64,000 nt of DNA from Vulcanimicrobiota bacterium. GTDB lineage: Bacteria > Vulcanimicrobiota > Vulcanimicrobiia > Vulcanimicrobiales > Vulcanimicrobiaceae. Positions 1 through 64,000 of this stretch are shown one piece after another. Every line of letters begins with the position of its first letter. Position 1 is the stretch's first letter. Both the position numbers and the translations under genes were made by a program. A model generated the notes under the pieces. That model did no database searches. It was not told the origin of the DNA and worked only from the letters and a program-made list of their open reading frames with translations. Location: NCBI GenBank assembly GCA_963795855.1, contig CAWCIZ010000001.1:384001-448000 (forward strand). The letters run 5' to 3'.

Positions 1-304
1 CGGGCGGCGCTCCCTGACGCAGGCGTAAGCCTTCCATCATCGCAACGTCCATGCCGTTCGCCGCTTCCGCATCTTGGTAACCCGGAGGGAACGCGAACAC
101 GAGCTGAACCATGCCGAGAATGCCGGTGTGATCTTCGGCGACGACGATGACGCGCCGTCCGGCCTGTTGTTCCGACAGCCATTTCATGATGCGCTGCGGC
201 CAAGTTTCGCGTTTGGGCTGCGGGCCGGTAATGACTTGCCCGCTGAGCAGACGCTGCGCGTCCGACTGCTGAGCGAAGCGCAGATAGATTTTGCTGGTCG
301 GCAC
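1..304 (-). CDS. Partial CDS, possible GNAT-fold acetyltransferase (runs off the window edge)
   Basis: Manual translation from GTG at 304 gives MPTSKIYLRFAQQSDAQRL...RRVIVVAEDHTGILGMVQLVF..., open to position 1. The pattern is GNAT-like; the family call is by eye only. Confidence 0.45.
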   Translation of the reverse strand, partial: MPTSKIYLRFAQQSDAQRLLSGQVITGPQPKRETWPQRIMKWLSEQQAGRRVIVVAEDHTGILGMVQLVFAFPPGYQDAEAANGMDVAMMEGLRLRQGAPP

Positions 305-394
305 ATCGGTTTGTTTGCCAAGTGGGGAGAAATGCACCTTTCCCCGCGGATCCTCCGGCAGTTATTCCGACGTTCGATGGCAAATCGCGGGCGA

Positions 395-742
395 ATGTCG
401 CTTCGCACTGCGGTCGCCTTGCTGGCCTTGCTCGCGTCGGCCTATGCCCTCGCGGATTGCAGCCGGCACGCTTCGCGCTCGCCATCGCCCGTTGCGAGCG
501 TCGCCGGCGCAAACCTCGTTCGAGGCAAAGCGGTTTACGAGCTGCAATGCGCGGCGTGCCACGGCGAACGCGGCGTGCACGGTCCGGTCGGGCCGCCGCT
601 GCGCAACGAAGCGCTTCACAAACGGTATCGGCAGGTGTACGCGATCGTGGCCGATCCCGCGCCGCCGATGCCCAAACTCTATCCCAGCCGCATGAGTGAA
701 AGCGACGTGCGCGACGTAAGCGCGTACGTGGAGTCGCTCTGA
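395..742 (+). CDS. Exported monoheme cytochrome c
   Basis: Signal peptide MSLRTAVALLALLASAYA, CAACH heme motif, distal 'PPMP' Met ligand, and C-terminal 'DVRDVSAYV'. Confidence 0.85.
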   Translation: MSLRTAVALLALLASAYALADCSRHASRSPSPVASVAGANLVRGKAVYELQCAACHGERGVHGPVGPPLRNEALHKRYRQVYAIVADPAPPMPKLYPSRMSESDVRDVSAYVESL

Positions 743-2184
743 TGGCGATTGCGATTCACCGGTTTGCGCGCGATTTGCGCCTGGACGAACACGCGGCTCT
801 CGCGGCCGCCGCATCGCATGGCGAAGTGCTTCCGGTGCTGATTGTGGATCGCTCGCTGCAAACGCGGCTCTCCGCGTCGCCGCGGCGCGCCGCATTCTTT
901 TGCGGCGCCGTTGCATCGCTCGACGCCGCGCTGCGGGAACGCCGAGCGAAACTCATCGTGCGGCGCGGCAGCACGGGACGGATTCTACGCAAACTGGCGC
1001 GGGCGTGCGGTGCGCACGCCGTAACGTGGAGCGCGAGTTTCGATCGCGCCGGTATGGAAGCGGATCAGCGGCTCCAGTCGGAATTGGAAGAGCACGGGCT
1101 GCGCGCGTTGTCCGTTCCGGACGCCACGGCGCTCTCGCCCGAGGAAACGACGGCGGCGCGTCCGTCCGCGGGTGACGGTTACCGTGCGTTCGTGCCGTAT
1201 CACGAGCTGTGGCGCTCGCTGGAACCGCCGTCGTACGAAGTGCCGTTGCTGCTCTCGTTCGCGCGAAGCGAGGTGGAAAGCGAGCCGCTTCCGCAGCCGT
1301 CGGAATTCGGCAGCAGCGTTTGCGCGATCGCCGCCGGCGCGATGCAGGCGGCGAATCGGCTCGATACGTTTCTGCGCGGCGACGCGCTGCAGTACGCGTT
1401 CGCGATGAACGTCCCCGCGGACGATCGCACCTCGCATCTCGCGGCCGACCTTTCGTTCGGAACGATTGCCGCGCGCACCGTCGCGCGGGAAGCGCGTAAG
1501 CGCCTCGACGATCCGTTTCTGCTCGCGGAAGAGCGGAATTCGCTCAAGCTGTTTCTGCGATCGATCGCGATGCGCGATTTCTTTTTGCAGCTGTCCTGGT
1601 ACAACCCGCATACGGACGGCGCGCCGCTGCAGGAGAAGATGCGCGATTTTCCGTTCGCGCGGAACCACGCGTCACTGCAAGCGTGGCGTGAAGGGCGAAC
1701 GGGCTATCCGCTCATCGATGCGGGGATCCGGCAATTGCGCGAGACCGGTTGGATGCACCCGCGCGTGCGGTCCATCGCCGCGTCGTTCTTGTGCTTCGAT
1801 CTCGGCGTCGATTGGCGCGCCGGACTCGAAGAATGGGATCGGCATCTGATTGAAGACGATCTCGCGCTGGCCGTAGGAAACTGGCAATGGGTCGCGGGCG
1901 TCGGTGCCGACCTGGCCGCATATCCGCGCATCTACAATCCGCAGAAGCAGGCACGTCGATTCGACCCCGACGGCGTGTACGTGCGCGCGTGGATCGACGA
2001 ACTCGCGCACTTGCCGGCCGCCGCGATCGGCGCGGTGAGAACCGCGAGCGCGCAAATCGAGCTGCCGCTCTACAGCGGGCAGCCCTATCCGCAACCGGTT
2101 GTCGACCACGAACGCGCGGCGCGCGAATTCTTGGCGAAGTATCAGACGTTCATGCAGGCATCCGATCGTCCAGCCAGTCGCTGA
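742..2184 (+). CDS. DNA photolyase/cryptochrome family flavoprotein (divergent)
   Basis: N-terminal RDLRLDEH, GRTGYPLIDAGIRQLRETGWMH, GNWQW, FDPDGVYVRAW and YPQPVVDH motifs. TGATG overlap with the cytochrome c gene. Confidence 0.9.
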   Translation: MAIAIHRFARDLRLDEHAALAAAASHGEVLPVLIVDRSLQTRLSASPRRAAFFCGAVASLDAALRERRAKLIVRRGSTGRILRKLARACGAHAVTWSASFDRAGMEADQRLQSELEEHGLRALSVPDATALSPEETTAARPSAGDGYRAFVPYHELWRSLEPPSYEVPLLLSFARSEVESEPLPQPSEFGSSVCAIAAGAMQAANRLDTFLRGDALQYAFAMNVPADDRTSHLAADLSFGTIAARTVAREARKRLDDPFLLAEERNSLKLFLRSIAMRDFFLQLSWYNPHTDGAPLQEKMRDFPFARNHASLQAWREGRTGYPLIDAGIRQLRETGWMHPRVRSIAASFLCFDLGVDWRAGLEEWDRHLIEDDLALAVGNWQWVAGVGADLAAYPRIYNPQKQARRFDPDGVYVRAWIDELAHLPAAAIGAVRTASAQIELPLYSGQPYPQPVVDHERAAREFLAKYQTFMQASDRPASR

Positions 2185-2740
2185 TGATCGGAACGCGCAC
2201 GTCGTCGCCGTGCCACGCTTTGATTCCGTAGTAAACGCTCATCACGATGAAGACCGGCAGCACGAACGCGAGCATCAAACCGGCGCTTAGTCCGAGCAGC
2301 GGAATGCCCGCGAGCAGCATCAGCACGCCGTAAAGCGCGGCCATGCCCACGTTGAAGCCGAGCGCCTGATATGCGTGGCGCCGCAGACGGCGGGATTGCT
2401 TGCGATCGAAGAGCGAGAGCAGCGCGAGCGGCCAAAGCGGATAGCCCAGCGCGACGAGTGCTCGCGATTCGACGGGATCGTCCGCTTCCGCTACGGTCGC
2501 GCGAGCCTGCGGTGCCGGCTGCTGGGTTTGCTGCGGACCGGCCTGCCACCACTGCTGCCGGGGACGCGGTGGAACCTCGCCCGCCACCGCTTTCTTGGTC
2601 GCGCCCGCCGCTTCCATCTTCGCCGCTAAACGACAGCTGGGGCAGGTACCGGCGTTGTCCCGGCACGTCGCGCAAATCGGTTTGCCGCAGTCGGTGCATG
2701 CGGAGACGGACGGAACGTTTGAATGAAAGTAGCAATCCAC
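2150..2740 (-). CDS. B-box-like zinc-finger membrane protein (DUF4870-like C-terminus)
   Basis: GTG start at 2740 with a GGAG RBS. CxxH..CxxCxxxxCxxC..CxxC cluster followed by three hydrophobic segments with 'HAYQAL' and 'RVPII'. Confidence 0.6.
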   Translation of the reverse strand: MDCYFHSNVPSVSACTDCGKPICATCRDNAGTCPSCRLAAKMEAAGATKKAVAGEVPPRPRQQWWQAGPQQTQQPAPQARATVAEADDPVESRALVALGYPLWPLALLSLFDRKQSRRLRRHAYQALGFNVGMAALYGVLMLLAGIPLLGLSAGLMLAFVLPVFIVMSVYYGIKAWHGDDVRVPIISDWLDDRMPA

Positions 2741-2826
2741 GTTGTTTCTCCCGGTTGGCCTTCTCTCCAATGTACCGGAAAGGCGCCGAGAGGTTTCAGG
2801 GCGCTGCGGCGGCAAGGCAATCGCCG

Positions 2827-4563
2827 ATGACCGCCCGAGGAATTCTCGCGCGCCTCGCGCGCGATGCGCGTCCTTACTCCGCGACGCTGGCAATCGCCAT
2901 CGCTCTCGGCACGGTCGCCGGCCTCTCGAATTTGGTTGGGCCGTGGGGGTTCAACCAAATCATCAACCGCGTCATCACCGCGAAGCATCCGGATCTGCAC
3001 GTGCTCTACGTTGCGCTCTTTGCGATCTTCTGCGCGATGATTCTGGGTGCCATCGCCACCTACGGGCAGTCCTATTTGATGGCCTGGAGCGGGCAGCACC
3101 TAATCGCGCAGATGCGCGCACGCTTGTTCGAACGCATCCTGCGCTTGCCGCTCGGAGAGTTCGCGAAGTGGCGGCCCGGCGATCTCATCGCACGTTTCAA
3201 CAGCGACCTGCAGATCATGACGGACGCCGTCACCATCTCGCTGCCGCAGCTGCTCACCAACACGGTGACGTTCGTTTCGTCATTCGTGCTGATGGTGTAT
3301 ATGGATTGGCTGCTGACGTGTTCGCTGATCGTCGTCGCGCCGATCGTTTCGTTCGCGGTTTCGCGCTTTCAGCGGCTGATCTCCACCAACACGACGCGTT
3401 CGCAGCAGCGCATCGCCGATCTCTCCTCAACGCTGACGGAAGCGCTCACGGGCCAGCGGATCATCAAAGCATTCGGGCGCGAAAGTTACGAAGCGGAGCG
3501 GTTCGGACGGCGCAACGATGAGTATTTCGGCGTCTACATGAAACTCACGCAGTTCATCCAGACGCAGCCGCTCGTGCTTTCCGTCCTGATGACGACCGCG
3601 GTGGTGGGCATCATCTGGCTCTCGACGCGCGAGGTGGTGGTCGGGCGGCTCAACGTCGGCGAACTCTTTCAGTATTGGGCGCTGCTCGCGAATCTGATCA
3701 ATCCGATGAATCGCTTCGCTGCGTTCGTCGGAGACTTGAGTAAGGCGGTCGTCGGCGCGGGACGCGTCTACGAAGTGCTGGACCTCCCCGTGGAACGCGC
3801 CGACAAACCCGGCGCGCTGCCGCTCCAGAACGTGCGGGGGCGGATCGTGTTCGAAGACGTCCGTTTCGCGTACTCAGCGAACGAGCCGCCCGTCCTCGAC
3901 CAGTTCAGCGCCGAAATCGAAGCGGGCGAGATCGTCGCGCTGGTGGGACCGTCCGGCGCGGGCAAGACGACGATCGTCAATCTCGTGCCGCGCTTCTACG
4001 AGCCGCAAAACGGACGCATCACGATCGACGGCGTCGATTTGGCGCAGGCGCGGCTAGCAGATCTGCGCGCGTCGATCGGCATCGTCCCGCAAGAAGCGCA
4101 GCTGTTCCGTGGCACCATTCAGGACAACATTCGGTACGGCCGGCTCGAGGCTACCGACGAAGAGGTCCGCAGCGCCGCGCGGGAAGCGAACGCCGAGGAA
4201 TTCATCCTCGGTTTTCCGGACGGGTACGGCACCGAAGTCGGCGAACGCGGGATGCGCCTTTCCGGCGGCCAGCGTCAGCGTATCGCCATCGCGCGCGCGA
4301 TCTTACGCGATCCGCGCATCCTGATTCTGGACGAGGCGACGAGCGCGCTGGACAGCCATTCGGAAGCGCTCATCGAGCAGGCCCTCGACCGGCTCCTGCC
4401 GGGGCGCACCACCCTCATCATCGCGCACCGGCTCTCGACGATCCGCAGGGCGCACACCATCCTCTATATTGAAGCGGGGCGCGTGGTCGAGATGGGATCG
4501 CACGAGTCGCTGCTGGCCAAGGGCGGCGCGTACGCGCGCCTGCACGCGACGCAGTTCGCTTAA
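2827..4563 (+). CDS. ABC exporter, fused permease/ATPase (MsbA-like)
   Basis: Transmembrane region followed by GPSGAGKT, LSGGQRQR, ILDEATSALD and IAHRLST. Confidence 0.92.
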   Translation: MTARGILARLARDARPYSATLAIAIALGTVAGLSNLVGPWGFNQIINRVITAKHPDLHVLYVALFAIFCAMILGAIATYGQSYLMAWSGQHLIAQMRARLFERILRLPLGEFAKWRPGDLIARFNSDLQIMTDAVTISLPQLLTNTVTFVSSFVLMVYMDWLLTCSLIVVAPIVSFAVSRFQRLISTNTTRSQQRIADLSSTLTEALTGQRIIKAFGRESYEAERFGRRNDEYFGVYMKLTQFIQTQPLVLSVLMTTAVVGIIWLSTREVVVGRLNVGELFQYWALLANLINPMNRFAAFVGDLSKAVVGAGRVYEVLDLPVERADKPGALPLQNVRGRIVFEDVRFAYSANEPPVLDQFSAEIEAGEIVALVGPSGAGKTTIVNLVPRFYEPQNGRITIDGVDLAQARLADLRASIGIVPQEAQLFRGTIQDNIRYGRLEATDEEVRSAAREANAEEFILGFPDGYGTEVGERGMRLSGGQRQRIAIARAILRDPRILILDEATSALDSHSEALIEQALDRLLPGRTTLIIAHRLSTIRRAHTILYIEAGRVVEMGSHESLLAKGGAYARLHATQFA

Positions 4564-4587
4564 GAAGCGGCCGCTCGCGGCCGATAG
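4561..4587 (+). promoter_or_regulatory. Sigma28 (FliA/SigD)-type promoter for flgB
   Basis: TAAG-N15-GCCGATAG immediately upstream of flgB. Confidence 0.75.
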
Positions 4588-4593
4588 TCTAGG

Positions 4594-5031
4594 GTGATGA
4601 GCGACATCAACGCCGTCTCCTTCGGTCAAACGGTCGACACGCTGAACAATGCGATCGCCGGCTCCGATCTGCAGCAAACGGCCATCGCGCAGAACATCGC
4701 CAACGTGAACACGCCCGGATATTTGCGGCAAAGCGTTTCGTTCAAGGACGCCCTGGCCGCGGCAGAAGGCGATTCGACCGGCGACGATTTAGGCATGGCG
4801 ACCGACAGCGACCGGCAGTTCGCGCTGGGTTCGCAAGCCGCGCCGCAGCCGTTCGACCCGCAAGTGCAAGTGGACGCGACGGACAAGATGCGCGTGGACG
4901 GCAGCAACGTCGACGTCGATCAAGAGTCGGCCGAACTGGCGCAAAACTCCGGCTATTCGCAGACGATGTCGCAGCTGCTGCAAGTGCAATTCATGCGCCT
5001 GCGTGAAGCGATCACGGAGCAACCGCGATAG
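4594..5031 (+). CDS. flgB: Flagellar basal-body rod protein FlgB
   Basis: IAQNIANVNTPGY and DGSNVDVDQE motifs; first gene of flgBC-fliE. Confidence 0.92.
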   Translation: MMSDINAVSFGQTVDTLNNAIAGSDLQQTAIAQNIANVNTPGYLRQSVSFKDALAAAEGDSTGDDLGMATDSDRQFALGSQAAPQPFDPQVQVDATDKMRVDGSNVDVDQESAELAQNSGYSQTMSQLLQVQFMRLREAITEQPR

Positions 5032-5475
5032 ATGGGGTTCTACAACTCGGTCGAGATTAGCGCGTCCGGCCTCTCCGCCGAACGCCTCGCCATGGACGTC
5101 ATCGCGAACAACATTGCCAACGCGAATACAACGCACACGCCGGGCGGCGGCGCGTTCAAACGCCAACTAGTCGTGTTCGGACAGAAATCCGGCGTCGCCG
5201 GCGAAACCGCCGACGGCGACGGCGCGACGGCCAACGGCGGGCAAGACGGCGTGCAGGTTCTGGGCATCGTACAAGATCAGACGCCCGACCGCCTCGTCTT
5301 CGATCCGAGCAATCCCGATGCGGACGCGCGCGGATACGTGCACTATCCGAACATTTCGGTCGTCAAGGAAATGGTCGACATGATGGCCGCCTCGCGCGCA
5401 TATGAAGCGAACGTTTCGGCAATGCAGGAAGCGCGCAACATGACCAACGCCGCGCTCAGAATCCTCCAGTCGTAA
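5032..5475 (+). CDS. flgC: Flagellar basal-body rod protein FlgC
   Basis: ISASGLSAER..IANNIANANTT, FDPSNPDA, EMVDMMAASRAYEANV. Confidence 0.96.
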   Translation: MGFYNSVEISASGLSAERLAMDVIANNIANANTTHTPGGGAFKRQLVVFGQKSGVAGETADGDGATANGGQDGVQVLGIVQDQTPDRLVFDPSNPDADARGYVHYPNISVVKEMVDMMAASRAYEANVSAMQEARNMTNAALRILQS

Positions 5476-5485
5476 AGGGGAATCC

Positions 5486-5830
5486 GTGGATATCAATTCG
5501 TCGTACGACGCAGCAATGCGCAGCGCCATTCCGGGCACCTTCGTGCCCGACATCGGCAGCGGAAACGACGTCAAAACCGAGGCGATTCCGGGCGGCGCCG
5601 CAGTCGGCGCTCCATCGTTCAAGGATACCGTCAAGTCGTTCTTGTCGGACGTGAACGACAAGGTAACCTCGTCGGATCAGCTCTCGCGCGATTTGGCCAG
5701 CGGCCGCACGAACGACGTCAGCAAAGTGGTCACGTCGGTGGAAGAAGCGAATTTGGCCATGCAGTTCACGCTCGCGATCCGCAACAAACTGCTGGACGCG
5801 TACACGCAAGTCTCACAAATGCAGGTCTGA
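5486..5830 (+). CDS. fliE: Flagellar hook-basal body protein FliE
   Basis: C-terminal IRNKLLDAYTQVSQMQV. Confidence 0.93.
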   Translation: MDINSSYDAAMRSAIPGTFVPDIGSGNDVKTEAIPGGAAVGAPSFKDTVKSFLSDVNDKVTSSDQLSRDLASGRTNDVSKVVTSVEEANLAMQFTLAIRNKLLDAYTQVSQMQV

Positions 5831-5885
5831 CCCCTTCCCGGCGCCTATGAAGTAACGCGCCGGTGAAAGGGGTACGAGACCAAGC

Positions 5886-7458
5886 GTGTTACTTGAGCGC
5901 CCGATGCGGGCCGAGCATGGAGAGGTCCGGACCCAGGCGCAGGGGCGCGTCCTGGCGCGCTACATCCCTTGGATCGCAGCCGGCTTAACGCTGGCCCTGC
6001 ACGTAGGAGGCAACCCGCACTACGGGTTCTTCCGCGACGAGATCTACTTCATCATCTGCGGCTTTCGTCCGGACGTCGGTTACGTCGATCAGCCCTCGCT
6101 CGTTCCGCTGCTCGCCGCGTTCTCGCAAGGATTCGGGGTCTCGCTCTTCGCGCTGCGCGTCATGCCCGCAATCTTTGCAGCGCTCACGACGTTCGTCGCG
6201 GCGCGGCTTGCAATCGAGTTCGGCGGCGGCCGCTTCGCCATCATCATCGCGGCGCTCGTGACGACGTTCGCACCGGAGATGCTGGCGTTCGGATCGCGCC
6301 TTTCGCCCGACACGATCGAAATGGCGGTTTGGCCTTTGATGGCGCTGGTCGCGTACCGCATCGTGCGCGGCGGAGACGAGCGATTGTGGCTGCTCTTCGG
6401 GCTGCTCACGGCGTTCGGCTGGTGGAGTAAGTACAGCGTCGCATTTTTCGCGGCGGCGCTCGTGATCGGACTGCTGCTCACCCCGCAGCGCCGCGTCTTG
6501 CGTACGCCATGGTTCGGCGTATGGACTTGCGTTGTGCGCGCTCCTGATCGCTCCGAACGTTTGGTGGCAATGGCACTACGATTTCCCGATGCTGCAGCTG
6601 CTGCACAACGACTACGACAAGTTCATGCTCAAATGGCCGCCGTTCCCGCTGCAGCAAATCATGGTGATGAGCCCGCTGCTCTCCATCGTTTGGCTGATCG
6701 GCCTCGGATGGCTGTTCGCCAATGTGCGCACGCGGTTTCTGGCATACGCATACGCGGCGTTGATCGCAATGATGTGGGCCGGCGATGCTAAGGCGTATTA
6801 CCCTGCACCGGTTTATGCGTATCTGATCGCGGCGGGCGCCGTGCCGATCGAGCGCTGGACCGGCATCCGGCACGGATGGCGCGCGGCAATCGTCGCCGTG
6901 GTTATCGCGTTCGCAATTCCGTCCACGCCGTTCGTGCTGCCGATCGTGCCTATGACCACATACATAAAATATCAAGTGGTGCTCGGCAATCTCTTCCATA
7001 TCAATTTTCACGTCGGCGACGCCGGCAATGCGACGCCGATTCAGTACTACGCCGACATGACCGGCTGGCCGCAGCTCGAACAGCGAGTCGCGGACGTTTA
7101 CCGCGGTTTACCGCCGTCCGAACGCGCCGGCGCCGCGATCTACGCGCACAACTTCGGTGAGGCTGCGGCGATCGATCTGTACGGCGCCGCCGAGAAACTT
7201 CCGCCCGCGCTGAGCGGCAACAACAACTACTGGCTTTGGGGCACGCATGGGTACACCGGCGCCGTCGTAATCGACGTCAACGGGCGCGAACTGCTGCCGT
7301 ACTACCGTTCCGTGCAAAGCGTCGGCACATTCTACAACCCGCTGGCGATGCCGTACGAAAACAATCTCCCGATCTGGATCCTGCGCGACCCGAAAGTCCC
7401 GCTTTCTGCAATCTGGCCCCATCTCAAGAACTATTCCTACGCTTTCGGCGGCCTGTGA
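5886..7458 (+). CDS. GT-C (ArnT/PMT, GT39-like) membrane glycosyltransferase, split by one frameshift near 6522
   Basis: YGFFRDEIY..GYVDQP and WSKY in the first ORF; continues as LLIAPNVWWQ..KAYY..NFGEAAA..LSGNNNYWLWG in the 6532 frame. Confidence 0.8.
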
Positions 7459-7470
7459 TGTGCGCTCGTA

Positions 7471-7697
7471 TGCCGTCGCGTGCGGGTGGGCAGGCGACAT
7501 GTTGAGGCGGGAACATGGCCCGATCGACCTCCTGTCGAGCGGGCCATTCAGGACATCCGGATTTTTTCGAAAACAAGTTTTGTAACGGACCTCCTGTCCG
7601 GCGAAAAAATCCGGAACGTCCCGCCTCAACACGCCGCCCGCCCACCCGCACGCTGCGGCACACTCGCTTGGTGGTGAAGCGCAGAAACGTTCCGAAC
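7471..7697 (-). ncRNA. Candidate structured sRNA, copy A (two AGGAG hairpin loops; CsrA-sponge-like)
   Basis: Nested stems 7478-7491/7640-7653 (14 bp), 7500-7512/7619-7631 (13 bp) and 7556-7569/7602-7615 (14 bp). Hairpins 7515-7547 and 7586-7600 have loops reading AGGAG on the minus strand. Ends are approximate. Confidence 0.6.
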
Positions 7698-7704
7698 CCT
7701 CTTG

Positions 7705-7731
7705 TAGTCGGCTTGTCACGCGTTGCACTTG
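7705..7731 (-). promoter_or_regulatory. Sigma28-like promoter pointing into sRNA copy A
   Basis: Minus strand reads CAAG-N15-GCCGACTA. Confidence 0.5.
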
Positions 7732-7848
7732 CTCGCGGGTTTTCTTCATTGTTTTTGCTCTCCGCTCTAACCGCGCTCATTCAAAAAAAGACGTCTCCGT
7801 AGTGATTGCGCGTTCGGCCATTCTTCATTTTGCAGGCTCCGTTATTTG

Positions 7849-7876
7849 TAAATTTTCTTGAACGGAACATCGATCG
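7849..7876 (+). promoter_or_regulatory. Weak sigma28-like promoter pointing into sRNA copy B
   Basis: TAAA-N16-ATCGATCG; only the CGAT core of the -10 matches. Confidence 0.3.
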
Positions 7877-7882
7877 GCATGT

Positions 7883-8170
7883 GGGCACCGCTTGGCGTGG
7901 GGCGCACGTCTCGAGTCGCAGCGGTTGAACGGCGCGGCCTCGCTTTCGTAGCGAGCGCGACGTCCGACGTGGGAGGGATGACCGGGCGCTGCGGGACGTT
8001 CCGGATTTTCGGCCCAGCCAGGACGGCTGTTTCAAATCTTTGATTTGCCGAAAATCCGGATGTCCTGAATGACGCGCTCGACAGGACGTCGATCGCGGCA
8101 TGCTCCCGCAGCGCTCGGTCATCCGTCTCACGCCGAGACGAAACCGCTGCGTTAGCCCCCGCGCCCCATC
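7883..8170 (+). ncRNA. Candidate structured sRNA, copy B (two AGGAC hairpin loops; CsrA-sponge-like)
   Basis: Stems 7917-7926/8142-8151, 7976-7996/8104-8124 (one G-U pair) and 8000-8013/8047-8060 (14 bp). Hairpins cagcc-AGGAC-ggctg (8015-8029) and tcgac-AGGAC-gtcga (8078-8092). Inverted homologue of copy A. Ends are approximate. Confidence 0.6.
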
Positions 8171-8201
8171 GACGCAGCACCCCAGCCGCGGGCGAGAAGG
8201 C

Positions 8202-8228
8202 TAAAGTCAAGCAACCACATGCCGATAG
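8202..8228 (+). promoter_or_regulatory. Sigma28-type promoter for the flgF-flgG operon
   Basis: TAAA-N15-GCCGATAG, near-perfect consensus. Confidence 0.85.
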
Positions 8229-8355
8229 ATTGAAGTGAACGCGGCTGGACTGCCTCTCGCACGGGCGGGAGCCGCGGCGGAACCTGATTGATTGACGGTT
8301 TCGCGGTGCGCGGCGGATGCGCCGAGTACGACCCGATCGTGCGGAGGTTTTACTT

Positions 8356-9138
8356 TTGGTACGTGGACTTTATACTGCGGCATCGGGAGCGCTGGTAGCA
8401 CAGTCGCAGGCGGACGTGATCGCCAACAACCTGGCCAACGTAAACACGAGCGGGTTCAAGCGTACGCTGCTGCAGGTGCAGGCCGGCCCGGAGATGGGCA
8501 TTTATCGCCGCCAGACCGATCCCGGCAATCCGCGCGGCACGTCCAGCAGCGATTTCGTCGGCGCGCTCGGTTCCGGTGCGCAAGTGCTGGATACGCCGGC
8601 GGTGTTCGAACAAGGCACGCTCGGCCAAACCGGAAATCCGCTTGACCTTGCGATTCAAGGCAACGCGTTTTTTGCGATTCAAACGCCGCAGGGCGTTCGT
8701 TACACGCGCGACGGACAGTTTTCCGAAGATCCCAACGGCCGTCTCGTTACCATGGACGGCGACGCCGTGCTCGGCGCCAACGGTGCGGTGCAACTGCAGC
8801 CTACCGGCGGAGCCGTGCAGGTCGACGAAAGCGGCCGCATCACGCAGAACGGCCGGCTCGTCGATTCGCTCTCGCTGGTGCAATTCGCGAATCCCGCGCA
8901 AGTGCGCCCCGAAGGCGACAATCGTTTCGTCGCGACGAACGCCGCGCTGCCCGCGGCCGCGACGGCCGGTTCGACGGTTCACCAAGGTTTTCTCGAGCGA
9001 AGCAATGCGAACGTCGTGCGTTCGATGGTCGATTTGATCACGGCGCAGCGCTGGTTCGAAGCAAATCAAAAAGTCATGCAAACACAAGATCAGGCCAACG
9101 GCTGGGCGATCGAAACGGTCGCCAACAGCCAGAAGTAA
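8356..9138 (+). CDS. flgF: Flagellar rod protein FlgF (FlhO-like)
   Basis: TTG start after GGAGG. MVRGLYTAASG..IANNLANVNTSGFK, TGNPLDLAIQG, YTRDGQF and GFLERSNANVV motifs. Confidence 0.88.
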   Translation: MVRGLYTAASGALVAQSQADVIANNLANVNTSGFKRTLLQVQAGPEMGIYRRQTDPGNPRGTSSSDFVGALGSGAQVLDTPAVFEQGTLGQTGNPLDLAIQGNAFFAIQTPQGVRYTRDGQFSEDPNGRLVTMDGDAVLGANGAVQLQPTGGAVQVDESGRITQNGRLVDSLSLVQFANPAQVRPEGDNRFVATNAALPAAATAGSTVHQGFLERSNANVVRSMVDLITAQRWFEANQKVMQTQDQANGWAIETVANSQK

Positions 9139-9156
9139 AGGAGCCCGGACACCGCC

Positions 9157-9945
9157 ATGATGCGAGCACTCTATAGCGCGGCCAGCGGAATGGAAGCGCA
9201 GCAATTCGCGATGGACACCATTTCCAACAACCTGGCGAACGTCAACACGACGGGCTTCCGCCGGAACGAAGCGCGCTTTCAAGACCTGGTTTATCAGGAG
9301 ATGCGCGCACCCGGTTCGCCGGTCGGTGCGAGCGTCGTGCCGGTCGGTCAGGAAGTCGGTTTGGGCGTGAAGGTCGGTTCGTCGGAAAAGATTTTCACCC
9401 AAGGCAACCTGATGCAGACCGACAACCCGCTCGACATGGCCATCCAGGGCGACGGTTTCTTCCAGGTGACGATGCCCGACGGAACGGCCGCGTACACGCG
9501 CGACGGATCGTTCAAGCGCGATGCCAACGGCGCAATCGTTACCGCGGACGGGTACTTTCTGCAGCCGCAAATCACCGTTCCGCAGAACGCGCAGCAACTC
9601 TCGATTGGTGAAGACGGAACGGTATCGGCGCTCGTGCCCGGTTCCGCCGTGCCGCAGCAGCTCGGGCAGATTCAGCTCGCGCGGTTCGTGAATCCCGCCG
9701 GCCTTTCACCGGTCGGCGGTAAGAATCTCTACACGGAAACCGCCGCTTCCGGCGCGCCCGTCGTTTCGCAAGCCGGATTGAACGGCACGGGAACGCTGCA
9801 AGCGGGTTACCTGGAAAACTCCAACGTGCAGGTCGTTCAAGAGATCGTGAACATGATCGTTTCGCAGCGTGCCTTCGAGGCGAATTCGAAGTCGATCACC
9901 GCTGCCGACGAGATGCTGCAGACCGCGAACCAGATTATCCGGTAA
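9157..9945 (+). CDS. flgG: Flagellar distal rod protein FlgG
   Basis: ISNNLANVNTTGF..FQDLVYQ, GLGVK, YTRDGSF, GYLENSNV..QRAFEANSK. Confidence 0.96.
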   Translation: MMRALYSAASGMEAQQFAMDTISNNLANVNTTGFRRNEARFQDLVYQEMRAPGSPVGASVVPVGQEVGLGVKVGSSEKIFTQGNLMQTDNPLDMAIQGDGFFQVTMPDGTAAYTRDGSFKRDANGAIVTADGYFLQPQITVPQNAQQLSIGEDGTVSALVPGSAVPQQLGQIQLARFVNPAGLSPVGGKNLYTETAASGAPVVSQAGLNGTGTLQAGYLENSNVQVVQEIVNMIVSQRAFEANSKSITAADEMLQTANQIIR

Positions 9946-9946
9946 G

Positions 9947-10672
9947 ATGACGCGCCTGCCGATCGCCGCCCTGGCAGTTCTCTCGCTCGCACCGATCGGT
10001 GCGAGTGCTCAGAACTTTGCTGCGCCGGCGCAGACGGTGCAGCACGTGAGCGGCCGCCGCATCGCGCAAGCGGCTTTACGCGAAATCGACACTCTGGCGC
10101 AGGACGCGGATCACCGGTACGTTGCCGTGAGCGCCGTTCCGGACCAAGTCGTAACCGGCGATCGCGTAGCCGTGCACGCTGGAGCGGCTGTCGGGACAGC
10201 GTCGTTCGTGAACGTTCCGGTCGCGATCGACGTCGACGGCAGGCTCGATCGAACGATTTACGTCGGCTATCGCATGCAGCAGTACGTCGAAACGGCGGTT
10301 GCGGCGCACGACCTCGTATCGGGGACCGTCCTTTCGGCCGATGATTTGACTATGGCACGCATCGCCTACACAGGCCGCCCCGGCAACGGCATCGACGCGC
10401 TGGTCGGACGCAAATTGAACGGCACCGTCCTCGAAGGCCAACCGGTAGCGATTGCGGCGACCGCGGTGAACCAAATCGTCAAAGCCGGTGCAACGGTCGT
10501 GCTGGTCGTCAAAGATTCGGGCGTTCAAGTGACCGCGGACGTCATCGCGCGCACGAGCGGCGGCCTGGGCGATGAGGTTTCGGTTTACAATCCGTCGACC
10601 AACAAAGCGCTTTCCGGCACCGTCACCGCGCCCGGCACCGTCGAACTCGACATTTCGGGAGGCGATGAATAA
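9947..10672 (+). CDS. flgA: P-ring formation chaperone FlgA
   Basis: Signal peptide, SAF-like domain, C-terminal 'GGLGDEVSVYNPSTNKALSG'; lies between flgG and flgH. Confidence 0.85.
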   Translation: MTRLPIAALAVLSLAPIGASAQNFAAPAQTVQHVSGRRIAQAALREIDTLAQDADHRYVAVSAVPDQVVTGDRVAVHAGAAVGTASFVNVPVAIDVDGRLDRTIYVGYRMQQYVETAVAAHDLVSGTVLSADDLTMARIAYTGRPGNGIDALVGRKLNGTVLEGQPVAIAATAVNQIVKAGATVVLVVKDSGVQVTADVIARTSGGLGDEVSVYNPSTNKALSGTVTAPGTVELDISGGDE

Positions 10673-11296
10673 ATGCGTCACGGCTTTGTGAAAGGCGTTG
10701 CGGTTTGCATAGCGCTGGCGCTCCTGCCCGCGGCGGCATTCGCGGACACGCTCTACGTCGCTCCGCCGCCGGCGGTCGGACCAGGCCACCCGCTGCGGCT
10801 CGGACCCGATCATCGGGCCGGGCAAATCGGCGATCTGCTGCACATTCAATTCAATTTCACGGTGCAAAGCAATAGCAGCGACGTTTCGGCCGACAGCAAA
10901 CAGTTCAATCTGGGATCGTCGAGCGGCTCGACGAGTTCGAGCAGCGGTATTCGGCTTCTCGGCGGCCTGATCAACGTGCCGACCTCGCTGGGCGGGAATA
11001 CCGGCACGCAGAGCTCCCGCACGGAAACCGGCGTCACGTCGTTCGTCAGCGACATGATGGCGACGGTCGTGAACGTCCTGCCGAGCGGCGTGCTGCAGAT
11101 CGCCGGCGATCAGCGCATGCTCGTCAACGGCGAAACGCAGACACTGCATATTACCGGATTCGTTCGGCCGGAAGACATCGACAGCAGCGACACGGTGCTC
11201 TCTTCGCGCGTCGCGGACGTCGAGGGCAGCTTCAACGGCAACTTCCAAGAGAAGCACGTCGGCATCCTCCGGCGCGTTCTCGGCTGGCTGTTCTAA
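10673..11296 (+). CDS. flgH: Flagellar L-ring protein FlgH
   Basis: DHRAGQIGDLL, VVNVLPSG, ITGFVRPEDI..VLSSRVAD. Confidence 0.92.
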   Translation: MRHGFVKGVAVCIALALLPAAAFADTLYVAPPPAVGPGHPLRLGPDHRAGQIGDLLHIQFNFTVQSNSSDVSADSKQFNLGSSSGSTSSSSGIRLLGGLINVPTSLGGNTGTQSSRTETGVTSFVSDMMATVVNVLPSGVLQIAGDQRMLVNGETQTLHITGFVRPEDIDSSDTVLSSRVADVEGSFNGNFQEKHVGILRRVLGWLF

Positions 11297-11298
11297 GG

Positions 11299-12423
11299 AT
11301 GACGATGAAGAATCTCCGGCGCTCGACCGTTCTCGCGCTGTCAACCTGCCTGCTGGTCAACGCGTTTGCCGCGATGCCGGCGCGGGCGACGAGCGTGTTC
11401 GTCAAAGACGTCGCGCACGTGCAGGGCGTAACCGGTAATCAACTGGTCGGCTACGGCATCGTCACGGGCTTGAACGGGACGGGCGATTCGACGTCGGTGA
11501 TCTTCACCAGCCAGACCATTCAAAACGTGCTGCAGTCCTTCGGTGTTTCGACCACGAGCAACGAAGTGCGCACGCGCGACGTCGCCGCCGTAATGGTTAC
11601 GGCGACACTGCCGGCGTTCGCGCATTCGGGCGACAACGTCGACGTAACGGTTTCGGCGATGGGCGATTCGAGCAGTCTGCAAGGCGGAACGCTGATTCTG
11701 ACCGAGTTGAAAGCGGCAAACGCTCTGGTCTACGCGACCGCTCAAGGGCCAATCTCGATCGGCGGCTTCACCGCCGGTTACGACGCAACCAGCACGACGA
11801 AGAACCATCCCACGGCGGGACGCATTCCGAACGGGGCCGTCATCGCGCGCGATATGATCACGCCGATCCAAAACGGCGACGGGTTCAACTACGTCGTCAC
11901 GACTCCGGACTTCAAGACCGCCGCGAATCTGGCTAGCGCGCTAAACCGCCGTTTCGGCGGCGGCACCGCGGGCGCGCTCGATGCGGAGACCGTACACGTC
12001 ACGCTTCCGCCCGCGTATCACAACAATCCGGTGCAGTTTCTGGCCGACGCAAGCGACGTCTCACTCGTGCAGGACGAACTCGCCAAGGTCATCATGAACG
12101 AGCGTACCGGGACCATCGTCTTTGGCGGCGACATCAAACTCGCGCCCTGCGCGATTGCGCACGGCAACCTCTCGATCACGATAACGCAGGAGCAGAAGTA
12201 CGTTCCTTCGCCGTTCAGCACGAACGGCGGCGGACTGCAAACGAATACGCGCGTGACCGCACAAGAGGAGAAGCGGCGGCTCACGTTCATCTCGGGGGCA
12301 GCAACGCTCTCGTCCGTCGTGCGCGCGCTCAACACGATGGGCGTCTCGCCGCGCGACCTCATCGCCATCGTGCAGGCGCTGCGCCAAGCCGGCGCGCTGC
12401 AGGCCGATTTGGAGATTCAGTAG
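11299..12423 (+). CDS. flgI: Flagellar P-ring protein FlgI
   Basis: NQLVGYGIVTGLNGTGD, AAVMVTATLP, NERTGTIV, ALRQAGALQADL. Confidence 0.97.
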   Translation: MTMKNLRRSTVLALSTCLLVNAFAAMPARATSVFVKDVAHVQGVTGNQLVGYGIVTGLNGTGDSTSVIFTSQTIQNVLQSFGVSTTSNEVRTRDVAAVMVTATLPAFAHSGDNVDVTVSAMGDSSSLQGGTLILTELKAANALVYATAQGPISIGGFTAGYDATSTTKNHPTAGRIPNGAVIARDMITPIQNGDGFNYVVTTPDFKTAANLASALNRRFGGGTAGALDAETVHVTLPPAYHNNPVQFLADASDVSLVQDELAKVIMNERTGTIVFGGDIKLAPCAIAHGNLSITITQEQKYVPSPFSTNGGGLQTNTRVTAQEEKRRLTFISGAATLSSVVRALNTMGVSPRDLIAIVQALRQAGALQADLEIQ

Positions 12424-12758
12424 TGGACGGCGCAAAGACCGCAGCGGTCACCTACACGCCGGCGCAGCAGCAAGCGCTGCAGCATCTGCACACGGCGGCG
12501 ACGCAGCTGGAAGGCGTCTTCATGGACATGCTCTTCAGCGCGATGCGCGAGACGGTTCCGCAGCAATCCATCTTCGGCAAGGAGTCGAGCGCCGAGCAAA
12601 CGTTTCAAACGATGCTCGACGAGCAGCGCTCGCAGCAGATGGCGCAGACCGGTTCCATCGGTATCGCGAAGGTGCTCGAGGAGCAATTGAAGCAAAGCGT
12701 GCTCGCCGATGCGGGCCGCGAAGCCAAATCACAAGTGCCGCGGGAGTTGGAGCCGTGA
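12423..12758 (+). CDS. flgJ: Short FlgJ (rod-binding domain only)
   Basis: AATQLEGVFMDMLFSAMRETV..FQTMLDEQ..GIAKVL; no muramidase domain. Confidence 0.85.
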   Translation: MDGAKTAAVTYTPAQQQALQHLHTAATQLEGVFMDMLFSAMRETVPQQSIFGKESSAEQTFQTMLDEQRSQQMAQTGSIGIAKVLEEQLKQSVLADAGREAKSQVPRELEP

Positions 12759-13264
12759 TAGCCGCCGCACCGAAAACCGCGCCGAAATCCGATTCGTGGG
12801 AAGCCTTCGGCACTGCGCTGCACGAGGAATCCGCAGCGCTGCAGCGTCTCAACGCCGCCGCCGTGCACCTCACGCAAATACTGGTTGACGGATCGCCCGA
12901 TGCTATTCTGGAATCGGATCGCGCGCTCAACGCGGCGCGCGTCGTGCACCAAACCGCTTGCGGCAAACGCCGCGGCATGCAGGCGCGCGGCTTCGGCGCG
13001 ATGACGCTCGAGCAAGTCTGCCGGTACGCGCCGCGCCACATCTCGCCGTATCTGCACAAGACGCTCGCCGAGATCACGTACGGATCGATTTCTCTGGGCA
13101 TAACGATTTCGAACAACAAGTCCCTAATTGTAGCCGGCCTGCAGCGACTCGTCGACGTGACGCACAAACTGCAGGAGCATGCGACGGAGCGCACCGGCAT
13201 TTACAAGCGCCGAGGTTACGTCGCACCTCCCGGCGCCAGCGTTCTAGTGAGCAGCAAAGTATGA
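12755..13264 (+). CDS. FlgN-like export chaperone / hypothetical protein
   Basis: 169-aa helical protein directly upstream of flgK; called mainly from synteny. Confidence 0.55.
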   Translation: MIAAAPKTAPKSDSWEAFGTALHEESAALQRLNAAAVHLTQILVDGSPDAILESDRALNAARVVHQTACGKRRGMQARGFGAMTLEQVCRYAPRHISPYLHKTLAEITYGSISLGITISNNKSLIVAGLQRLVDVTHKLQEHATERTGIYKRRGYVAPPGASVLVSSKV

Positions 13265-13526
13265 AAATGGAATTTCAGCCACGACGGTGCACGCGCCGCG
13301 TCTTGGGGGCCCCACTTTGTGGGGGGCGGCGGAGCCAGGCGGAGCGCCTTTCAAACTCCCGGCGCCAGCGTTCTAGTGAGCCGCAAAGTATGAAAATGGA
13401 ATTTCAGCTGGAGCGCCCTTCACGGCGCCCTCGGGGAGAGTCTGAACCGGCACGACGGTGCACGCGCCGCGTCCTGGGGGCCCCACTTTGTGGGGGGCGG
13501 CGGAGTCAGGCGGAGCGCCTTTCAAA
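13227..13526. repeat. Two-unit tandem repeat containing a palindromic REP/MITE-like element
   Basis: Unit 1 is 13227-13355 (129 bp); unit 2 is 13356-13526 (171 bp, with an extra 42 bp at 13409-13450). Both contain a ccccac-ttt-gtgggg hairpin. Confidence 0.9.
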
Positions 13527-15666
13527 ATGAGTGGGTTAGGCAGTTTCTTCGGCCTCGGCGTGCTGGGCAACGCGCTCGACACCTTCCAAAACGCGGCGGA
13601 CGTCACGTCCGACAACATCGCCAACGTGAACACACCCGGTGCATCGCGGCAGGTGGTGAACATTCAGCAGGTGGATCCGGTCGCGGGCTCGCCGTTCGCC
13701 GACGCGCATTTCGCGGGAACGTTCGGCAACGGCTCGATGGTCGCAAGCGTTCAGCGCATCCACGACGATTCGTACGACTCGCTGTTCCGCGGCGCGTCCG
13801 GCTCGCAGAACTACTATTCGATCGAGCAGAATCAGACTGCAGGCGCTGCAGGCGACGCTCGGAGAGCCGAACAACGGCATCAACTCATACTTCACGGCGT
13901 TTCAAAGCGCGGTCGGCCAGCTCGTCGATCAGGTCGGCACCGGTTCGACCAGTTCGCGCGCGAACGTGCTCTCGGCGGCGCAAGCGCTGACGCAGGCGCT
14001 CAATGCGGGTGCGAGCGCGATCGCTCAGCAGAAGAGCCAGGTCGTGCAGCAGGCCGGATCGGCGGTTGCGGCCGTCAACGGGATTCTCGACAAAATCGCG
14101 TCGCTGAACGGTCAGATCCGCGCATCGACGGCGGTCGGCGACAATCCGAACACGTATAAAGACGAGCGCGATCAACTGATCGATCAACTCTCACAGTATA
14201 TTTCGACGCAAACTTCGGTTCAGCCCGACGGTTCGACGCTCGTGACCGTGAACGGACAAGCCCTGGTCAACGACAACGTCGCGTACCATTTGTCGCAGCC
14301 CGTCGTCGGCGTTGCCTCGAACGGCGCGCCCACGTTCAAAATCGATTTCGCGACCACGCCGCCGGCGTCGCTCAGCGCGCCCGGCATTCCGCTCGGCAGC
14401 GGCCAGCTCGCCGCGTTCGCGGATCTGTACAACAACAAGTTGACCGCTTATGGACAGCAGCTCGACGACTTTGCTTCAGCGACGGCGAACGAGGTCAACC
14501 GCATTACGCAAGCGTCCTACGACCAGAACGGCGTCGCGGGAACGGCGCTGTTTCAGCCCATCGTTTCCTCCTTGCCGATCTCGGCGGGCAACATCAAGGT
14601 CGGCATCAGCAATCCGTCGCAGCTTCCCGCCGCTCTGGCTTCCACCGCGGCCGGTTCGCTCGTCACGAATTTGAACTCGGCCAACAACCTGGTCGACACA
14701 TCGGCAGCGATGAACGGCAGCGGCGCCCTCGCGAATCCGCCGGCCGCCGGCGGCATCAGCGGAACGCTCACTGTGACGGTGGACGGCGTTGCGCAAGCCT
14801 TCACGTACGATACGAACACGACCGATACGTCGATCGACGCGTTCATCAGCCATTTCAACAGCCAGCACTTCGGCGTGACCGCCTCCTTCGACGCGTCGGG
14901 CCAGCGGATCGTGTTCACGCGCGATCCGATGAACGCGGACTTGGTGCATCGCGCGGCGCAAGGCGCGACGCCGACCGATCCCACGTTCACGATAAGCGAC
15001 AGCAACAATCCGGCCGTTGCGGGTTCTTCGCTGCTCGGCGCGCTCGGCGCCGGCGCGATTCAAGGCGTCACGCAAAACAGCGGCAACGCATTCGGCGCGA
15101 ACGACAACGGCGGTGCAAACGCGCTGATGACCATGTTCGCGGCAGACGTCGGCGTGCCGGCGCTGCAAACCGCCAGCGCCGCAGCGATCGCCGCCGGCCC
15201 GCAAACCGTCGCTTTGCCTGCGGGCGTCACGAACGTTCAGGTGGGTGACGTGCTGACGGTCGACGCGACCGTTGGCGGCGGCGCGCCGCAGGAGAACGTC
15301 GTCGTCTCTGCAGTGAGTTTCAATCCCGCGACCGGCGTCGAGTCGTTCACCGCGACGTTCAAAAACGCGCACGCGGCGGGAGCGTCGATTACGTCGGCCC
15401 AAACGCAAACGCTCAGCCAGTACTACGGGCAAACGGTTTCGCAGATGGGCGTCGACACCCAGACGGCGATCACCGGCACCGCTTCGCAGACCACCCTCTC
15501 CAGCAACATCGACAAAGTGCGGCAAAGCGTCGACGGGATCAACATCGACGAAGAGACGCAGAACCTCATCAAGTTCCAAAACGCGTATCAGGCCACTGCC
15601 CGCACCATCAACGTGCTGGACTCGATGCTCAGCACCGTCATCAACTCCCTCGGCGCCGGACATTAG
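13527..15666 (+). CDS. flgK: Hook-associated protein FlgK (one extra base near 13836)
   Basis: TSDNIANVNTPGASRQ, DERDQLIDQLS, GINIDEETQNLIKFQNAYQA. Removing A13836 joins the two frames. Confidence 0.92.
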
Positions 15667-15684
15667 CAAGGAGGCTGAATCCAC

Positions 15685-16980
15685 ATGCGCATCGCGACAT
15701 CGACCATCTACGACTCGCAATCGAACTCGATCGACAATCTGGTATCGCAGCAGCAGCAGCTCGGTCAGACGTTGTCGTCCGGCAAGCAGATCAATGCGCC
15801 CTCGGACGATCCGACGCAGATCGCGGAAGATCTGGCGGTCCGCACCGCCATAGCGCAAGAAACGCAAGGTTCGACGAACATTCAAAACGCGACGTCGCAA
15901 CTGACGACGGTCGACGGCGCGCTTTCGAACCTCACGAACATTCTCCAAAGCGCGCGTTCGATCGCCGTTCAAGCCGGCTCGGGTTTCACGAATTCGACGC
16001 AGCAGGAAGCTTTGGCGTCGCAAGTCGACGGTCTGCTGCAGGAAGCGATCGGCGTCGCGAACACCAAGTATGCCGGTAAATTCGTATTCGCGGGCACCGC
16101 GGGACCGTACACCCCGCCGGTAACCGCGAACGGTCAGCCGATTTCGAGCGTGACGTTCAACGGCAATTCCGGCGGCCAAACCGAGCAGATGTACAACGGC
16201 GAAGCCGTCAGCACCGGCGTGACGCTGCAGCAAGCCTTCAATTACGGTTCTCCCAACGGCTCTCCGGACGTTTTCCAGACACTCATCACGCTGCGGAACA
16301 CGATCGAAAAGGGAACGGTCGTTTCCGCCAGCGCGAGCGGCGTGAACAGCGCGAATACTGCGCTGACGGCGGCGAGCCCGATCAACGCGGCCGGCGTGCT
16401 TTCGACTGCGCTCGCACCGGATGCGAGCGGTAACGTCAACGTCGTCATTACTTCGTCGAAGACGGGCGCCGCGGGCGTTACGGTAACGATTCCGGCAGGC
16501 TCGTCGATGACGGCAGTGCTCGCGGCGATCAACGGCGCGAGCGGCGCGACCGGTATTACCGCCGGTTTCGATTATCAGCAGCAACGGCTCAGCCTCACGT
16601 CGTCGACCGGTGCGTTTCAAATCGCGGATTCGCCGACGACGCCGGGAACCGCCGCTGGCAATTTCGTCGAAGCGTTCGGCCTGCAATCGCAAGCCAACCT
16701 CGTTTCGAACGTTTCTCGGCAACTCGGCGACGTCGACAACGTGATGCAGACGCTGCTCACCACGCGCGCGACGGTCGGCGCGAACATTCAAACGCTCTCG
16801 GCTCTCGGCACGGCGACCGATTCACAGGCAGTTAACGATACCAAGGTGCAGTCGGGCATCGAGGATGCCGATATTGCAAAAGTAATCTCGCAGTTCTCGC
16901 AGACGCAAACCGCCCTGCAGGCCGCGTACGGCACCACAACGCGCTTGGAGAGCAAGACGCTCTTCGACTACTTACAGTAA
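15685..16980 (+). CDS. flgL: Hook-associated protein FlgL
   Basis: MRIAT..LSSGKQINAPSDDP, GKFVFAG, C-terminal ALQAAY..TLFDYL. Confidence 0.93.
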   Translation: MRIATSTIYDSQSNSIDNLVSQQQQLGQTLSSGKQINAPSDDPTQIAEDLAVRTAIAQETQGSTNIQNATSQLTTVDGALSNLTNILQSARSIAVQAGSGFTNSTQQEALASQVDGLLQEAIGVANTKYAGKFVFAGTAGPYTPPVTANGQPISSVTFNGNSGGQTEQMYNGEAVSTGVTLQQAFNYGSPNGSPDVFQTLITLRNTIEKGTVVSASASGVNSANTALTAASPINAAGVLSTALAPDASGNVNVVITSSKTGAAGVTVTIPAGSSMTAVLAAINGASGATGITAGFDYQQQRLSLTSSTGAFQIADSPTTPGTAAGNFVEAFGLQSQANLVSNVSRQLGDVDNVMQTLLTTRATVGANIQTLSALGTATDSQAVNDTKVQSGIEDADIAKVISQFSQTQTALQAAYGTTTRLESKTLFDYLQ

Positions 16981-16996
16981 AGGGAACCGCAGGAGG

Positions 16997-17485
16997 ATGG
17001 AAAGCACGATGGAGTCCACGCAGACGATGACGGTCGTCACGAACCGCTTCGGAAAAGTGACGTTCACCGAATCGGACGTGTTCGTGTTTCCGTGGGGTCT
17101 GCCGGGCTTTTCGGACCTGCGCCGTTTTCTCGCGCTCTCGCTTGCCGAACAGCCCAATTTCGTGTGGCTCCAGTCGCTCGAGGATCCCAACATCGCTCTT
17201 CCCGCGGCGGATCCGTGGCAGCTCTTTCCGGACTATGAGCCGCGAATGCCGTCCTACGCGACCGAAGCGCTCGAACTGCACAGCGCCGAGGACTTCACGA
17301 TCCTTTGCATCGTGGTGGTGACCAAAGACGCCGAAGAGATGACGATGAACCTGATGGCGCCGGTCGTGCTGAATCTGAAGACGCGCCGCGCCCGTCAGGT
17401 GATGCTGGAAAATTCCGCCTATTCGGTCCGGACCGCTCTTCCCCGAAAGCCCGTGGAGGCACAAGGCACCGCCCAGCCGGCGTAG
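16997..17485 (+). CDS. fliW: Flagellar assembly factor FliW (CsrA antagonist)
   Basis: TNRFG..FPWGLPGF, WLQS, TMNLMAPVVLN..ARQV; next to csrA and flagellin. Confidence 0.95.
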   Translation: MESTMESTQTMTVVTNRFGKVTFTESDVFVFPWGLPGFSDLRRFLALSLAEQPNFVWLQSLEDPNIALPAADPWQLFPDYEPRMPSYATEALELHSAEDFTILCIVVVTKDAEEMTMNLMAPVVLNLKTRRARQVMLENSAYSVRTALPRKPVEAQGTAQPA

Positions 17486-17515
17486 AAACCAGCAAAAAAG
17501 CCAAGGAGGGCGCAT

Positions 17516-17788
17516 ATGCTAGTCCTGAGCCGGAAAGTCAACCAGTCCATCATGGTGGGCGACAACGTCCGCGTGGTGGTCGTCGCTGTCGACCGCGACC
17601 AGGTCAAACTGGGCATCGAGGCGCCGCGTGAAATCGCGGTCCACCGGTCGGAAATCTACGAAGAGATTCAGCGCACCAACCGTTCCGCCGCAGCCGGTGA
17701 AGCGCCGTCCGCCGCGTCGGGTCCGGTCGTGACGCGCGCCACGCTGCAGCCCCGAAAAAAATCTTCCAAACCGGCAAAGAACCGCTAA
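17516..17788 (+). CDS. csrA: Carbon storage regulator CsrA with C-terminal extension
   Basis: MLVLSRKVNQSIMVGD..VKLGIEAPREIAVHRSEIY; Asn55 present. Confidence 0.97.
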   Translation: MLVLSRKVNQSIMVGDNVRVVVVAVDRDQVKLGIEAPREIAVHRSEIYEEIQRTNRSAAAGEAPSAASGPVVTRATLQPRKKSSKPAKNR

Positions 17789-17812
17789 ACTCGCACACCC
17801 TGCGACCGATAT
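17786..17812 (+). promoter_or_regulatory. Sigma28-type promoter for flagellin
   Basis: TAAA-N15-ACCGATAT. Confidence 0.85.
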
Positions 17813-17822
17813 ACAGATGGAA

Positions 17823-17880
17823 GGGGACAGGACGTCTCCCTCGACTAGTCATTAGCACACGCGTGTTAATCATGGAGGAA
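17823..17880 (+). promoter_or_regulatory. CsrA-binding sites in the flagellin 5' leader
   Basis: Hairpin ggggac-AGGAC-gtctcc (17823-17839) plus ATGGAGG overlapping the Shine-Dalgarno; same two-site layout as B. subtilis hag. Confidence 0.7.
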
Positions 17881-17882
17881 AC

Positions 17883-19134
17883 ATGCAAGGTCTCAGTATC
17901 GCCAACAACCTGTTGGCCAACAGCGTTCAGTACAACCTGAACAACAACCAAGAAGCCCTTCGCAACACCGTTACGCAGTCTGTCCAGCGGTCTGCGCATC
18001 AACAGCGCTGCGGACGATCCGTCCGGTCTTGCGATCGCGACGAACCTGCAGACGCAAGTCGACGCGTTCCAGCAGGCCTCGCAGAACGTTCAGGACGCCA
18101 ACAACGCGGCGCAGGTTGCCGACGGCGCCCTCGCAACGGAAACCGACATTCTGCAGCGTATCCGCAGCCTCGCGGTGGAAGCGTCCAGCTCCATCAACAG
18201 CGCTTCGGACAATGCCAACCTGCAATCGGAAATCTCGCAGCTGCTGCTCGAGGTCAACCGCATTTCGCAGAACACGAACTTCAACGGCCAGGCGCTGCTC
18301 GACGGCAGCCATTCCGGCTTCCAGCCCTACACGAACGCGTCGTACACGGTCAGCTCGAACTCCGTTCTCGCTTCGGCGGGCGCAGCCGCGCTCTCGAAGA
18401 GCGGCGTTGCGGCCGGCGACCTCGTCGCCAGCGTGAGCACGACGGCGAACTTCAACACGACGGCCGCAGGCGGCGGCGTCGACGGCACGATCGAACTGCA
18501 GGTCATCAACACCAGCAGCACGACCGTGGCCGTTCAGGTTTCGTTCTTCTCGAGCAGCAACTCGAGCACGAGCGCGACCGCCAAAGTCGTGGCTGCCAAT
18601 GCGGGCGCGAACACGAAGGTCACCGTTGACGGCTTGACCATCACGGTCGGAAACGTGTCGCTGCAAGATGCCGGCACGACGGCCTACGTCAAAGTCAGCC
18701 AAGCCGTTGCTGCCAGCAGCTCGGCAGCAGGCCCGCTGACGATTCAGTCGGGCGCGAACGAAGGCGACACGGTCGCCGTCGGCATCCAGGCCACGAACGC
18801 GCAGACCCTGCGCATCTCGAACATCAACGTCGCCAACACGGCGTCGGGTGTTCTCGCGGCGGAAGACGCGGTCGGACAAGTCACCAACGCGCTGGACACG
18901 CTGCTCTCGCAGCGCGCACAGCTCGGCGCGGTCATCGTTCGCCTCAACGAAGATGCGAACAACGACAACGTCGCATCGGTGAATCTGCAGGCGTCGGAAT
19001 CCGCGATTCGCGACCTCAACGTCGGCCAGGCGACGACGCAATTCACGAAACTGCAAGTTCTCGTGCAAGTCGGCACCTCGGTCTTGGCGCAGTCGAACGC
19101 GAACGCGCAGTCGGTCCTCGGCCTCTTCCGTTAA
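17883..19134 (+). CDS. fliC: Flagellin (one extra base at about 17979)
   Basis: Removing T17979 gives QLSSGLRINSAADDPSGLAIA. Also NTNFNGQALLDG, QRAQLGA, SAIRDLNV and VLAQSN..VLGLFR. Confidence 0.95.
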
Positions 19135-19172
19135 CAAACGCGGGTCCCCATGGGGACTCGAGGTCGGTAAAG

Positions 19173-19207
19173 CAAAAGCCACGATTACGGTCGTGGCTTT
19201 TGTTTTT
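19173..19207 (+). terminator. Rho-independent terminator after flagellin
   Basis: caaaagccacga-ttacgg-tcgtggcttttg followed by TTTTT. Confidence 0.85.
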
Positions 19208-19220
19208 GGGCGCCGGCTCT

Positions 19221-19247
19221 TAATCAGAGGCTCCTTGGAGCCGAATA
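19221..19247 (+). promoter_or_regulatory. Sigma28-like promoter for the glycosyltransferase operon
   Basis: TAAT-N15-GCCGAATA. Confidence 0.55.
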
Positions 19248-19255
19248 CTAGACGG

Positions 19256-21251
19256 ATGCCCATACGCGTCGTCTCACGTCGTGCTCCGCGGGTTGCCCCG
19301 CCCTTCGGCCTGCCCGTTCCCCCGCCCGGCTGGGAGCAGCGTCCGGCCGGCATCAGCCTGTGCATGATCGTCAAAAACGAAGAGCGCTTCCTCGAGCAAT
19401 GCTTGTCGAGCGTCGCAGGCGCCGTGGACGAGATCAACATCGTCGACACGGGCTCGACCGACCGTACGATAGAAATCGCGCAGCGCTTCGGGGCGCGCGT
19501 GCAGCGCCGAGAGTGGCGCGACGATTTCGGCTGGGCTCGGAACGAAGCGCTGAAGATGGCGACGAAGCGCTGGGTGTTCCAACTGGACGCCGACGAGCAA
19601 CTGACGCCCGAATCGAAAGCGGCGCTTCGCGACGTCGCGGCCGCGCCCGCGCATCTGACCGGCGTGTGGATTCGGTGCTCGAACGCCTCGGACAAGTACC
19701 GCGGCGGAGGGAGCGTCTCACATGCGATCGTCCGAATCTTTCCGAATCACGAGCGCGTTCGCTTTTACGGCGCGATTCACGAGTTCCCGAGCGTCGACGG
19801 CTCTTCGATCAGCATCGACGCCGTGCATTCGCCGATCAAGATCCTGCATCACGGGTATTTGAACGACGTCGTCGATCATCGCGACAAATACGCGCGCAAC
19901 ATGCAAATCGTCGAAGCGTCGGTGGCAGCGGAGCCGGAAGATGCATTCGGCTGGTACAACTACGGCATGACGGCACATCTGGGCGGCGATCAGGATCGCG
20001 GCGTCGCCGGGTTTACGCGCATGTGGGAGCTTTGCCGCAAACACGGCATGCGCGCGTTTACCCCGAACGGCCTGCAAACGCTCGCCGACATCTACACCGA
20101 GATGAAAAACGAGCCGGAAAAAGGGCTCGAGTACGCGATGGAAGCGCTCCGTCTCGCGCCGCGCTACGCGAACGCGCATTTCTCCGCCGGCAAGGCGTAC
20201 TTCGCGATGAAGCGCTTCGAGGATGCGCGAGCGATGTATCGTCAGGCGGTGGAAGACGGACCGTTTACGAGCGCGCAGTTCGTCGTCGACGACGAGGTGC
20301 CGCTGTGGAAGGCGCAGTGCGAGATCGGCAGCACCTTCGTCGAAGAAGGCGACGACGCGCAAGCGCTGGAGTGGTTCGAATGCGGACTCCGCAATCGCCC
20401 GAAAGTGCAGCCGCTCCGCATCAACTACGGCAGCGCGCTCGAACGTTTAGGGCGTTTGAGCGAAGCGGAGGCCGTGTTCCGATCGATCTACGAAGATTTC
20501 GGCGACGAGCAGTCCTGTCTGCAGTACGTGAACTATTTGCTCCGTCACGCCAAAGAACGCGAAGCCATCGCTGCGATCGACCGCTCTTGCGGGAATTTAT
20601 CGCCGGAAGCGGCGGAGTCCGCACTGCTTGCGTGCGCCTCGCTCTTGCAAAAGAACGCGTGGGGCGACGGCGAGTCGTATCTTCTACGCGCGCAATCGAT
20701 CGCGCCCAACTCCGCGCAGGTCGCTGCGGCGCTCGACGCGGTGCGCAAAAACCGCGGCGAGGTCGGCGCCAAAGCCGCAGTCTGCGAATGCGGCAATCGC
20801 TGCCGGCCGCTTCGAAGAAGCGCTCGCGCTCGCGTGTGAGGGACTTGCGCTTGCGCCCGGACACGGCTTGCTGTCGTATTACGCTGCGCTTGCGTGCGCG
20901 AATCTGCAACGGAAGGAAAGCGCGCTCGGCTTTCTCGATGGGGCCGCCGATTCGCTCGGCGGCGAAGGTCCGGCATTCTTAAAAGCGGCGCTGCTGCGCG
21001 AAATGAACCGGCCGCAAGAAGCGCTCGATGCGATTCAGGCCGTTCGCGCGCAAAACCCGGCGAACGTCGACGCGGTGATCGTGCAAGCCGGTCTGCTGGA
21101 AGCGCTTGGCCGCGTCGATCGGGCGGAAGAGGCGCTGCGCTCGCTGTTGCCCGCCGAAAGGCGACGCATTGGCGTCGAACTGGCCGGCTTGTTTTTGCGC
21201 AACGGGCGCGTTGAAGACGCCAAGCGCATCGCGGAAGAAGCGTTGGCGTAA
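19256..21251 (+). CDS. GT2 glycosyltransferase with TPR repeats (flagellin-glycosyltransferase-like; frameshift at about 20781)
   Basis: ISLCMIVKNEE, VDTGSTDRT, DFGWARN, LDADE, IHE and ILHHGY motifs, then TPR-like helices. Confidence 0.88.
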
Positions 21252-21260
21252 GGCGGCTGT

Positions 21261-23823
21261 ATGGATTACTCGATCGTCATTCCGGTATTCAACAAAGCCG
21301 CTTTGACGCGGCGCTGCTTGGAGACGCTGCAGTCCTCGCTCGCCGGTGCGGGCGAAGGTGAAGTCATCGTCATCGACAACGCGAGTTCCGACGAAACGCC
21401 GCAGATGCTGACGGCGTTTCCGTGGATTCGCATGGTGCGCAATGAAACGAACCTGGGATTCGCGGGCGCGAACAATCAAGGCGCGGGGTTGGCGAGCGGC
21501 GAGTTTTTGGTGCTGCTCAACAACGACACGGAGCCGAAACCCGGCTGGCTCGCGAGCATGCTGCAAACCGCGCGCGCGCGCGGCGCCGGCGCAGTAGGAG
21601 CGCGGCTGCTCTTCCCGTCGGGCAAGATCCAGCACGCCGGCGTCGGCATCGGGCCGCTGCGTTTAGGACGCGCGAGCTTCCTGCCGTATCACGATTTGTA
21701 CGGGGCGCCCGGCGACGACGCGCACGCGCGGGAAGTGACGGAGTATCAGGTCGTCACGGGCGCGTGTTTGCTTACTCCGCGCGAGTTGTACGTGCGCCTG
21801 GGCGGTCTGGACGAAGGCTACTGGAACGGATACGAAGACGTGGATTACTGCTTCAAGGTGCGCGAAGCGGGATTCCCCGTCGTGTACGACGGGCGCGCCG
21901 CGCTCACGCACTTCGAATCCCAGTCCGGACCGCAGCGGTTCCGCAAAGCGGCATGGAACACCGATCGGCTTGCCCGCCGGTGGAACGGACGGATCGCGTA
22001 CGACGACCAGACGCATCTGCTGCGCCGCGGCGCAATTCGCCGGTTCGTTCGTCTACCGCGAGGCACCGAGACGAACGGTTCGCTGGCGATTCCCGACGTT
22101 ACCATTTTCTGTCACGGCGATCTCGGCAAACAAACGGACGCGCGCTTCGTCCAGTCGCTGCACGCCAATACCGTGCCGGTCGGGCGCGTGCTGTGGTGCG
22201 CGCAAGAGCATGCCGTCAACGCGGCGCGCGAAGAAATGGAACGTCGCGCCGATCGCTACGTCGCATTTGTGGACGCGCGATGCGAACTGCGCGAGGGATG
22301 GCTCGATGAACTCGTATGTCAAGTGGAGTGGGGCCCATCGGTTGCGGCAGACTGCGTACGCGCCCGAAATTGGCGCTCGAACCGACGGCGTGGTGTATGA
22401 TGCCGGTGCCAGGTGCACGCTGCTCTCACTGCGCAAATTTCCCGCGCACGAGCGATTGACCGGCCAGGCTTCGCTGCACGAATCCGTTTCGGACTTCCTC
22501 AATCGCGCCGTCACGCTTCGCGCGTTTACGCGCATCGCGAGCCGCGATCTTGCCGTGCTTCCGGCCGTACCGGCCGGTGCAGTGCCGACCGCGCGCGAAG
22601 ACCTGTTCGAGGCTGCGCTCGCGAAGGGGCCGAAACGCCGGCCCGGCCTCGTGTCGATCGTGATGCTCAGTTGGAACGCGGTGCGTTTCACAAAGATGGC
22701 GCTGGAATCGATTCGAGCGCACACCAAAGGCGAGTACGAGATCGTCATCGTCGACAACGGCTCCGGCGAAGAAACGGTCGAGTGGCTTCGCACCCAAACC
22801 GACGTGCGCGTCATCTACAATTCGTCGAACCGCGGTTATGCGGGCGGCAACAATCAAGCGATGGCTGCAGCGCGCGGGGAGTACGTCGTTCTGCTCAATA
22901 ACGACGTGATCGTCACGGAAGGGTGGCTCGACGGTTTGCTCGCCGCGTTCGATCGCGTTCCCGCGCTGGGCGTATCGGCGGTTCGCAGCAATAAAATCGC
23001 CGGCGATCAAGTCGTTACCGATGGAACGTATCAGAATATCGAGGAAATGCACGCCTATGCCGCGCAGCGGCGCGAGCGCTTCCGCGAGAGCGGGTATATG
23101 ACCGATCGCGCGATCGGATTATGCCTCTGCATCGATCGCCGCGTCATCGAAGAGGTGGGCGGCATCGACGAGCGCTTCGGCGTCGGCAATTTCGAAGACG
23201 ATGATTACTGCCTTCGGGTCCGTGCTGCCGGCTATCGCATTCACGTGTGCGACGACGTGTTCATCCATCACTTCGGCTCGCAGACGTTCGCGGCCAACAA
23301 CGTCGACTGGAATGCGACGATGCGTGAGAACTGGAGCAAGTTTGCGGCGAAGTGGGGATTGCCGCGCGAATTTACGGGTCAAGGCTACGATCCGGCTCCG
23401 CTCATACGGCGCGGCTTCGATCGCGCGCAGCACTACGTCGCGCTTCCGCAGATCGCTGCCCAAGCCGATGAGGCACGCACGTATGAACTCGTGTTCTTCG
23501 CCGAGGTAAACGGCGAGCGCGATTGGAGCGAGATTGCGGCGTTTGCGCGCCGCTACGTGCGGGCCTTTAGCGCGGAGCAGCCGGTGCTGCTGGCTCTGGC
23601 GGCGACCGGCGAAATCGACGCGCGCACGATCGGCGGTCGCATCGAACGGCTGGCGCAGCGCGAAGGCATCTCGGCCGATCGCGTGGCCGACGTAGAGATT
23701 TCCGACGAAACCTCGACCGAAGCATGGATGGACGCGCTTCCGAACGGAGCTCGCACGATAGCGTCGATTGAAGACCGCAGTCCAAGCGCGCTGCGCCGCC
23801 TGCTCGAGGTACAGCCCGTATGA
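21261..23823 (+). CDS. Tandem GT2 glycosyltransferase (frameshift at about 22351)
   Basis: Two GT2 domains: SIVIPVFN..LLNNDT..EDVD and SIVMLSWN..LLNNDV..FEDDD. Confidence 0.85.
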
Positions 23824-25815
23824 AGACGCATCGTCAGCACGAGGCTTTTACGAGTTGGCTCGACGTCGCACTGCTGCGCGACATGCTTTCCGCACAGACG
23901 CTGGCCGTTGCGCGCCTGGAACCGATCACGAATATCGCGCGCGGCGGCGCGTTTTTGGACCTGACCTTCGTATCGAACGGCGCGGTCGCCGTCGTACCGC
24001 TGCTCCAGGTTGCGGGCGAAATGATCGAAGATCGGGAAGAGCTCGCCGTTCCTGTGGCCGCACGCCGTCTCCCGCGCCATCTCGCACGAGCGCGCCACGG
24101 AGATCGAACGCGCGCTGCTGCCGTGGGTGGAAGCGAATGCGGGCGCGAGGCCGCTGAGCGAGGAGAAGATCCGATTCTTCGAAGAGCGTGACGTTCGCGA
24201 TTTGTTTGAGCAGGCGCGGGAGGCGCGATTCATCGGTGCGGCTTCGTATGACGCGGTTCTCGCGGATGCGGCGCCGTACGTCTACGCAGCGCGCTTCGCG
24301 CGCGACAAACGCGTTGCGATTCGCGATCCGCACGGTGCGCTCGGCGCCGCAATGTTGGCGCGGCACGCCGTTTCGATTCAGGCGGATTTGGGCGCGGACA
24401 ACAATGCAGCGGCTCACCGCTGGTTCGGCAAAGACTTGTTCCGCCGCCTCGACGGCGAACACGATGTGGATATCGCAGCAAAAGGAACGCCGATCGGTAG
24501 CGCGCCGGTTCGGCTAGTTCTCGACGCAGAGCAGGGCGAAAGGGTAGTGCGAGTCGCGACGCCGGTTCCCTCCGAGATCATGGTGTCGTTCGATCCCGAC
24601 GACGCTCCGCCGGTTCGTTCGTTCGCGGTCGAATGCGACGTTCGCCGTCCGGGGCGGGGAACGCGCGGCGGAAGAAGTTTCTCGCAAGGCGGAAGTTCGG
24701 GGCGCGTTCTCATTTTGGTGCGCGACGACGCGCGGCGGTCGCCCGACTCCGACGTGGAAGACGCAGACGAGTTGGCGCGCCTGCTGAGCGGCGAAGGTTT
24801 TGCCGCAGACGTGCGCGCTGCATCCACTGCAGTCGATCCGGCTTCATACGATCTCGTGCATGCATTCGTCGGTATGCGTCCGGGAGAATTCTGGCCGGCG
24901 CTTTCGGCGGCGCGCCGTGACGATGTGCCGATCGTCGTCACCGCGTGCATCGAAGACGTTGCGGTGCAAGGCGTGTGGGGAAGCGGCATCGTTCCGGTCG
25001 CGCTGTCCATGAGCGCATACGAAGCGCAGCTCGCTGCGAACCTCGATATGCTCGAAGCGCGCCGTTTGGAAGCGGACGGTCTGCATCCGCAGTACCAAGA
25101 GCCGTTCGCGCAATTCGGCGCGGCTTTGCGTGAGGTATACGCGCTCGCCAGCGCGGTTATCGTCAGCGGGCCCGAAGAAGAAGCCTTGCTGCGCCGCTAC
25201 GCGTATACCGGACCGGTATCGTACGTTCAGGCGTACGCCAACACGATGATCGAGCCCGCGCCGGTGGAGCATTTATGCGGAACCTCCGATTACGCGTTGC
25301 TGCACGGGCCCGTTGAAGGGCGCTCGAATCAGTTCATGGCCGTGCGGGCGGCTGTGGCAAACGACGTGCCGCTGGTGCTCGCAGGACCGATCAACGACGC
25401 CTCCTATTATCATGCGCTCATGGCCTGGGGAAACGAACGGGTCCTGTTCGTCCCGAACCCGAGCCAGGCCGAACTGGCCGGCCTCTATCGCGGCGCGCGC
25501 GTTTTCCTGGACGTCGCCTGGATACGGTACGGCCTGCGCCGCATCGCGCAGGCGGCGCTTTCGGGCTGCGCGCTCGTCGCGGCGTCGCGCGGATATGCGC
25601 CGGCACTTTGGCGGCCCGGCCTGATGGAGGCAGACCCGGGCAGCGAGCGCGGCATCACGCGGGCGCTGGGCGACGCGTGGTTCCATGCGCTCGAACGCCG
25701 CGCGGACATCGACGCGTGCGCGGAACGCGTCGCCGCCGCGTGCGACCCGCGGGCAGCGCTGGTCGCGACCGTTCAGGCCTACGCAGACGTATCGGCGCCC
25801 CGGGTGGGCGCCTAA
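23820..25815 (+). CDS. Protein with a C-terminal GT-B/GT4-like domain (frameshift between about 24025 and 24127)
   Basis: GPVEGRSNQ..LVLAGP..ELAGLYRGARVF..AALSGCALVA resembles a degenerate GT4. The N-terminal part lies in the 23820 frame. Confidence 0.6.
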
Positions 25816-25840
25816 ACTGCCGCGCTCGGAAAGCCGAAAT
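25813..25840 (+). promoter_or_regulatory. Sigma28-type promoter for flaG-fliD-fliS
   Basis: TAAA-N16-GCCGAAAT. Confidence 0.75.
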
Positions 25841-25862
25841 ACCAATGAGCAGGAGGCCGAAC

Positions 25863-26216
25863 ATGGACGTTCGAGTTGTGGGAGCCGCTGACGCCGCTCC
25901 GCAGCAAACGCCGACGGTAGGACCGCTACCGGACGGCCAAACTAACGCGGCACCGCCGGTGCCTCAAGCTTTACCGCACGCGGACCCGGGCGTTCTTTCG
26001 CCTGTGGTCGCAAAGCTGTTCGGCCAGGACGGAATTCCGAAGCCGGTTGCGGTCAACGTCAGCTATCGCGTCGAGCACGATCCCAACATGATCGTAACGG
26101 TGTTCACCGATCCGCAGACGGGCCGCGAAATCGCGCAAATGCCGGCTGAAATTCTCGTACAAATCGCGCAATTTTTCGACAAGCAAAGCGGCGTCACGCT
26201 CGATCGGAGCGCTTAA
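25863..26216 (+). CDS. flaG: FlaG family protein
   Basis: DPQTGREIAQMPAE..SGVTLDRSA; AGGAGG RBS; upstream of fliD. Confidence 0.85.
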   Translation: MDVRVVGAADAAPQQTPTVGPLPDGQTNAAPPVPQALPHADPGVLSPVVAKLFGQDGIPKPVAVNVSYRVEHDPNMIVTVFTDPQTGREIAQMPAEILVQIAQFFDKQSGVTLDRSA

Positions 26217-26221
26217 CACCC

Positions 26222-28240
26222 ATGTCAAGCATCTCCAGCTCGAGCGGCGCCCTCGGCACCAACGTCCCACCAGTTTCCTTTCCAGGCATCGCATCCGGCA
26301 TCGACTATAATTCGATCATCACCAGCTCACCTCGATGACGCTCGCGCCTGCGGTTCAGCTCAGCCAGCAAGTCGCGACGCTGAACGCTTCAAACGCCGAA
26401 CTGATCAAGATCAACGGCATGCTCGCCTCCGTGCAAGCATCCTTGAACGCGCTCTCGCAGACGAACTTGTACAATGCCGTTTCCGCAACGTCGAGCGACA
26501 CGACCGCAGCGACCGCCCAAGGCATAAGCGGCGGCAACGCGACGCCCGGCACCTACACGATCGATGGAACGCAGCTCGCGACGGCCACCCAAGTCGCGGG
26601 CGCTGCAGCCATCGGACATACCGAGCTCGACGTCGTTCCCGGAACCACGGCGAACGGGTTGAACGTTCCGCTCGTCGATTCGTGGGCCGCAATCACACCG
26701 ACGAACGGCGGCGGCGCGCAAGGTTCGATCACGATCAACGGCGTGACGGTCGACTACGACGTCACGACGCAATCGGTCAACACCATCCTGGCGAACATCA
26801 ACACCGCTCTTCACGCGGCCGGTGACGCAACGTTCAACATCGGATTGGTTGCCGGCACCGATACGGTTCAAATGGCGGACAGCGCACGCCAGATCTCTCT
26901 GGGCGCTCAAAGCGATCAAGGCAACCTCCTGCAAGTGCTTCGCCTCGATCAGGCGCAGGTCGTCAACGGCGCGGGAAGCGGTTCGGTCACGGGCACCGCC
27001 GGCATCGGCGGCGTGAACCAGGCGCTCGAGTTCAATTCCGTCAACGGCTACAATGCAGCGTCGGATGCGAACTATCTCACGCCCGTCACGTCGGGAACAT
27101 TCACCATCAACGGCGTGAAGATCAGCATCGACGCGACGATGGACAACATGGCGTCGATTCTCAAACGCATCAACGCTTCCGGCGCGGGCGTCGTTGCGGC
27201 GTACAACACCGCCACCGGACAGATTACGCTGACGGCGACGAAAACCGGCCCGCAAAGCATCGTCGTCGGTTCAGGCTCGGACACCAGCAACTTTTTGACC
27301 GCGACCGGGCTGACGACAGCAGCGGGCGCAACCTCGACCGTCGGAAAACAGGCCTCCGTAACGCTGCAAAACCCGGACGGCTCGACGCAAACGATCTACA
27401 GCGACAGCAACACCGTTACGACGGCGATACCCGGCGTTCAACTCAATCTGCTCAGTGCGACGCCCAACCCGTTCCAGATTACGGTCGGCCAAGACAGACT
27501 CGCAACTCGTCAAAGCCGTGAATACGTTCGTGTCCGCGTACAACGCGGCAATCAATGAAATCAACACTGCGACTGCGCCGCCGGTCGTTCCCACATCGCC
27601 CATCGGGTCGTCCGTCGGAGCGACTCCACAGACGCCCGTCGGAGGCGGCCTGCTCTTCGGCAACGCCGACGTCGAGATGATAAAGGAGCAGTTGGTCAAC
27701 GAAGTCACGGCCATCATGCCGAACAATTCGGGCTACACGTCCCTCTCGCAGGTCGGCATCAACCTCACCGATTCGTTTACCATGCTGCAGCAATCGTCGG
27801 GAAGCGGCGCCACCGGAGCGCAGAACGCGCAGGTCACGGCGAAGCAGATGCAGGGTACGGACGGTCAGCTGCAAGCCGTCGATGCCTCCAAACTCGCCGC
27901 AGCGCTCGCGGCAAACGGATCTGCGGTGCAGAGCCTGTTCAACGGCGCGCAAGGCCTGGTGACGCAGATGGGGACGTATTTGACGGGCGTTACCGGCCTG
28001 CCGACGCAAACGGCGAGCGGCCTGCTCGGCAACATCCCGACGATTTCGCTGATGCAAGGTTTCGAAAACGGCAACACCGACGAGATCACCTCGATACAGC
28101 AGCAGATTTCACAGATCCAGAACAACGCCAATCAGCAGGCCGACTCGCTGCGCGCCGAGTTCGTCAATACCGAAGCCACGATAGCGCAGTTTCAAGCGCT
28201 TCAGCAACAGCTGGGTTCGTTCTTCAAGGGAGGCTCGTAG
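26222..28240 (+). CDS. fliD: Flagellar cap protein FliD (frameshifts at about 26324 and 27498)
   Basis: FPGIASGIDYNSII, ATQLATA, SNTVTTAIPGVQLNL, FVSAYN and a C-terminal coiled coil; lies between flaG and fliS. Confidence 0.88.
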
Positions 28241-28246
28241 CGCCGC

Positions 28247-28687
28247 ATGAAACGGTCCGCCGAGCAAAAATATTTGGAAACGTCCATCGCGACGGCATCG
28301 AAAGAAGATCTGATCGTCAAGATCTTCGACATTCTCGTGCTGGCGTCGACCCAGGCGCTCGAAAAGTTGCAGCACCAGCGCGACGACATCGAAGGAATAC
28401 ACAAAACGCTGCTCCGCGCACAGCGCGCGCTCGCGCTGCTGATGGGCTCGCTGGACATGGAGATCGGCGGAGAGATCGCGCGCAATCTTTTCCGCGTCTA
28501 TGAATTCTGGCATCACGAACTCGTGATGGCCAATATGCAGAAGGATCCGGCGCGGGTCGAGCGCTTGCTGCCGAACTTCATAGATTACCGGCAGATGTGG
28601 GCGCAGGCCATCTCCGAATTCAAGGCGATGCAGCGCGAACGGAGCGCGCAAGCCGCGGCCGGAGCCGGATTTGCCGCCGTCGGCTAA
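28247..28687 (+). CDS. fliS: Flagellin chaperone FliS
   Basis: IATASKEDLIV, LMGSLDMEIGGEIARNLFRVYEF..LVMAN. Confidence 0.93.
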   Translation: MKRSAEQKYLETSIATASKEDLIVKIFDILVLASTQALEKLQHQRDDIEGIHKTLLRAQRALALLMGSLDMEIGGEIARNLFRVYEFWHHELVMANMQKDPARVERLLPNFIDYRQMWAQAISEFKAMQRERSAQAAAGAGFAAVG

Positions 28688-29066
28688 GCCGGTGCAGCTG
28701 CCCGCGTCGGTCGAAGCTCCGCTCCGCGAGCTGGAAGATCTGTGCGGCCGTATCGAGCGGGCGCTGATGCACCGCGATTGGAGCGACCTGAACGGCGCCA
28801 TCGCGGATTCCCGCAGGATTACGCACGCGCTGCAAAATGCGATGGACGACTCGGGCGCGATTGGCGACGGCGACCTCGCCGAGCAGATTGGACGCCGGGT
28901 TCATTACGTCCAAGCGATACGAGATAATCAACTGACGCGTCTGCAGTATTACCACAATGCGGTCGGCGACCGGCTCAAACTGCTGGCACGCTGGAAGACT
29001 GCGCTCAAATCGCTCGCATCGCGCACGCGTGCGCGCGGCCTAGCGGCTCTCGATCAACTGACCTAA
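28671..29066 (+). CDS. Hypothetical helical protein in the FliT position
   Basis: 131-aa ORF overlapping the fliS stop; FliT-like by synteny only. Confidence 0.5.
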   Translation: MPPSAKPVQLPASVEAPLRELEDLCGRIERALMHRDWSDLNGAIADSRRITHALQNAMDDSGAIGDGDLAEQIGRRVHYVQAIRDNQLTRLQYYHNAVGDRLKLLARWKTALKSLASRTRARGLAALDQLT

Positions 29067-29071
29067 GGTCG

Positions 29072-30553
29072 CTAAAAAAGCGCCGTCAGCGCGGCGACGA
29101 GCGATCGCGCCGAGGCGTCGAGCGTTTCGTCGTTCGCGAACAGCAAACCCGTCGTGCGATCGATGCGCATGCGTACGAAAAAACGCTGCAACTGCGTAGC
29201 GGAAGTTTGCGCGTACGCGCGAAGCGCCGTTTCGGCCGCATCGATGCGTTCCCGGGGCGCGCGTGCGTTGATGCGGCGCGCTTGCAGCGCGAGCGTCAGC
29301 TGGCGGGCCTTCGTGAAATCCCAACGCGCGCTATCCTCCTGCATTTTGCTTAGCACGCCGAGCGTCGGCGTTTCGAGTTCCACCTCCAGCACGATTGCGT
29401 TCGGATCGTCCGCTGCCGAAGTATCGGTAACCGGAGTAGGCGCGAACTGGTCCACGCGCGCGAGCATCTTGCCGGCATACTCGACGATGGGCTCCTTCTT
29501 GCCGATTTTCTCGTGCAGAACGGCGCGCTGCAGCAGCTGGCCCTGCGCTTCCAGGTGCGCTTTGAGACCGGCAACGTCCTCACCGTTTGCGGAACGCGTG
29601 CACGCCAGCGCTCCGCTCAAGATGAAGTGGTTGAGCAGCGTCGGCGGTTTCGCTCCCGTGAAGATTCGCTCGAAATACGCGATCGACGGGCGGTCTAAGC
29701 GCCCGTAGAGCATGACTGCTTCGCGAATCGGTGCGGCTTGCGCGGCAGGCTCGACGTCGGGCGGTTGCGCAGGCGGCTCCGGCTCGAAGGGCTCCGGCTC
29801 CGGGACGCCCGGCTCCGGAACCGTTTCCGGCTGGCCCGGCGGCGGAATCTGCTCGGGCTGGTCCGGCGGCGGCACCGGTTGCTGCGGCGGTTCCGCAGGC
29901 GGCCGGTATTCGGAAAGCGCGGCTGCGCCGGCTTCGTGCTCGATCGTCTCCTCTTCGTCGAGTTCGTAGATCGGCAGCTCGTCCAGCGTCTTGTCGTAGA
30001 GCGCGCGGTCGTAGCGCTGCACCTCGGTCGCAAAACCGGTTTGCGTATCCGCTTTGCGCGAAACCACGACCGGGTGAGCCCCCAGGACGGCGCTCTCTTC
30101 CGCAGTGACGATCGGAGCGATCACGAGCGGCTTATTCCCTAACCGAACGCCGATCTTCCAGACGAAGGTCGCGCGCGAGCCGGCGAGGATCGGGCCGACG
30201 ACGGTGCCGGCACCGAAGAATTCGTCGGCCGCGTCGTCGAGCAGCGGCCGGCCGTCGCGCACGAAGGAACCGTTGCGATAGCTCGCGCCGCCGGGAAGCG
30301 GCACGCAAACCCGAACTTCGCGGGCCGGTACGGCCCCTTCGTTCGCAACGCTGAGCGCCAGCGTCACGATGGCGCCGGGAATGACGTCCGATGGCGGGGT
30401 CGCGCTCGCTTCGACTGCGAGAACCGCGCTTTCCAGCCGCTGCGCAGGTTCCGGCTCGACCGTTCCAACCTCGGTCTGCACGTCGGATTCCCAGGTGGGA
30501 CGCTCCGGGGGCGGTACGCCCAGTTCGGCCCGCTGCAGGCCGACGAGCCGCAT
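29072..30553 (-). CDS. DUF11/Ig-like domain protein with a Pro/Glu-rich linker
   Basis: PGAIVTLALSVANEG..PLPGGASYRNGS pattern; PEP-rich low-complexity segment. Start ATG at 30553 is inferred. Confidence 0.6.
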   Translation of the reverse strand: MRLVGLQRAELGVPPPERPTWESDVQTEVGTVEPEPAQRLESAVLAVEASATPPSDVIPGAIVTLALSVANEGAVPAREVRVCVPLPGGASYRNGSFVRDGRPLLDDAADEFFGAGTVVGPILAGSRATFVWKIGVRLGNKPLVIAPIVTAEESAVLGAHPVVVSRKADTQTGFATEVQRYDRALYDKTLDELPIYELDEEETIEHEAGAAALSEYRPPAEPPQQPVPPPDQPEQIPPPGQPETVPEPGVPEPEPFEPEPPAQPPDVEPAAQAAPIREAVMLYGRLDRPSIAYFERIFTGAKPPTLLNHFILSGALACTRSANGEDVAGLKAHLEAQGQLLQRAVLHEKIGKKEPIVEYAGKMLARVDQFAPTPVTDTSAADDPNAIVLEVELETPTLGVLSKMQEDSARWDFTKARQLTLALQARRINARAPRERIDAAETALRAYAQTSATQLQRFFVRMRIDRTTGLLFANDETLDASARSLVAALTALF

Positions 30554-30600
30554 GTCGGCGCTTTCTTCGAAGTCCGGATCCTTCGGCCGAGAAGCGGCGC

Positions 30601-31524
30601 TCACTTCGCAAACCGCAGGCGCGCGAAGAAGCGTTCCAGCAGGCTCGGAGCGGGTGCGCCCGTTTGAGATCCGGCGGCCGACGGCGGCGGCGCGGCGGCG
30701 GGTTCGGGTAAACCGCGCGCCGTCAGCGCGGCACGTACGTGATCTTCGCGCACCAGGGTGCTTGCGCGGTCGGCGGCTTCCTCCATCGAAAGATGCGCCA
30801 GCATCGTCAAACGCCGCGGCAGCCCCGCAGCGGCGCGAATCAGCAGCGCGCGCGCTTCCGGCGCGGCGACGGGCTGTCCCGGCGGTTGTCCGGCGCGTGA
30901 GAGACGAAAGTCGAGTATCGCGCCCGCCATCGCTTCGTCGAGCGTCTGCAAGCGTATCCACGAATCGACGCGATCGACGAGGTTGTGCTTGGCGTTGAGG
31001 CGCTGCTCGAGTTCGCTTTGGCCGAACAGCAGGATGTTGAGCAGTTTCTTCTGCGGCACGTGATAGTTCAGCAGCAGCCGCAGCGCTTCGAGGTTTTCGT
31101 CGCTGAGATTTTGCGCTTCGTCGATGATGAGAACCAGCGTGCGGTTCTCCAGCACCGCCGTCTCGAAGAAGAAGTTCTTGAGCGCATTTTTGAGCGCGGC
31201 GCTCGATCTCGGCGGCAGGGCGAGTCCGAAAACGCGGCCCACCGCAATTAAAAACTCGACCTCCGTCGCGAACGTCGGATCGAGAATCTTACCGAGTACG
31301 ACGCGGTCGTCTTGAAGCAACTCTTGTTCGAGCGCGCTGGAAAGGCTCGTCTTTCCGGTCCCCGGCTCGCCGAGGACGACGGTCAGGCCGCGCGATTCGT
31401 CGACGCAGGCCGCCAAGCGATCCTTCGCCTTGCGCAGCGCGCCGAGTTCGCAATAAAAATACGGATCCGCCGTGTCTAAAAACGGGTCGCGTTCAAGCCC
31501 GAAGTAGCGGAAATACTTCGACAT
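30601..31524 (-). CDS. ExeA/GspA-family AAA ATPase
   Basis: YFRYFGLERDPF..DP, GEPGTGKTS, LIIDEAQNL, LRLLLN, GLPRRL. Confidence 0.9.
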   Translation of the reverse strand: MSKYFRYFGLERDPFLDTADPYFYCELGALRKAKDRLAACVDESRGLTVVLGEPGTGKTSLSSALEQELLQDDRVVLGKILDPTFATEVEFLIAVGRVFGLALPPRSSAALKNALKNFFFETAVLENRTLVLIIDEAQNLSDENLEALRLLLNYHVPQKKLLNILLFGQSELEQRLNAKHNLVDRVDSWIRLQTLDEAMAGAILDFRLSRAGQPPGQPVAAPEARALLIRAAAGLPRRLTMLAHLSMEEAADRASTLVREDHVRAALTARGLPEPAAAPPPSAAGSQTGAPAPSLLERFFARLRFAK

Positions 31525-31571
31525 CGACTGCTCAGATTGGCCTCCGGCGTCAAAAGTCTTTGCAGCCGCGG

Positions 31572-32321
31572 TCAAGTTTTGGTCGGGCCTGCCTCTACAG
31601 ACCGCATACGCTCGCGAGCCACCAATTCGTTGGCGTGATACAGGCTTTCGAACTGGCCTGCGTCGGTCCACCAGCCGTCCAGGATGTCGTAATACAAGTC
31701 GCCCTCGCGAATGTACGCGTTGTTCACGTCCGTGATTTCCAGTTCGCCGCGTTCCGAGGGTTTCAGGTTGCGGCAAAAATCGAACACGCGGCGATCGTAC
31801 ATGTAGATGCCCGTGACCGCGTACCGGCTCTTCGGCGATGCCGGCTTCTCCTCGATGCGCACGATGCGCTCGCCATCCAACTGCGGACATCCGAAACGCT
31901 GCGGATCGTCGACGTCTTTGAGCAAAATACGCGCGCCCGAGTCCTGTTCGTCGAACTTGCGCACGTAAGGCGTAATGTCATCCTGTATGATGTTGTCGCC
32001 GAGAATGACGACGAGGCGATCGCCCTCCGCAAAATGCTCGCACAGTTTGAGCGCGTCCGCAATTCCGCCTTCACCTTCCTGGTAGGTGTAGAAGATGTCT
32101 TTGAGGCCGAAGTCGCGGCCATTGCCCAGCAGACGTAAGAAATCACCCGCGGAGTTGCCGCCGGTAACGATCATGATGTCCGTGATGCCGGCGCGGACGA
32201 GCGTTTCGATTGGATAATAGATCATCGGCTTGTCGTAAATCGGCAGCAAATGTTTGTTCGTAACCTTTGTCAGCGGGCGAAGGCGCGAGCCCAGACCGCC
32301 TGCGAGAATAACGCCCTTCAT
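31572..32321 (-). CDS. rmlA: Glucose-1-phosphate thymidylyltransferase (RmlA/SpsI type)
   Basis: MKGVILAGGLGSRLRPLT..KHLLPIYDKPMIYYP, EEKP, SERGELEITD, WTDAG. Confidence 0.93.
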   Translation of the reverse strand: MKGVILAGGLGSRLRPLTKVTNKHLLPIYDKPMIYYPIETLVRAGITDIMIVTGGNSAGDFLRLLGNGRDFGLKDIFYTYQEGEGGIADALKLCEHFAEGDRLVVILGDNIIQDDITPYVRKFDEQDSGARILLKDVDDPQRFGCPQLDGERIVRIEEKPASPKSRYAVTGIYMYDRRVFDFCRNLKPSERGELEITDVNNAYIREGDLYYDILDGWWTDAGQFESLYHANELVARERMRSVEAGPTKT

Positions 32322-32400
32322 ACCTACCTTTTCATCGCCGGAAACGGCTTGCGAGTTGAGCGTGCGGGGATTGCGCCCGTGCCGTCCGAACCGAAGCGCA

Positions 32401-33261
32401 ATGCCTGGACAAGCGCTGCGCACGGTCGTCCCCGTCCTCGGAATGCACCGCTCGGGAACCTCGCTGACCACCGGCATTCTGAATGCGCTCGGCGTCTCGC
32501 TCAGCGAAGATCTCATGCCGGCAACGCAAGCCAATGCCATCGGCTACTTTGAATCGCTCGGTATCACGGCTATCCACGATCACCTGCTTGCGACGCTTGG
32601 CAGCTCTTGGCACGGCAGCGAAACGCTCAAACCGTTTGCGTCGCAGTGGTGGCGCAGGCCGGACGTGCTTGCGATAAAGGAACGCCTGAAGGCAGTGGTC
32701 ACCGACGAAATGAGCCGCGTGCCGGGAATGTGGGGCTTCAAAGATCCGCGAACCGCGCGGCTTTTACCGCTGTGGAACGAGATCTTTACCGAACTGCAAC
32801 TGGAGCCGCGCTTCGTTTTGGTCGGGCGGCATCCGTTGGACGTGGCAAAATCGCTGCAGACACGCGACGGCCTGAACCCGTTTTACTCCGAACTGCTCTG
32901 GCTCGAGCACACCGCCGACGCCGTGTCGTACTCCAAAAAACGCGCCTGCGCCATCGTCGAATATAGCCGCTGGTTCGAAAATCCAATCGGCGAAGCGGAG
33001 TACCTCATTTCATCGCTCGGATTGCAGCGTCCGGACACCAGCGTGCTGCAGAACGCGCTCGGCCGGTACGTGTCGAACGAGTTGCGGCACCACGCGTCAA
33101 CGGACGAGAATTACGCGCTGCCCTATTCGCGCGACATGTATCAAGCATTGCTGCGCCGGGACCGCGCCGGCCTCGAAATGCTTGCGGAGCTGTTTGCGGT
33201 AACGTCGGCCTTTACGGCGCGCGTCGTCAACTTCGCGCTGCAGTCGGCGGTCCCGAAATGA
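32401..33261 (+). CDS. Sulfotransferase family protein
   Basis: VLGMHRSGTS (PAPS-binding loop), GYFE, WGFKDPRT, RHPLDVAKSL. Confidence 0.85.
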   Translation: MPGQALRTVVPVLGMHRSGTSLTTGILNALGVSLSEDLMPATQANAIGYFESLGITAIHDHLLATLGSSWHGSETLKPFASQWWRRPDVLAIKERLKAVVTDEMSRVPGMWGFKDPRTARLLPLWNEIFTELQLEPRFVLVGRHPLDVAKSLQTRDGLNPFYSELLWLEHTADAVSYSKKRACAIVEYSRWFENPIGEAEYLISSLGLQRPDTSVLQNALGRYVSNELRHHASTDENYALPYSRDMYQALLRRDRAGLEMLAELFAVTSAFTARVVNFALQSAVPK

Positions 33262-34853
33262 CGTTTGAACAATTGGTGAAAAGCGTCGAAGATCTCCAGG
33301 ACGTATCAGCAGAGCAAATCGCGGATTTTTTGCATGCACCGGATGCCTCGACGCGTCTGACCGCACGTGGTGCGCTTGCACGCAGCAGCATACGGCGCGC
33401 CCTCGAGGCTTGCGGCGATCTCGCACGCGAGCAAGCCTACGGGGACCAGTCGACGCTCACCGCCATTCAGCGGTTGGTGACGATTTCCGATTGGGACGAG
33501 CCGTACATCGAAACGTTGAAACAATTGGGCATTCAGGCCGCGGACAAGGGAAACGTAAACGCCGCTTTGGGCTACCTGCAAGAGGCGGTGTTTCGCGGCT
33601 TTTCCTCCGGCCAGCGGCGCGACGTGCGCTCCAGGCACGCGATGCGGTACGCGCATGACGAGGAAATCGATGCGGCAATCGAACGCCTCGCGCGAAACTT
33701 CGCATCACCGCCTTTTCGCATGCCGCCCGCACGTCTGAAACTGACCGCGTTGTGCACTGCACTGGCCGACGAAGACGGGCCTACCGTGCTGACGGTGAAA
33801 CGCGCCGTGTATTTTCGGGACGAAGGGTTCGACGTTGAAATCGTTTCGACGGAGGTTGGCTCCAGCGCGGGAACCAACATGGCCGCACGCGTGCGCGCGT
33901 TGGGCATTCCATTCGTCATGACGCCCGCAGGATCGTGGGAAGAGCGAATTCGCTGGCTGATTACGTATTTTGCGCAGCACCCCACGGACGTCATGGTGTA
34001 CATGACTTCAGCGCAGGATTGCCTCGCGAAACTCGCGGCATGCGTTGGACTGGCGCCCGTGCAATCTTGGGACGTTCGCGCGCTGGAACCCGAAACCGGA
34101 AAATTCGACCTCATCAATCACGGGTTGAGCAAGGACCAAGAAGTCAATACGAAATGGCCGGGCATCGCGCGCTGCACCGGCCCGGGACACGCGATGGCGG
34201 AAGAAGTCGCCGCGGCGCAGCCGTACTCCCGAGCAGAACTCGGCTTTCCGCCGGACTCAATCTTACTGGCGACGTTCGGCCGAATGGAAAAGGGCAACAC
34301 GCCCGTTTATCTCGAGGCCACCGCCGCTATCTTACGTTCGCATCCCAGCGCGCGGCTTCTGTTGGCGGGGCCCGATTCGTTCAACGTCATCCCGGTTATG
34401 GTTCAGTACTACGCGAAGTACGGCGTCGCCGATCGCGTCCACTATTTGGGCAGGCGCCAAAGCGACGGACCGCGGCTCGTGAAAAGCGTCGATCTGTACT
34501 GCGAAACCTATCCATGGCCGGGAGGTCAAAGTCTCTTCGACGCAATGGAAGCGGGTCGCCCGGTAGTTGCAATGAAACGCTCCGACGACCGCGACTTGGA
34601 TCCCACCGGCACTGGCGCGACGACTTCCGTGGCGGACATCGTGCTGACGGGCGTGGTTCCCCTGGCCGCGCCGGGGAACGTCAAAGAGTACGTCTCTATC
34701 GCCGCCGCGTACTTGTCCGATCCGGCTCTGCGCGCACGGGACGGCGCGCTATTGCAAGAGAAGGTGCGGCGCGATTGCAATCTGCGCGCCGGAACTGCAA
34801 CGTACGGCGAGTATCTCCGCGAAATCAGCGCCCGGAAGGCGCAGCCCGCATGA
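33258..34853 (+). CDS. GT-B glycosyltransferase (GT4/GT41-like C-terminus)
   Basis: FGRMEK, VDLYCETYPWPGGQSLFDAMEAGRPVV, EYVSIA. Confidence 0.75.
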   Translation: MTFEQLVKSVEDLQDVSAEQIADFLHAPDASTRLTARGALARSSIRRALEACGDLAREQAYGDQSTLTAIQRLVTISDWDEPYIETLKQLGIQAADKGNVNAALGYLQEAVFRGFSSGQRRDVRSRHAMRYAHDEEIDAAIERLARNFASPPFRMPPARLKLTALCTALADEDGPTVLTVKRAVYFRDEGFDVEIVSTEVGSSAGTNMAARVRALGIPFVMTPAGSWEERIRWLITYFAQHPTDVMVYMTSAQDCLAKLAACVGLAPVQSWDVRALEPETGKFDLINHGLSKDQEVNTKWPGIARCTGPGHAMAEEVAAAQPYSRAELGFPPDSILLATFGRMEKGNTPVYLEATAAILRSHPSARLLLAGPDSFNVIPVMVQYYAKYGVADRVHYLGRRQSDGPRLVKSVDLYCETYPWPGGQSLFDAMEAGRPVVAMKRSDDRDLDPTGTGATTSVADIVLTGVVPLAAPGNVKEYVSIAAAYLSDPALRARDGALLQEKVRRDCNLRAGTATYGEYLREISARKAQPA

Positions 34854-34860
34854 CGCGTCT

Positions 34861-35646
34861 CTAGCCTTGATTGGCTTTGTACAAGCGGCTTTCAGGCGCG
34901 ACGTAATACTGATCGAGTGACGTGGGCATTCGCACGTCGAAGCCCAGAAACCGGCGTACGCGCTCGCTCAGGACCGCAGCCGTCTCGGCCCCGATCATGC
35001 GCGGATAGTCGAACTGCTGCCGCATATACGACCGGCAAACGTTCATCGTCACGGCGTGGCGATACGTCGCGGTGCGGTTTACGCCTCCGCGATGCCACGT
35101 TCTCGCGTTGAAGACGATTGCATCGCCCGCTCGAGGATATGCTCGCTGCGCCGCGCTTTCGAATTCCGCTTGCGTCGGAGTCGTCTCCATCCGGAATGAC
35201 GCCGGCAGCAACTCCATGGCGCCGTTGTCATCGGTAAAATCGGTGAGCGCCAGCGTTATGCCGACGTTGGTGATGTACCCCGGAATGACTCGCGGAGAAT
35301 CGACGTGGATGCGGCGGGAATAGTTCGTTCCGTCCGGCGGCATGCTCGAAGAGGTGTATGCGTAGAGAATGCACGTGCTCGTGAGCAGGGGCGTCAAGAA
35401 AGCGTGGATCACCTCATTGTCGAGCAGATGCATGAAAGGCTCGCCGCGCAGCATGAGGTTCATGACCATGTGCGCGCCGGTGTATTCGCGGCCGCGCCAG
35501 CCGTCCAAATCTTCCGCTATCGCGCGCTCGAGCGCCGCTTTCAGCCGCTCGATTTGGGCGCGCTCGACGACGTTTCGAGCGATCGTGAAGCCGTTGCGCT
35601 CTATTTCATCGATCTGCGCCGGCAACGCCTTGGGTGCGGCAATCAT
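34861..35646 (-). CDS. Phytanoyl-CoA dioxygenase (PhyH) family Fe(II)/2-oxoglutarate oxygenase
   Basis: IHVD, ALTDFTDDNGAMELLPAS, AGDAIVFNARTWHRGG.N..R. Confidence 0.88.
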   Translation of the reverse strand: MIAAPKALPAQIDEIERNGFTIARNVVERAQIERLKAALERAIAEDLDGWRGREYTGAHMVMNLMLRGEPFMHLLDNEVIHAFLTPLLTSTCILYAYTSSSMPPDGTNYSRRIHVDSPRVIPGYITNVGITLALTDFTDDNGAMELLPASFRMETTPTQAEFESAAQRAYPRAGDAIVFNARTWHRGGVNRTATYRHAVTMNVCRSYMRQQFDYPRMIGAETAAVLSERVRRFLGFDVRMPTSLDQYYVAPESRLYKANQG

Positions 35647-36467
35647 CTTACGCAAACGAAGCGCAGATACTTGTAGAGCGAAGCCGATAGAGGAAGCACG
35701 CGGCGCAGGTAGGCGTCGACGAGGGTCATCGCTTCTTCGGATTGTCCGTGCAGAATCGCGCCTTGACCGGCGTACCAATCGAACGTGATTTCACAAGACG
35801 AGAACCCGCACGCGAGAGCATCGCGTTGGAACTCGTAAGGGTCGAAGCCGCCCATGACCGATTTTATCGGTTCCGCATCTTTGAACGTTTGACTGGCGAT
35901 CCCGAACTCGCGTTCCACCGAATCGTCCGTATGCAGAACCGAATCGACCTCGCGCAGGAGGATATCGGAGTGCACGGCGCCGTGACGCTCCAGTTGGACC
36001 ATCGCTTGCCAGAAGAGTTTGTTCGGCTCCAGATCGATGTAGAAGAGACCGCCGGGACGCAGGACGCGCGCAACTTCGGAAAGGATGCGTTTGTGATCTT
36101 CGACATGATGCATGAACGCATAGGAGCTCGCCATGTCGAAGGTGCCGTCCTCGAACGGAATCGCCTCGGCGGCTGCCGTGTGGACTCTGATCCGGCCTTT
36201 TGACGTGTCTACACGCGAGAGCATTGCGGGCGTTATGTCGATCGCGTCGATCGAATCGAAGAGATCGTGAGCCAATCCGACGATAAACCCCGTGCCGCAT
36301 CCGACGTCCAGCAAACGCCCTCTGCCGGCGCGGGCCGAGAGCGCCTCCAAGACGCCTCGCACTTTACGCCGGTTTTCCGGCCGGAAATGCGGCTCGTCGC
36401 TGTCGTACCGATCGGCCATGCGTGTATGGACTTCGATGTTCGCTTCAAGCGTTTTCGTTAATTCCAC
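35643..36467 (-). CDS. Class I SAM-dependent methyltransferase
   Basis: LLDVGCGTG, PFEDGTFD, RVLRPGG; GTG start with GGGAG RBS. Confidence 0.9.
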   Translation of the reverse strand: MELTKTLEANIEVHTRMADRYDSDEPHFRPENRRKVRGVLEALSARAGRGRLLDVGCGTGFIVGLAHDLFDSIDAIDITPAMLSRVDTSKGRIRVHTAAAEAIPFEDGTFDMASSYAFMHHVEDHKRILSEVARVLRPGGLFYIDLEPNKLFWQAMVQLERHGAVHSDILLREVDSVLHTDDSVEREFGIASQTFKDAEPIKSVMGGFDPYEFQRDALACGFSSCEITFDWYAGQGAILHGQSEEAMTLVDAYLRRVLPLSASLYKYLRFVCVR

Positions 36468-36487
36468 GTCGTAAACTCCCTGGAGAA

Positions 36488-36515
36488 GTATCGGCATCAG
36501 CCGGAAAGTGCATGA
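36488..36515 (-). promoter_or_regulatory. Sigma28-like promoter for the methyltransferase-dioxygenase pair
   Basis: Minus strand reads TCAT-N16-GCCGATAC. Confidence 0.5.
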
Positions 36516-36547
36516 GCGCGCGAGCACGCCGTCGAAGGCGACCGCCG

Positions 36548-37066
36548 ATGACGGGAACGGGCAAGCTGGTGCGCCTGCGCGCGCTGCAGCCGGCAGATTA
36601 CGCGCGCTGGCTCGCGTGGATCAACGACCCGGCCGTTATGGACGGCCTCGATCGCGCGCGTCCTGCGACCTCCGAGCAGCACGAACGGTACGTTCACACA
36701 AACGTTACGGAAAATCAAAACGCCGTCTGGTTTGCCATTCAAGCCATCGACGGTGGCGATCACGTCGGCATCGTGTGGCTTTGGGATGTGAATGTCAGAC
36801 ACCGTCGCGCCGAGGTTCGCGTGCTCGTGTCGCCGCAGGCATCGAGGCGAGGATACGGCACGGAAGCGCTGGCCTTGCTGAGCCGCTACGCATTCGAAAC
36901 GATGGGCCTGCATAAACTTTACGCGTACGTCCACGAACGGAATGCGGCGTCGCGTTCGGCGTTCGAGCGCGCCGGCTTTGCGTTGGAGACGACGCTCCAC
37001 GACGAGGCATTTTGGAACGGGCGCTTTGCGGCGGTTTGGCGGTTTGCCCGTCTTTCCGGCGCCTAA
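36548..37066 (+). CDS. GNAT N-acetyltransferase (RimJ/RimL/PseH-like)
   Basis: RRGYGTEAL..AFETMGLHKL..NAASRSAFERAGF. Confidence 0.88.
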   Translation: MTGTGKLVRLRALQPADYARWLAWINDPAVMDGLDRARPATSEQHERYVHTNVTENQNAVWFAIQAIDGGDHVGIVWLWDVNVRHRRAEVRVLVSPQASRRGYGTEALALLSRYAFETMGLHKLYAYVHERNAASRSAFERAGFALETTLHDEAFWNGRFAAVWRFARLSGA

Positions 37067-38214
37067 GCGCTTTCCAAAGCTTCTCGTAAAAATCCGCAAA
37101 CGCGTTCGACGTCGTCCGGTCCCATGTCGTAGAACAGCGGTAAACGCACGAGGCGCGCGCTCAAATCGTCGGTTCGGCTGAGCGATCCATGCGTGCGCCC
37201 GAACCGTTCCCCTGCGGGCGCCGAGTGCAGTGGAACGTAATGAAACAGGGCTCCGACGTTCTTTCTGCGCAGCGCGTCGAGAACGGCGTTACGCCGGCGG
37301 CCGTCATCGAGCAGCACGTAGTACAGGTGGCCGTTGTGTTCCGCTCCCGGCGGAATGAGCGGACGGCGCAATAAGCCGGCGCTCTCGAAATCCGCGAGGC
37401 GTTCGTGGTAGGCGTTCCAAAGCGCCAGGCGCCGCTGCAGCAGATCGCCGGAAACTTCTATTTGAGCCCAGAGAAACGCGGCGATGATTTCGCTGGGCAA
37501 GTACGACGAGCCGACGTCGACCCACCGGTACTTGTCCACGATGCCGCGTAGAAAGTTCGAACGGTTGGTGCCCTTTTCGCGAACGATCTCCGCTCGCTCG
37601 CGGAGTGCGGGATCGTTTACGAGCAGCGCGCCGCCCTCGCCGGAAATGACGTTTTTCGTCTCATGGAAGCTCAAAGCAGCGAGCCGTCCGAACGAGCCCA
37701 GCGGACGTCCGAGATAGTTCGCGCCGAACGCTTGCGCTGCGTCCTCGAGCAGAGACACGTCATGCCGCTGCGCAATCTCCGCGAGGCTATTCATCTCGCA
37801 CGCTACGCCCGCGTAGTGCACCGCGACGATGGCTTTCGTTTTGGCGGTGACGGCGGATTCGACGAGCGATTCGTCGATGTTGAGCGTGTCGGGCCGAATG
37901 TCCACGAACACCGGAATCGCGCCGCGCAAAACGAAAGCATTAGCCGTCGAAACGAACGTGTAAGACGGCATGATGACTTCGTCGCCGGGCCGCACGTCCA
38001 GAAGCAGCGCCATCATTTCGAGTGCTGCCGTGCACGAATGCGTCAGAAGCGCCGCATGGGCGCCGGTCGTTCGAACGAGCCACTCGTGGATGCGCTGCGT
38101 GAACGGGCCGTCGCCGGAGAGATGCGCGTTGGCGATCGCTTCTCGAAGGTAGGTGAGTTCGTTGCCGGTGACGTGCGGCGTGTTGAACGGAATTTCCGTA
38201 CGGCGTTCGATCAT
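37063..38214 (-). CDS. wecE: dTDP-4-amino-4,6-dideoxygalactose transaminase
   Basis: IPFNTP, SGDGPFT, THSCTAALE, SFHETKN..GEGG, EKGTNRS, GSSYLPSE. Confidence 0.92.
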   Translation of the reverse strand: MIERRTEIPFNTPHVTGNELTYLREAIANAHLSGDGPFTQRIHEWLVRTTGAHAALLTHSCTAALEMMALLLDVRPGDEVIMPSYTFVSTANAFVLRGAIPVFVDIRPDTLNIDESLVESAVTAKTKAIVAVHYAGVACEMNSLAEIAQRHDVSLLEDAAQAFGANYLGRPLGSFGRLAALSFHETKNVISGEGGALLVNDPALRERAEIVREKGTNRSNFLRGIVDKYRWVDVGSSYLPSEIIAAFLWAQIEVSGDLLQRRLALWNAYHERLADFESAGLLRRPLIPPGAEHNGHLYYVLLDDGRRRNAVLDALRRKNVGALFHYVPLHSAPAGERFGRTHGSLSRTDDLSARLVRLPLFYDMGPDDVERVCGFLREALESA

Positions 38215-38942
38215 GACGCGTTTCGGATGAGTCCGCAGTCCGAAGCTTCGATGTACCGCGCAGACTCCGGTCCTTTCATGAAGAGCAGATCGAGCACCGA
38301 AACGGCCGATTCGTACGGCGGGTAGAGTTGCTCGTACGGTTCGTAGCCGTACGTAATGTACTCGAGCGTTATTCCGGCCTGCGCGAACTCTGCTTCGTCG
38401 ATATACGAGCGTGCAGACGGGCCGCTGATGTACTGCGTCGCCCCGATCTGCCGCAGAAGATTCAAAAGCCGGCTCGTTTTGGTCCCGGATACGTGAAAAT
38501 CCGACGACCGAACGAACCGGGTATCCCCGATGCCGAGCAGCCCCGCAATCGCAATCGTGCTCTCGATCGTGAAATCGGCGAGCAGCGCGTGATTTCGCAC
38601 ATACAGTTGCTCCAGCACATCTGCATAGCGTGCGTAGTGCGGCGCTTTTCCGTAGGAATGGCGCAAGCGTTCGAGATGTGCGCGGTTCCAACCGGATTCC
38701 GCGACCATCTCGATCTCGTTGATGGCGCGGTGTTCGAGCGTGTTGCCTTTTGCATGGACCGGAATCGTGAGCCAGCGAAGTCCCTGCGGCGTCTTTATTC
38801 TGTTGCGGTTGCGCCATCCGTGCTTGTCGTACTGGACGTCATCGTAAAACACGAAAACGTCGCTCCGCCGTATCAGGTCGAAGTAGCCGCGCCATGGAAT
38901 GTACGAGGGCTGGATGACTACCGCCGTGGTCGTGTGCGGCAC
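38211..38942 (-). CDS. WbqC family protein
   Basis: [51 protein letters not shown]. Confidence 0.92.
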
Positions 38943-38948
38943 GGGCTC

Positions 38949-39953
38949 CTACCTGTGCGCGTACTGGCGTTTGTAGTACGCGAGGAACTCGCCGCTTTTC
39001 AGCGGCCGCCACCAGGATTCGTTTTCGCGATACCACGCGATCGTTTCGCGCAGCCCCCGATCGAATGGAACCGCCGGCGCCCAGCCGAGCGCGCGCGACT
39101 TCGCGCAGTCGATCGCGTAGCGGCGGTCGTGGCCTTCCCGATCGGCGACGTGACGGACGTGCGTGGCCATAGAGCGCCCGCAACCCTCGAGCAGCATGCG
39201 CGTAATATCGATGTTCGTTCGCGGATTGCCGCCGCCGATATTGTACACGTTGCCGATTTCGCCGTGCTCGAGAACGTGCAGAATGCCGCGCGCGTGATCT
39301 TCGGCATGCAGCCAGTCGCGAATCTGCAACCCATCGCCGTACAGCGGCACGCTTTGGTCGTCGAGCAGATTCGTGACGAAGAGCGGAATGAGCTTCTCGG
39401 GATACTGTCGCGGACCGTACGTGTTGGAACCTCGCGTGATAAGAACGGGCGTCTCGTACGTCGTCCAATACGCGAGCACTTGAAGATCGCCGCCGGCCTT
39501 GCTGGCGCTGTACGGACTGCGCGGCTTGAGCGGGTCCGTTTCGACGGACTCGCCTTGCGACACGTCACCGTAGACCTCGTCGGTCGAGACTTGCACGTAC
39601 CGCGAAATGTGATGCCGCCGCACCGCCTCGAGCAGTACGTGCGTTCCAAGAACGTCCGTGCGCAAAAACGCTTCCGGCTCGAGGATCGATCGATCGACGT
39701 GCGTTTCCGCAGCGAAATTCACGATCGCGTCGACGCCGTCGGCGATCGCTTCCTCGACGCTCGCGGCCTCGCAGATGTCGCCTTTGACGAAGCGGTAGCG
39801 GCGATCGCCTTCGAAGGCGGCGCAATTTGCCGGATTGCCGGCATACGTCATGGCGTCGAGGTTGACGACGCGCCAGTCGGGACGCTCGCGCAGCAGCACG
39901 TGAATGAACGTCGACCCGATAAAACCGAGCCCGCCCGTGACGAGGAGACGCAT
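38949..39953 (-). CDS. rmlB: dTDP-glucose 4,6-dehydratase
   Basis: [41 protein letters not shown]. Confidence 0.96.
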
Positions 39954-40046
39954 CTTTTTGTTGTTTCGGACGAAAGGCGGCGGGAACGTACCCCGGCCGC
40001 CTTACGTGCAAGCGAGCGAATCCTGACCTGCCCATGCGGGCTGATA

Positions 40047-40075
40047 CAGACAAAGCCCCCGCCCCGTGCTATACT
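40047..40075 (+). promoter_or_regulatory. Sigma70-type promoter of the rpsB operon
   Basis: CAGACA-N17-TATACT with an extended -10 TG. Confidence 0.65.
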
Positions 40076-40080
40076 CTTGC

Positions 40081-40178
40081 GGTTGTCACCATCTCGCCCC
40101 TCACGGAGGAGGGGTGTTTATGGCCTCATTCGTCCGGTGTCTCGGAGGGCGGCCGGCGAGGTCCAGAAAGGAACCGAC
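40081..40178 (+). promoter_or_regulatory. Structured rpsB 5' leader (possible S2 autoregulatory element)
   Basis: About 100-nt leader with hairpin gcccctc/gaggggt. Function inferred from position only. Confidence 0.4.
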
Positions 40179-40970
40179 TTGTCAGTCATTTCAATGCGCG
40201 CCCTGCTCGAAGCGGGCGTCCACTTCGGCCACCAGACTCGGCGGTGGAACCCGAAGATGAAGCCGTACATCTTTCAAGAGCGTAACGGCATCTACATCAT
40301 CGACCTGGCCTTGACGGTTCAGAAGCTGCGCGAAACGTACGAAGCGGTCAAGCAGATGTCGCGCGAGGGGAAAGTCATTCTCTTCGTGGGCACCAAGAAG
40401 CAGGCGCAGGACGTAGTCAAGGAAGAGGCGGAGCGCGCCGGCACCTACTTCGTGAACCAGCGCTGGCTGGGAGGCACCCTCACGAACTTCTCGACGATCC
40501 AGAAGCGCATCGCGCGCCTCCGCGAACTCGAGAACATGAAGCAGCAAGGCGACTTCGACCGGCTTCCCAAGAAAGAGGTCGCGAAACTTGCGGACGAGAT
40601 GGCCAAGCTCGAACGCTTCCTGGGCGGCATCAAGGACATGCACCGCCTGCCCGACGCGATCTTCATCGTGGATCCGAAGAAAGAACAGATCGCGGTCAAC
40701 GAAGCGCGCAAGCTGAAGATTCCGATCATCGCAGTGATCGACACGAACTGCGATCCCGAGGAGATCGATTTCCCGATACCGGGCAACGACGACGCGATCC
40801 GCGCCGTCAAACTGATGGTCTCCAAGATTGCGGACGCAATCATCGAGGGTCGTACCGAAACGGAAAGCGCGGGCGACGTCTCCGCGTACGGGGAGCCCGA
40901 ACCGGCCGAGTCCTTTGCGCAGCCCGAGGAACCGGTCAGGACGATGGCCGAGGCCGAAGCCGGCGTCTGA
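40179..40970 (+). CDS. rpsB: 30S ribosomal protein S2
   Basis: TTG start; [37 protein letters not shown]. Confidence 0.98.
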
Positions 40971-41045
40971 CGATAACGAGAGGGGGCGGCAGCCCCTTCT
41001 TCATAACGAAGAACAGCACTTTTTAAAGAAGCAACTGGAGTAAAC

Positions 41046-42432
<1,387 letters not shown>

Positions 42433-42479
42433 CAGGCGCTCCGCCACTTGTGGCTGCGCGCCGCCGCGGAGACTATACC

Positions 42480-43031
42480 ATGACTGATATGAAAGACGCA
42501 GAAGGCAAGATGCAAAAGTGCGTGGACGCCACGCGCAGCGAGTTTTCAGCGATTCGTACGGGCCGCGCGACCCCCGCGCTGCTCGATCGTCTGCACGTCG
42601 AGGCGTACGGCGCCGCCGTGCCGCTCAAGCAGGTCGCCTCCGTCAGCGTTCCCGATTCGCGTTCTCTGGTCATCATGGCGTTCGACCGGAACACGGTCGG
42701 CGAGATACGCAAAGCGATCGAGAAAAGCGACCTGGGCCTCACGCCGAACATCGACGGCAGCGCCATTCGCCTGATGATTCCGCCGCTCAACGAAGAGCGC
42801 CGCAAAGACCTGGTCAAAGTCGTCAAAAAGAAAGCCGAAGACGGCAAGATTGCGGTGCGGAACGTTCGCCACAAGCTTCACGACGATCTCAAGGTCCAAC
42901 TCAAAGAGCACAAGATCACCGAAGACGACGGCAAACGTCTTCAAGATCAGCTGCAGAAACTGACCGACAAATTCATCAAGGACATCGATCAGTTGGTGGC
43001 GGCAAAAGAAAAAGAGATCTTGGAAGTCTAG
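42480..43031 (+). CDS. frr: Ribosome recycling factor
   Basis: IRTGRATP, PPLNEERRK, KEKEILEV. Confidence 0.97.
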   Translation: MTDMKDAEGKMQKCVDATRSEFSAIRTGRATPALLDRLHVEAYGAAVPLKQVASVSVPDSRSLVIMAFDRNTVGEIRKAIEKSDLGLTPNIDGSAIRLMIPPLNEERRKDLVKVVKKKAEDGKIAVRNVRHKLHDDLKVQLKEHKITEDDGKRLQDQLQKLTDKFIKDIDQLVAAKEKEILEV

Positions 43032-43034
43032 CGC

Positions 43035-43244
43035 GTGCCGCTCGAGGATCTGGTGCTCATGCCCGAAGTGGAGGCGCGGCGCGCACTGGCCGGACAGCAG
43101 ATCGCGCTGCGCGTGCTCGCTCCCGTGGGGGCGTACGCCGGCGTCGGGCGCCTGCGAGTACTTCGCGTCAAACCCGAAGGCGGGTGCGTGGAACTCGTTT
43201 GCGGGTACGAAGCGTACGATCGCATTCCTTTAAGGCCAGAATGA
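43035..43244 (+). CDS. Small hypothetical protein between frr and uppS
   Basis: 69-aa ORF that fills the gap, with an ATGA overlap with uppS. Confidence 0.6.
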   Translation: MPLEDLVLMPEVEARRALAGQQIALRVLAPVGAYAGVGRLRVLRVKPEGGCVELVCGYEAYDRIPLRPE

Positions 43245-43987
43245 CAGTACAAGGCGTTCTTCCGGCGTTGGCCGACCAACTCGACGGGTCGAGGCTTCCG
43301 AGTCACGTCGCCATCATCATGGACGGCAACCGGCGCTGGGCAAAGCATCGCGGCCTGCCGGGCATCGAGGGGCATCGCCGCGGCATGGTCGCGCTTCGCG
43401 AGGTGACGCGCGCCGCCAGCGATCTGGAGATTCCGCTGCTCACGGTGTACGGCTTTTCGACCGAGAACTGGCGCCGCGATTCCACGGAAATCTCGCTGTT
43501 GCTCGATCTTTGCGTGTATTTCGCGCAGAACGAATTGGCCGAGCTCTGCCGCAACAACGTTCGCGTGAACGTCATCGGCGCATATCGCGCGCTGCCGCCC
43601 GCCTCACGCAAGGCTCTCGAAGACTTGATGGCGCGGACGGCTTCGAATACGGGGCTGCTGCTGAATTTGGCGGTCAATTACAGCGCGCGGCTGGAGCTGG
43701 AACGCGCCGTGCGCGCCGTGGCCGGCGACGTCGCGGCCGGGCGCCTGAACCCCGAGGCCATCGACGAAGGAGTGTTCGCCTCGTACCTCTACACCGCGGA
43801 GATGCCCGACCCGGATCTGCTGATTCGGCCAGGCGGAGAGCATCGCTTGTCTAACTTCTTACTCTACCAAGTGGCCTACACGGAACTCATCATGACGGAC
43901 GTGTTTTGGCCCGATTTCGGCAAGGATGAATTCGTACGGGCGCTGATAGAGTTTCAAAAGCGGCAACGGCGTTTCGGCGGCGCGTAA
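43241..43987 (+). CDS. uppS: Isoprenyl transferase / undecaprenyl diphosphate synthase
   Basis: HVAIIMDGNRRWA, FSTENW, PDPDLLIRPGGEHRLSNFLLYQ. Confidence 0.97.
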   Translation: MTVQGVLPALADQLDGSRLPSHVAIIMDGNRRWAKHRGLPGIEGHRRGMVALREVTRAASDLEIPLLTVYGFSTENWRRDSTEISLLLDLCVYFAQNELAELCRNNVRVNVIGAYRALPPASRKALEDLMARTASNTGLLLNLAVNYSARLELERAVRAVAGDVAAGRLNPEAIDEGVFASYLYTAEMPDPDLLIRPGGEHRLSNFLLYQVAYTELIMTDVFWPDFGKDEFVRALIEFQKRQRRFGGA

Positions 43988-44022
43988 ACGCTCCCGCTGC
44001 CGCAGTTTCCAAAGAAACCGTC

Positions 44023-44823
44023 CTGACGCGGCGCATCGTCGTCGGCATCGCGCTCGCGATCGTCGGTCTCGTCTGCGTGGTGTGGCCGCCGGCTTTCTAC
44101 GCGCTGCTCGTGATTCTCGGCTCGATCATGTTGTACGAACTTTCACGCCTCTGCGACATCAAGGGGCAACCGCTCGAGTTCCAAGTTGCGATCCTTGGCG
44201 TGTTGGCCTACATCTTTCTCGCGATCTTTCACGGCATGTCGCGCTGGGAAGGCGTGCTGCTTGCGTGCATCGTGCTCATTACGTTTTGGCTGGGCATGTA
44301 CGGCGAGCAGCGCGGCTACTTTGCGCGCACCGCGTACACGCTCGTCGCGGTGCTCTACATCGGCAAACTGCTCACGTACTTCGTCTTCATTCGGGAAGTG
44401 CCGGTTCACGGCGTGTATTGGACCGTCTTCGTCATCGTGCTCATCGCAATGACCGACATCGCGGCAATGGCCGTCGGGTCGCTCGCCGGCCGGCACCAAC
44501 TTACGAAGATCTCTCCGAAGAAAACCATCGAAGGCGCCCTCGGTGCGCTGCTGCTGGTTACCGCGCTGGGAGCCCTGCTCTCGTACGTGCCGTACCTGGG
44601 CATGTCGTGGTGGCAAGGCGGCGCGCTGGGCGCGGCAACCTGCATCGCGGCGCAGGCGGGCGACCTCGTGGAATCGGCGCTCAAGCGCGACGCGGGCGTA
44701 AAAGACAGCGGGACGGTGATTCAAGGACACGGCGGCGTCCTGGATCGGTTCGATTCGTATCTCTTCGGCGGCATGGCGTTTTTCGGCACGCTGCACGTCT
44801 TGGGGCTTTTGACCGTTGGCTAA
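44023..44823 (+). CDS. cdsA: Phosphatidate cytidylyltransferase (start uncertain: CTG 44023 or GTG 44077)
   Basis: ISPKKTIEG, GDLVESALKRDAGVKDSG..GHGGVLDRFDS. Confidence 0.95.
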   Translation: MTRRIVVGIALAIVGLVCVVWPPAFYALLVILGSIMLYELSRLCDIKGQPLEFQVAILGVLAYIFLAIFHGMSRWEGVLLACIVLITFWLGMYGEQRGYFARTAYTLVAVLYIGKLLTYFVFIREVPVHGVYWTVFVIVLIAMTDIAAMAVGSLAGRHQLTKISPKKTIEGALGALLLVTALGALLSYVPYLGMSWWQGGALGAATCIAAQAGDLVESALKRDAGVKDSGTVIQGHGGVLDRFDSYLFGGMAFFGTLHVLGLLTVG

Positions 44824-45961
44824 AAAACGCGTCGCGATCCTCGGTTCGACCGGCTCCATCGGAACGCAAGCGCTCGACGTCATCGCGCACCATCCCGATC
44901 GTTTCGAAGTCGTCGCGCTCGCGGCCGGGAAGCAGATCGAGAAGCTGCGCGAGCAAGTTGCACGCTTCGGTGCACGCATCGCGGTAAGTGCCGAAGACGG
45001 CGCGGCCGGCTTGCGTCGCGTCGCAGTGGAAAGCGAGCCCGACATCCTGCTCGCGGCGACGGACGGATTCGTTTCGTTCGACGCAGTGTTCGCTGCCGTG
45101 GAACGGGGCATCGACGTCGCGGTTGCGAACAAAGAACTGATCGTCACTGCGGGCGAACTGCTGATTGCGGCGGCTAAACGCAGCGGCTCGAAATTGCTGC
45201 CCGTCGACTCCGAACATTCGGCGATTTTCCAGTGCCTGGTGGGCGAGGATCTCGACCGCGTGCGCGCGATCGTGCTCACGGCATCGGGTGGACCGTTTTG
45301 GCGCAAGACGAGTGAAGAAATCGAAAACGCCGGCGTCGATGCGGCGCTCGCGCACCCCACGTGGCAAATGGGTATCAAAAACACCGTGGACTCCGCGAGC
45401 ATGATGAACAAAGGCCTCGAGGTGATCGAAGCGAGCCGCTTGTTCGGGCTCCCGGGCGAGCGCGTCCAGATACTGGTGCATCCCCAATCGATCGCGCACG
45501 GCATGGTCGTCTTTACCGACGGTAACGTAAAGATTCAGGCAGCGGCACCGGACATGCGGCTTCCCATCGGGTACGCTTTGGCGTATCCGGATCGCTTGAT
45601 AAACGATGACGGCCGCCGCGACCCCTTGGTTGCCGCGGGCGCGCATCCCGAGGCAGCCGCGCTGCGTTATGAATTCGAGCGTCCGGATCCGCGGCGCTTC
45701 CCGTGCGTGCGTCTCGCGTATGAAGCGCTCGCAGCGGGGGGCACTATGCCGGCCGTGCTTTCTGCGGCGAACGAAATCGCGGTTGCGGCGTTCGTCGCGG
45801 GAGAGATCCGCTTCGGGCAGATTCCCGCGGTCATCGAAACGGCGATGAGCGCGGAGTCGTCCGAGGCGCTCAGTTTGGACGGCGTTCGCCGCGCCGACCG
45901 CTCCGCTCGGGAACGCGCGCGCGAAGCAGTCGCAGAGCTGCGCTGCGCGCAAGAGGTGTAA
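44816..45961 (+). CDS. dxr: 1-deoxy-D-xylulose-5-phosphate reductoisomerase
   Basis: ILGSTGSIGTQAL, LPVDSEHSAIFQ, HPTWQMG, NKGLEVIEA. Confidence 0.97.
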   Translation: MAKKRVAILGSTGSIGTQALDVIAHHPDRFEVVALAAGKQIEKLREQVARFGARIAVSAEDGAAGLRRVAVESEPDILLAATDGFVSFDAVFAAVERGIDVAVANKELIVTAGELLIAAAKRSGSKLLPVDSEHSAIFQCLVGEDLDRVRAIVLTASGGPFWRKTSEEIENAGVDAALAHPTWQMGIKNTVDSASMMNKGLEVIEASRLFGLPGERVQILVHPQSIAHGMVVFTDGNVKIQAAAPDMRLPIGYALAYPDRLINDDGRRDPLVAAGAHPEAAALRYEFERPDPRRFPCVRLAYEALAAGGTMPAVLSAANEIAVAAFVAGEIRFGQIPAVIETAMSAESSEALSLDGVRRADRSARERAREAVAELRCAQEV

Positions 45962-47113
45962 GTGACCATTCTACTCGCCGCCGTGACCCTGGTGAACGTC
46001 GAAAAAATCGCGCTGTTCATCGTCATGCTTTCGGTGCTGATCGTGCTGCACGAATACGGCCATTTCATCATCGCGCGCATCAACAAAGTGCGCGTGCTCG
46101 AATTCTCGGTCGGCATGGGCCCGCTCATCGCCCGTTTGAAGAGCAAGCGCAGCGGCACGCAATACTCGCTGCGAGCGCTGCCAATCGGTGGGTACTGCGC
46201 GATGCACGGCGAGGACAATCGTACCTCCGAGGCCGATCAGCAGCGGGAATTCCGCCAAACGGTCGTCGTGAACGGACGCGAATACGACGACGACAACTTC
46301 CAAGCGAAAAACGCGTGGCGGCGCTTGGCGATCGTGCTCGCCGGACCTATCGCCAACTTCATCCTCGCATTCGTTATTCTGGTCGTAAGCGCCGTGGCGT
46401 TCGGCGTCAGCAGCGATCGGCCGCAACCCGTCATTCAAGTCGTGCAGCAGGGCTCGCCGGCCGCGCGCGCGGGACTCAAAGTGAACGATCGCATCCTCGC
46501 CATCAACGGCCGGGCGGTGCGAGGCGGCCAAGATCTCGTGACGCTCATCCATCACTCGCTCCATAAGAAACTGGCGGTCACGTTTGCTCGCGGCGGCGAG
46601 CAGCAGCGCGTCTCCGTGGTTGCCGGCTCGTGCCCTCCGCCGGAGTCTGCGTCTTGGGGGTGCATCGGATTCGTGCCCGTCGACACGCTCGAACGCGTGC
46701 CGTTCCGCGAGGCCGTCGTCGATGCGGCGTACGCGTTCGCGAACATCGGTCAGCAGACGTTTGGAAGCCTCGCGCTGCTGGTGAGCCATCCGGTGAAGTA
46801 CGGCGGCCAAGTCTCCGGCGTGGTGGGCATGGCGCAGGCGGCTACGGCGATTCAAGATTGGGGTTGGGGCTACTATCTCAGTTTCGCAGCGCTGATTTCG
46901 TTTGCGCTGGGCGTCTTCAACCTGCTGCCGCTGCCGGCCCTCGACGGCGGCCGCGGCGCCTTCATCGTCGGCGAGCTCGTACGCGGGAAACCCGTCGATC
47001 CGGAGAAAGAGGCCTGGGTGCACATCACAGGGCTCGCCGTGCTAATCGCGCTCATGCTCGTGATCAACTTCAACAACGTCGTGCAGATCGTTCAAGGGAA
47101 AGGACCGTTTTAG
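45962..47113 (+). CDS. rseP: Site-2 protease RseP (M50 family, PDZ domain)
   Basis: HEYGH, AGPIANF, PDZ domain, NLLPLPALDGG. Confidence 0.95.
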   Translation: MTILLAAVTLVNVEKIALFIVMLSVLIVLHEYGHFIIARINKVRVLEFSVGMGPLIARLKSKRSGTQYSLRALPIGGYCAMHGEDNRTSEADQQREFRQTVVVNGREYDDDNFQAKNAWRRLAIVLAGPIANFILAFVILVVSAVAFGVSSDRPQPVIQVVQQGSPAARAGLKVNDRILAINGRAVRGGQDLVTLIHHSLHKKLAVTFARGGEQQRVSVVAGSCPPPESASWGCIGFVPVDTLERVPFREAVVDAAYAFANIGQQTFGSLALLVSHPVKYGGQVSGVVGMAQAATAIQDWGWGYYLSFAALISFALGVFNLLPLPALDGGRGAFIVGELVRGKPVDPEKEAWVHITGLAVLIALMLVINFNNVVQIVQGKGPF

Positions 47114-47114
47114 C

Positions 47115-48257
47115 GTGATCCGTCTCCGCAGGCAAAGCAGGCCGGTTTTTCTGCAGAACAAGACCGGCAAAGCCGACGCGAAAGGCGTATGGATCGGAGG
47201 CGACCATCCCGTCGTCGTGCAGACGATGACGACCACCGATACCGCGGACGCGGAAGCGACGCTCGCGCAAATCTACGGTCTGGCGATGGAAGGTGCCGAA
47301 GTCGTGCGCGTGACCGTGAAAGATCCGCCCGACGCCGCAGCCATGCCGGCGATCGTCCATCGTTCGCCGGTACCGATCGTCGCCGACATTCACTTCGACC
47401 ATCGTATGGCGCTCGCCGCGATCGAAGCGGGCGTCGCTAAGCTGCGCCTGAACCCCGGCAACATTCGCGATTACGCCAAGACGAAGCAAGTCGTCGAAGC
47501 GGCGAAAGCCAAAGCAATTCCGATTCGCATCGGCGTCAACATGGGTTCCCTGGCCCCCGATCTGGAGAAAACGCTCGGCCACACCGCGGAGGCGATGGTC
47601 GAATCGGCCATGCGCCACGTCGATATCCTGGAAGAGTTGGATCACCGCGACATCGTGATATCGCTCAAAGCGCACGACGTCACGACGACGGTGCACGCAT
47701 ATCGCTTGATGGACAAACGCTTGCGAGAGCGTGACACGCCGTATCCGCTGCACCTGGGAATCACCGAGGCGGGCTTGCTGCGTGACGGCACCATCAAATC
47801 GTCGATCGGACTCGGTCTGCTGTTGTTCGAAGGTATCGGCGACACGATTCGCGTTTCGCTCGCGGCGGATCCCATCGAAGAAGTGCCCGTATGCTGGAGC
47901 ATTCTCAAGTCGCTCGGGCTGCGCGAGAAGGGCTTTGAAATCACCGCGTGCCCGTCGTGCGGCCGCGCGGAAATCAGCGTGCTCGAATTGGGCCGCGCCG
48001 TCGAAGCCATCGCGAAAGAGTACACCGCGCCCGTGAAGGTCGCCGTGATGGGCTGCGTGGTGAACGGTCCGGGCGAATCCAAGATGGCCGACGTCGGCGT
48101 CGCCGGCGGAAAAGGCAAAGGGGCCATTTATCGCGCCGGCGAGCTGGTCGGAACCTTCCCTGAAACGGAGCTTTTAGGGGCGCTTCGACTGGAAATCGAG
48201 AAGGTCATAGCCGAAAAATATCCTGATTACGTGCATGAGATATCACAAGCCGTCTAA
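47115..48257 (+). CDS. ispG: HMBPP synthase
   Basis: VADIHF, RLNPGN, GIGDTIRVSL, CPSCGR, VMGCVVNGPGE. Confidence 0.97.
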   Translation: MIRLRRQSRPVFLQNKTGKADAKGVWIGGDHPVVVQTMTTTDTADAEATLAQIYGLAMEGAEVVRVTVKDPPDAAAMPAIVHRSPVPIVADIHFDHRMALAAIEAGVAKLRLNPGNIRDYAKTKQVVEAAKAKAIPIRIGVNMGSLAPDLEKTLGHTAEAMVESAMRHVDILEELDHRDIVISLKAHDVTTTVHAYRLMDKRLRERDTPYPLHLGITEAGLLRDGTIKSSIGLGLLLFEGIGDTIRVSLAADPIEEVPVCWSILKSLGLREKGFEITACPSCGRAEISVLELGRAVEAIAKEYTAPVKVAVMGCVVNGPGESKMADVGVAGGKGKGAIYRAGELVGTFPETELLGALRLEIEKVIAEKYPDYVHEISQAV

Positions 48258-48705
48258 GACGACCCTCGCCGCTACCCTCCTGCTGGCGCTCTTCGGATCG
48301 CTCACGTTCGCGCTGTCGAAACCCGTGGAAGTGCGCGTCGACGGTCAGCCCGTGATCAGCGACGTGCCGCCGGTGACGACCTCGAAGGGCGTCTTCGTTC
48401 CGCTCCGGCCCGTTGGGGACGCGCTCGGCGCCGAAACGCGGTACGAGCACAAATCGGGCGATGTGGTCGTCACGCGCGGGGATCGGACGCTGCACCTCAA
48501 AGTTGGTTCTACTCGCGCGAAACTCAACGGCATGCCGATGACGCTGCACCACGCGCCGTTTCGCGTGCGCGGGCGCGTGATGGTCAGTTTGCGTGCCGTG
48601 CAGCAAGTTTTCGGCGTGCGCGTGAGATTCAACAAGATGACGGCGCGCGTCGACGTCAATACGCCCGGCGTTTCGGAAGCCGCGGCGCAGTTCGAAACTC
48701 AGTAA
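48235..48705 (+). CDS. Secreted copper amine oxidase N-terminal (stalk) domain protein
   Basis: Signal peptide, FVPLRPVGDALGA, GRVMVSLR. Confidence 0.8.
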   Translation: MRYHKPSKTTLAATLLLALFGSLTFALSKPVEVRVDGQPVISDVPPVTTSKGVFVPLRPVGDALGAETRYEHKSGDVVVTRGDRTLHLKVGSTRAKLNGMPMTLHHAPFRVRGRVMVSLRAVQQVFGVRVRFNKMTARVDVNTPGVSEAAAQFETQ

Positions 48706-48723
48706 GCGGAGCAGAATCGCACC

Positions 48724-49623
48724 GTGGAGCGCTGGCCCGCTCTCCACTACGCGCAGTGGACGCAGACCCTCGAGACGCTCCATCGTTGGATGCAAGTCGT
48801 CGGCAAAATCCGCCTTCGTCAAGAGCCGCTCACCAATCACTGGTGGAACGTTCCGCTGTACGTCACCTCTCGCGGTTTGACGACGTCGATGATGCCGTAC
48901 TCGGGCGGCCGCAGCTTTGAAATCGCGTTCAACTTCATCGATCACGCGCTTTGCGTGCACGGATGCGACGGAGAGCAGACCCGCATAGCGCTCGAGCCGA
49001 TGAGCGTCGCGGCGTTTTATCAGCGCTTGATGAGCGCGCTGGACGAGTTGAATTTCCGCGTGAGCATCGATCGCATGCCCAGTGAAATTGCCGATCCGGT
49101 GCGCTTCGATCGCGACACGGCGCACGCGTCCTACGACCGCGCTGCGGTCGACCGTTTTTGGCGCGCGCTGCTCCAGGCGGATCGCCTGTGCAAGATCTTT
49201 CGAAACGAGTTCATCGGCAAGGTGAGCCCGGTGCATTTTTTCTGGGGCAGCTTCGATTTGGCGGTGACGCGCTTCTCCGGACGCAAGGCACCGCAGCACC
49301 CGGGCGGCATTCCGAACATTCCCGACAGCGTGACCCGCGAGGCGTATTCCCACGAGGTGCATAGCGTGGGTTTCTGGCCCGGCGGCTACGGGCTCGATGC
49401 GTCATTTTACGCGTACATGTATCCGATACCGGAGGGATTTTCGGCCGCGAAGATCGCCCCGGAAAGCGCGGGGTGGAACGCGCAGCTCAACGAGTTCGTG
49501 CTTCCCTACGAAGCCGCTCGGACGTCGGCCGATCCTGATGCTGCCGTGCTGAGTTTTTTCCGTTCGACGTACGCTGCGGGCGCCGGCCTCGCCGGATGGG
49601 ATCGCGCCGCGCTCGAGCGTTGA
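48724..49623 (+). CDS. DUF5996-like protein
   Basis: TLHRWMQVVGK, NHWWNV, SPVHFFWGSFDLAVTRFSGR, EAYSHE, GFWPG. Confidence 0.8.
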   Translation: MERWPALHYAQWTQTLETLHRWMQVVGKIRLRQEPLTNHWWNVPLYVTSRGLTTSMMPYSGGRSFEIAFNFIDHALCVHGCDGEQTRIALEPMSVAAFYQRLMSALDELNFRVSIDRMPSEIADPVRFDRDTAHASYDRAAVDRFWRALLQADRLCKIFRNEFIGKVSPVHFFWGSFDLAVTRFSGRKAPQHPGGIPNIPDSVTREAYSHEVHSVGFWPGGYGLDASFYAYMYPIPEGFSAAKIAPESAGWNAQLNEFVLPYEAARTSADPDAAVLSFFRSTYAAGAGLAGWDRAALER

Positions 49624-49630
49624 CGCGCTC

Positions 49631-51148
49631 CTAGGTGTATTCCTGCAGACCCTCCGGCTCGATGACGGGTTGAATCTCTTCCGGAATCGATTTGCGATAG
49701 CCGTACGAAAAGAAGAAAACGAGTCCCACGACGAGGGCTCCGCCGAACCAGATCCACGTCGTGCGCGAAAGCCCGAAAACGGCGAGAAACAGCGAGAAGA
49801 CGATGCCGAGGATCGGGAAGAGCGGCACGAACGGCACGCGGAACGTGCGCGGAATCTCCGGCCGATGCCGGCGCAGGTACAGCACGCCGCCGCAGACGAC
49901 CGAAAACGCGATAAGCGTGCCGATGTTCACGAGGTTCAGCAGCTCGTTGAGCGGCACGATGAGTGCGAGCACGGCAACCGCTATGCCCGTCAGCATCGTC
50001 GTCACGACGGGCGTTTTGAATCGCGGGTGAATGGTCGCAACGGCGGGCGGCAGCATCCGGTCGCGCGCCATGACGTAAAAGATGCGCGTTTGTCCAAGCA
50101 GCGAACTGAGGGCGACGCTCGTCGTGCCCGCCAGCACGCCGATGGTGATGATCCACGTGAGCGCGGGAACGTGCAGCGGAGCGAGCGCGTAGACCAGCGG
50201 ATTTTTGATTGGAACCTTGTTCCACGGCACCGCGCCGACGAGAACCAAAGCCGTCGCGCAATAAATCACCGTGCCGATGGCCAGCGCGCCGATGACCCCG
50301 AGCGGTACGTCGCGCTGCGGGTTCTTGCATTCTTCGGCCGTCGTCGTCGCCGTGTCGAAGCCGATGTAACTGAAGAAGACGAACGCGGAGATCGGGATGA
50401 TGCCGTACGGCTGCGAGGATTCGATCGCCCCGCCGAACGGCGAAATCTTGCCCCAGCCGTGAGGCGTGAACGCGTGCCAGTTCGCCATGTGTACGAGAAA
50501 TGCGCCGGCGACGATGAAGACCAGCAGCGCCGAGATCTTCAGCACGACGAAGACGTTGTTGGTCGTCGCAGACTCGCGGATACCGACTGAGAGTATCACG
50601 CTCAGCATTAGCACGAAGAGCGCCGCGACGACGTCGCACTGCGAATGCGCGATGTCCCAATTCGGCGGAAACCACCATGCGCCGTGAATCACGAGGTTGG
50701 ATTGCTGCGCCCACGCCGGCAAATTCACGCCCGAACTCTTGAGAATGTCCTGGATTGCCGCGGAGAATTGCTGCGCGACCGGCGCCGCGCTGATGCCGTA
50801 TTCGAAGAGCAGCGCGAAACCGATGATCCATGCGAAAAGTTTCCCGAGCGTCGCATAAGCGTACGTGTAGGCGCTTCCCGCGATGGGAACCATTGCGCCC
50901 AGTTCCGCGTAGCAGAGCGCGGCGAAGAACGACGTGAGTCCAGCGATGAGATACGAGATGATGACCGCGGGGCCCGCGCCTTTGACGCCGGTTCCGATCG
51001 TCGTGAAGATGCCGCCGCCGATCATGGTGCCCAGACCGATGGCGACCAGGTCTTTCGCCGTGAGCGCGCGCCTGAGAATCTTCTGCCGGGAGAGTGCGCG
51101 GAGTTTGTCGACGTTGGTCGTGGCGAACAGGCGTGCTGCTAGCGACAT
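49631..51148 (-). CDS. APC-family amino acid permease
   Basis: GLGTMIGGGIF, CYAELGAMVPIAGSAYTY, SYIGFD..AEECKNPQRD. Confidence 0.94.
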   Translation of the reverse strand: MSLAARLFATTNVDKLRALSRQKILRRALTAKDLVAIGLGTMIGGGIFTTIGTGVKGAGPAVIISYLIAGLTSFFAALCYAELGAMVPIAGSAYTYAYATLGKLFAWIIGFALLFEYGISAAPVAQQFSAAIQDILKSSGVNLPAWAQQSNLVIHGAWWFPPNWDIAHSQCDVVAALFVLMLSVILSVGIRESATTNNVFVVLKISALLVFIVAGAFLVHMANWHAFTPHGWGKISPFGGAIESSQPYGIIPISAFVFFSYIGFDTATTTAEECKNPQRDVPLGVIGALAIGTVIYCATALVLVGAVPWNKVPIKNPLVYALAPLHVPALTWIITIGVLAGTTSVALSSLLGQTRIFYVMARDRMLPPAVATIHPRFKTPVVTTMLTGIAVAVLALIVPLNELLNLVNIGTLIAFSVVCGGVLYLRRHRPEIPRTFRVPFVPLFPILGIVFSLFLAVFGLSRTTWIWFGGALVVGLVFFFSYGYRKSIPEEIQPVIEPEGLQEYT

Positions 51149-51224
51149 TTCGGCGGGGCGTTCAGTTCGGCGGAGCCGGCGTCCTGCGGGGTCCCGCTCA
51201 GCGTGTGCTGAAGACTTGCGCGCC

Positions 51225-51785
51225 ATGAAGGCCTTTGAGCGCCTGCGCTCGCGCGAAGTCTACCGAAACCCGTATTTGGCGGTCGAAGCGCACGAGATCG
51301 TTCATCCGAGCGGTGTAACCGGCGAGCACGCGCTCATCGTGACGCCGCCGTGCTCGGCGGCAATCGTCGCCGACGGCGGAGATCTGCTCTTCGCTCGTCA
51401 GCCGCGTTTCGGCGCTCAGGCGGAAGTCCTGGAAATCGTCAAAGGCGGCGCGGATCCGGGCGAGTCGAGTCTCGAATGCGCGAAGCGCGAAACGCGTGAA
51501 GAACTCGGCGTCGTCGCGGCGCATTGGACGGAACTCGGAGAGTTGTTCGAGATTCCTTCGCTGATGAACGAACCGATTCACTTGTATATGGCGCATGGAA
51601 TCGAGCACGTCGATCCGCAGTCCGAACCGCTCGAAACGATCGACCTCGTGCGGATTCCGGAGCGCCTCGCGATCGCTGCGGCAGCTTCGGGCAAAATCAA
51701 CGATGCGGTGACCGTCGCCGCGCTGCTGCGCTACGGCGTGCGCGCAGGCATTTTGGTTACTGCCGCGGCGGAGGCTGCGCCGTAG
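51225..51785 (+). CDS. NUDIX hydrolase (ADP-ribose pyrophosphatase-like)
   Basis: Nudix box GGADPGESSLECAKRETREELG. Confidence 0.9.
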   Translation: MKAFERLRSREVYRNPYLAVEAHEIVHPSGVTGEHALIVTPPCSAAIVADGGDLLFARQPRFGAQAEVLEIVKGGADPGESSLECAKRETREELGVVAAHWTELGELFEIPSLMNEPIHLYMAHGIEHVDPQSEPLETIDLVRIPERLAIAAAASGKINDAVTVAALLRYGVRAGILVTAAAEAAP

Positions 51786-52359
51786 CGCTCCACAGGTGCT
51801 CGGGCACGTCCAGCTCCTGATTCACGCGGCGAGCCCAGACGAACAGCGCGTCCGACAAGCGGTTCACATAACGCGTGCATTCCGCCGATATCTCGGCCTC
51901 GGTCTCGCGGAGCGTGACGATGAGCCGCTCCGCGCGCCGGCAGACCGTGCGCGCGACGTGAAGATGCGCGCCCGGCGCGCTGCCGCCGGGATGGATGAAG
52001 TTGCGCAACGGTTCGAGTACGGCTTGGCATTCGTCTATCGCGCGTTCGAGTGCGTCGACGTCGTCGCTCGAAACCAGCGGCATGCCTTCCCAGCGCCGTT
52101 CCGCCGGCGTAGCAAGCTCCGAGCCCAAGTTGAAGAGTGCGTCCTGCGTCCACGCGAGCCAGCCATCGAGCCGATGCAGCGGTTCGCGAATCAGATACGG
52201 CCGCAGCGCCGTTCGCGCTACCCCGATGTGGCTTGAAAGTTCGTCCAGCGTGCCGTAAGCGGCGATGCGAAGCGAATTCTTTTGCACGCGCGCGCCGCCG
52301 ACCAAGCCGGTCGTGCCGTCGTCGCCGCTGCGGGTGTAGATGCGCGGGGCTTTAGGCAT
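51757..52359 (-). CDS. PduO-type cob(I)alamin adenosyltransferase
   Basis: IYTRSGDDGTT, YGTLDEL, RTVCRRAER, YVNRLSDALF. Confidence 0.93.
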   Translation of the reverse strand: MPKAPRIYTRSGDDGTTGLVGGARVQKNSLRIAAYGTLDELSSHIGVARTALRPYLIREPLHRLDGWLAWTQDALFNLGSELATPAERRWEGMPLVSSDDVDALERAIDECQAVLEPLRNFIHPGGSAPGAHLHVARTVCRRAERLIVTLRETEAEISAECTRYVNRLSDALFVWARRVNQELDVPEHLWSATAQPPPRQ

Positions 52360-52445
52360 TGCCGGCACGTTTCGACGCGGCGCCGCACACACCCGGGGCG
52401 TGCCGGGCAGGCTCGCGGGCGTGCTGTTGCGAATCGGGGCCGGTC

Positions 52446-54011
52446 ATGTCCGAGACCGCGCAACAGGAACCACTGGTCAAGGAGATCCCGCCGAAGGCGG
52501 CCGATCTTTCCGCTTGGTACACCGCCGTTTGCCTCAAAGCCGAGCTCGTCTCGTACGCGCCCGTTCGCGGCTGCGTGGTGCTGCGGCCGTATGGTTTCGG
52601 TCTCTGGGAAAATCTGCAAAAACATCTGGACGAACGATTCAAAGCGACCGGACACGAGAACGCGTATTTTCCGCTGCTGATTCCGGAGAGCTTGCTCACG
52701 AAGGAAGCGCAGCACGTCGAGGGCTTTGCGCCGGAAGTCGCATGGGTTACCGAAGGCGGCCAGGAGAAGCTCGAAGAGCGGCTCGCGATCCGTCCCACCT
52801 CGGAAGTGATCATCGGCGTGATGTACGCCAAGTGGATTCAATCGCATCGCGATTTGCCGGTGCTCATCAATCAATGGGCAAACGTGGTTCGCTGGGAAAA
52901 AGCGACGCGGCCGTTTCTGCGCACGATGGAGTTTTTGTGGCAAGAGGGCCACACCGCTCACGCATCCGCGCAAGAAGCGCGCGCCGAGACGGAGCAGATG
53001 CTCTCAGTCTACAAAGACTTTGCCGAAAACGTCGCCGCGGTTCCGGTCTACGCCGGCGTAAAAAGCGCCAGCGAACGTTTTCCCGGTGCAGTGGAAACGT
53101 ATTCGATCGAGGCGCTCATGCCGGACGGCAAAGCGCTCCAGTCCGCCACCTCGCACGATTTGGGACAGAACTTCAGCAAAGCGTACGACATCACGTTCGT
53201 CGACGCCGACCAGCAGATGAAACACGTGTACACGACGTCCTGGGGCATGTCGTGGCGCATGCTCGGAGCGATGATCATGGTGCACGGCGACGATCGCGGC
53301 TTGCGCCTTCCTCCGAGGATGGCGCCGATCGAGGCCGTGATCGTTCCGATCGTTCGCAGCGACACGACCGCCACCGTAGAAAGGGCGCACGAGCTCGCGA
53401 AGGTGCTGCGCGAGCAGGGATACCGCGTGCGCGTCGACGATCGCGATCGCTCGCCGGGATGGAAGTACAGCGAGTGGGAGATGCGCGGCGTTCCCGTGCG
53501 CATCGAGATCGGACCGCGCGACTTGGAAAGCTCGGCGGCAACGGTCGTGCGGCGCGACAAGCAGAAAGGCGAGGAGGGTGCGAAGGCGTCGGTGGCGTTC
53601 GCGGAACTCTCGTCTCGTCTGCGCCAAGTGCTCGACGAGGTGCACGTGTCGCTATACGAACAAGCCAAGGCGTTTCTCGAGTCGCACACGTTCCGCGTCA
53701 CCCGCCGGGAAGAATTTCTGGACAAGTGCCGCAGCCGCGCCGGTATGATCGATATCGCGTGGTGCGGCAGACCCGAATGCGAAGCGGAAGTGAAAGGCGC
53801 GACGAGCGCGACGACGCGCAACATGCGTCCGCTGGAACGCGCCGGAGCGATTTGCGTGGCGTGCGGCGAGCCGGCGAAAGTAAACGCGTATTTTGCTCAA
53901 AGCTCATCAGCGCGCTCTTCCTCGTCTCGCAGATGCTGTTTCCGACGGCGCGACCGGGGGTCCGCACGAGCGACGCGTATGCGCGCGCGTCGGGAAACGA
54001 AAAAGCCGTAG
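52446..54011 (+). CDS. proS: Proline--tRNA ligase, archaeal/eukaryote-like type (true stop probably near 53908)
   Basis: HVEGFAPE, IRPTSE, NQWANVVRWE, FLWQEGHT, TSWG and a C-terminal Zn motif. The expected terminal 'FAQSY*' is disrupted. Confidence 0.95.
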   Translation: MSETAQQEPLVKEIPPKAADLSAWYTAVCLKAELVSYAPVRGCVVLRPYGFGLWENLQKHLDERFKATGHENAYFPLLIPESLLTKEAQHVEGFAPEVAWVTEGGQEKLEERLAIRPTSEVIIGVMYAKWIQSHRDLPVLINQWANVVRWEKATRPFLRTMEFLWQEGHTAHASAQEARAETEQMLSVYKDFAENVAAVPVYAGVKSASERFPGAVETYSIEALMPDGKALQSATSHDLGQNFSKAYDITFVDADQQMKHVYTTSWGMSWRMLGAMIMVHGDDRGLRLPPRMAPIEAVIVPIVRSDTTATVERAHELAKVLREQGYRVRVDDRDRSPGWKYSEWEMRGVPVRIEIGPRDLESSAATVVRRDKQKGEEGAKASVAFAELSSRLRQVLDEVHVSLYEQAKAFLESHTFRVTRREEFLDKCRSRAGMIDIAWCGRPECEAEVKGATSATTRNMRPLERAGAICVACGEPAKVNAYFAQSSSARSSSSRRCCFRRRDRGSARATRMRARRETKKP

Positions 54012-54418
54012 CCGTGAAAATCGGGCGCGCGCTTTTCGCGACCACGTGGCCGGCGCAGGTGCTCAACGTGTATGCCGACGGCATTCCGCAGCACGAGATT
54101 GCCGGGCTGCACGTATCCGGCGTGCACTTTCATCATCCGCTCACCAACGCGCAGTTCACCGCCGAGATCGCGGATCTCGTCGAGCGCGCCTTCGCCGCCG
54201 CACCCGTCGAAGAAGTCGACGTGTGGGCCAGCGTGCCGCTCAGCGTGGGCAAGGGCATCGTCGTTTCCGGCGATCTGGCCAAACCGACGTTTCGGACCGT
54301 CTTTACGCTGACAGTGCGGCGCGGTGAGAGCACCGCATCCATGATCGCGCGAATGCGGCAAGGGCACGGCGTGTTCTGGGACCAGGAGTGGAAGCAAACC
54401 GCTTTTAAAGTAGGCTGA
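53903..54418 (+). CDS. Hypothetical protein (start uncertain; first ATG at 53933)
   Basis: Coding-like frame LISALFLVSQMLFP..GVFWDQEWK filling the gap between proS and the peptidase. Confidence 0.6.
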   Translation, partial: LISALFLVSQMLFPTARPGVRTSDAYARASGNEKAVAVKIGRALFATTWPAQVLNVYADGIPQHEIAGLHVSGVHFHHPLTNAQFTAEIADLVERAFAAAPVEEVDVWASVPLSVGKGIVVSGDLAKPTFRTVFTLTVRRGESTASMIARMRQGHGVFWDQEWKQTAFKVG

Positions 54419-54421
54419 CGA

Positions 54422-55678
54422 ATGTATCGAAAGACGATCCTCGGCAACGGCGTGCGCGTGGTCACCGAATCGATGCCCGCGTTCCGTTCGGCATCGCTCG
54501 GCATTTGGGCCGACGTAGGATCCGCCGCCGAAGAATCCGAGTGCCGGGGCGTTTCGCATCTGGTCGAGCACATGCTTTTCAAAGGCACCGATAAGCGAAC
54601 GGCGCGCCAGATTGCCGAAGAAATGGACGGCGTGGGCGGCAATTTGAACGCGTTCACCGACAAAGAAACGACGTGCTATTACGCCAAGGTGATGGACCAG
54701 CACGTTCCGCTCGCAGTCGACGTGCTCACCGACATGTTCCTGAACTCGCGTTTCGAGCCGAAGGAATTATCCAAAGAGCAGAAAGTGGTCCTCGAAGAAA
54801 TCAAGATGTACGAGGACTCGCCGGACGAACTCATCCACGATCTCTTCATCCAAACGATGTGGCAGGGCAGCGATCTCGGCGCGCCCACCATCGGTTTCGC
54901 CGACACGGTCAGCGCCTTGACGCCGAACGATCTGCGGGCGCACATGCGCAAGCACTATGCGCCGAATTCCGTCGTGGTCGCGGCCGCGGGCAACGTCGAT
55001 CACGACCGTATCGTCGAAATTTTCGAAAAGGCGTTTGCCGGATTTACCGGCCGGTGCGATTTGCCGGTTCCCGAAACGCCGCAGACGACGCCCAACCGGC
55101 TGTTTCGGCATAAAGACAGCGAACAAGCCTACGTGGTTCTGGGCACGCGCGGCCTTTCCGTCTGCGACGATCGCCGCTACGTGCTTTCGGTGATGGACAC
55201 GATACTCGGCGGCGGCATGTCCAGCCGGCTGTTCCAGGAGATTCGCGAAAAACGCGGACTCGTGTACACCGTGTATTCGTTTCAGGCGGCGTATCGCGGC
55301 GCGGGCCTTTTTGCGGTTTACGCCGGCACGTCGCCCGAGAACGTTCCCGAATGCGTCTCGGTCGTCTGCGATCAATTCGCGCAGCTTCGCGAACAGCCGG
55401 TCAGCGACGGCGAACTGCGGCTCGCGAAAGAACATATCAAAGGCAGTCTGACGCTCTCGCTGGAGAGCACGTCGAGCCGCATGATTCGCCTCGGACGCAG
55501 CGAGTTTTCGCTCGGGCGGCAACTGACGACCGAAGAGATAGAAGAGCGCGTCGAAGCGGTAACTGCGTCGGAGATTCAAACGCTCGCGCAAGAGTTGCTC
55601 GCGGAAGAATCGATGGGCCTTTGCGTGCTCGGCCCGGTGGACGAAGCGTCCGTCGAATGGAATAGAAGCGCTGCATAG
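54422..55678 (+). CDS. M16 (pitrilysin-family) zinc peptidase
   Basis: HLVEHMLFKGT, NAFTDKE, LGGGMSSRLFQEIREKRGLVY. Confidence 0.95.
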   Translation: MYRKTILGNGVRVVTESMPAFRSASLGIWADVGSAAEESECRGVSHLVEHMLFKGTDKRTARQIAEEMDGVGGNLNAFTDKETTCYYAKVMDQHVPLAVDVLTDMFLNSRFEPKELSKEQKVVLEEIKMYEDSPDELIHDLFIQTMWQGSDLGAPTIGFADTVSALTPNDLRAHMRKHYAPNSVVVAAAGNVDHDRIVEIFEKAFAGFTGRCDLPVPETPQTTPNRLFRHKDSEQAYVVLGTRGLSVCDDRRYVLSVMDTILGGGMSSRLFQEIREKRGLVYTVYSFQAAYRGAGLFAVYAGTSPENVPECVSVVCDQFAQLREQPVSDGELRLAKEHIKGSLTLSLESTSSRMIRLGRSEFSLGRQLTTEEIEERVEAVTASEIQTLAQELLAEESMGLCVLGPVDEASVEWNRSAA

Positions 55679-55733
55679 CTCGCCTCACGGCACTCTCGGC
55701 GCGCCGTTCTGGTCGTGGGAACTCATCGGCGCA

Positions 55734-56567
55734 ATGGCTATCACGTTCGTCGTGCAGGGCGTCACGATCGGCGCCTATGCCGCGCGCCTGGCGGGCGTGC
55801 TCACCGAACGTATTGCAACCTCCATCTCGCTCTTCAATTTGTTCGTCACGTTCGGCCGGCTCGCGAACCTGTTTTCGAGCATCACGCTGGGGCCCCTGAC
55901 GGACCACGCGTCGGAGCGAGCGGCGAATTACACGGCCGCGAACGATACCGCTGCGCTCGCCTCGCTGCACGGCACGGTGCTCTGGCAACTGCGCCTCATC
56001 GTCTTCGCGGGAACGCTCGGCATGATCGCGTTCTCGCTGATGCTGCCGTGGTTCATCTATCTGTTTCAGCGGGGCGTGCGCTCTTTCGAGCGGCGCGGCT
56101 CGATCCCGCACTCGCTTTTCCGGCTCGCGGACCCCGGCGTGATGCGGGAAGTCATCTTTTCCTACCGCACTCCGAGCGGACAGCGGCTGCGATCGTTTTC
56201 CGCCGGCGCGCTGCCGAAGCGCATGCTCGTCTTCAACGTCGTGATCTATGCCGTCTACTCGATAGGCGTCGTTTCTTCGTACTACGCTAGTTTGCTCGAT
56301 CTTTCGGCCGCGCGCACCGCGCTGAGCCTGTCCGGCATCGTGAACGGCATCGGCACGATCGCCTTCACGCTCTTCGTCGATCCGACCGCGTCGCTGATCA
56401 CCGACGAGGCAGTCCGCGGCAGCCGTCCAATAGAACACGTACGGTCGATGGTGTTTTACCTGGCGCTTACGGCAATCATCGGAACGCTGCTCTCGCAAGT
56501 AATTCTGTGGCCGGCCGCAAAGTTCATCGAAATCGTCGCTCACTTCTTTACGCACATTCGTCAATGA
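55734..56567 (+). CDS. Amj-family lipid II flippase (DUF2837)
   Basis: RLAGV..RIATSISLFN and TALSLSGIVNGIGTIAFTLFVDP..LITD resemble Amj; the start may extend to CTG 55671. Confidence 0.75.
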   Translation: MAITFVVQGVTIGAYAARLAGVLTERIATSISLFNLFVTFGRLANLFSSITLGPLTDHASERAANYTAANDTAALASLHGTVLWQLRLIVFAGTLGMIAFSLMLPWFIYLFQRGVRSFERRGSIPHSLFRLADPGVMREVIFSYRTPSGQRLRSFSAGALPKRMLVFNVVIYAVYSIGVVSSYYASLLDLSAARTALSLSGIVNGIGTIAFTLFVDPTASLITDEAVRGSRPIEHVRSMVFYLALTAIIGTLLSQVILWPAAKFIEIVAHFFTHIRQ

Positions 56568-57235
56568 AACAGCATGTGAAACGTCTGCGTCCCGTCTTGC
56601 TCGCCATCCCGCTGCTCCTGTTGTCGACGGGCTGCGCGGGAACCGTCGAACATTGGATCGTCAACACGCGCGTCAATCAGGGCGACGTCGCGCTCGCCCG
56701 CGGAAATCTGCACGACGCGGAGATAGCCTACCGCCTCGCGCTCCGCGTAAGCCCGCACGATGCGCGCGCGCGAACCGGCTTTGCACGCGTATCGGCGGAC
56801 ATCGCGGAAGCCGCTTTTCACAAAGGCGATTTCGACGACGCGACGGCTACAATCGACGAAGCGCAGAAGTACGATCCGCAGAACGTGCGGCTTCAGGGAC
56901 TACGATCGCAGCTCGAGGACGCGCACCTCAAGCGCGAGATCGTCATTTCGAATTATCCGACTTACGAAGGCGCCGGTCTGCAGATCCAAAGCGCGTACCG
57001 CACGCTGAACGTCCAGAACAAAGCGATTCTCACGAGCCTGAAGCGCTTCAATTACACGTACGACACGCAAGATTTGACCAAAGCGATTCAGGACTCTTAC
57101 GAACTGCAGCTGGACGTCGCAAAGACGACGAACCGGCTCATTGCGTACCGCCAGCTGGTCGAGTCGGGCGTCCCGGGAACCGAACAAGCCACGCAAACCA
57201 CGGCGCCCGGCGGGTCGTTACTTCCGCTGCCGTAG
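56564..57235 (+). CDS. TPR-like lipoprotein
   Basis: Signal peptide with lipobox (LSTGC) and TPR-like helices. Confidence 0.65.
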   Translation: MKQHVKRLRPVLLAIPLLLLSTGCAGTVEHWIVNTRVNQGDVALARGNLHDAEIAYRLALRVSPHDARARTGFARVSADIAEAAFHKGDFDDATATIDEAQKYDPQNVRLQGLRSQLEDAHLKREIVISNYPTYEGAGLQIQSAYRTLNVQNKAILTSLKRFNYTYDTQDLTKAIQDSYELQLDVAKTTNRLIAYRQLVESGVPGTEQATQTTAPGGSLLPLP

Positions 57236-58836
57236 ACGGTTTTCGCACAACCCGCGTGCGTCGAGCCACCCGCGCGCTTTGCCCGCTTTTTCCGCGTCGC
57301 GGAACGAACGCCACGCCTGCTCCGCCCCGGGTTTCACCATCGCTGGATCCGTGACGTAGACCGGCCACGGCGCACGCGCATCGATCACCGGAAAACGCTG
57401 CATCCAAGCGCACAGCTCGACGTTGCGATCGAAGCGGTTCTTTTCGATGTCGATGAAGTACCGCGCGCCCTTGCGAATCGCGCTCTGCTCGTCGAAGGTC
57501 GTCCACAGATATGGGTCCTCTTCCCAGCCGTACCGCCCGATGTAGTACAGCACTGAGGGATCGTAATGGCCCATGACGATCAGCGCACCCGGCGCAAGCG
57601 TGCGATCGAGCGCAACGGCGTCGCGGTAGACCTGTTTGCTGTAGTGGTAGTACGGGCCCACGATCTGGCGGTTCTGATAGACGACGGCGGCCACTCCCGC
57701 AACGCCGAGCACAGCCGCCGCATATTTGATCGTGCGATCGAGCGCGCTGCCCGCGAGCGCGCCGATGAGCCGTTCGAGAAATGCGGCTCCCGTCAGCGCT
57801 GCGAGCGGCAGCAGCAGAAACATGTAGTAATCGACGCGTTCGACCGTGACGACGGCGTACGTGTAAACGAGCCCGCCCGCCACCCACGCCCACAGCAGCG
57901 TGCGCGAGCGCGTCGCCGCCGGCATGAAGAAGAAACCCAGTACGGCGAGCGCGGTGATGGCCGGCCCGATCATGAGCTGCGCGAGCATGCCGAGTACGAC
58001 GCGGAATTGCGTGAATTTCGCGTGCAGCGCCGCTGCGCTGGTAAACGAACCGCGCAGCGCTGGCAATACGTGCAGCCGCGTGATTCCGGAAGCCCAATGC
58101 CATTCCGCATGCGCCGCAACCGCGCGATCGTACCCGTACAGCAGTGCGAGCGGTATGACGATCAACGCCGCAATCGCCGGCCAGCGGAAGGTCCGGCCGG
58201 AGCGCGCGCGCTCCACGATGAGCGCACCGATGGGTACCAGGCCTGCGAGGGAAACGGGCTTTGCAAGAAACGCCAGCGCAAGCAGCGCGGTTGCGCGGCC
58301 GACGACGCGCGCGGTCCATCGTTCGTCGTCGATCAGCAGTCGCGCGATGACGTAGAGCGCCGCGGTGAGAAAGAAGACCATCGTTGCGTCGGGCATGAAC
58401 GTTCGCCCGTAGTACACGCTGCCCGGCATGACGGCATAGAGCAGCGCGGCGAGGAGCCCGGCGATTTCGCTTGCAAAGAGCCATCGCCCGAAACCGGCGA
58501 GCACCGCTATCGTCCCGAGGCTGAATGCGATCGTGACGAGGCGGCCGATGACTTCGTGCACGCCGGCGACCTTGTAGAGCGCAGCGGCGATGAGCGGGAC
58601 GATCTGCAGTTCGAGCTCGACGTAATTCGGCGGCGGGCCGTCGTAGTTCGTCTGCGGATAGAGCGGGTTGAACCGGAGTCCGCAAAGTTTTTCGCGATCG
58701 ATGCCGTGTCGCCCTGACGCCAGCCGGGATGATCGAGAAGCGGATCGTGAATGCCTTTGAGCCGCAGCGCAAGCCCGAGCACGAGAATCGCCGCCAGCGC
58801 GATGCGACCGATCAGGCGGCGTCTTTGAACGTCCAA
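57218..58836 (-). CDS. ArnT/GT39-like GT-C glycosyltransferase (frameshift at about 58678)
   Basis: WRQGDTASIAKNF in the N-terminal frame; ELELQI, GRTFMPD, LAKP and multiple TM segments in the second frame. Confidence 0.8.
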
Positions 58837-59207
58837 TATTTATTGAGGAAGAAGTTGACGAAGATGCCCGCGGCGGTAGCCGCTGCCCATGTGAACGAGA
58901 AGTGATTGCCGAACGGGCGCCACCAATAGAACACTTCGCCGACGAGCAGCGAGATCGCGGAAACGAAGAGGAACTGAATACTTTCGAGCGCGGCATTGGC
59001 GCTGGAGCGAAACGTCCACACGCGATTGAGATACCAGTTCGACACGCCGCCCGCCAAATAACCGACGGCGAAATCGCCCGCCCATGGGAAGCCGGGAGCG
59101 CCCTTTTGCATGCCGTGCGACACCACGAAGTTCACGACCAGTCCGGTCGCGCCGACGACGCCGAACTTCACGAATTGCCGGACGCCGCGGCTCTGCGTGA
59201 TGTTCAC
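58812..59207 (-). CDS. GtrA family protein
   Basis: QFVKFGVVG..LNRVWTF..NFFLNKYWTF. Confidence 0.9.
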   Translation of the reverse strand: MNITQSRGVRQFVKFGVVGATGLVVNFVVSHGMQKGAPGFPWAGDFAVGYLAGGVSNWYLNRVWTFRSSANAALESIQFLFVSAISLLVGEVFYWWRPFGNHFSFTWAAATAAGIFVNFFLNKYWTFKDAA

Positions 59208-60770
59208 TTATCCGACCCAGTACCAGTCCGCGAAAAGGACCGTGAACAGGCCGAGCAACGGCAAGAAGAACGCAACGATCGCGTTGTTCACGGACGGGCG
59301 TCTTCCCCACAGCGCGAGAATTGCGAACATCGGAAACAGGACGAGCGCGAAACGCTGCATGCTCATCAGGCTGGACGTCGACATCGGCACGAGAATCGAC
59401 AGCGCCATGTAGGCTATGTACGAAGCCTTGAGCCTGCGCCATCCGCCGATCAGCACGCCGACCATCAACGCGGTGAACGTAAGTTCGATTGCCTGATTCG
59501 CAATCGTCTGCCCGCTGGTCGCATTCGCGATCTTGTGCCACGTGCTCAGAAGTGAAGTCCACGGTGCCGCCAAATGCCGGTTCCAATTGATCTGTACGTG
59601 CGAGAAGTAGAGCGGGTCGCCGCGCAGCACCCAGAGATACGCCATATAGAGCAGCAACCCGATGAAAACGAGCACGATGGGGAGCAGCTCGACGAGCGCG
59701 CCCGTGAGTTCCTTGCGTCGCTGCGGATCCGCCGCTCGACGCAGCACCGTCCAATTCGCGGTCGCCCACTCGATCGCGAACGGCACCGCGAGCAGCACGC
59801 CTTCGACGCGCGTGAGCGCTGCAAACAGGCCGATGCTTCCGGCAAGCCACCAGCGCCGCTCGCGCATGTAGTAAAACGACGTCACCGTCAGCATCAGAAA
59901 CAGCGATTCGGTATACACGGCGGAGAAGAACACGGCGGTCGGAAAGATCGAAATGTAGAAGATCGCGCGCCGCGCGACGCCCCGGTCGAATTCGTGCTCG
60001 ACGAGTTTGTACAGATACAGCAGCGCGAAAAACAAGGCGACGTTCGAGACGATCAGTCCCGCGACAAGGTGATTGCCGATCAGCGAGCCGAGCGCCGCGA
60101 TGAGCAGCGGGTACAGCGGGAAGAACGCCATGTCCGTCCCGTGATAGCCGTTCGTGGCGATGTCGATGTAGTGCACCGCATCCCATCGTCCCCATACCGC
60201 GAGCAGCAGGTTGCGCGATTCTTGATAATGCTCGCCCGGACGCTGCCCCACGATGACCGCGGCGAGTTCCGCAACCACGATGATTGCAAAGCGGGAGAGG
60301 ATATAGTCGACGCTCACTTCGCGCACGGTCAGATTGAAGCGCGCCGCGACGAACCACTTCACGAGGCAAAATAACGCGAAGCAGTAGACGAAAAGCCGCA
60401 CTCCGCCGTGCGTGAACCCGAGCGGCAGCACGAACGCGAGCCATAGCAAGACGAATGCCAGCCATGCGACGGCGTCGTATTGCAGCGAACGCTGATACAG
60501 GACGCCGGCGCGCGCTGCAAAGTATCGGCCGTATGCGAGCCACGCCCACACGCTCAGCGCCGGCCCTACAACGAGCGCGAGCGGCAACGCGGTTTGCACG
60601 AGCGTCGGGCGATGCGTCGGCAACGCTGCGGTGTACCAGAAGAAGAAGCCGACCGAGAGCCCGGCGGCGATGACGGCCGCGAGTGGCGCCCACCCCGCTG
60701 CGAAAAGCGAATCGGCAACGCCGATTCGAATGCGCGCGTGCGGGTGAGTCTCTTCCAGGTGGGCGGACAC
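59208..60770 (-). CDS. PIG-V-like GT-C mannosyltransferase
   Basis: RWDAVHYIDIATNGY..AFFPLYP, FFSAVYTESLF, LTRVEG. Confidence 0.88.
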   Translation of the reverse strand: MSAHLEETHPHARIRIGVADSLFAAGWAPLAAVIAAGLSVGFFFWYTAALPTHRPTLVQTALPLALVVGPALSVWAWLAYGRYFAARAGVLYQRSLQYDAVAWLAFVLLWLAFVLPLGFTHGGVRLFVYCFALFCLVKWFVAARFNLTVREVSVDYILSRFAIIVVAELAAVIVGQRPGEHYQESRNLLLAVWGRWDAVHYIDIATNGYHGTDMAFFPLYPLLIAALGSLIGNHLVAGLIVSNVALFFALLYLYKLVEHEFDRGVARRAIFYISIFPTAVFFSAVYTESLFLMLTVTSFYYMRERRWWLAGSIGLFAALTRVEGVLLAVPFAIEWATANWTVLRRAADPQRRKELTGALVELLPIVLVFIGLLLYMAYLWVLRGDPLYFSHVQINWNRHLAAPWTSLLSTWHKIANATSGQTIANQAIELTFTALMVGVLIGGWRRLKASYIAYMALSILVPMSTSSLMSMQRFALVLFPMFAILALWGRRPSVNNAIVAFFLPLLGLFTVLFADWYWVG

Positions 60771-60839
60771 GAGGAAGCACAGTTAAAGGAATCATTCGGG
60801 ATACCTTGTAGGTGCTAGGCACCATGGCGACGTCTTTGC

Positions 60840-62267
60840 GTGACGATGCAGCGTAAGAAACACGATGTGGTAGTCGTCGGCGCCGGCTCCGGCGGCTTTG
60901 CGGCGGCGCGGACCGCGCGCGATTTGAATGCCGACGTAGCGCTGGTCGATCACGGACCGCTGGGCGGCCTGTGCATTCTGCGGGGCTGCATGCCGAGCAA
61001 AACGCTCATCGCCTCGAGCGACGCGGCGTACGACATGCGCGAGGCCGCCGAACTCGGCGTGCACGCGGGGCAGGTCACGATCGACTTTCCGCACATCATG
61101 CGGCGCAAGCACGAACTCATCAAAGGCTTTGCCGACTATCGCATCGAGGGAATCGAAAAGTTTCCGCTCTACGAAGGGCAAGCGCGCTTTCTTTCGAGCC
61201 GCGAACTGCAGGTCGGCAACGACGTGGTTTTGGAAGCGGAGCGCTTCATCGTCGGTACGGGCAGCGTCGTCGCGCCGGCGAGCGCGGTGCACGGGCTGAC
61301 CGACGTGGGATACATCGACAGCGACGGCGCGCTGGAAATGCAGTCGCTCCCGGAGTCGCTGATCGTGCTCGGCGGCGGATACATCGGCTGCGAACTGGGC
61401 CAGTTTTTTTCGCGCATGGGCGTCAAGACGAGCATCGTGCTGCGTTCGCCGCATCTGCTTTCGGGAGAAGATCACGACGTCGGCGAAGCGCTGACGGAGT
61501 ATTTGATCGGTGAAGGCATCGACGTGCACACTCACACGCAGATTTGCGGTGTGACCAAACGCGAAGGTAAGAAGGTCGTGCACGTGATCCGCGGGAGGCG
61601 TCGACGGCGAAATTGCAGCCGACGAACTCTTGTATTGTTTGGGGCGAGTGCCGAACATCGCGGGCCTGGATCTCGAAAAAGCCGGCGTGGACGCGCATCC
61701 CATTAGCGGCATCGTGACCGACGACACGATGCGCACGACCAGCCCGAACATCTACGCAATCGGCGACGTCGCCGCGAAGCACATGCTCGTGCACGTCGCG
61801 ATCTACGAGGGGGAAGTTGCGGCGCGCAACGCGGTAACGGACGCCGGAGAAAAAGCGGTGTACGACCTCGTGAAAACGCACACCGTTTTTAGCGATCCGC
61901 AAGTGGCCATCGTGGGCGAAACCGAACGCGCGCTGCAGAGCAAGGGCATCGCGTACGTCAAAGGCACGTACGATTTTGCCGAGCACGGAAAAGCGATGTG
62001 TTTGAACAAGACCAAGGGCTTCGTGAAGATGCTCGCATCGGCGGAGAACGGCAAGATTTGGGAGCTGCAGTGCTCGGCGCGCACGGTTCGGACCTGATTC
62101 ACGAAGTGATCGTCGCCATGTACTTCGGTTCGACGGTCGACCAGTTCATGACCATACCGCATTTGCATCCCACCATGGCGGAGATTTGGACCTATCCGGC
62201 TGAGGAGTGCGCCGAGAAGCTCGCTATGGCGGGTCCGGGGCAGATTCATCCGGAAGTCGCGATGTAG
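60840..62267 (+). CDS. Pyridine nucleotide-disulfide oxidoreductase, lipoamide dehydrogenase-like (frameshifts at about 61593 and 62058)
   Basis: GAGSGG, GGLCILRGCMPSK, GGGYIGCE, IYAIGD and HLHPTMAE spread across three frames. Confidence 0.88.
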
Positions 62268-63169
62268 ATGCAGCAGCACGTGCGCGTAGCAATCGTCCAA
62301 ACCAAACCGCGCAAAGGCCGGTACGCGGAGAATCTGGACGAAGTACGCGACATCTTCGCGCAGCTCGCCGCGGAGCCGGCGCCGGAACTGATCGTCTTTC
62401 CCGAAGCTGCGCTGACGGGCTATTTTCTCGAAGGCGCCGTCTACGAACTCGCGCGTCCCGCGGAAGCCTTCGCAGCCGATCTGGCCCAAGCGTGGAAAGC
62501 CGCCGCCGGCAGAAAGCGGGTGGACCTCGTCTGCGGATTTTTCGAGAACGCCAGCGGCACGTATTACAACAGTGCGCTGTACTTGGAGTGCGAAGGCGGC
62601 GAACATCGCATCGCACACGTGCACCGCAAGATGTTCCTGCCGACGTACGGCGTTTTCGACGAAGAGCGCTTTCTCTCACGCGGGCGCCGGCTGCAAGTGT
62701 TCGGCACGCAGTTCGGAACGATCGCGCTCCTGATCTGCGAAGACGTGTGGCACGCGCTCATGCCGACCATCGCGGCGATAAAGGGCGCGCACCTTCTGAT
62801 CGTTCCGAGCGCGCACCGGGCCGCGGCATCGAAGAGGACGACGAACTCGGAAGCATCGGCCGCTGGCGCGAAATTCTTCATGCAACGGCTGCCGAGCACG
62901 GCGTTTACATCTTGTACGCGGGCCTCGCGGGTTTCGAAGGCGGAAAAGGCATGACCGGATCGTCGCGCGTCGTCGACCCGCACGGACGCACGCTCGTGCA
63001 CGCTCCGGCGCTCGGCGCGCAAATCATTCGCGCCACGCTCGACATGCGCGAGATCGATTTGGCGCGTGCGCGCCTGCCGCTGCTGGGCGATCTGAGCGCG
63101 GTGCTTCCCGACCTGCTGCTGGACGATGAATTGCCGATTCCGCGGGGTACTCATGCTTCCGGTCGTTGA
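62268..63169 (+). CDS. Nitrilase-family amidase, probable glutaminase subunit for NadE (frameshift at about 62812)
   Basis: FPEAALTGY, HRKMFLPTYGVFDEERF and ICEDVW carry the E-K-C triad; overlaps nadE. Confidence 0.85.
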
Positions 63170-64000
63170 GGCAAAACCTGCGCAGTTCACGCGGCCGCCG
63201 CACATCAATCCGAGCGTCACCGAGCAATGGCTGACCGCCTTTCTGCAAGACGAACTCATCGTGCGCCGCAGCATTCATCAGGCCGTCGTTGGGCTTTCCG
63301 GCGGCGTCGATTCCGCCGTGACCGCATTTCTCTGCGCCCGCGCGCTCGGTCCGAAGAACGTTCATGCGATTCGCATGCCGTACAAGACGTCCAGCGCGTC
63401 GAGTTTGAGCGACGCGCGGCTCGTCGTCGAAGCGCTCGGCATCCAGGAACACACGGTCGACATCTCCGCCGCGGTCGACGGCTATTTGCAAGGCGAGTCC
63501 GACGCGGATGCGCGGCGCCGGGGCAACGTCATGGCGCGTATCCGAATGGTCGTGCTCTTCGATCAGTCCGCCAAATACAACGCGCTGCCGATCGGCACCG
63601 GCAATAAAACGGAGCGGCTGCTGGGATATTTCACGTGGCACGCGGACGATACGCCGCCGCTGAATCCGATCGGCGATCTCTATAAGACGCAGGTGTGGGC
63701 GCTCGCGCGGCATCTCGGCGTGCCCGCGGCGCTCGTCGAGAAGGCGCCCAGCGCGGATTTGGAAGCGAACCAGACTGATGAGGCGGATCTCGGCATCACC
63801 TATGCGCGAGCGGATGCCATTCTGGCGCGCATGCTGGAAGGCTATTCCAACGATCAACTCACGGAGCGCGGCTTCGAACGCTCCCAGGTCGAACTCGTAC
63901 GGCGCCGCCTGGATGGAACGCATTGGAAGCGCCACCTGCCGACGACCGCGATGCTGACGAATACCGCAATCAACGAATTTTATTTGCGTCCCGTCGACTA
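63153..64000 (+). CDS. nadE: NAD+ synthetase (runs to the window edge)
   Basis: Manual translation from ATG 63153: VVGLSGGVDSAV, GNVMARIRM, GTGNKTE, IGDLYKTQV, KAPSADL..QTDE. Confidence 0.95.
   Translation, partial: MLPVVEAKPAQFTRPPHINPSVTEQWLTAFLQDELIVRRSIHQAVVGLSGGVDSAVTAFLCARALGPKNVHAIRMPYKTSSASSLSDARLVVEALGIQEHTVDISAAVDGYLQGESDADARRRGNVMARIRMVVLFDQSAKYNALPIGTGNKTERLLGYFTWHADDTPPLNPIGDLYKTQVWALARHLGVPAALVEKAPSADLEANQTDEADLGITYARADAILARMLEGYSNDQLTERGFERSQVELVRRRLDGTHWKRHLPTTAMLTNTAINEFYLRPVD

What the first reader, a model, noticed from the sequence alone, without database searches (positions are those of the whole stretch)
7471..8170. Divergent pair of structured RNAs displaying flagellin-leader-like GGA loops: candidate CsrA-sponge sRNA system in a FliW-CsrA organism
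Seen in sequence: two homologous elements in inverted orientation (cores 7500-7631 minus and 7976-8124 plus) share one topology. Each has a long closing stem, a 14-bp TCCGGATTTT.. stem enclosing a GGA-loop hairpin plus a small AU hairpin, an invariant linker UGUCCUGA, and a second GGA-loop hairpin. Stem sequences differ but pairing is kept: cggac/gtccg versus cagcc/ggctg, and tgttgaggcggga/tcccgcctcaaca versus gcgctgcggga/tcccgcagcgc. Loops are AGGAG twice in copy A and AGGAC twice in copy B. G-U pairs and two outward-facing sigma28-like promoters (7705-7731 minus, 7849-7876 plus) favour the GGA-loop orientation. GACAGGACGTC at 8080-8090 is identical to 17826-17836 in the flagellin leader hairpin. 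Established: CsrA binds GGA hairpin loops; Gammaproteobacteria titrate it with CsrB/Rsm sRNAs, while fliW-csrA-flagellin lineages use the FliW protein (Asn55 is present here). Inference: this locus may use both RNA decoys and FliW, with decoys of a rigid two-loop architecture suited to the two RNA-binding faces of a CsrA dimer.
Basis: partly seen in the sequence, partly recalled or inferred. Interest (0 to 1): 0.9.

Follow-up and report, generated by a model that had tools for sequence, protein, structure and literature searches.

The report
Doublet of a dispersed hairpin repeat
The two mirrored hairpin elements are real, but they are one back-to-back pair among eleven copies of a structured repeat scattered through this soil bacterium and its family; it resembles a known, unexplained RNA motif (TwoAYGGAY) suspected of binding the regulator CsrA, so it is a new lineage of a known kind and not a special flagellar control system.

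Summary
Window 7468-7663(-) and 7965-8135(+) are homologous, extremely stable three-way-junction hairpins with two GGA loops each.

They are not a locus-specific pair. A covariance model finds 11 full copies plus one decayed copy in this genome. It finds 271 copies in 54 of 101 genomes of the same family, which public titles label Eremiobacterota/Baltobacteraceae. It finds none in 79 genomes of 20 other families of the phylum.

- **Structure:** covariation is massive, with 42 of 48 pairs showing double changes.
- **Placement:** copies sit in ordinary intergenic spots such as nuoD|nuoE, recA 3' and fliP|fliQ, in either orientation, without conserved promoter or terminator signals.
- **Turnover:** they come and go between congeners. 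The sister genome G083 lacks this whole doublet.
- **Pairs:** all 14 close pairs seen are divergent.

This is the behaviour published for TwoAYGGAY (Rfam RF01731), though that model does not match.

CsrA binding stays plausible, because the loops resemble CsrA sites. However, element presence is independent of csrA (odds ratio about 0.9).

Verdict: new variant of a known kind. The scan reached the same reading before on other DNA.

The parts
7468..7663 (-). Copy A, whole hairpin element (closing-stem arms 7468-7512 and 7619-7663)
   Evidence: Inverted repeat I2, 45 nt, 87% complementary. MFE -149.5 kcal/mol, z -13.2.
7499..7631 (-). Copy A core matched by covariance model R1
   Evidence: 126.9 bits, E 7e-29, model positions 1-127.
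7556..7615 (-). Copy A inner A/U-rich stem domain: 14-bp stem 7556-7569/7602-7615 enclosing hairpin 1 and a mini hairpin
   Evidence: I7, 14 nt, 100% complementary. Fold.
7586..7600 (-). Copy A hairpin 1, loop AGGAG (plus-strand CTCCT at 7591-7595)
   Evidence: Sequence. Fold.
7515..7547 (-). Copy A hairpin 2, loop AGGAG (plus-strand CTCCT at 7529-7533)
   Evidence: I8 arms 7515-7528/7534-7547. Fold.
7664..7964 (.). Spacer between the two divergent copies; relatively AT-rich; no supported promoter
   Evidence: Sequence. No sigma70-type site. No TAAA-N14-17-CGAT site.
7965..8135 (+). Copy B, whole hairpin element (closing-stem arms 7965-7996 and 8104-8135)
   Evidence: I4, 32 nt, 88% complementary. 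MFE -116.2 kcal/mol, z -9.1.
7984..8117 (+). Copy B core matched by covariance model R1
   Evidence: 123.9 bits, E 3.9e-28.
8000..8060 (+). Copy B inner A/U-rich stem domain: 14-bp stem 8000-8013/8047-8060
   Evidence: I6, 14 nt, 100% complementary.
8016..8030 (+). Copy B hairpin 1, loop AGGAC (8021-8025)
   Evidence: Sequence. Fold.
8069..8101 (+). Copy B hairpin 2, loop AGGAC (8083-8087); contains GACAGGACGTC at 8080-8090
   Evidence: Fold. Pattern search.
8202..8229 (+). Context, not part of the element: sigma28-like promoter (TAAA-N15-GCCGATAG) for flgF, lying downstream of copy B
   Evidence: A like motif sits right after the upstream gene's stop in G083, which has no doublet. The sigma28 consensus is recalled, not from a call.
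17826..17836 (+). Context: GACAGGACGTC hairpin in the flagellin leader; csrA lies at 17516-17716 and fliW at 16997-17485

Best explanation
The two elements are one divergent doublet of a multi-copy, structure-constrained intergenic element. It is confined, among the genomes searched, to one family of Eremiobacterota (labelled Baltobacteraceae in public titles).

Each copy is 145-215 nt and has four parts:
- a 25-45-bp closing stem of free sequence that only has to pair;
- a long A/U-rich inner stem carrying a CA(N)GGAUG-loop hairpin plus a conserved UUCAAAAC mini hairpin;
- a conserved RAGC junction;
- a second hairpin with a CA(N)GGAKG or CACGAUG loop.

Shown here:
- The fold is selected on one strand, the GGA strand.
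- The family is dispersed and variable in copy number.
- Copies are gained and lost between congeners.
- The element tends to duplicate locally in inverted, head-to-head form.

This is the architecture and genomic behaviour described for the TwoAYGGAY motif, so I read it as an Eremiobacterota lineage or variant of that kind of element.

Inferred:
- It spreads like a non-autonomous mobile or duplicative element through a single-stranded (RNA or ssDNA) intermediate in which the GGA strand folds.
- The two similar loops are recognition sites for a dimeric protein.
- CsrA is the best candidate where the element is transcribed in the GGA sense. I put binding at about 35-40%. Maintenance of the family does not depend on CsrA or on the flagellar locus.
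For: Copy number and spread:
- 11 full copies plus 1 decayed copy in G000.
- 271 matches in 54 of 101 family genomes, 1-17 per positive genome.
- In the phylum scan, 47 of 71 genomes of family f1 and 0 of 79 genomes of 20 other families.
- 109 of 119 pattern-matched public loci carry Eremiobacterota-lineage titles.

Structure:
- On 45 elements, 86.7% of cells are paired against 57.7% in shuffles. 42 of 48 pairs have double changes, and 0 of 500 shuffles reach this.
- G-U pairs outnumber A-C mismatches 40 to 11 in the well-defined helices.
- The GGA strand is the more stable one in 11 of 11 G000 copies and in 5 of 5 homologues.

Behaviour:
- All 11 copies are intergenic: greA|lysS, recA 3', nuoD|nuoE, nuoF 3', fliP|fliQ, E1|E2 and others.
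- With co-directional neighbours, 5 are sense and 8 antisense. 7 lie between convergent genes and 0 between divergent genes. 38 of 58 were unresolved.
- All 14 close pairs (59-1111 nt apart, median 138) are divergent.
- 6 further pairs in named records are also divergent, though these may overlap the 14.
- Doublet partners are each other's nearest relative in 4 of 5 doublets.

Turnover:
- G083 and G007 elements lie at 5 sites that are cleanly empty in G000 (gaps of 3-74 nt against 208-508 nt).
- One site has an intact orthologue and one a decayed one.
- G083 has 61 nt where the window has the doublet.
- Many copies lie at contig ends in fragmented assemblies.

Published parallel (passages and Discussion of bioRxiv 10.64898/2026.09.22.753630, read):
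- TwoAYGGAY is two hairpins on a common basal stem.
- Median copy number is 11-23 in Pseudomonas groups outside the P. aeruginosa group.
- 68.4% of doublets are divergent, with a median gap of 249 bp.
- The authors call the expansion 'mobile-element-like'.
Against: - Rfam's TwoAYGGAY model gives no hit in this genome at E <= 10, nor on the elements themselves.
- The strict AYGGAY loop occurs in only 40 of 163 first hairpins and 32 of 163 second hairpins, and in neither window copy.
- The likeness could therefore be convergent.
- No transposase partner was found. Y1/RAYT occurs in 6 of 101 genomes, only 2 of them with the element.
- There are no conserved terminal repeats; the closing stems differ between copies.
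- I saw no target-site duplication.
- Copies are old and divergent, with mean column identity 53%.
- 2 of 10 G000 loci lie in flagellar clusters, a mild excess that would fit a CsrA link.
- No transcript data exist for either strand.
Confidence: 0.72

Rival explanations
1. Copies A and B are two dedicated small RNAs, transcribed outward from sigma28-type promoters in the spacer. They titrate CsrA alongside FliW to tune flagellin synthesis.
For: - Each copy has two GGA-loop hairpins.
- An 11-nt hairpin is identical to one in the flagellin leader, against 0.04 expected by chance.
- fliW and csrA lie 9 kb away.
- The spacer is AT-richer than its surroundings.
- A third G000 copy sits in the fliP-fliR operon.
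Against: - The pair is 2 of 11 dispersed copies.
- G083 lacks the doublet altogether.
- The proposed promoters fail the scans. A good sigma28 motif lies downstream of copy B.
- Other doublets have only 59-148 nt between their cores, which leaves little room for two promoters.
- There is no association with csrA: 44/10/39/8, odds ratio about 0.9.
Confidence: 0.07
2. A family-wide CsrA decoy. All copies, when transcribed in the GGA sense, bind one CsrA dimer through their two loops. They act either as titrating decoys or as cis-acting CsrA docking sites in the messages that carry them. Their spread is secondary.
For: - Commonest loop-plus-closing-pairs string in both hairpins's pattern-selected set (A5): ACAGGAUGU, 35 of 106 first and 16 of 106 second hairpins. 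It is close to the CsrA/RsmE consensus (that consensus is recalled, not from a call).
- GGA is present in 160 of 163 first hairpins and 120 of 163 second hairpins.
- The same proposal is in print for TwoAYGGAY.
Against: - 10 of 54 element-bearing genomes show no csrA, at completeness 62-96%.
- 5 of these 10 were tested further. None of the 5 shows fliW, yet 4 of the 5 have flagellin and the 5 carry 1-15 copies each.
- In 30 copies from five csrA-negative genomes (four of the tested five plus G058), the first-hairpin GGA is kept in 29 of 30.
- 39 genomes have csrA but no element.
- 38 of 163 second loops read CACGA.
- 8 of 13 copies between co-directional genes are antisense, so read-through from the neighbouring genes would display UCC loops.
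Confidence: 0.25
3. A REP-like palindrome acting at the level of the flanking messages. The long hairpin would stabilise or terminate upstream transcripts in either orientation, and the conserved core would be only a by-product of common descent.
For: - Copies lie 13-137 nt from gene 3' ends.
- 7 lie between convergent genes and none between divergent genes.
- Both orientations occur.
- The stems are very stable.
Against: - Descent alone does not explain the strong strand asymmetry: G-U 40 against A-C 11.
- Loops and junction nucleotides are conserved across 42 of the 78 genera sampled, while the stems are free to vary.
- No U-tract follows the stem: 1 of 43.
Confidence: 0.12

Closest known systems
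TwoAYGGAY RNA motif (Rfam RF01731). Sources: Weinberg et al. 2010, PMC2864571, one table row seen; extended analysis in bioRxiv 10.64898/2026.09.22.753630, passages and Discussion read.
   Same: - Two hairpins with GGA-centred loops rise from a common, elongated basal stem.
- Many copies per genome, with large copy-number differences between relatives.
- Doublets are enriched and divergently oriented: 14 of 14 here, 68.4% in Pseudomonas.
- Function unknown. Csr/Rsm binding has been proposed, and the expansion is mobile-element-like.
   Different: - Not detected by RF01731 at E <= 10.
- The commonest loop type is the five-nucleotide A-GGA-U loop (89 of 163 first, 57 of 163 second hairpins), not AYGGAY (40 and 32).
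- The first hairpin is nested in an extra roughly 14-20-bp A/U-rich stem with a conserved UUCAAAAC mini hairpin.
- No upstream 5-mer repeat arrays: 1.08 per 200 nt against 1.42-1.85 in controls.
- A new phylum, one with the FliW-CsrA pair.
CsrB/RsmZ-type CsrA-sequestering small RNAs
   Same: GGA motifs are displayed in hairpin loops. Paralogous copies occur in one genome.
   Different: - Only two sites per molecule.
- A rigid, closed three-way junction with a very long closing stem.
- No conserved promoter or terminator.
- Placed inside operons in either orientation.
- No co-occurrence with csrA.
REP/REPIN and MITE-type intergenic repeats
   Same: - Dispersed, intergenic and hairpin-forming.
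- Occur as singlets and inverted doublets.
- Present or absent between relatives.
- Break short-read assemblies.
   Different: - The terminal stems are not conserved in sequence, and conservation lies in the apical core.
- Low copy number (1-17).
- No RAYT/Y1 transposase association: 6 of 101 genomes.
- No target-site duplication seen.

Membership tests
TwoAYGGAY (RF01731) | Two sequential hairpins on a common basal stem | tested here: met
   Folds. Covariation in all helices. Here the first hairpin is nested in an additional stem.
TwoAYGGAY (RF01731) | AYGGAY in both terminal loops | tested here: not met
   Window copies have AGGAG and AGGAC loops. Family-wide, strict AYGGAY occurs in 40 of 163 first and 32 of 163 second hairpins, and GGA in 160 and 120 of 163.
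TwoAYGGAY (RF01731) | Score at or above the Rfam gathering threshold (43 bits) | tested here: not met
   No RF01731 match at gathering over the window. None at E <= 10 on 7400-8350. None at E <= 1 on 13 loci with other copies. None at E <= 10 on the whole genome.
TwoAYGGAY (RF01731) | Multi-copy, with enriched divergent doublets (as described in bioRxiv 10.64898/2026.09.22.753630) | tested here: met
   11 copies in G000. 1-17 copies in each of 54 genomes. All 14 close pairs are divergent.
TwoAYGGAY, Pseudomonadota extended form | Upstream GMTBT(T) 5-6-mer repeat arrays | tested here: not met
   Six 5-mers: 1.08 per 200 nt upstream sense, against 1.42-1.85 in the three controls, over 62 elements.
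CsrA/Rsm-sequestering sRNA | GGA motifs in hairpin loops matching the CsrA site | tested here: met
   Identity to the flagellin-leader hairpin. The CsrA consensus itself is recalled.
CsrA/Rsm-sequestering sRNA | Independent transcription unit (promoter and terminator) | tested here: not met
   TANNNT in 11 of 43 upstream flanks against 10 of 43 downstream. T-run after the stem in 1 of 43. No site in the window locus. These are consensus scans only.
CsrA/Rsm-sequestering sRNA | Occurs with its protein partner | tested here: not met
   Element and csrA across 101 genomes: 44 +/+, 10 +/-, 39 -/+, 8 -/-. Assembly incompleteness limits the negatives.
CsrA/Rsm-sequestering sRNA | Binds CsrA and relieves repression | not testable with these tools
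   Needs gel-shift and reporter assays.
MITE/REP | Dispersed intergenic copies with presence/absence differences between relatives | tested here: met
MITE/REP | Conserved terminal inverted repeats and target-site duplications | tested here: not met
   Closing stems differ in sequence between copies. No duplication visible at four filled/empty junctions. About 20% flank divergence limits this test.
MITE/REP | Cognate transposase (RAYT/IS200 Y1) | tested here: not met
   PF01797 in 6 of 101 genomes, 2 of them with the element. None in G000. Other transposase families were not tested.

The most novel reading that the evidence does not exclude
These are self-propagating CsrA decoys. A duplicative element family plants a ready-made two-site CsrA docking module between genes and into operons of a FliW-CsrA phylum for which I know of no described RNA antagonist (that rests on recall). 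Mobility itself would then rewire post-transcriptional control. The head-to-head doublet would be the propagation intermediate of a still unknown single-strand-hairpin copying mechanism.
Probability: 0.15. Interest if true: 0.8.

Novelty: new variant of a known kind. Interest (0 to 1): 0.42.

Why it matters
- TwoAYGGAY is one of the oldest unexplained bacterial RNA motifs. Its recently described copy-number swings and divergent doublets are unexplained too.
- This finding puts the same behaviour in a distant, uncultured soil phylum, in a version that the Rfam model misses. The phenomenon is therefore broader than catalogued.
- It gives a clean comparative set: a low-copy family with fully covarying stems, syntenic filled and empty sites, and genomes both with and without csrA.
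- That set makes two open questions testable: whether CsrA is the partner, and how the element copies itself.
- For annotation, these elements should not be read as locus-specific regulators of whatever gene they sit beside.

Tried and rejected
- **BLAST for further copies** found only the partner and a few half-matches, so it under-called the family. The covariance model was needed.
- **Rfam** at gathering and at permissive E-values gave only long-hairpin noise such as plant miRNA precursors.
- **Sequencing runs:** no RNA holder listed, so read laying was not attempted.
- **Scan notebook** look-ups by place and by sequence returned nothing.
- **First stem-extension script** failed through a register offset. 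It was replaced by a fold-based one.
- **GC3-based gene calls** on three lower-GC loci were too sparse and were replaced by tblastn. That showed no flgK, fliW or csrA matches within 6 kb upstream of flagellin in G045, G065 and G088. The gene order there differs, so this adds little beyond the whole-genome HMM searches.
- **Mutual-information scan** for tertiary contacts of the loops found only the known helices and a 2-bp extension of the inner stem.
- **Gene between a wider pair** (G066): it looks, by eye, like a phosphoesterase, not a transposase. The genes between the 2.2-kb G000 pair are nuoE and nuoF.
- **Literature:**
  - 'AYGGAY' with 'CsrA' gave one survey preprint, seen as a listing only.
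  - Two broad multi-term searches were uninformative.
  - 'Eremiobacter*' with 'CsrA' gave 0 papers.
  - Reference 55 of the preprint, the source of the Csr/Rsm proposal, could not be identified because no reference list is held.
  - The preprint's supplements are closed, so its Bacillota variants could not be compared.
- **Considered and dropped without a dedicated test.** Only the general Rfam scans speak to these, and they returned none of them:
  - 6S RNA, Y RNA/YrlA, retron ncRNA, integron attC, ANTAR and T-box-like readings;
  - the UUCAAAAC resemblance to a T-loop, which is a recalled lead only.
Full report
**1. What is at the coordinates**

- Window 7468-7663 (minus strand) and 7965-8135 (plus strand) are inverted homologues. 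BLAST gives E 1.4e-24 at 81% identity. The pairwise alignment shows 82% mean column identity and an identical 17-nt stretch containing UGUCCUGA.
- Each element folds into the same parts:
  - a long closing stem;
  - a perfect 14-bp A/U-rich stem that encloses a GGA-loop hairpin and a mini hairpin;
  - the shared linker;
  - a second GGA-loop hairpin.
- Energies are -149.5 and -116.2 kcal/mol, with z-scores of -13.2 and -9.1. None of 200 shuffles folds as well.
- The GGA strand folds better than its complement.
- Rfam has no match at gathering. At permissive thresholds it returns only long-hairpin noise.

**2. It is not a pair but a family**

BLAST saw only these two copies. Partial hits in related genomes showed the same architecture with entirely different stems.

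A covariance model (R1) was built from the two window copies and five such homologues. It finds:
- 11 full copies (E 2e-27 to 3.6e-13) and one decayed copy in this 3.06-Mb genome;
- 271 matches in 54 of 101 genomes of the same family, 1-17 per positive genome, in 42 of 78 genera;
- in a phylum-wide sample, 47 of 71 genomes of that family and 0 of 79 genomes of 20 other families.

Of these, 109 carry Eremiobacterota-lineage titles: Eremiobacteraeota, Vulcanimicrobiota, Baltobacteraceae, Cybelea, Aquilonibacter or Rubrimentiphilum. The other 10 carry odd or generic labels.

The tallies include genomes flagged as unpublished (G019, G021, G028, G041, G051, G096, G100). Alignment A4 has one row each from G100 and G028.

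**3. The structure is under selection, on one strand**

- On 45 elements, 86.7% of cells form pairs, against 57.7% in shuffles.
- 42 of 48 pairs show changes on both sides. No shuffle (0 of 500) and no slid register comes near.
- The closing stem extends 5-44 bp beyond the model, giving total lengths of 145-215 nt.
- Closing-stem sequence is free. Two G000 paralogues differ by a clean compensatory change, CCAUCC/GGAUGG against CCGUCC/GGACGG.
- In the well-defined helices, G-U pairs outnumber A-C mismatches 40 to 11.
- The GGA strand is the more stable one in 11 of 11 G000 copies and 5 of 5 homologues.
- Conserved single-stranded features are the loops, a UUCAAAAC mini hairpin and RAGC junction nucleotides.
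- A mutual-information scan found no tertiary partner for the loops.

**4. Genomic behaviour**

*Placement.*
- All G000 copies are intergenic, and most lie 13-137 nt from a neighbouring gene's 3' end.
- The sites are greA|lysS, after recA, after a rarA-like ATPase gene, acyl-CoA dehydrogenase|DUF695, nuoD|nuoE, after nuoF, P450|LAM_C, fliP|fliQ-fliR, and between 2-oxoacid dehydrogenase genes.

*Orientation.*
- A crude neighbour call resolved 20 of 58 elements.
- With co-directional neighbours, 5 are sense and 8 antisense.
- 7 lie between convergent genes and 0 between divergent genes.

*Transcription signals.*
- The flanks show none. TANNNT occurs in 11 of 43 upstream and 10 of 43 downstream flanks, and a T-run follows the stem in 1 of 43.
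- At the window locus the sigma70 scan is empty.
- The only good sigma28-type motifs are 8202-8226, downstream of copy B and before flgF, and 17786-17810, before flagellin.

*Doublets.*
- All 14 close pairs identified by genome coordinates are divergent. They come from G000, G072 (2), G015, G075, G054 (5), G066, G083 (2) and G065.
- The gaps between their cores are 59-1111 nt, median 138.
- Six more pairs in named records are also divergent, but they may overlap the 14.
- Only 150 of the 271 matches were listed, so this is not a full census.
- In 4 of 5 doublets the partner is the nearest relative among 44 other elements, which points to local inverted duplication.

**5. Turnover**

Comparing the two congeners (flanks about 76-85% identical) with G000 gives the following.
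- Five sites are occupied in G083 or G007 and cleanly empty in G000, including two whole doublets. Gaps are 3-74 nt against 208-508 nt.
- One site has an intact orthologue and one a decayed one.
- Two sites are ambiguous and one is unmapped.

Conversely, at the window's own site G083 has 61 nt between the glycosyltransferase stop and the flgF promoter. The window has about 760 nt there. G007 has at least one copy at that site, at a contig end. In fragmented assemblies many copies lie at contig ends.

The window doublet belongs to a sub-type with the extra GUCCUGA linker. The other nine G000 copies lack this linker, but it is seen in two other genera.

**6. The CsrA question**

For:
- The loops look like CsrA sites. 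In the pattern-selected set, ACAGGAUGU (loop plus closing pairs) is the commonest string in both hairpins.
- One window hairpin matches the flagellin-leader hairpin over 11 nt.
- Csr/Rsm binding is the published suggestion for TwoAYGGAY.

Against:
- csrA is found in 83 of 101 genomes, and its presence is independent of the element: 44, 10, 39 and 8, odds ratio about 0.9.
- Five csrA-negative, element-bearing genomes were tested further (G088, G045, G065, G052 and G025). They are 86-96% complete and carry 1-15 copies each.
  - None of the five shows fliW.
  - Four of the five have flagellin.
- In 30 copies from five csrA-negative genomes (four of those above plus G058), GGA is kept in the first hairpin in 29 of 30 and in the second in 13 of 30.
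- Overall the second loop reads CACGA in 38 of 163 elements.
- Assembly incompleteness weakens the negatives but cannot explain the 39 genomes that have csrA and no element.

**7. Comparison with what is known**

[quoted passage not shown] Per the preprint passages read, it has these properties:
- medians of 11-23 copies in Pseudomonas groups outside the P. aeruginosa group;
- enriched doublets, 68.4% of them divergent, at a median of 249 bp;
- elongated basal stems in Bacillota.

The preprint's Discussion calls the expansion mobile-element-like and the link to Csr/Rsm unresolved.

The present family shares the architecture and the behaviour but fails the formal tests:
- no RF01731 hit;
- mostly five-nucleotide A-GGA-U loops;
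- a nested extra stem;
- no upstream 5-mer arrays.

It is not RAYT-associated. I therefore file it as a new variant of that kind, and homology to RF01731 remains unproven. Two earlier follow-ups of this scan on other genomes reached the same type of reading.

**8. Most likely mechanism**

Shown:
- a single-strand fold selected on the GGA strand;
- dispersal through the genome and the family;
- gain and loss between congeners;
- inverted local duplication.

Inferred:
- propagation as a non-autonomous duplicative element through a folded single-stranded intermediate;
- two like loops serving as a docking site for a dimeric protein.

CsrA is the best candidate for that protein. I put binding at about 35-40%, but the family does not depend on it. 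A dedicated flagellar sponge pair is unlikely, at about 7%.

No expression data could be obtained, so the strand actually made in cells is unknown.

Noticed in passing
window 17883-19134: The flagellin gene appears frameshifted. The ATG at 17883 opens a typical flagellin N-terminus (MQGLSIANNLL...). The Flagellin_N and Flagellin_C domains, however, are read in the +1 frame from about 17941 to 19134, and the profile match starts at position 26. This is either an assembly error or a pseudogene.
   Followed up: partly
window 8202-8229 and 17786-17813; L265 1481-1510: Well-formed sigma28-type motifs (TAAA-N15-GCCGATAG and TAAA-N15-ACCGATAT) lie before flgF and before flagellin. The flgF motif is kept in G083, right after the upstream gene's stop.
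   Followed up: partly
window 7108-7749 (-): A 213-aa ORF starts at an ATG (7749) preceded by GGAGAG. It lies in the doublet spacer, reads through copy A and continues into the convergent glycosyltransferase gene. It has no Pfam hit and is probably spurious.
   Followed up: partly
window 7743-7751 and 7821-7829: The direct repeat TTCTTCATT, with a similar following GC..CTCCG stretch, occurs twice in the spacer between the two copies.
   Followed up: no
G000:C2:338560-338690 (locus L068): One copy lies inside the fliP-fliQ-fliR export operon, antisense to it. Together with the window doublet, 2 of 10 G000 loci fall in flagellar clusters, a mild excess by a rough estimate of my own.
   Followed up: partly
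L114, L164, L184, L213, L220 and L145: Records titled 'Candidatus Babeliales bacterium SMAG_U12343' (5 loci) and 'Candidatus Acidoferrum sp.' (1 locus, itself a divergent doublet) carry the element. This suggests mislabelled or mis-binned Eremiobacterota contigs.
   Followed up: no
G088, G052, G058, G065 contig ends: Many matches sit within the first or last 30-260 nt of short contigs, and some are truncated there. The repeat seems to break short-read assemblies, so copy numbers in fragmented genomes are underestimates.
   Followed up: no
window 5886-7458: The PMT_2-type glycosyltransferase upstream of the doublet is split over two overlapping ORFs (5886-6791 and 6532-7458). This may be another frameshift.
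   Followed up: no
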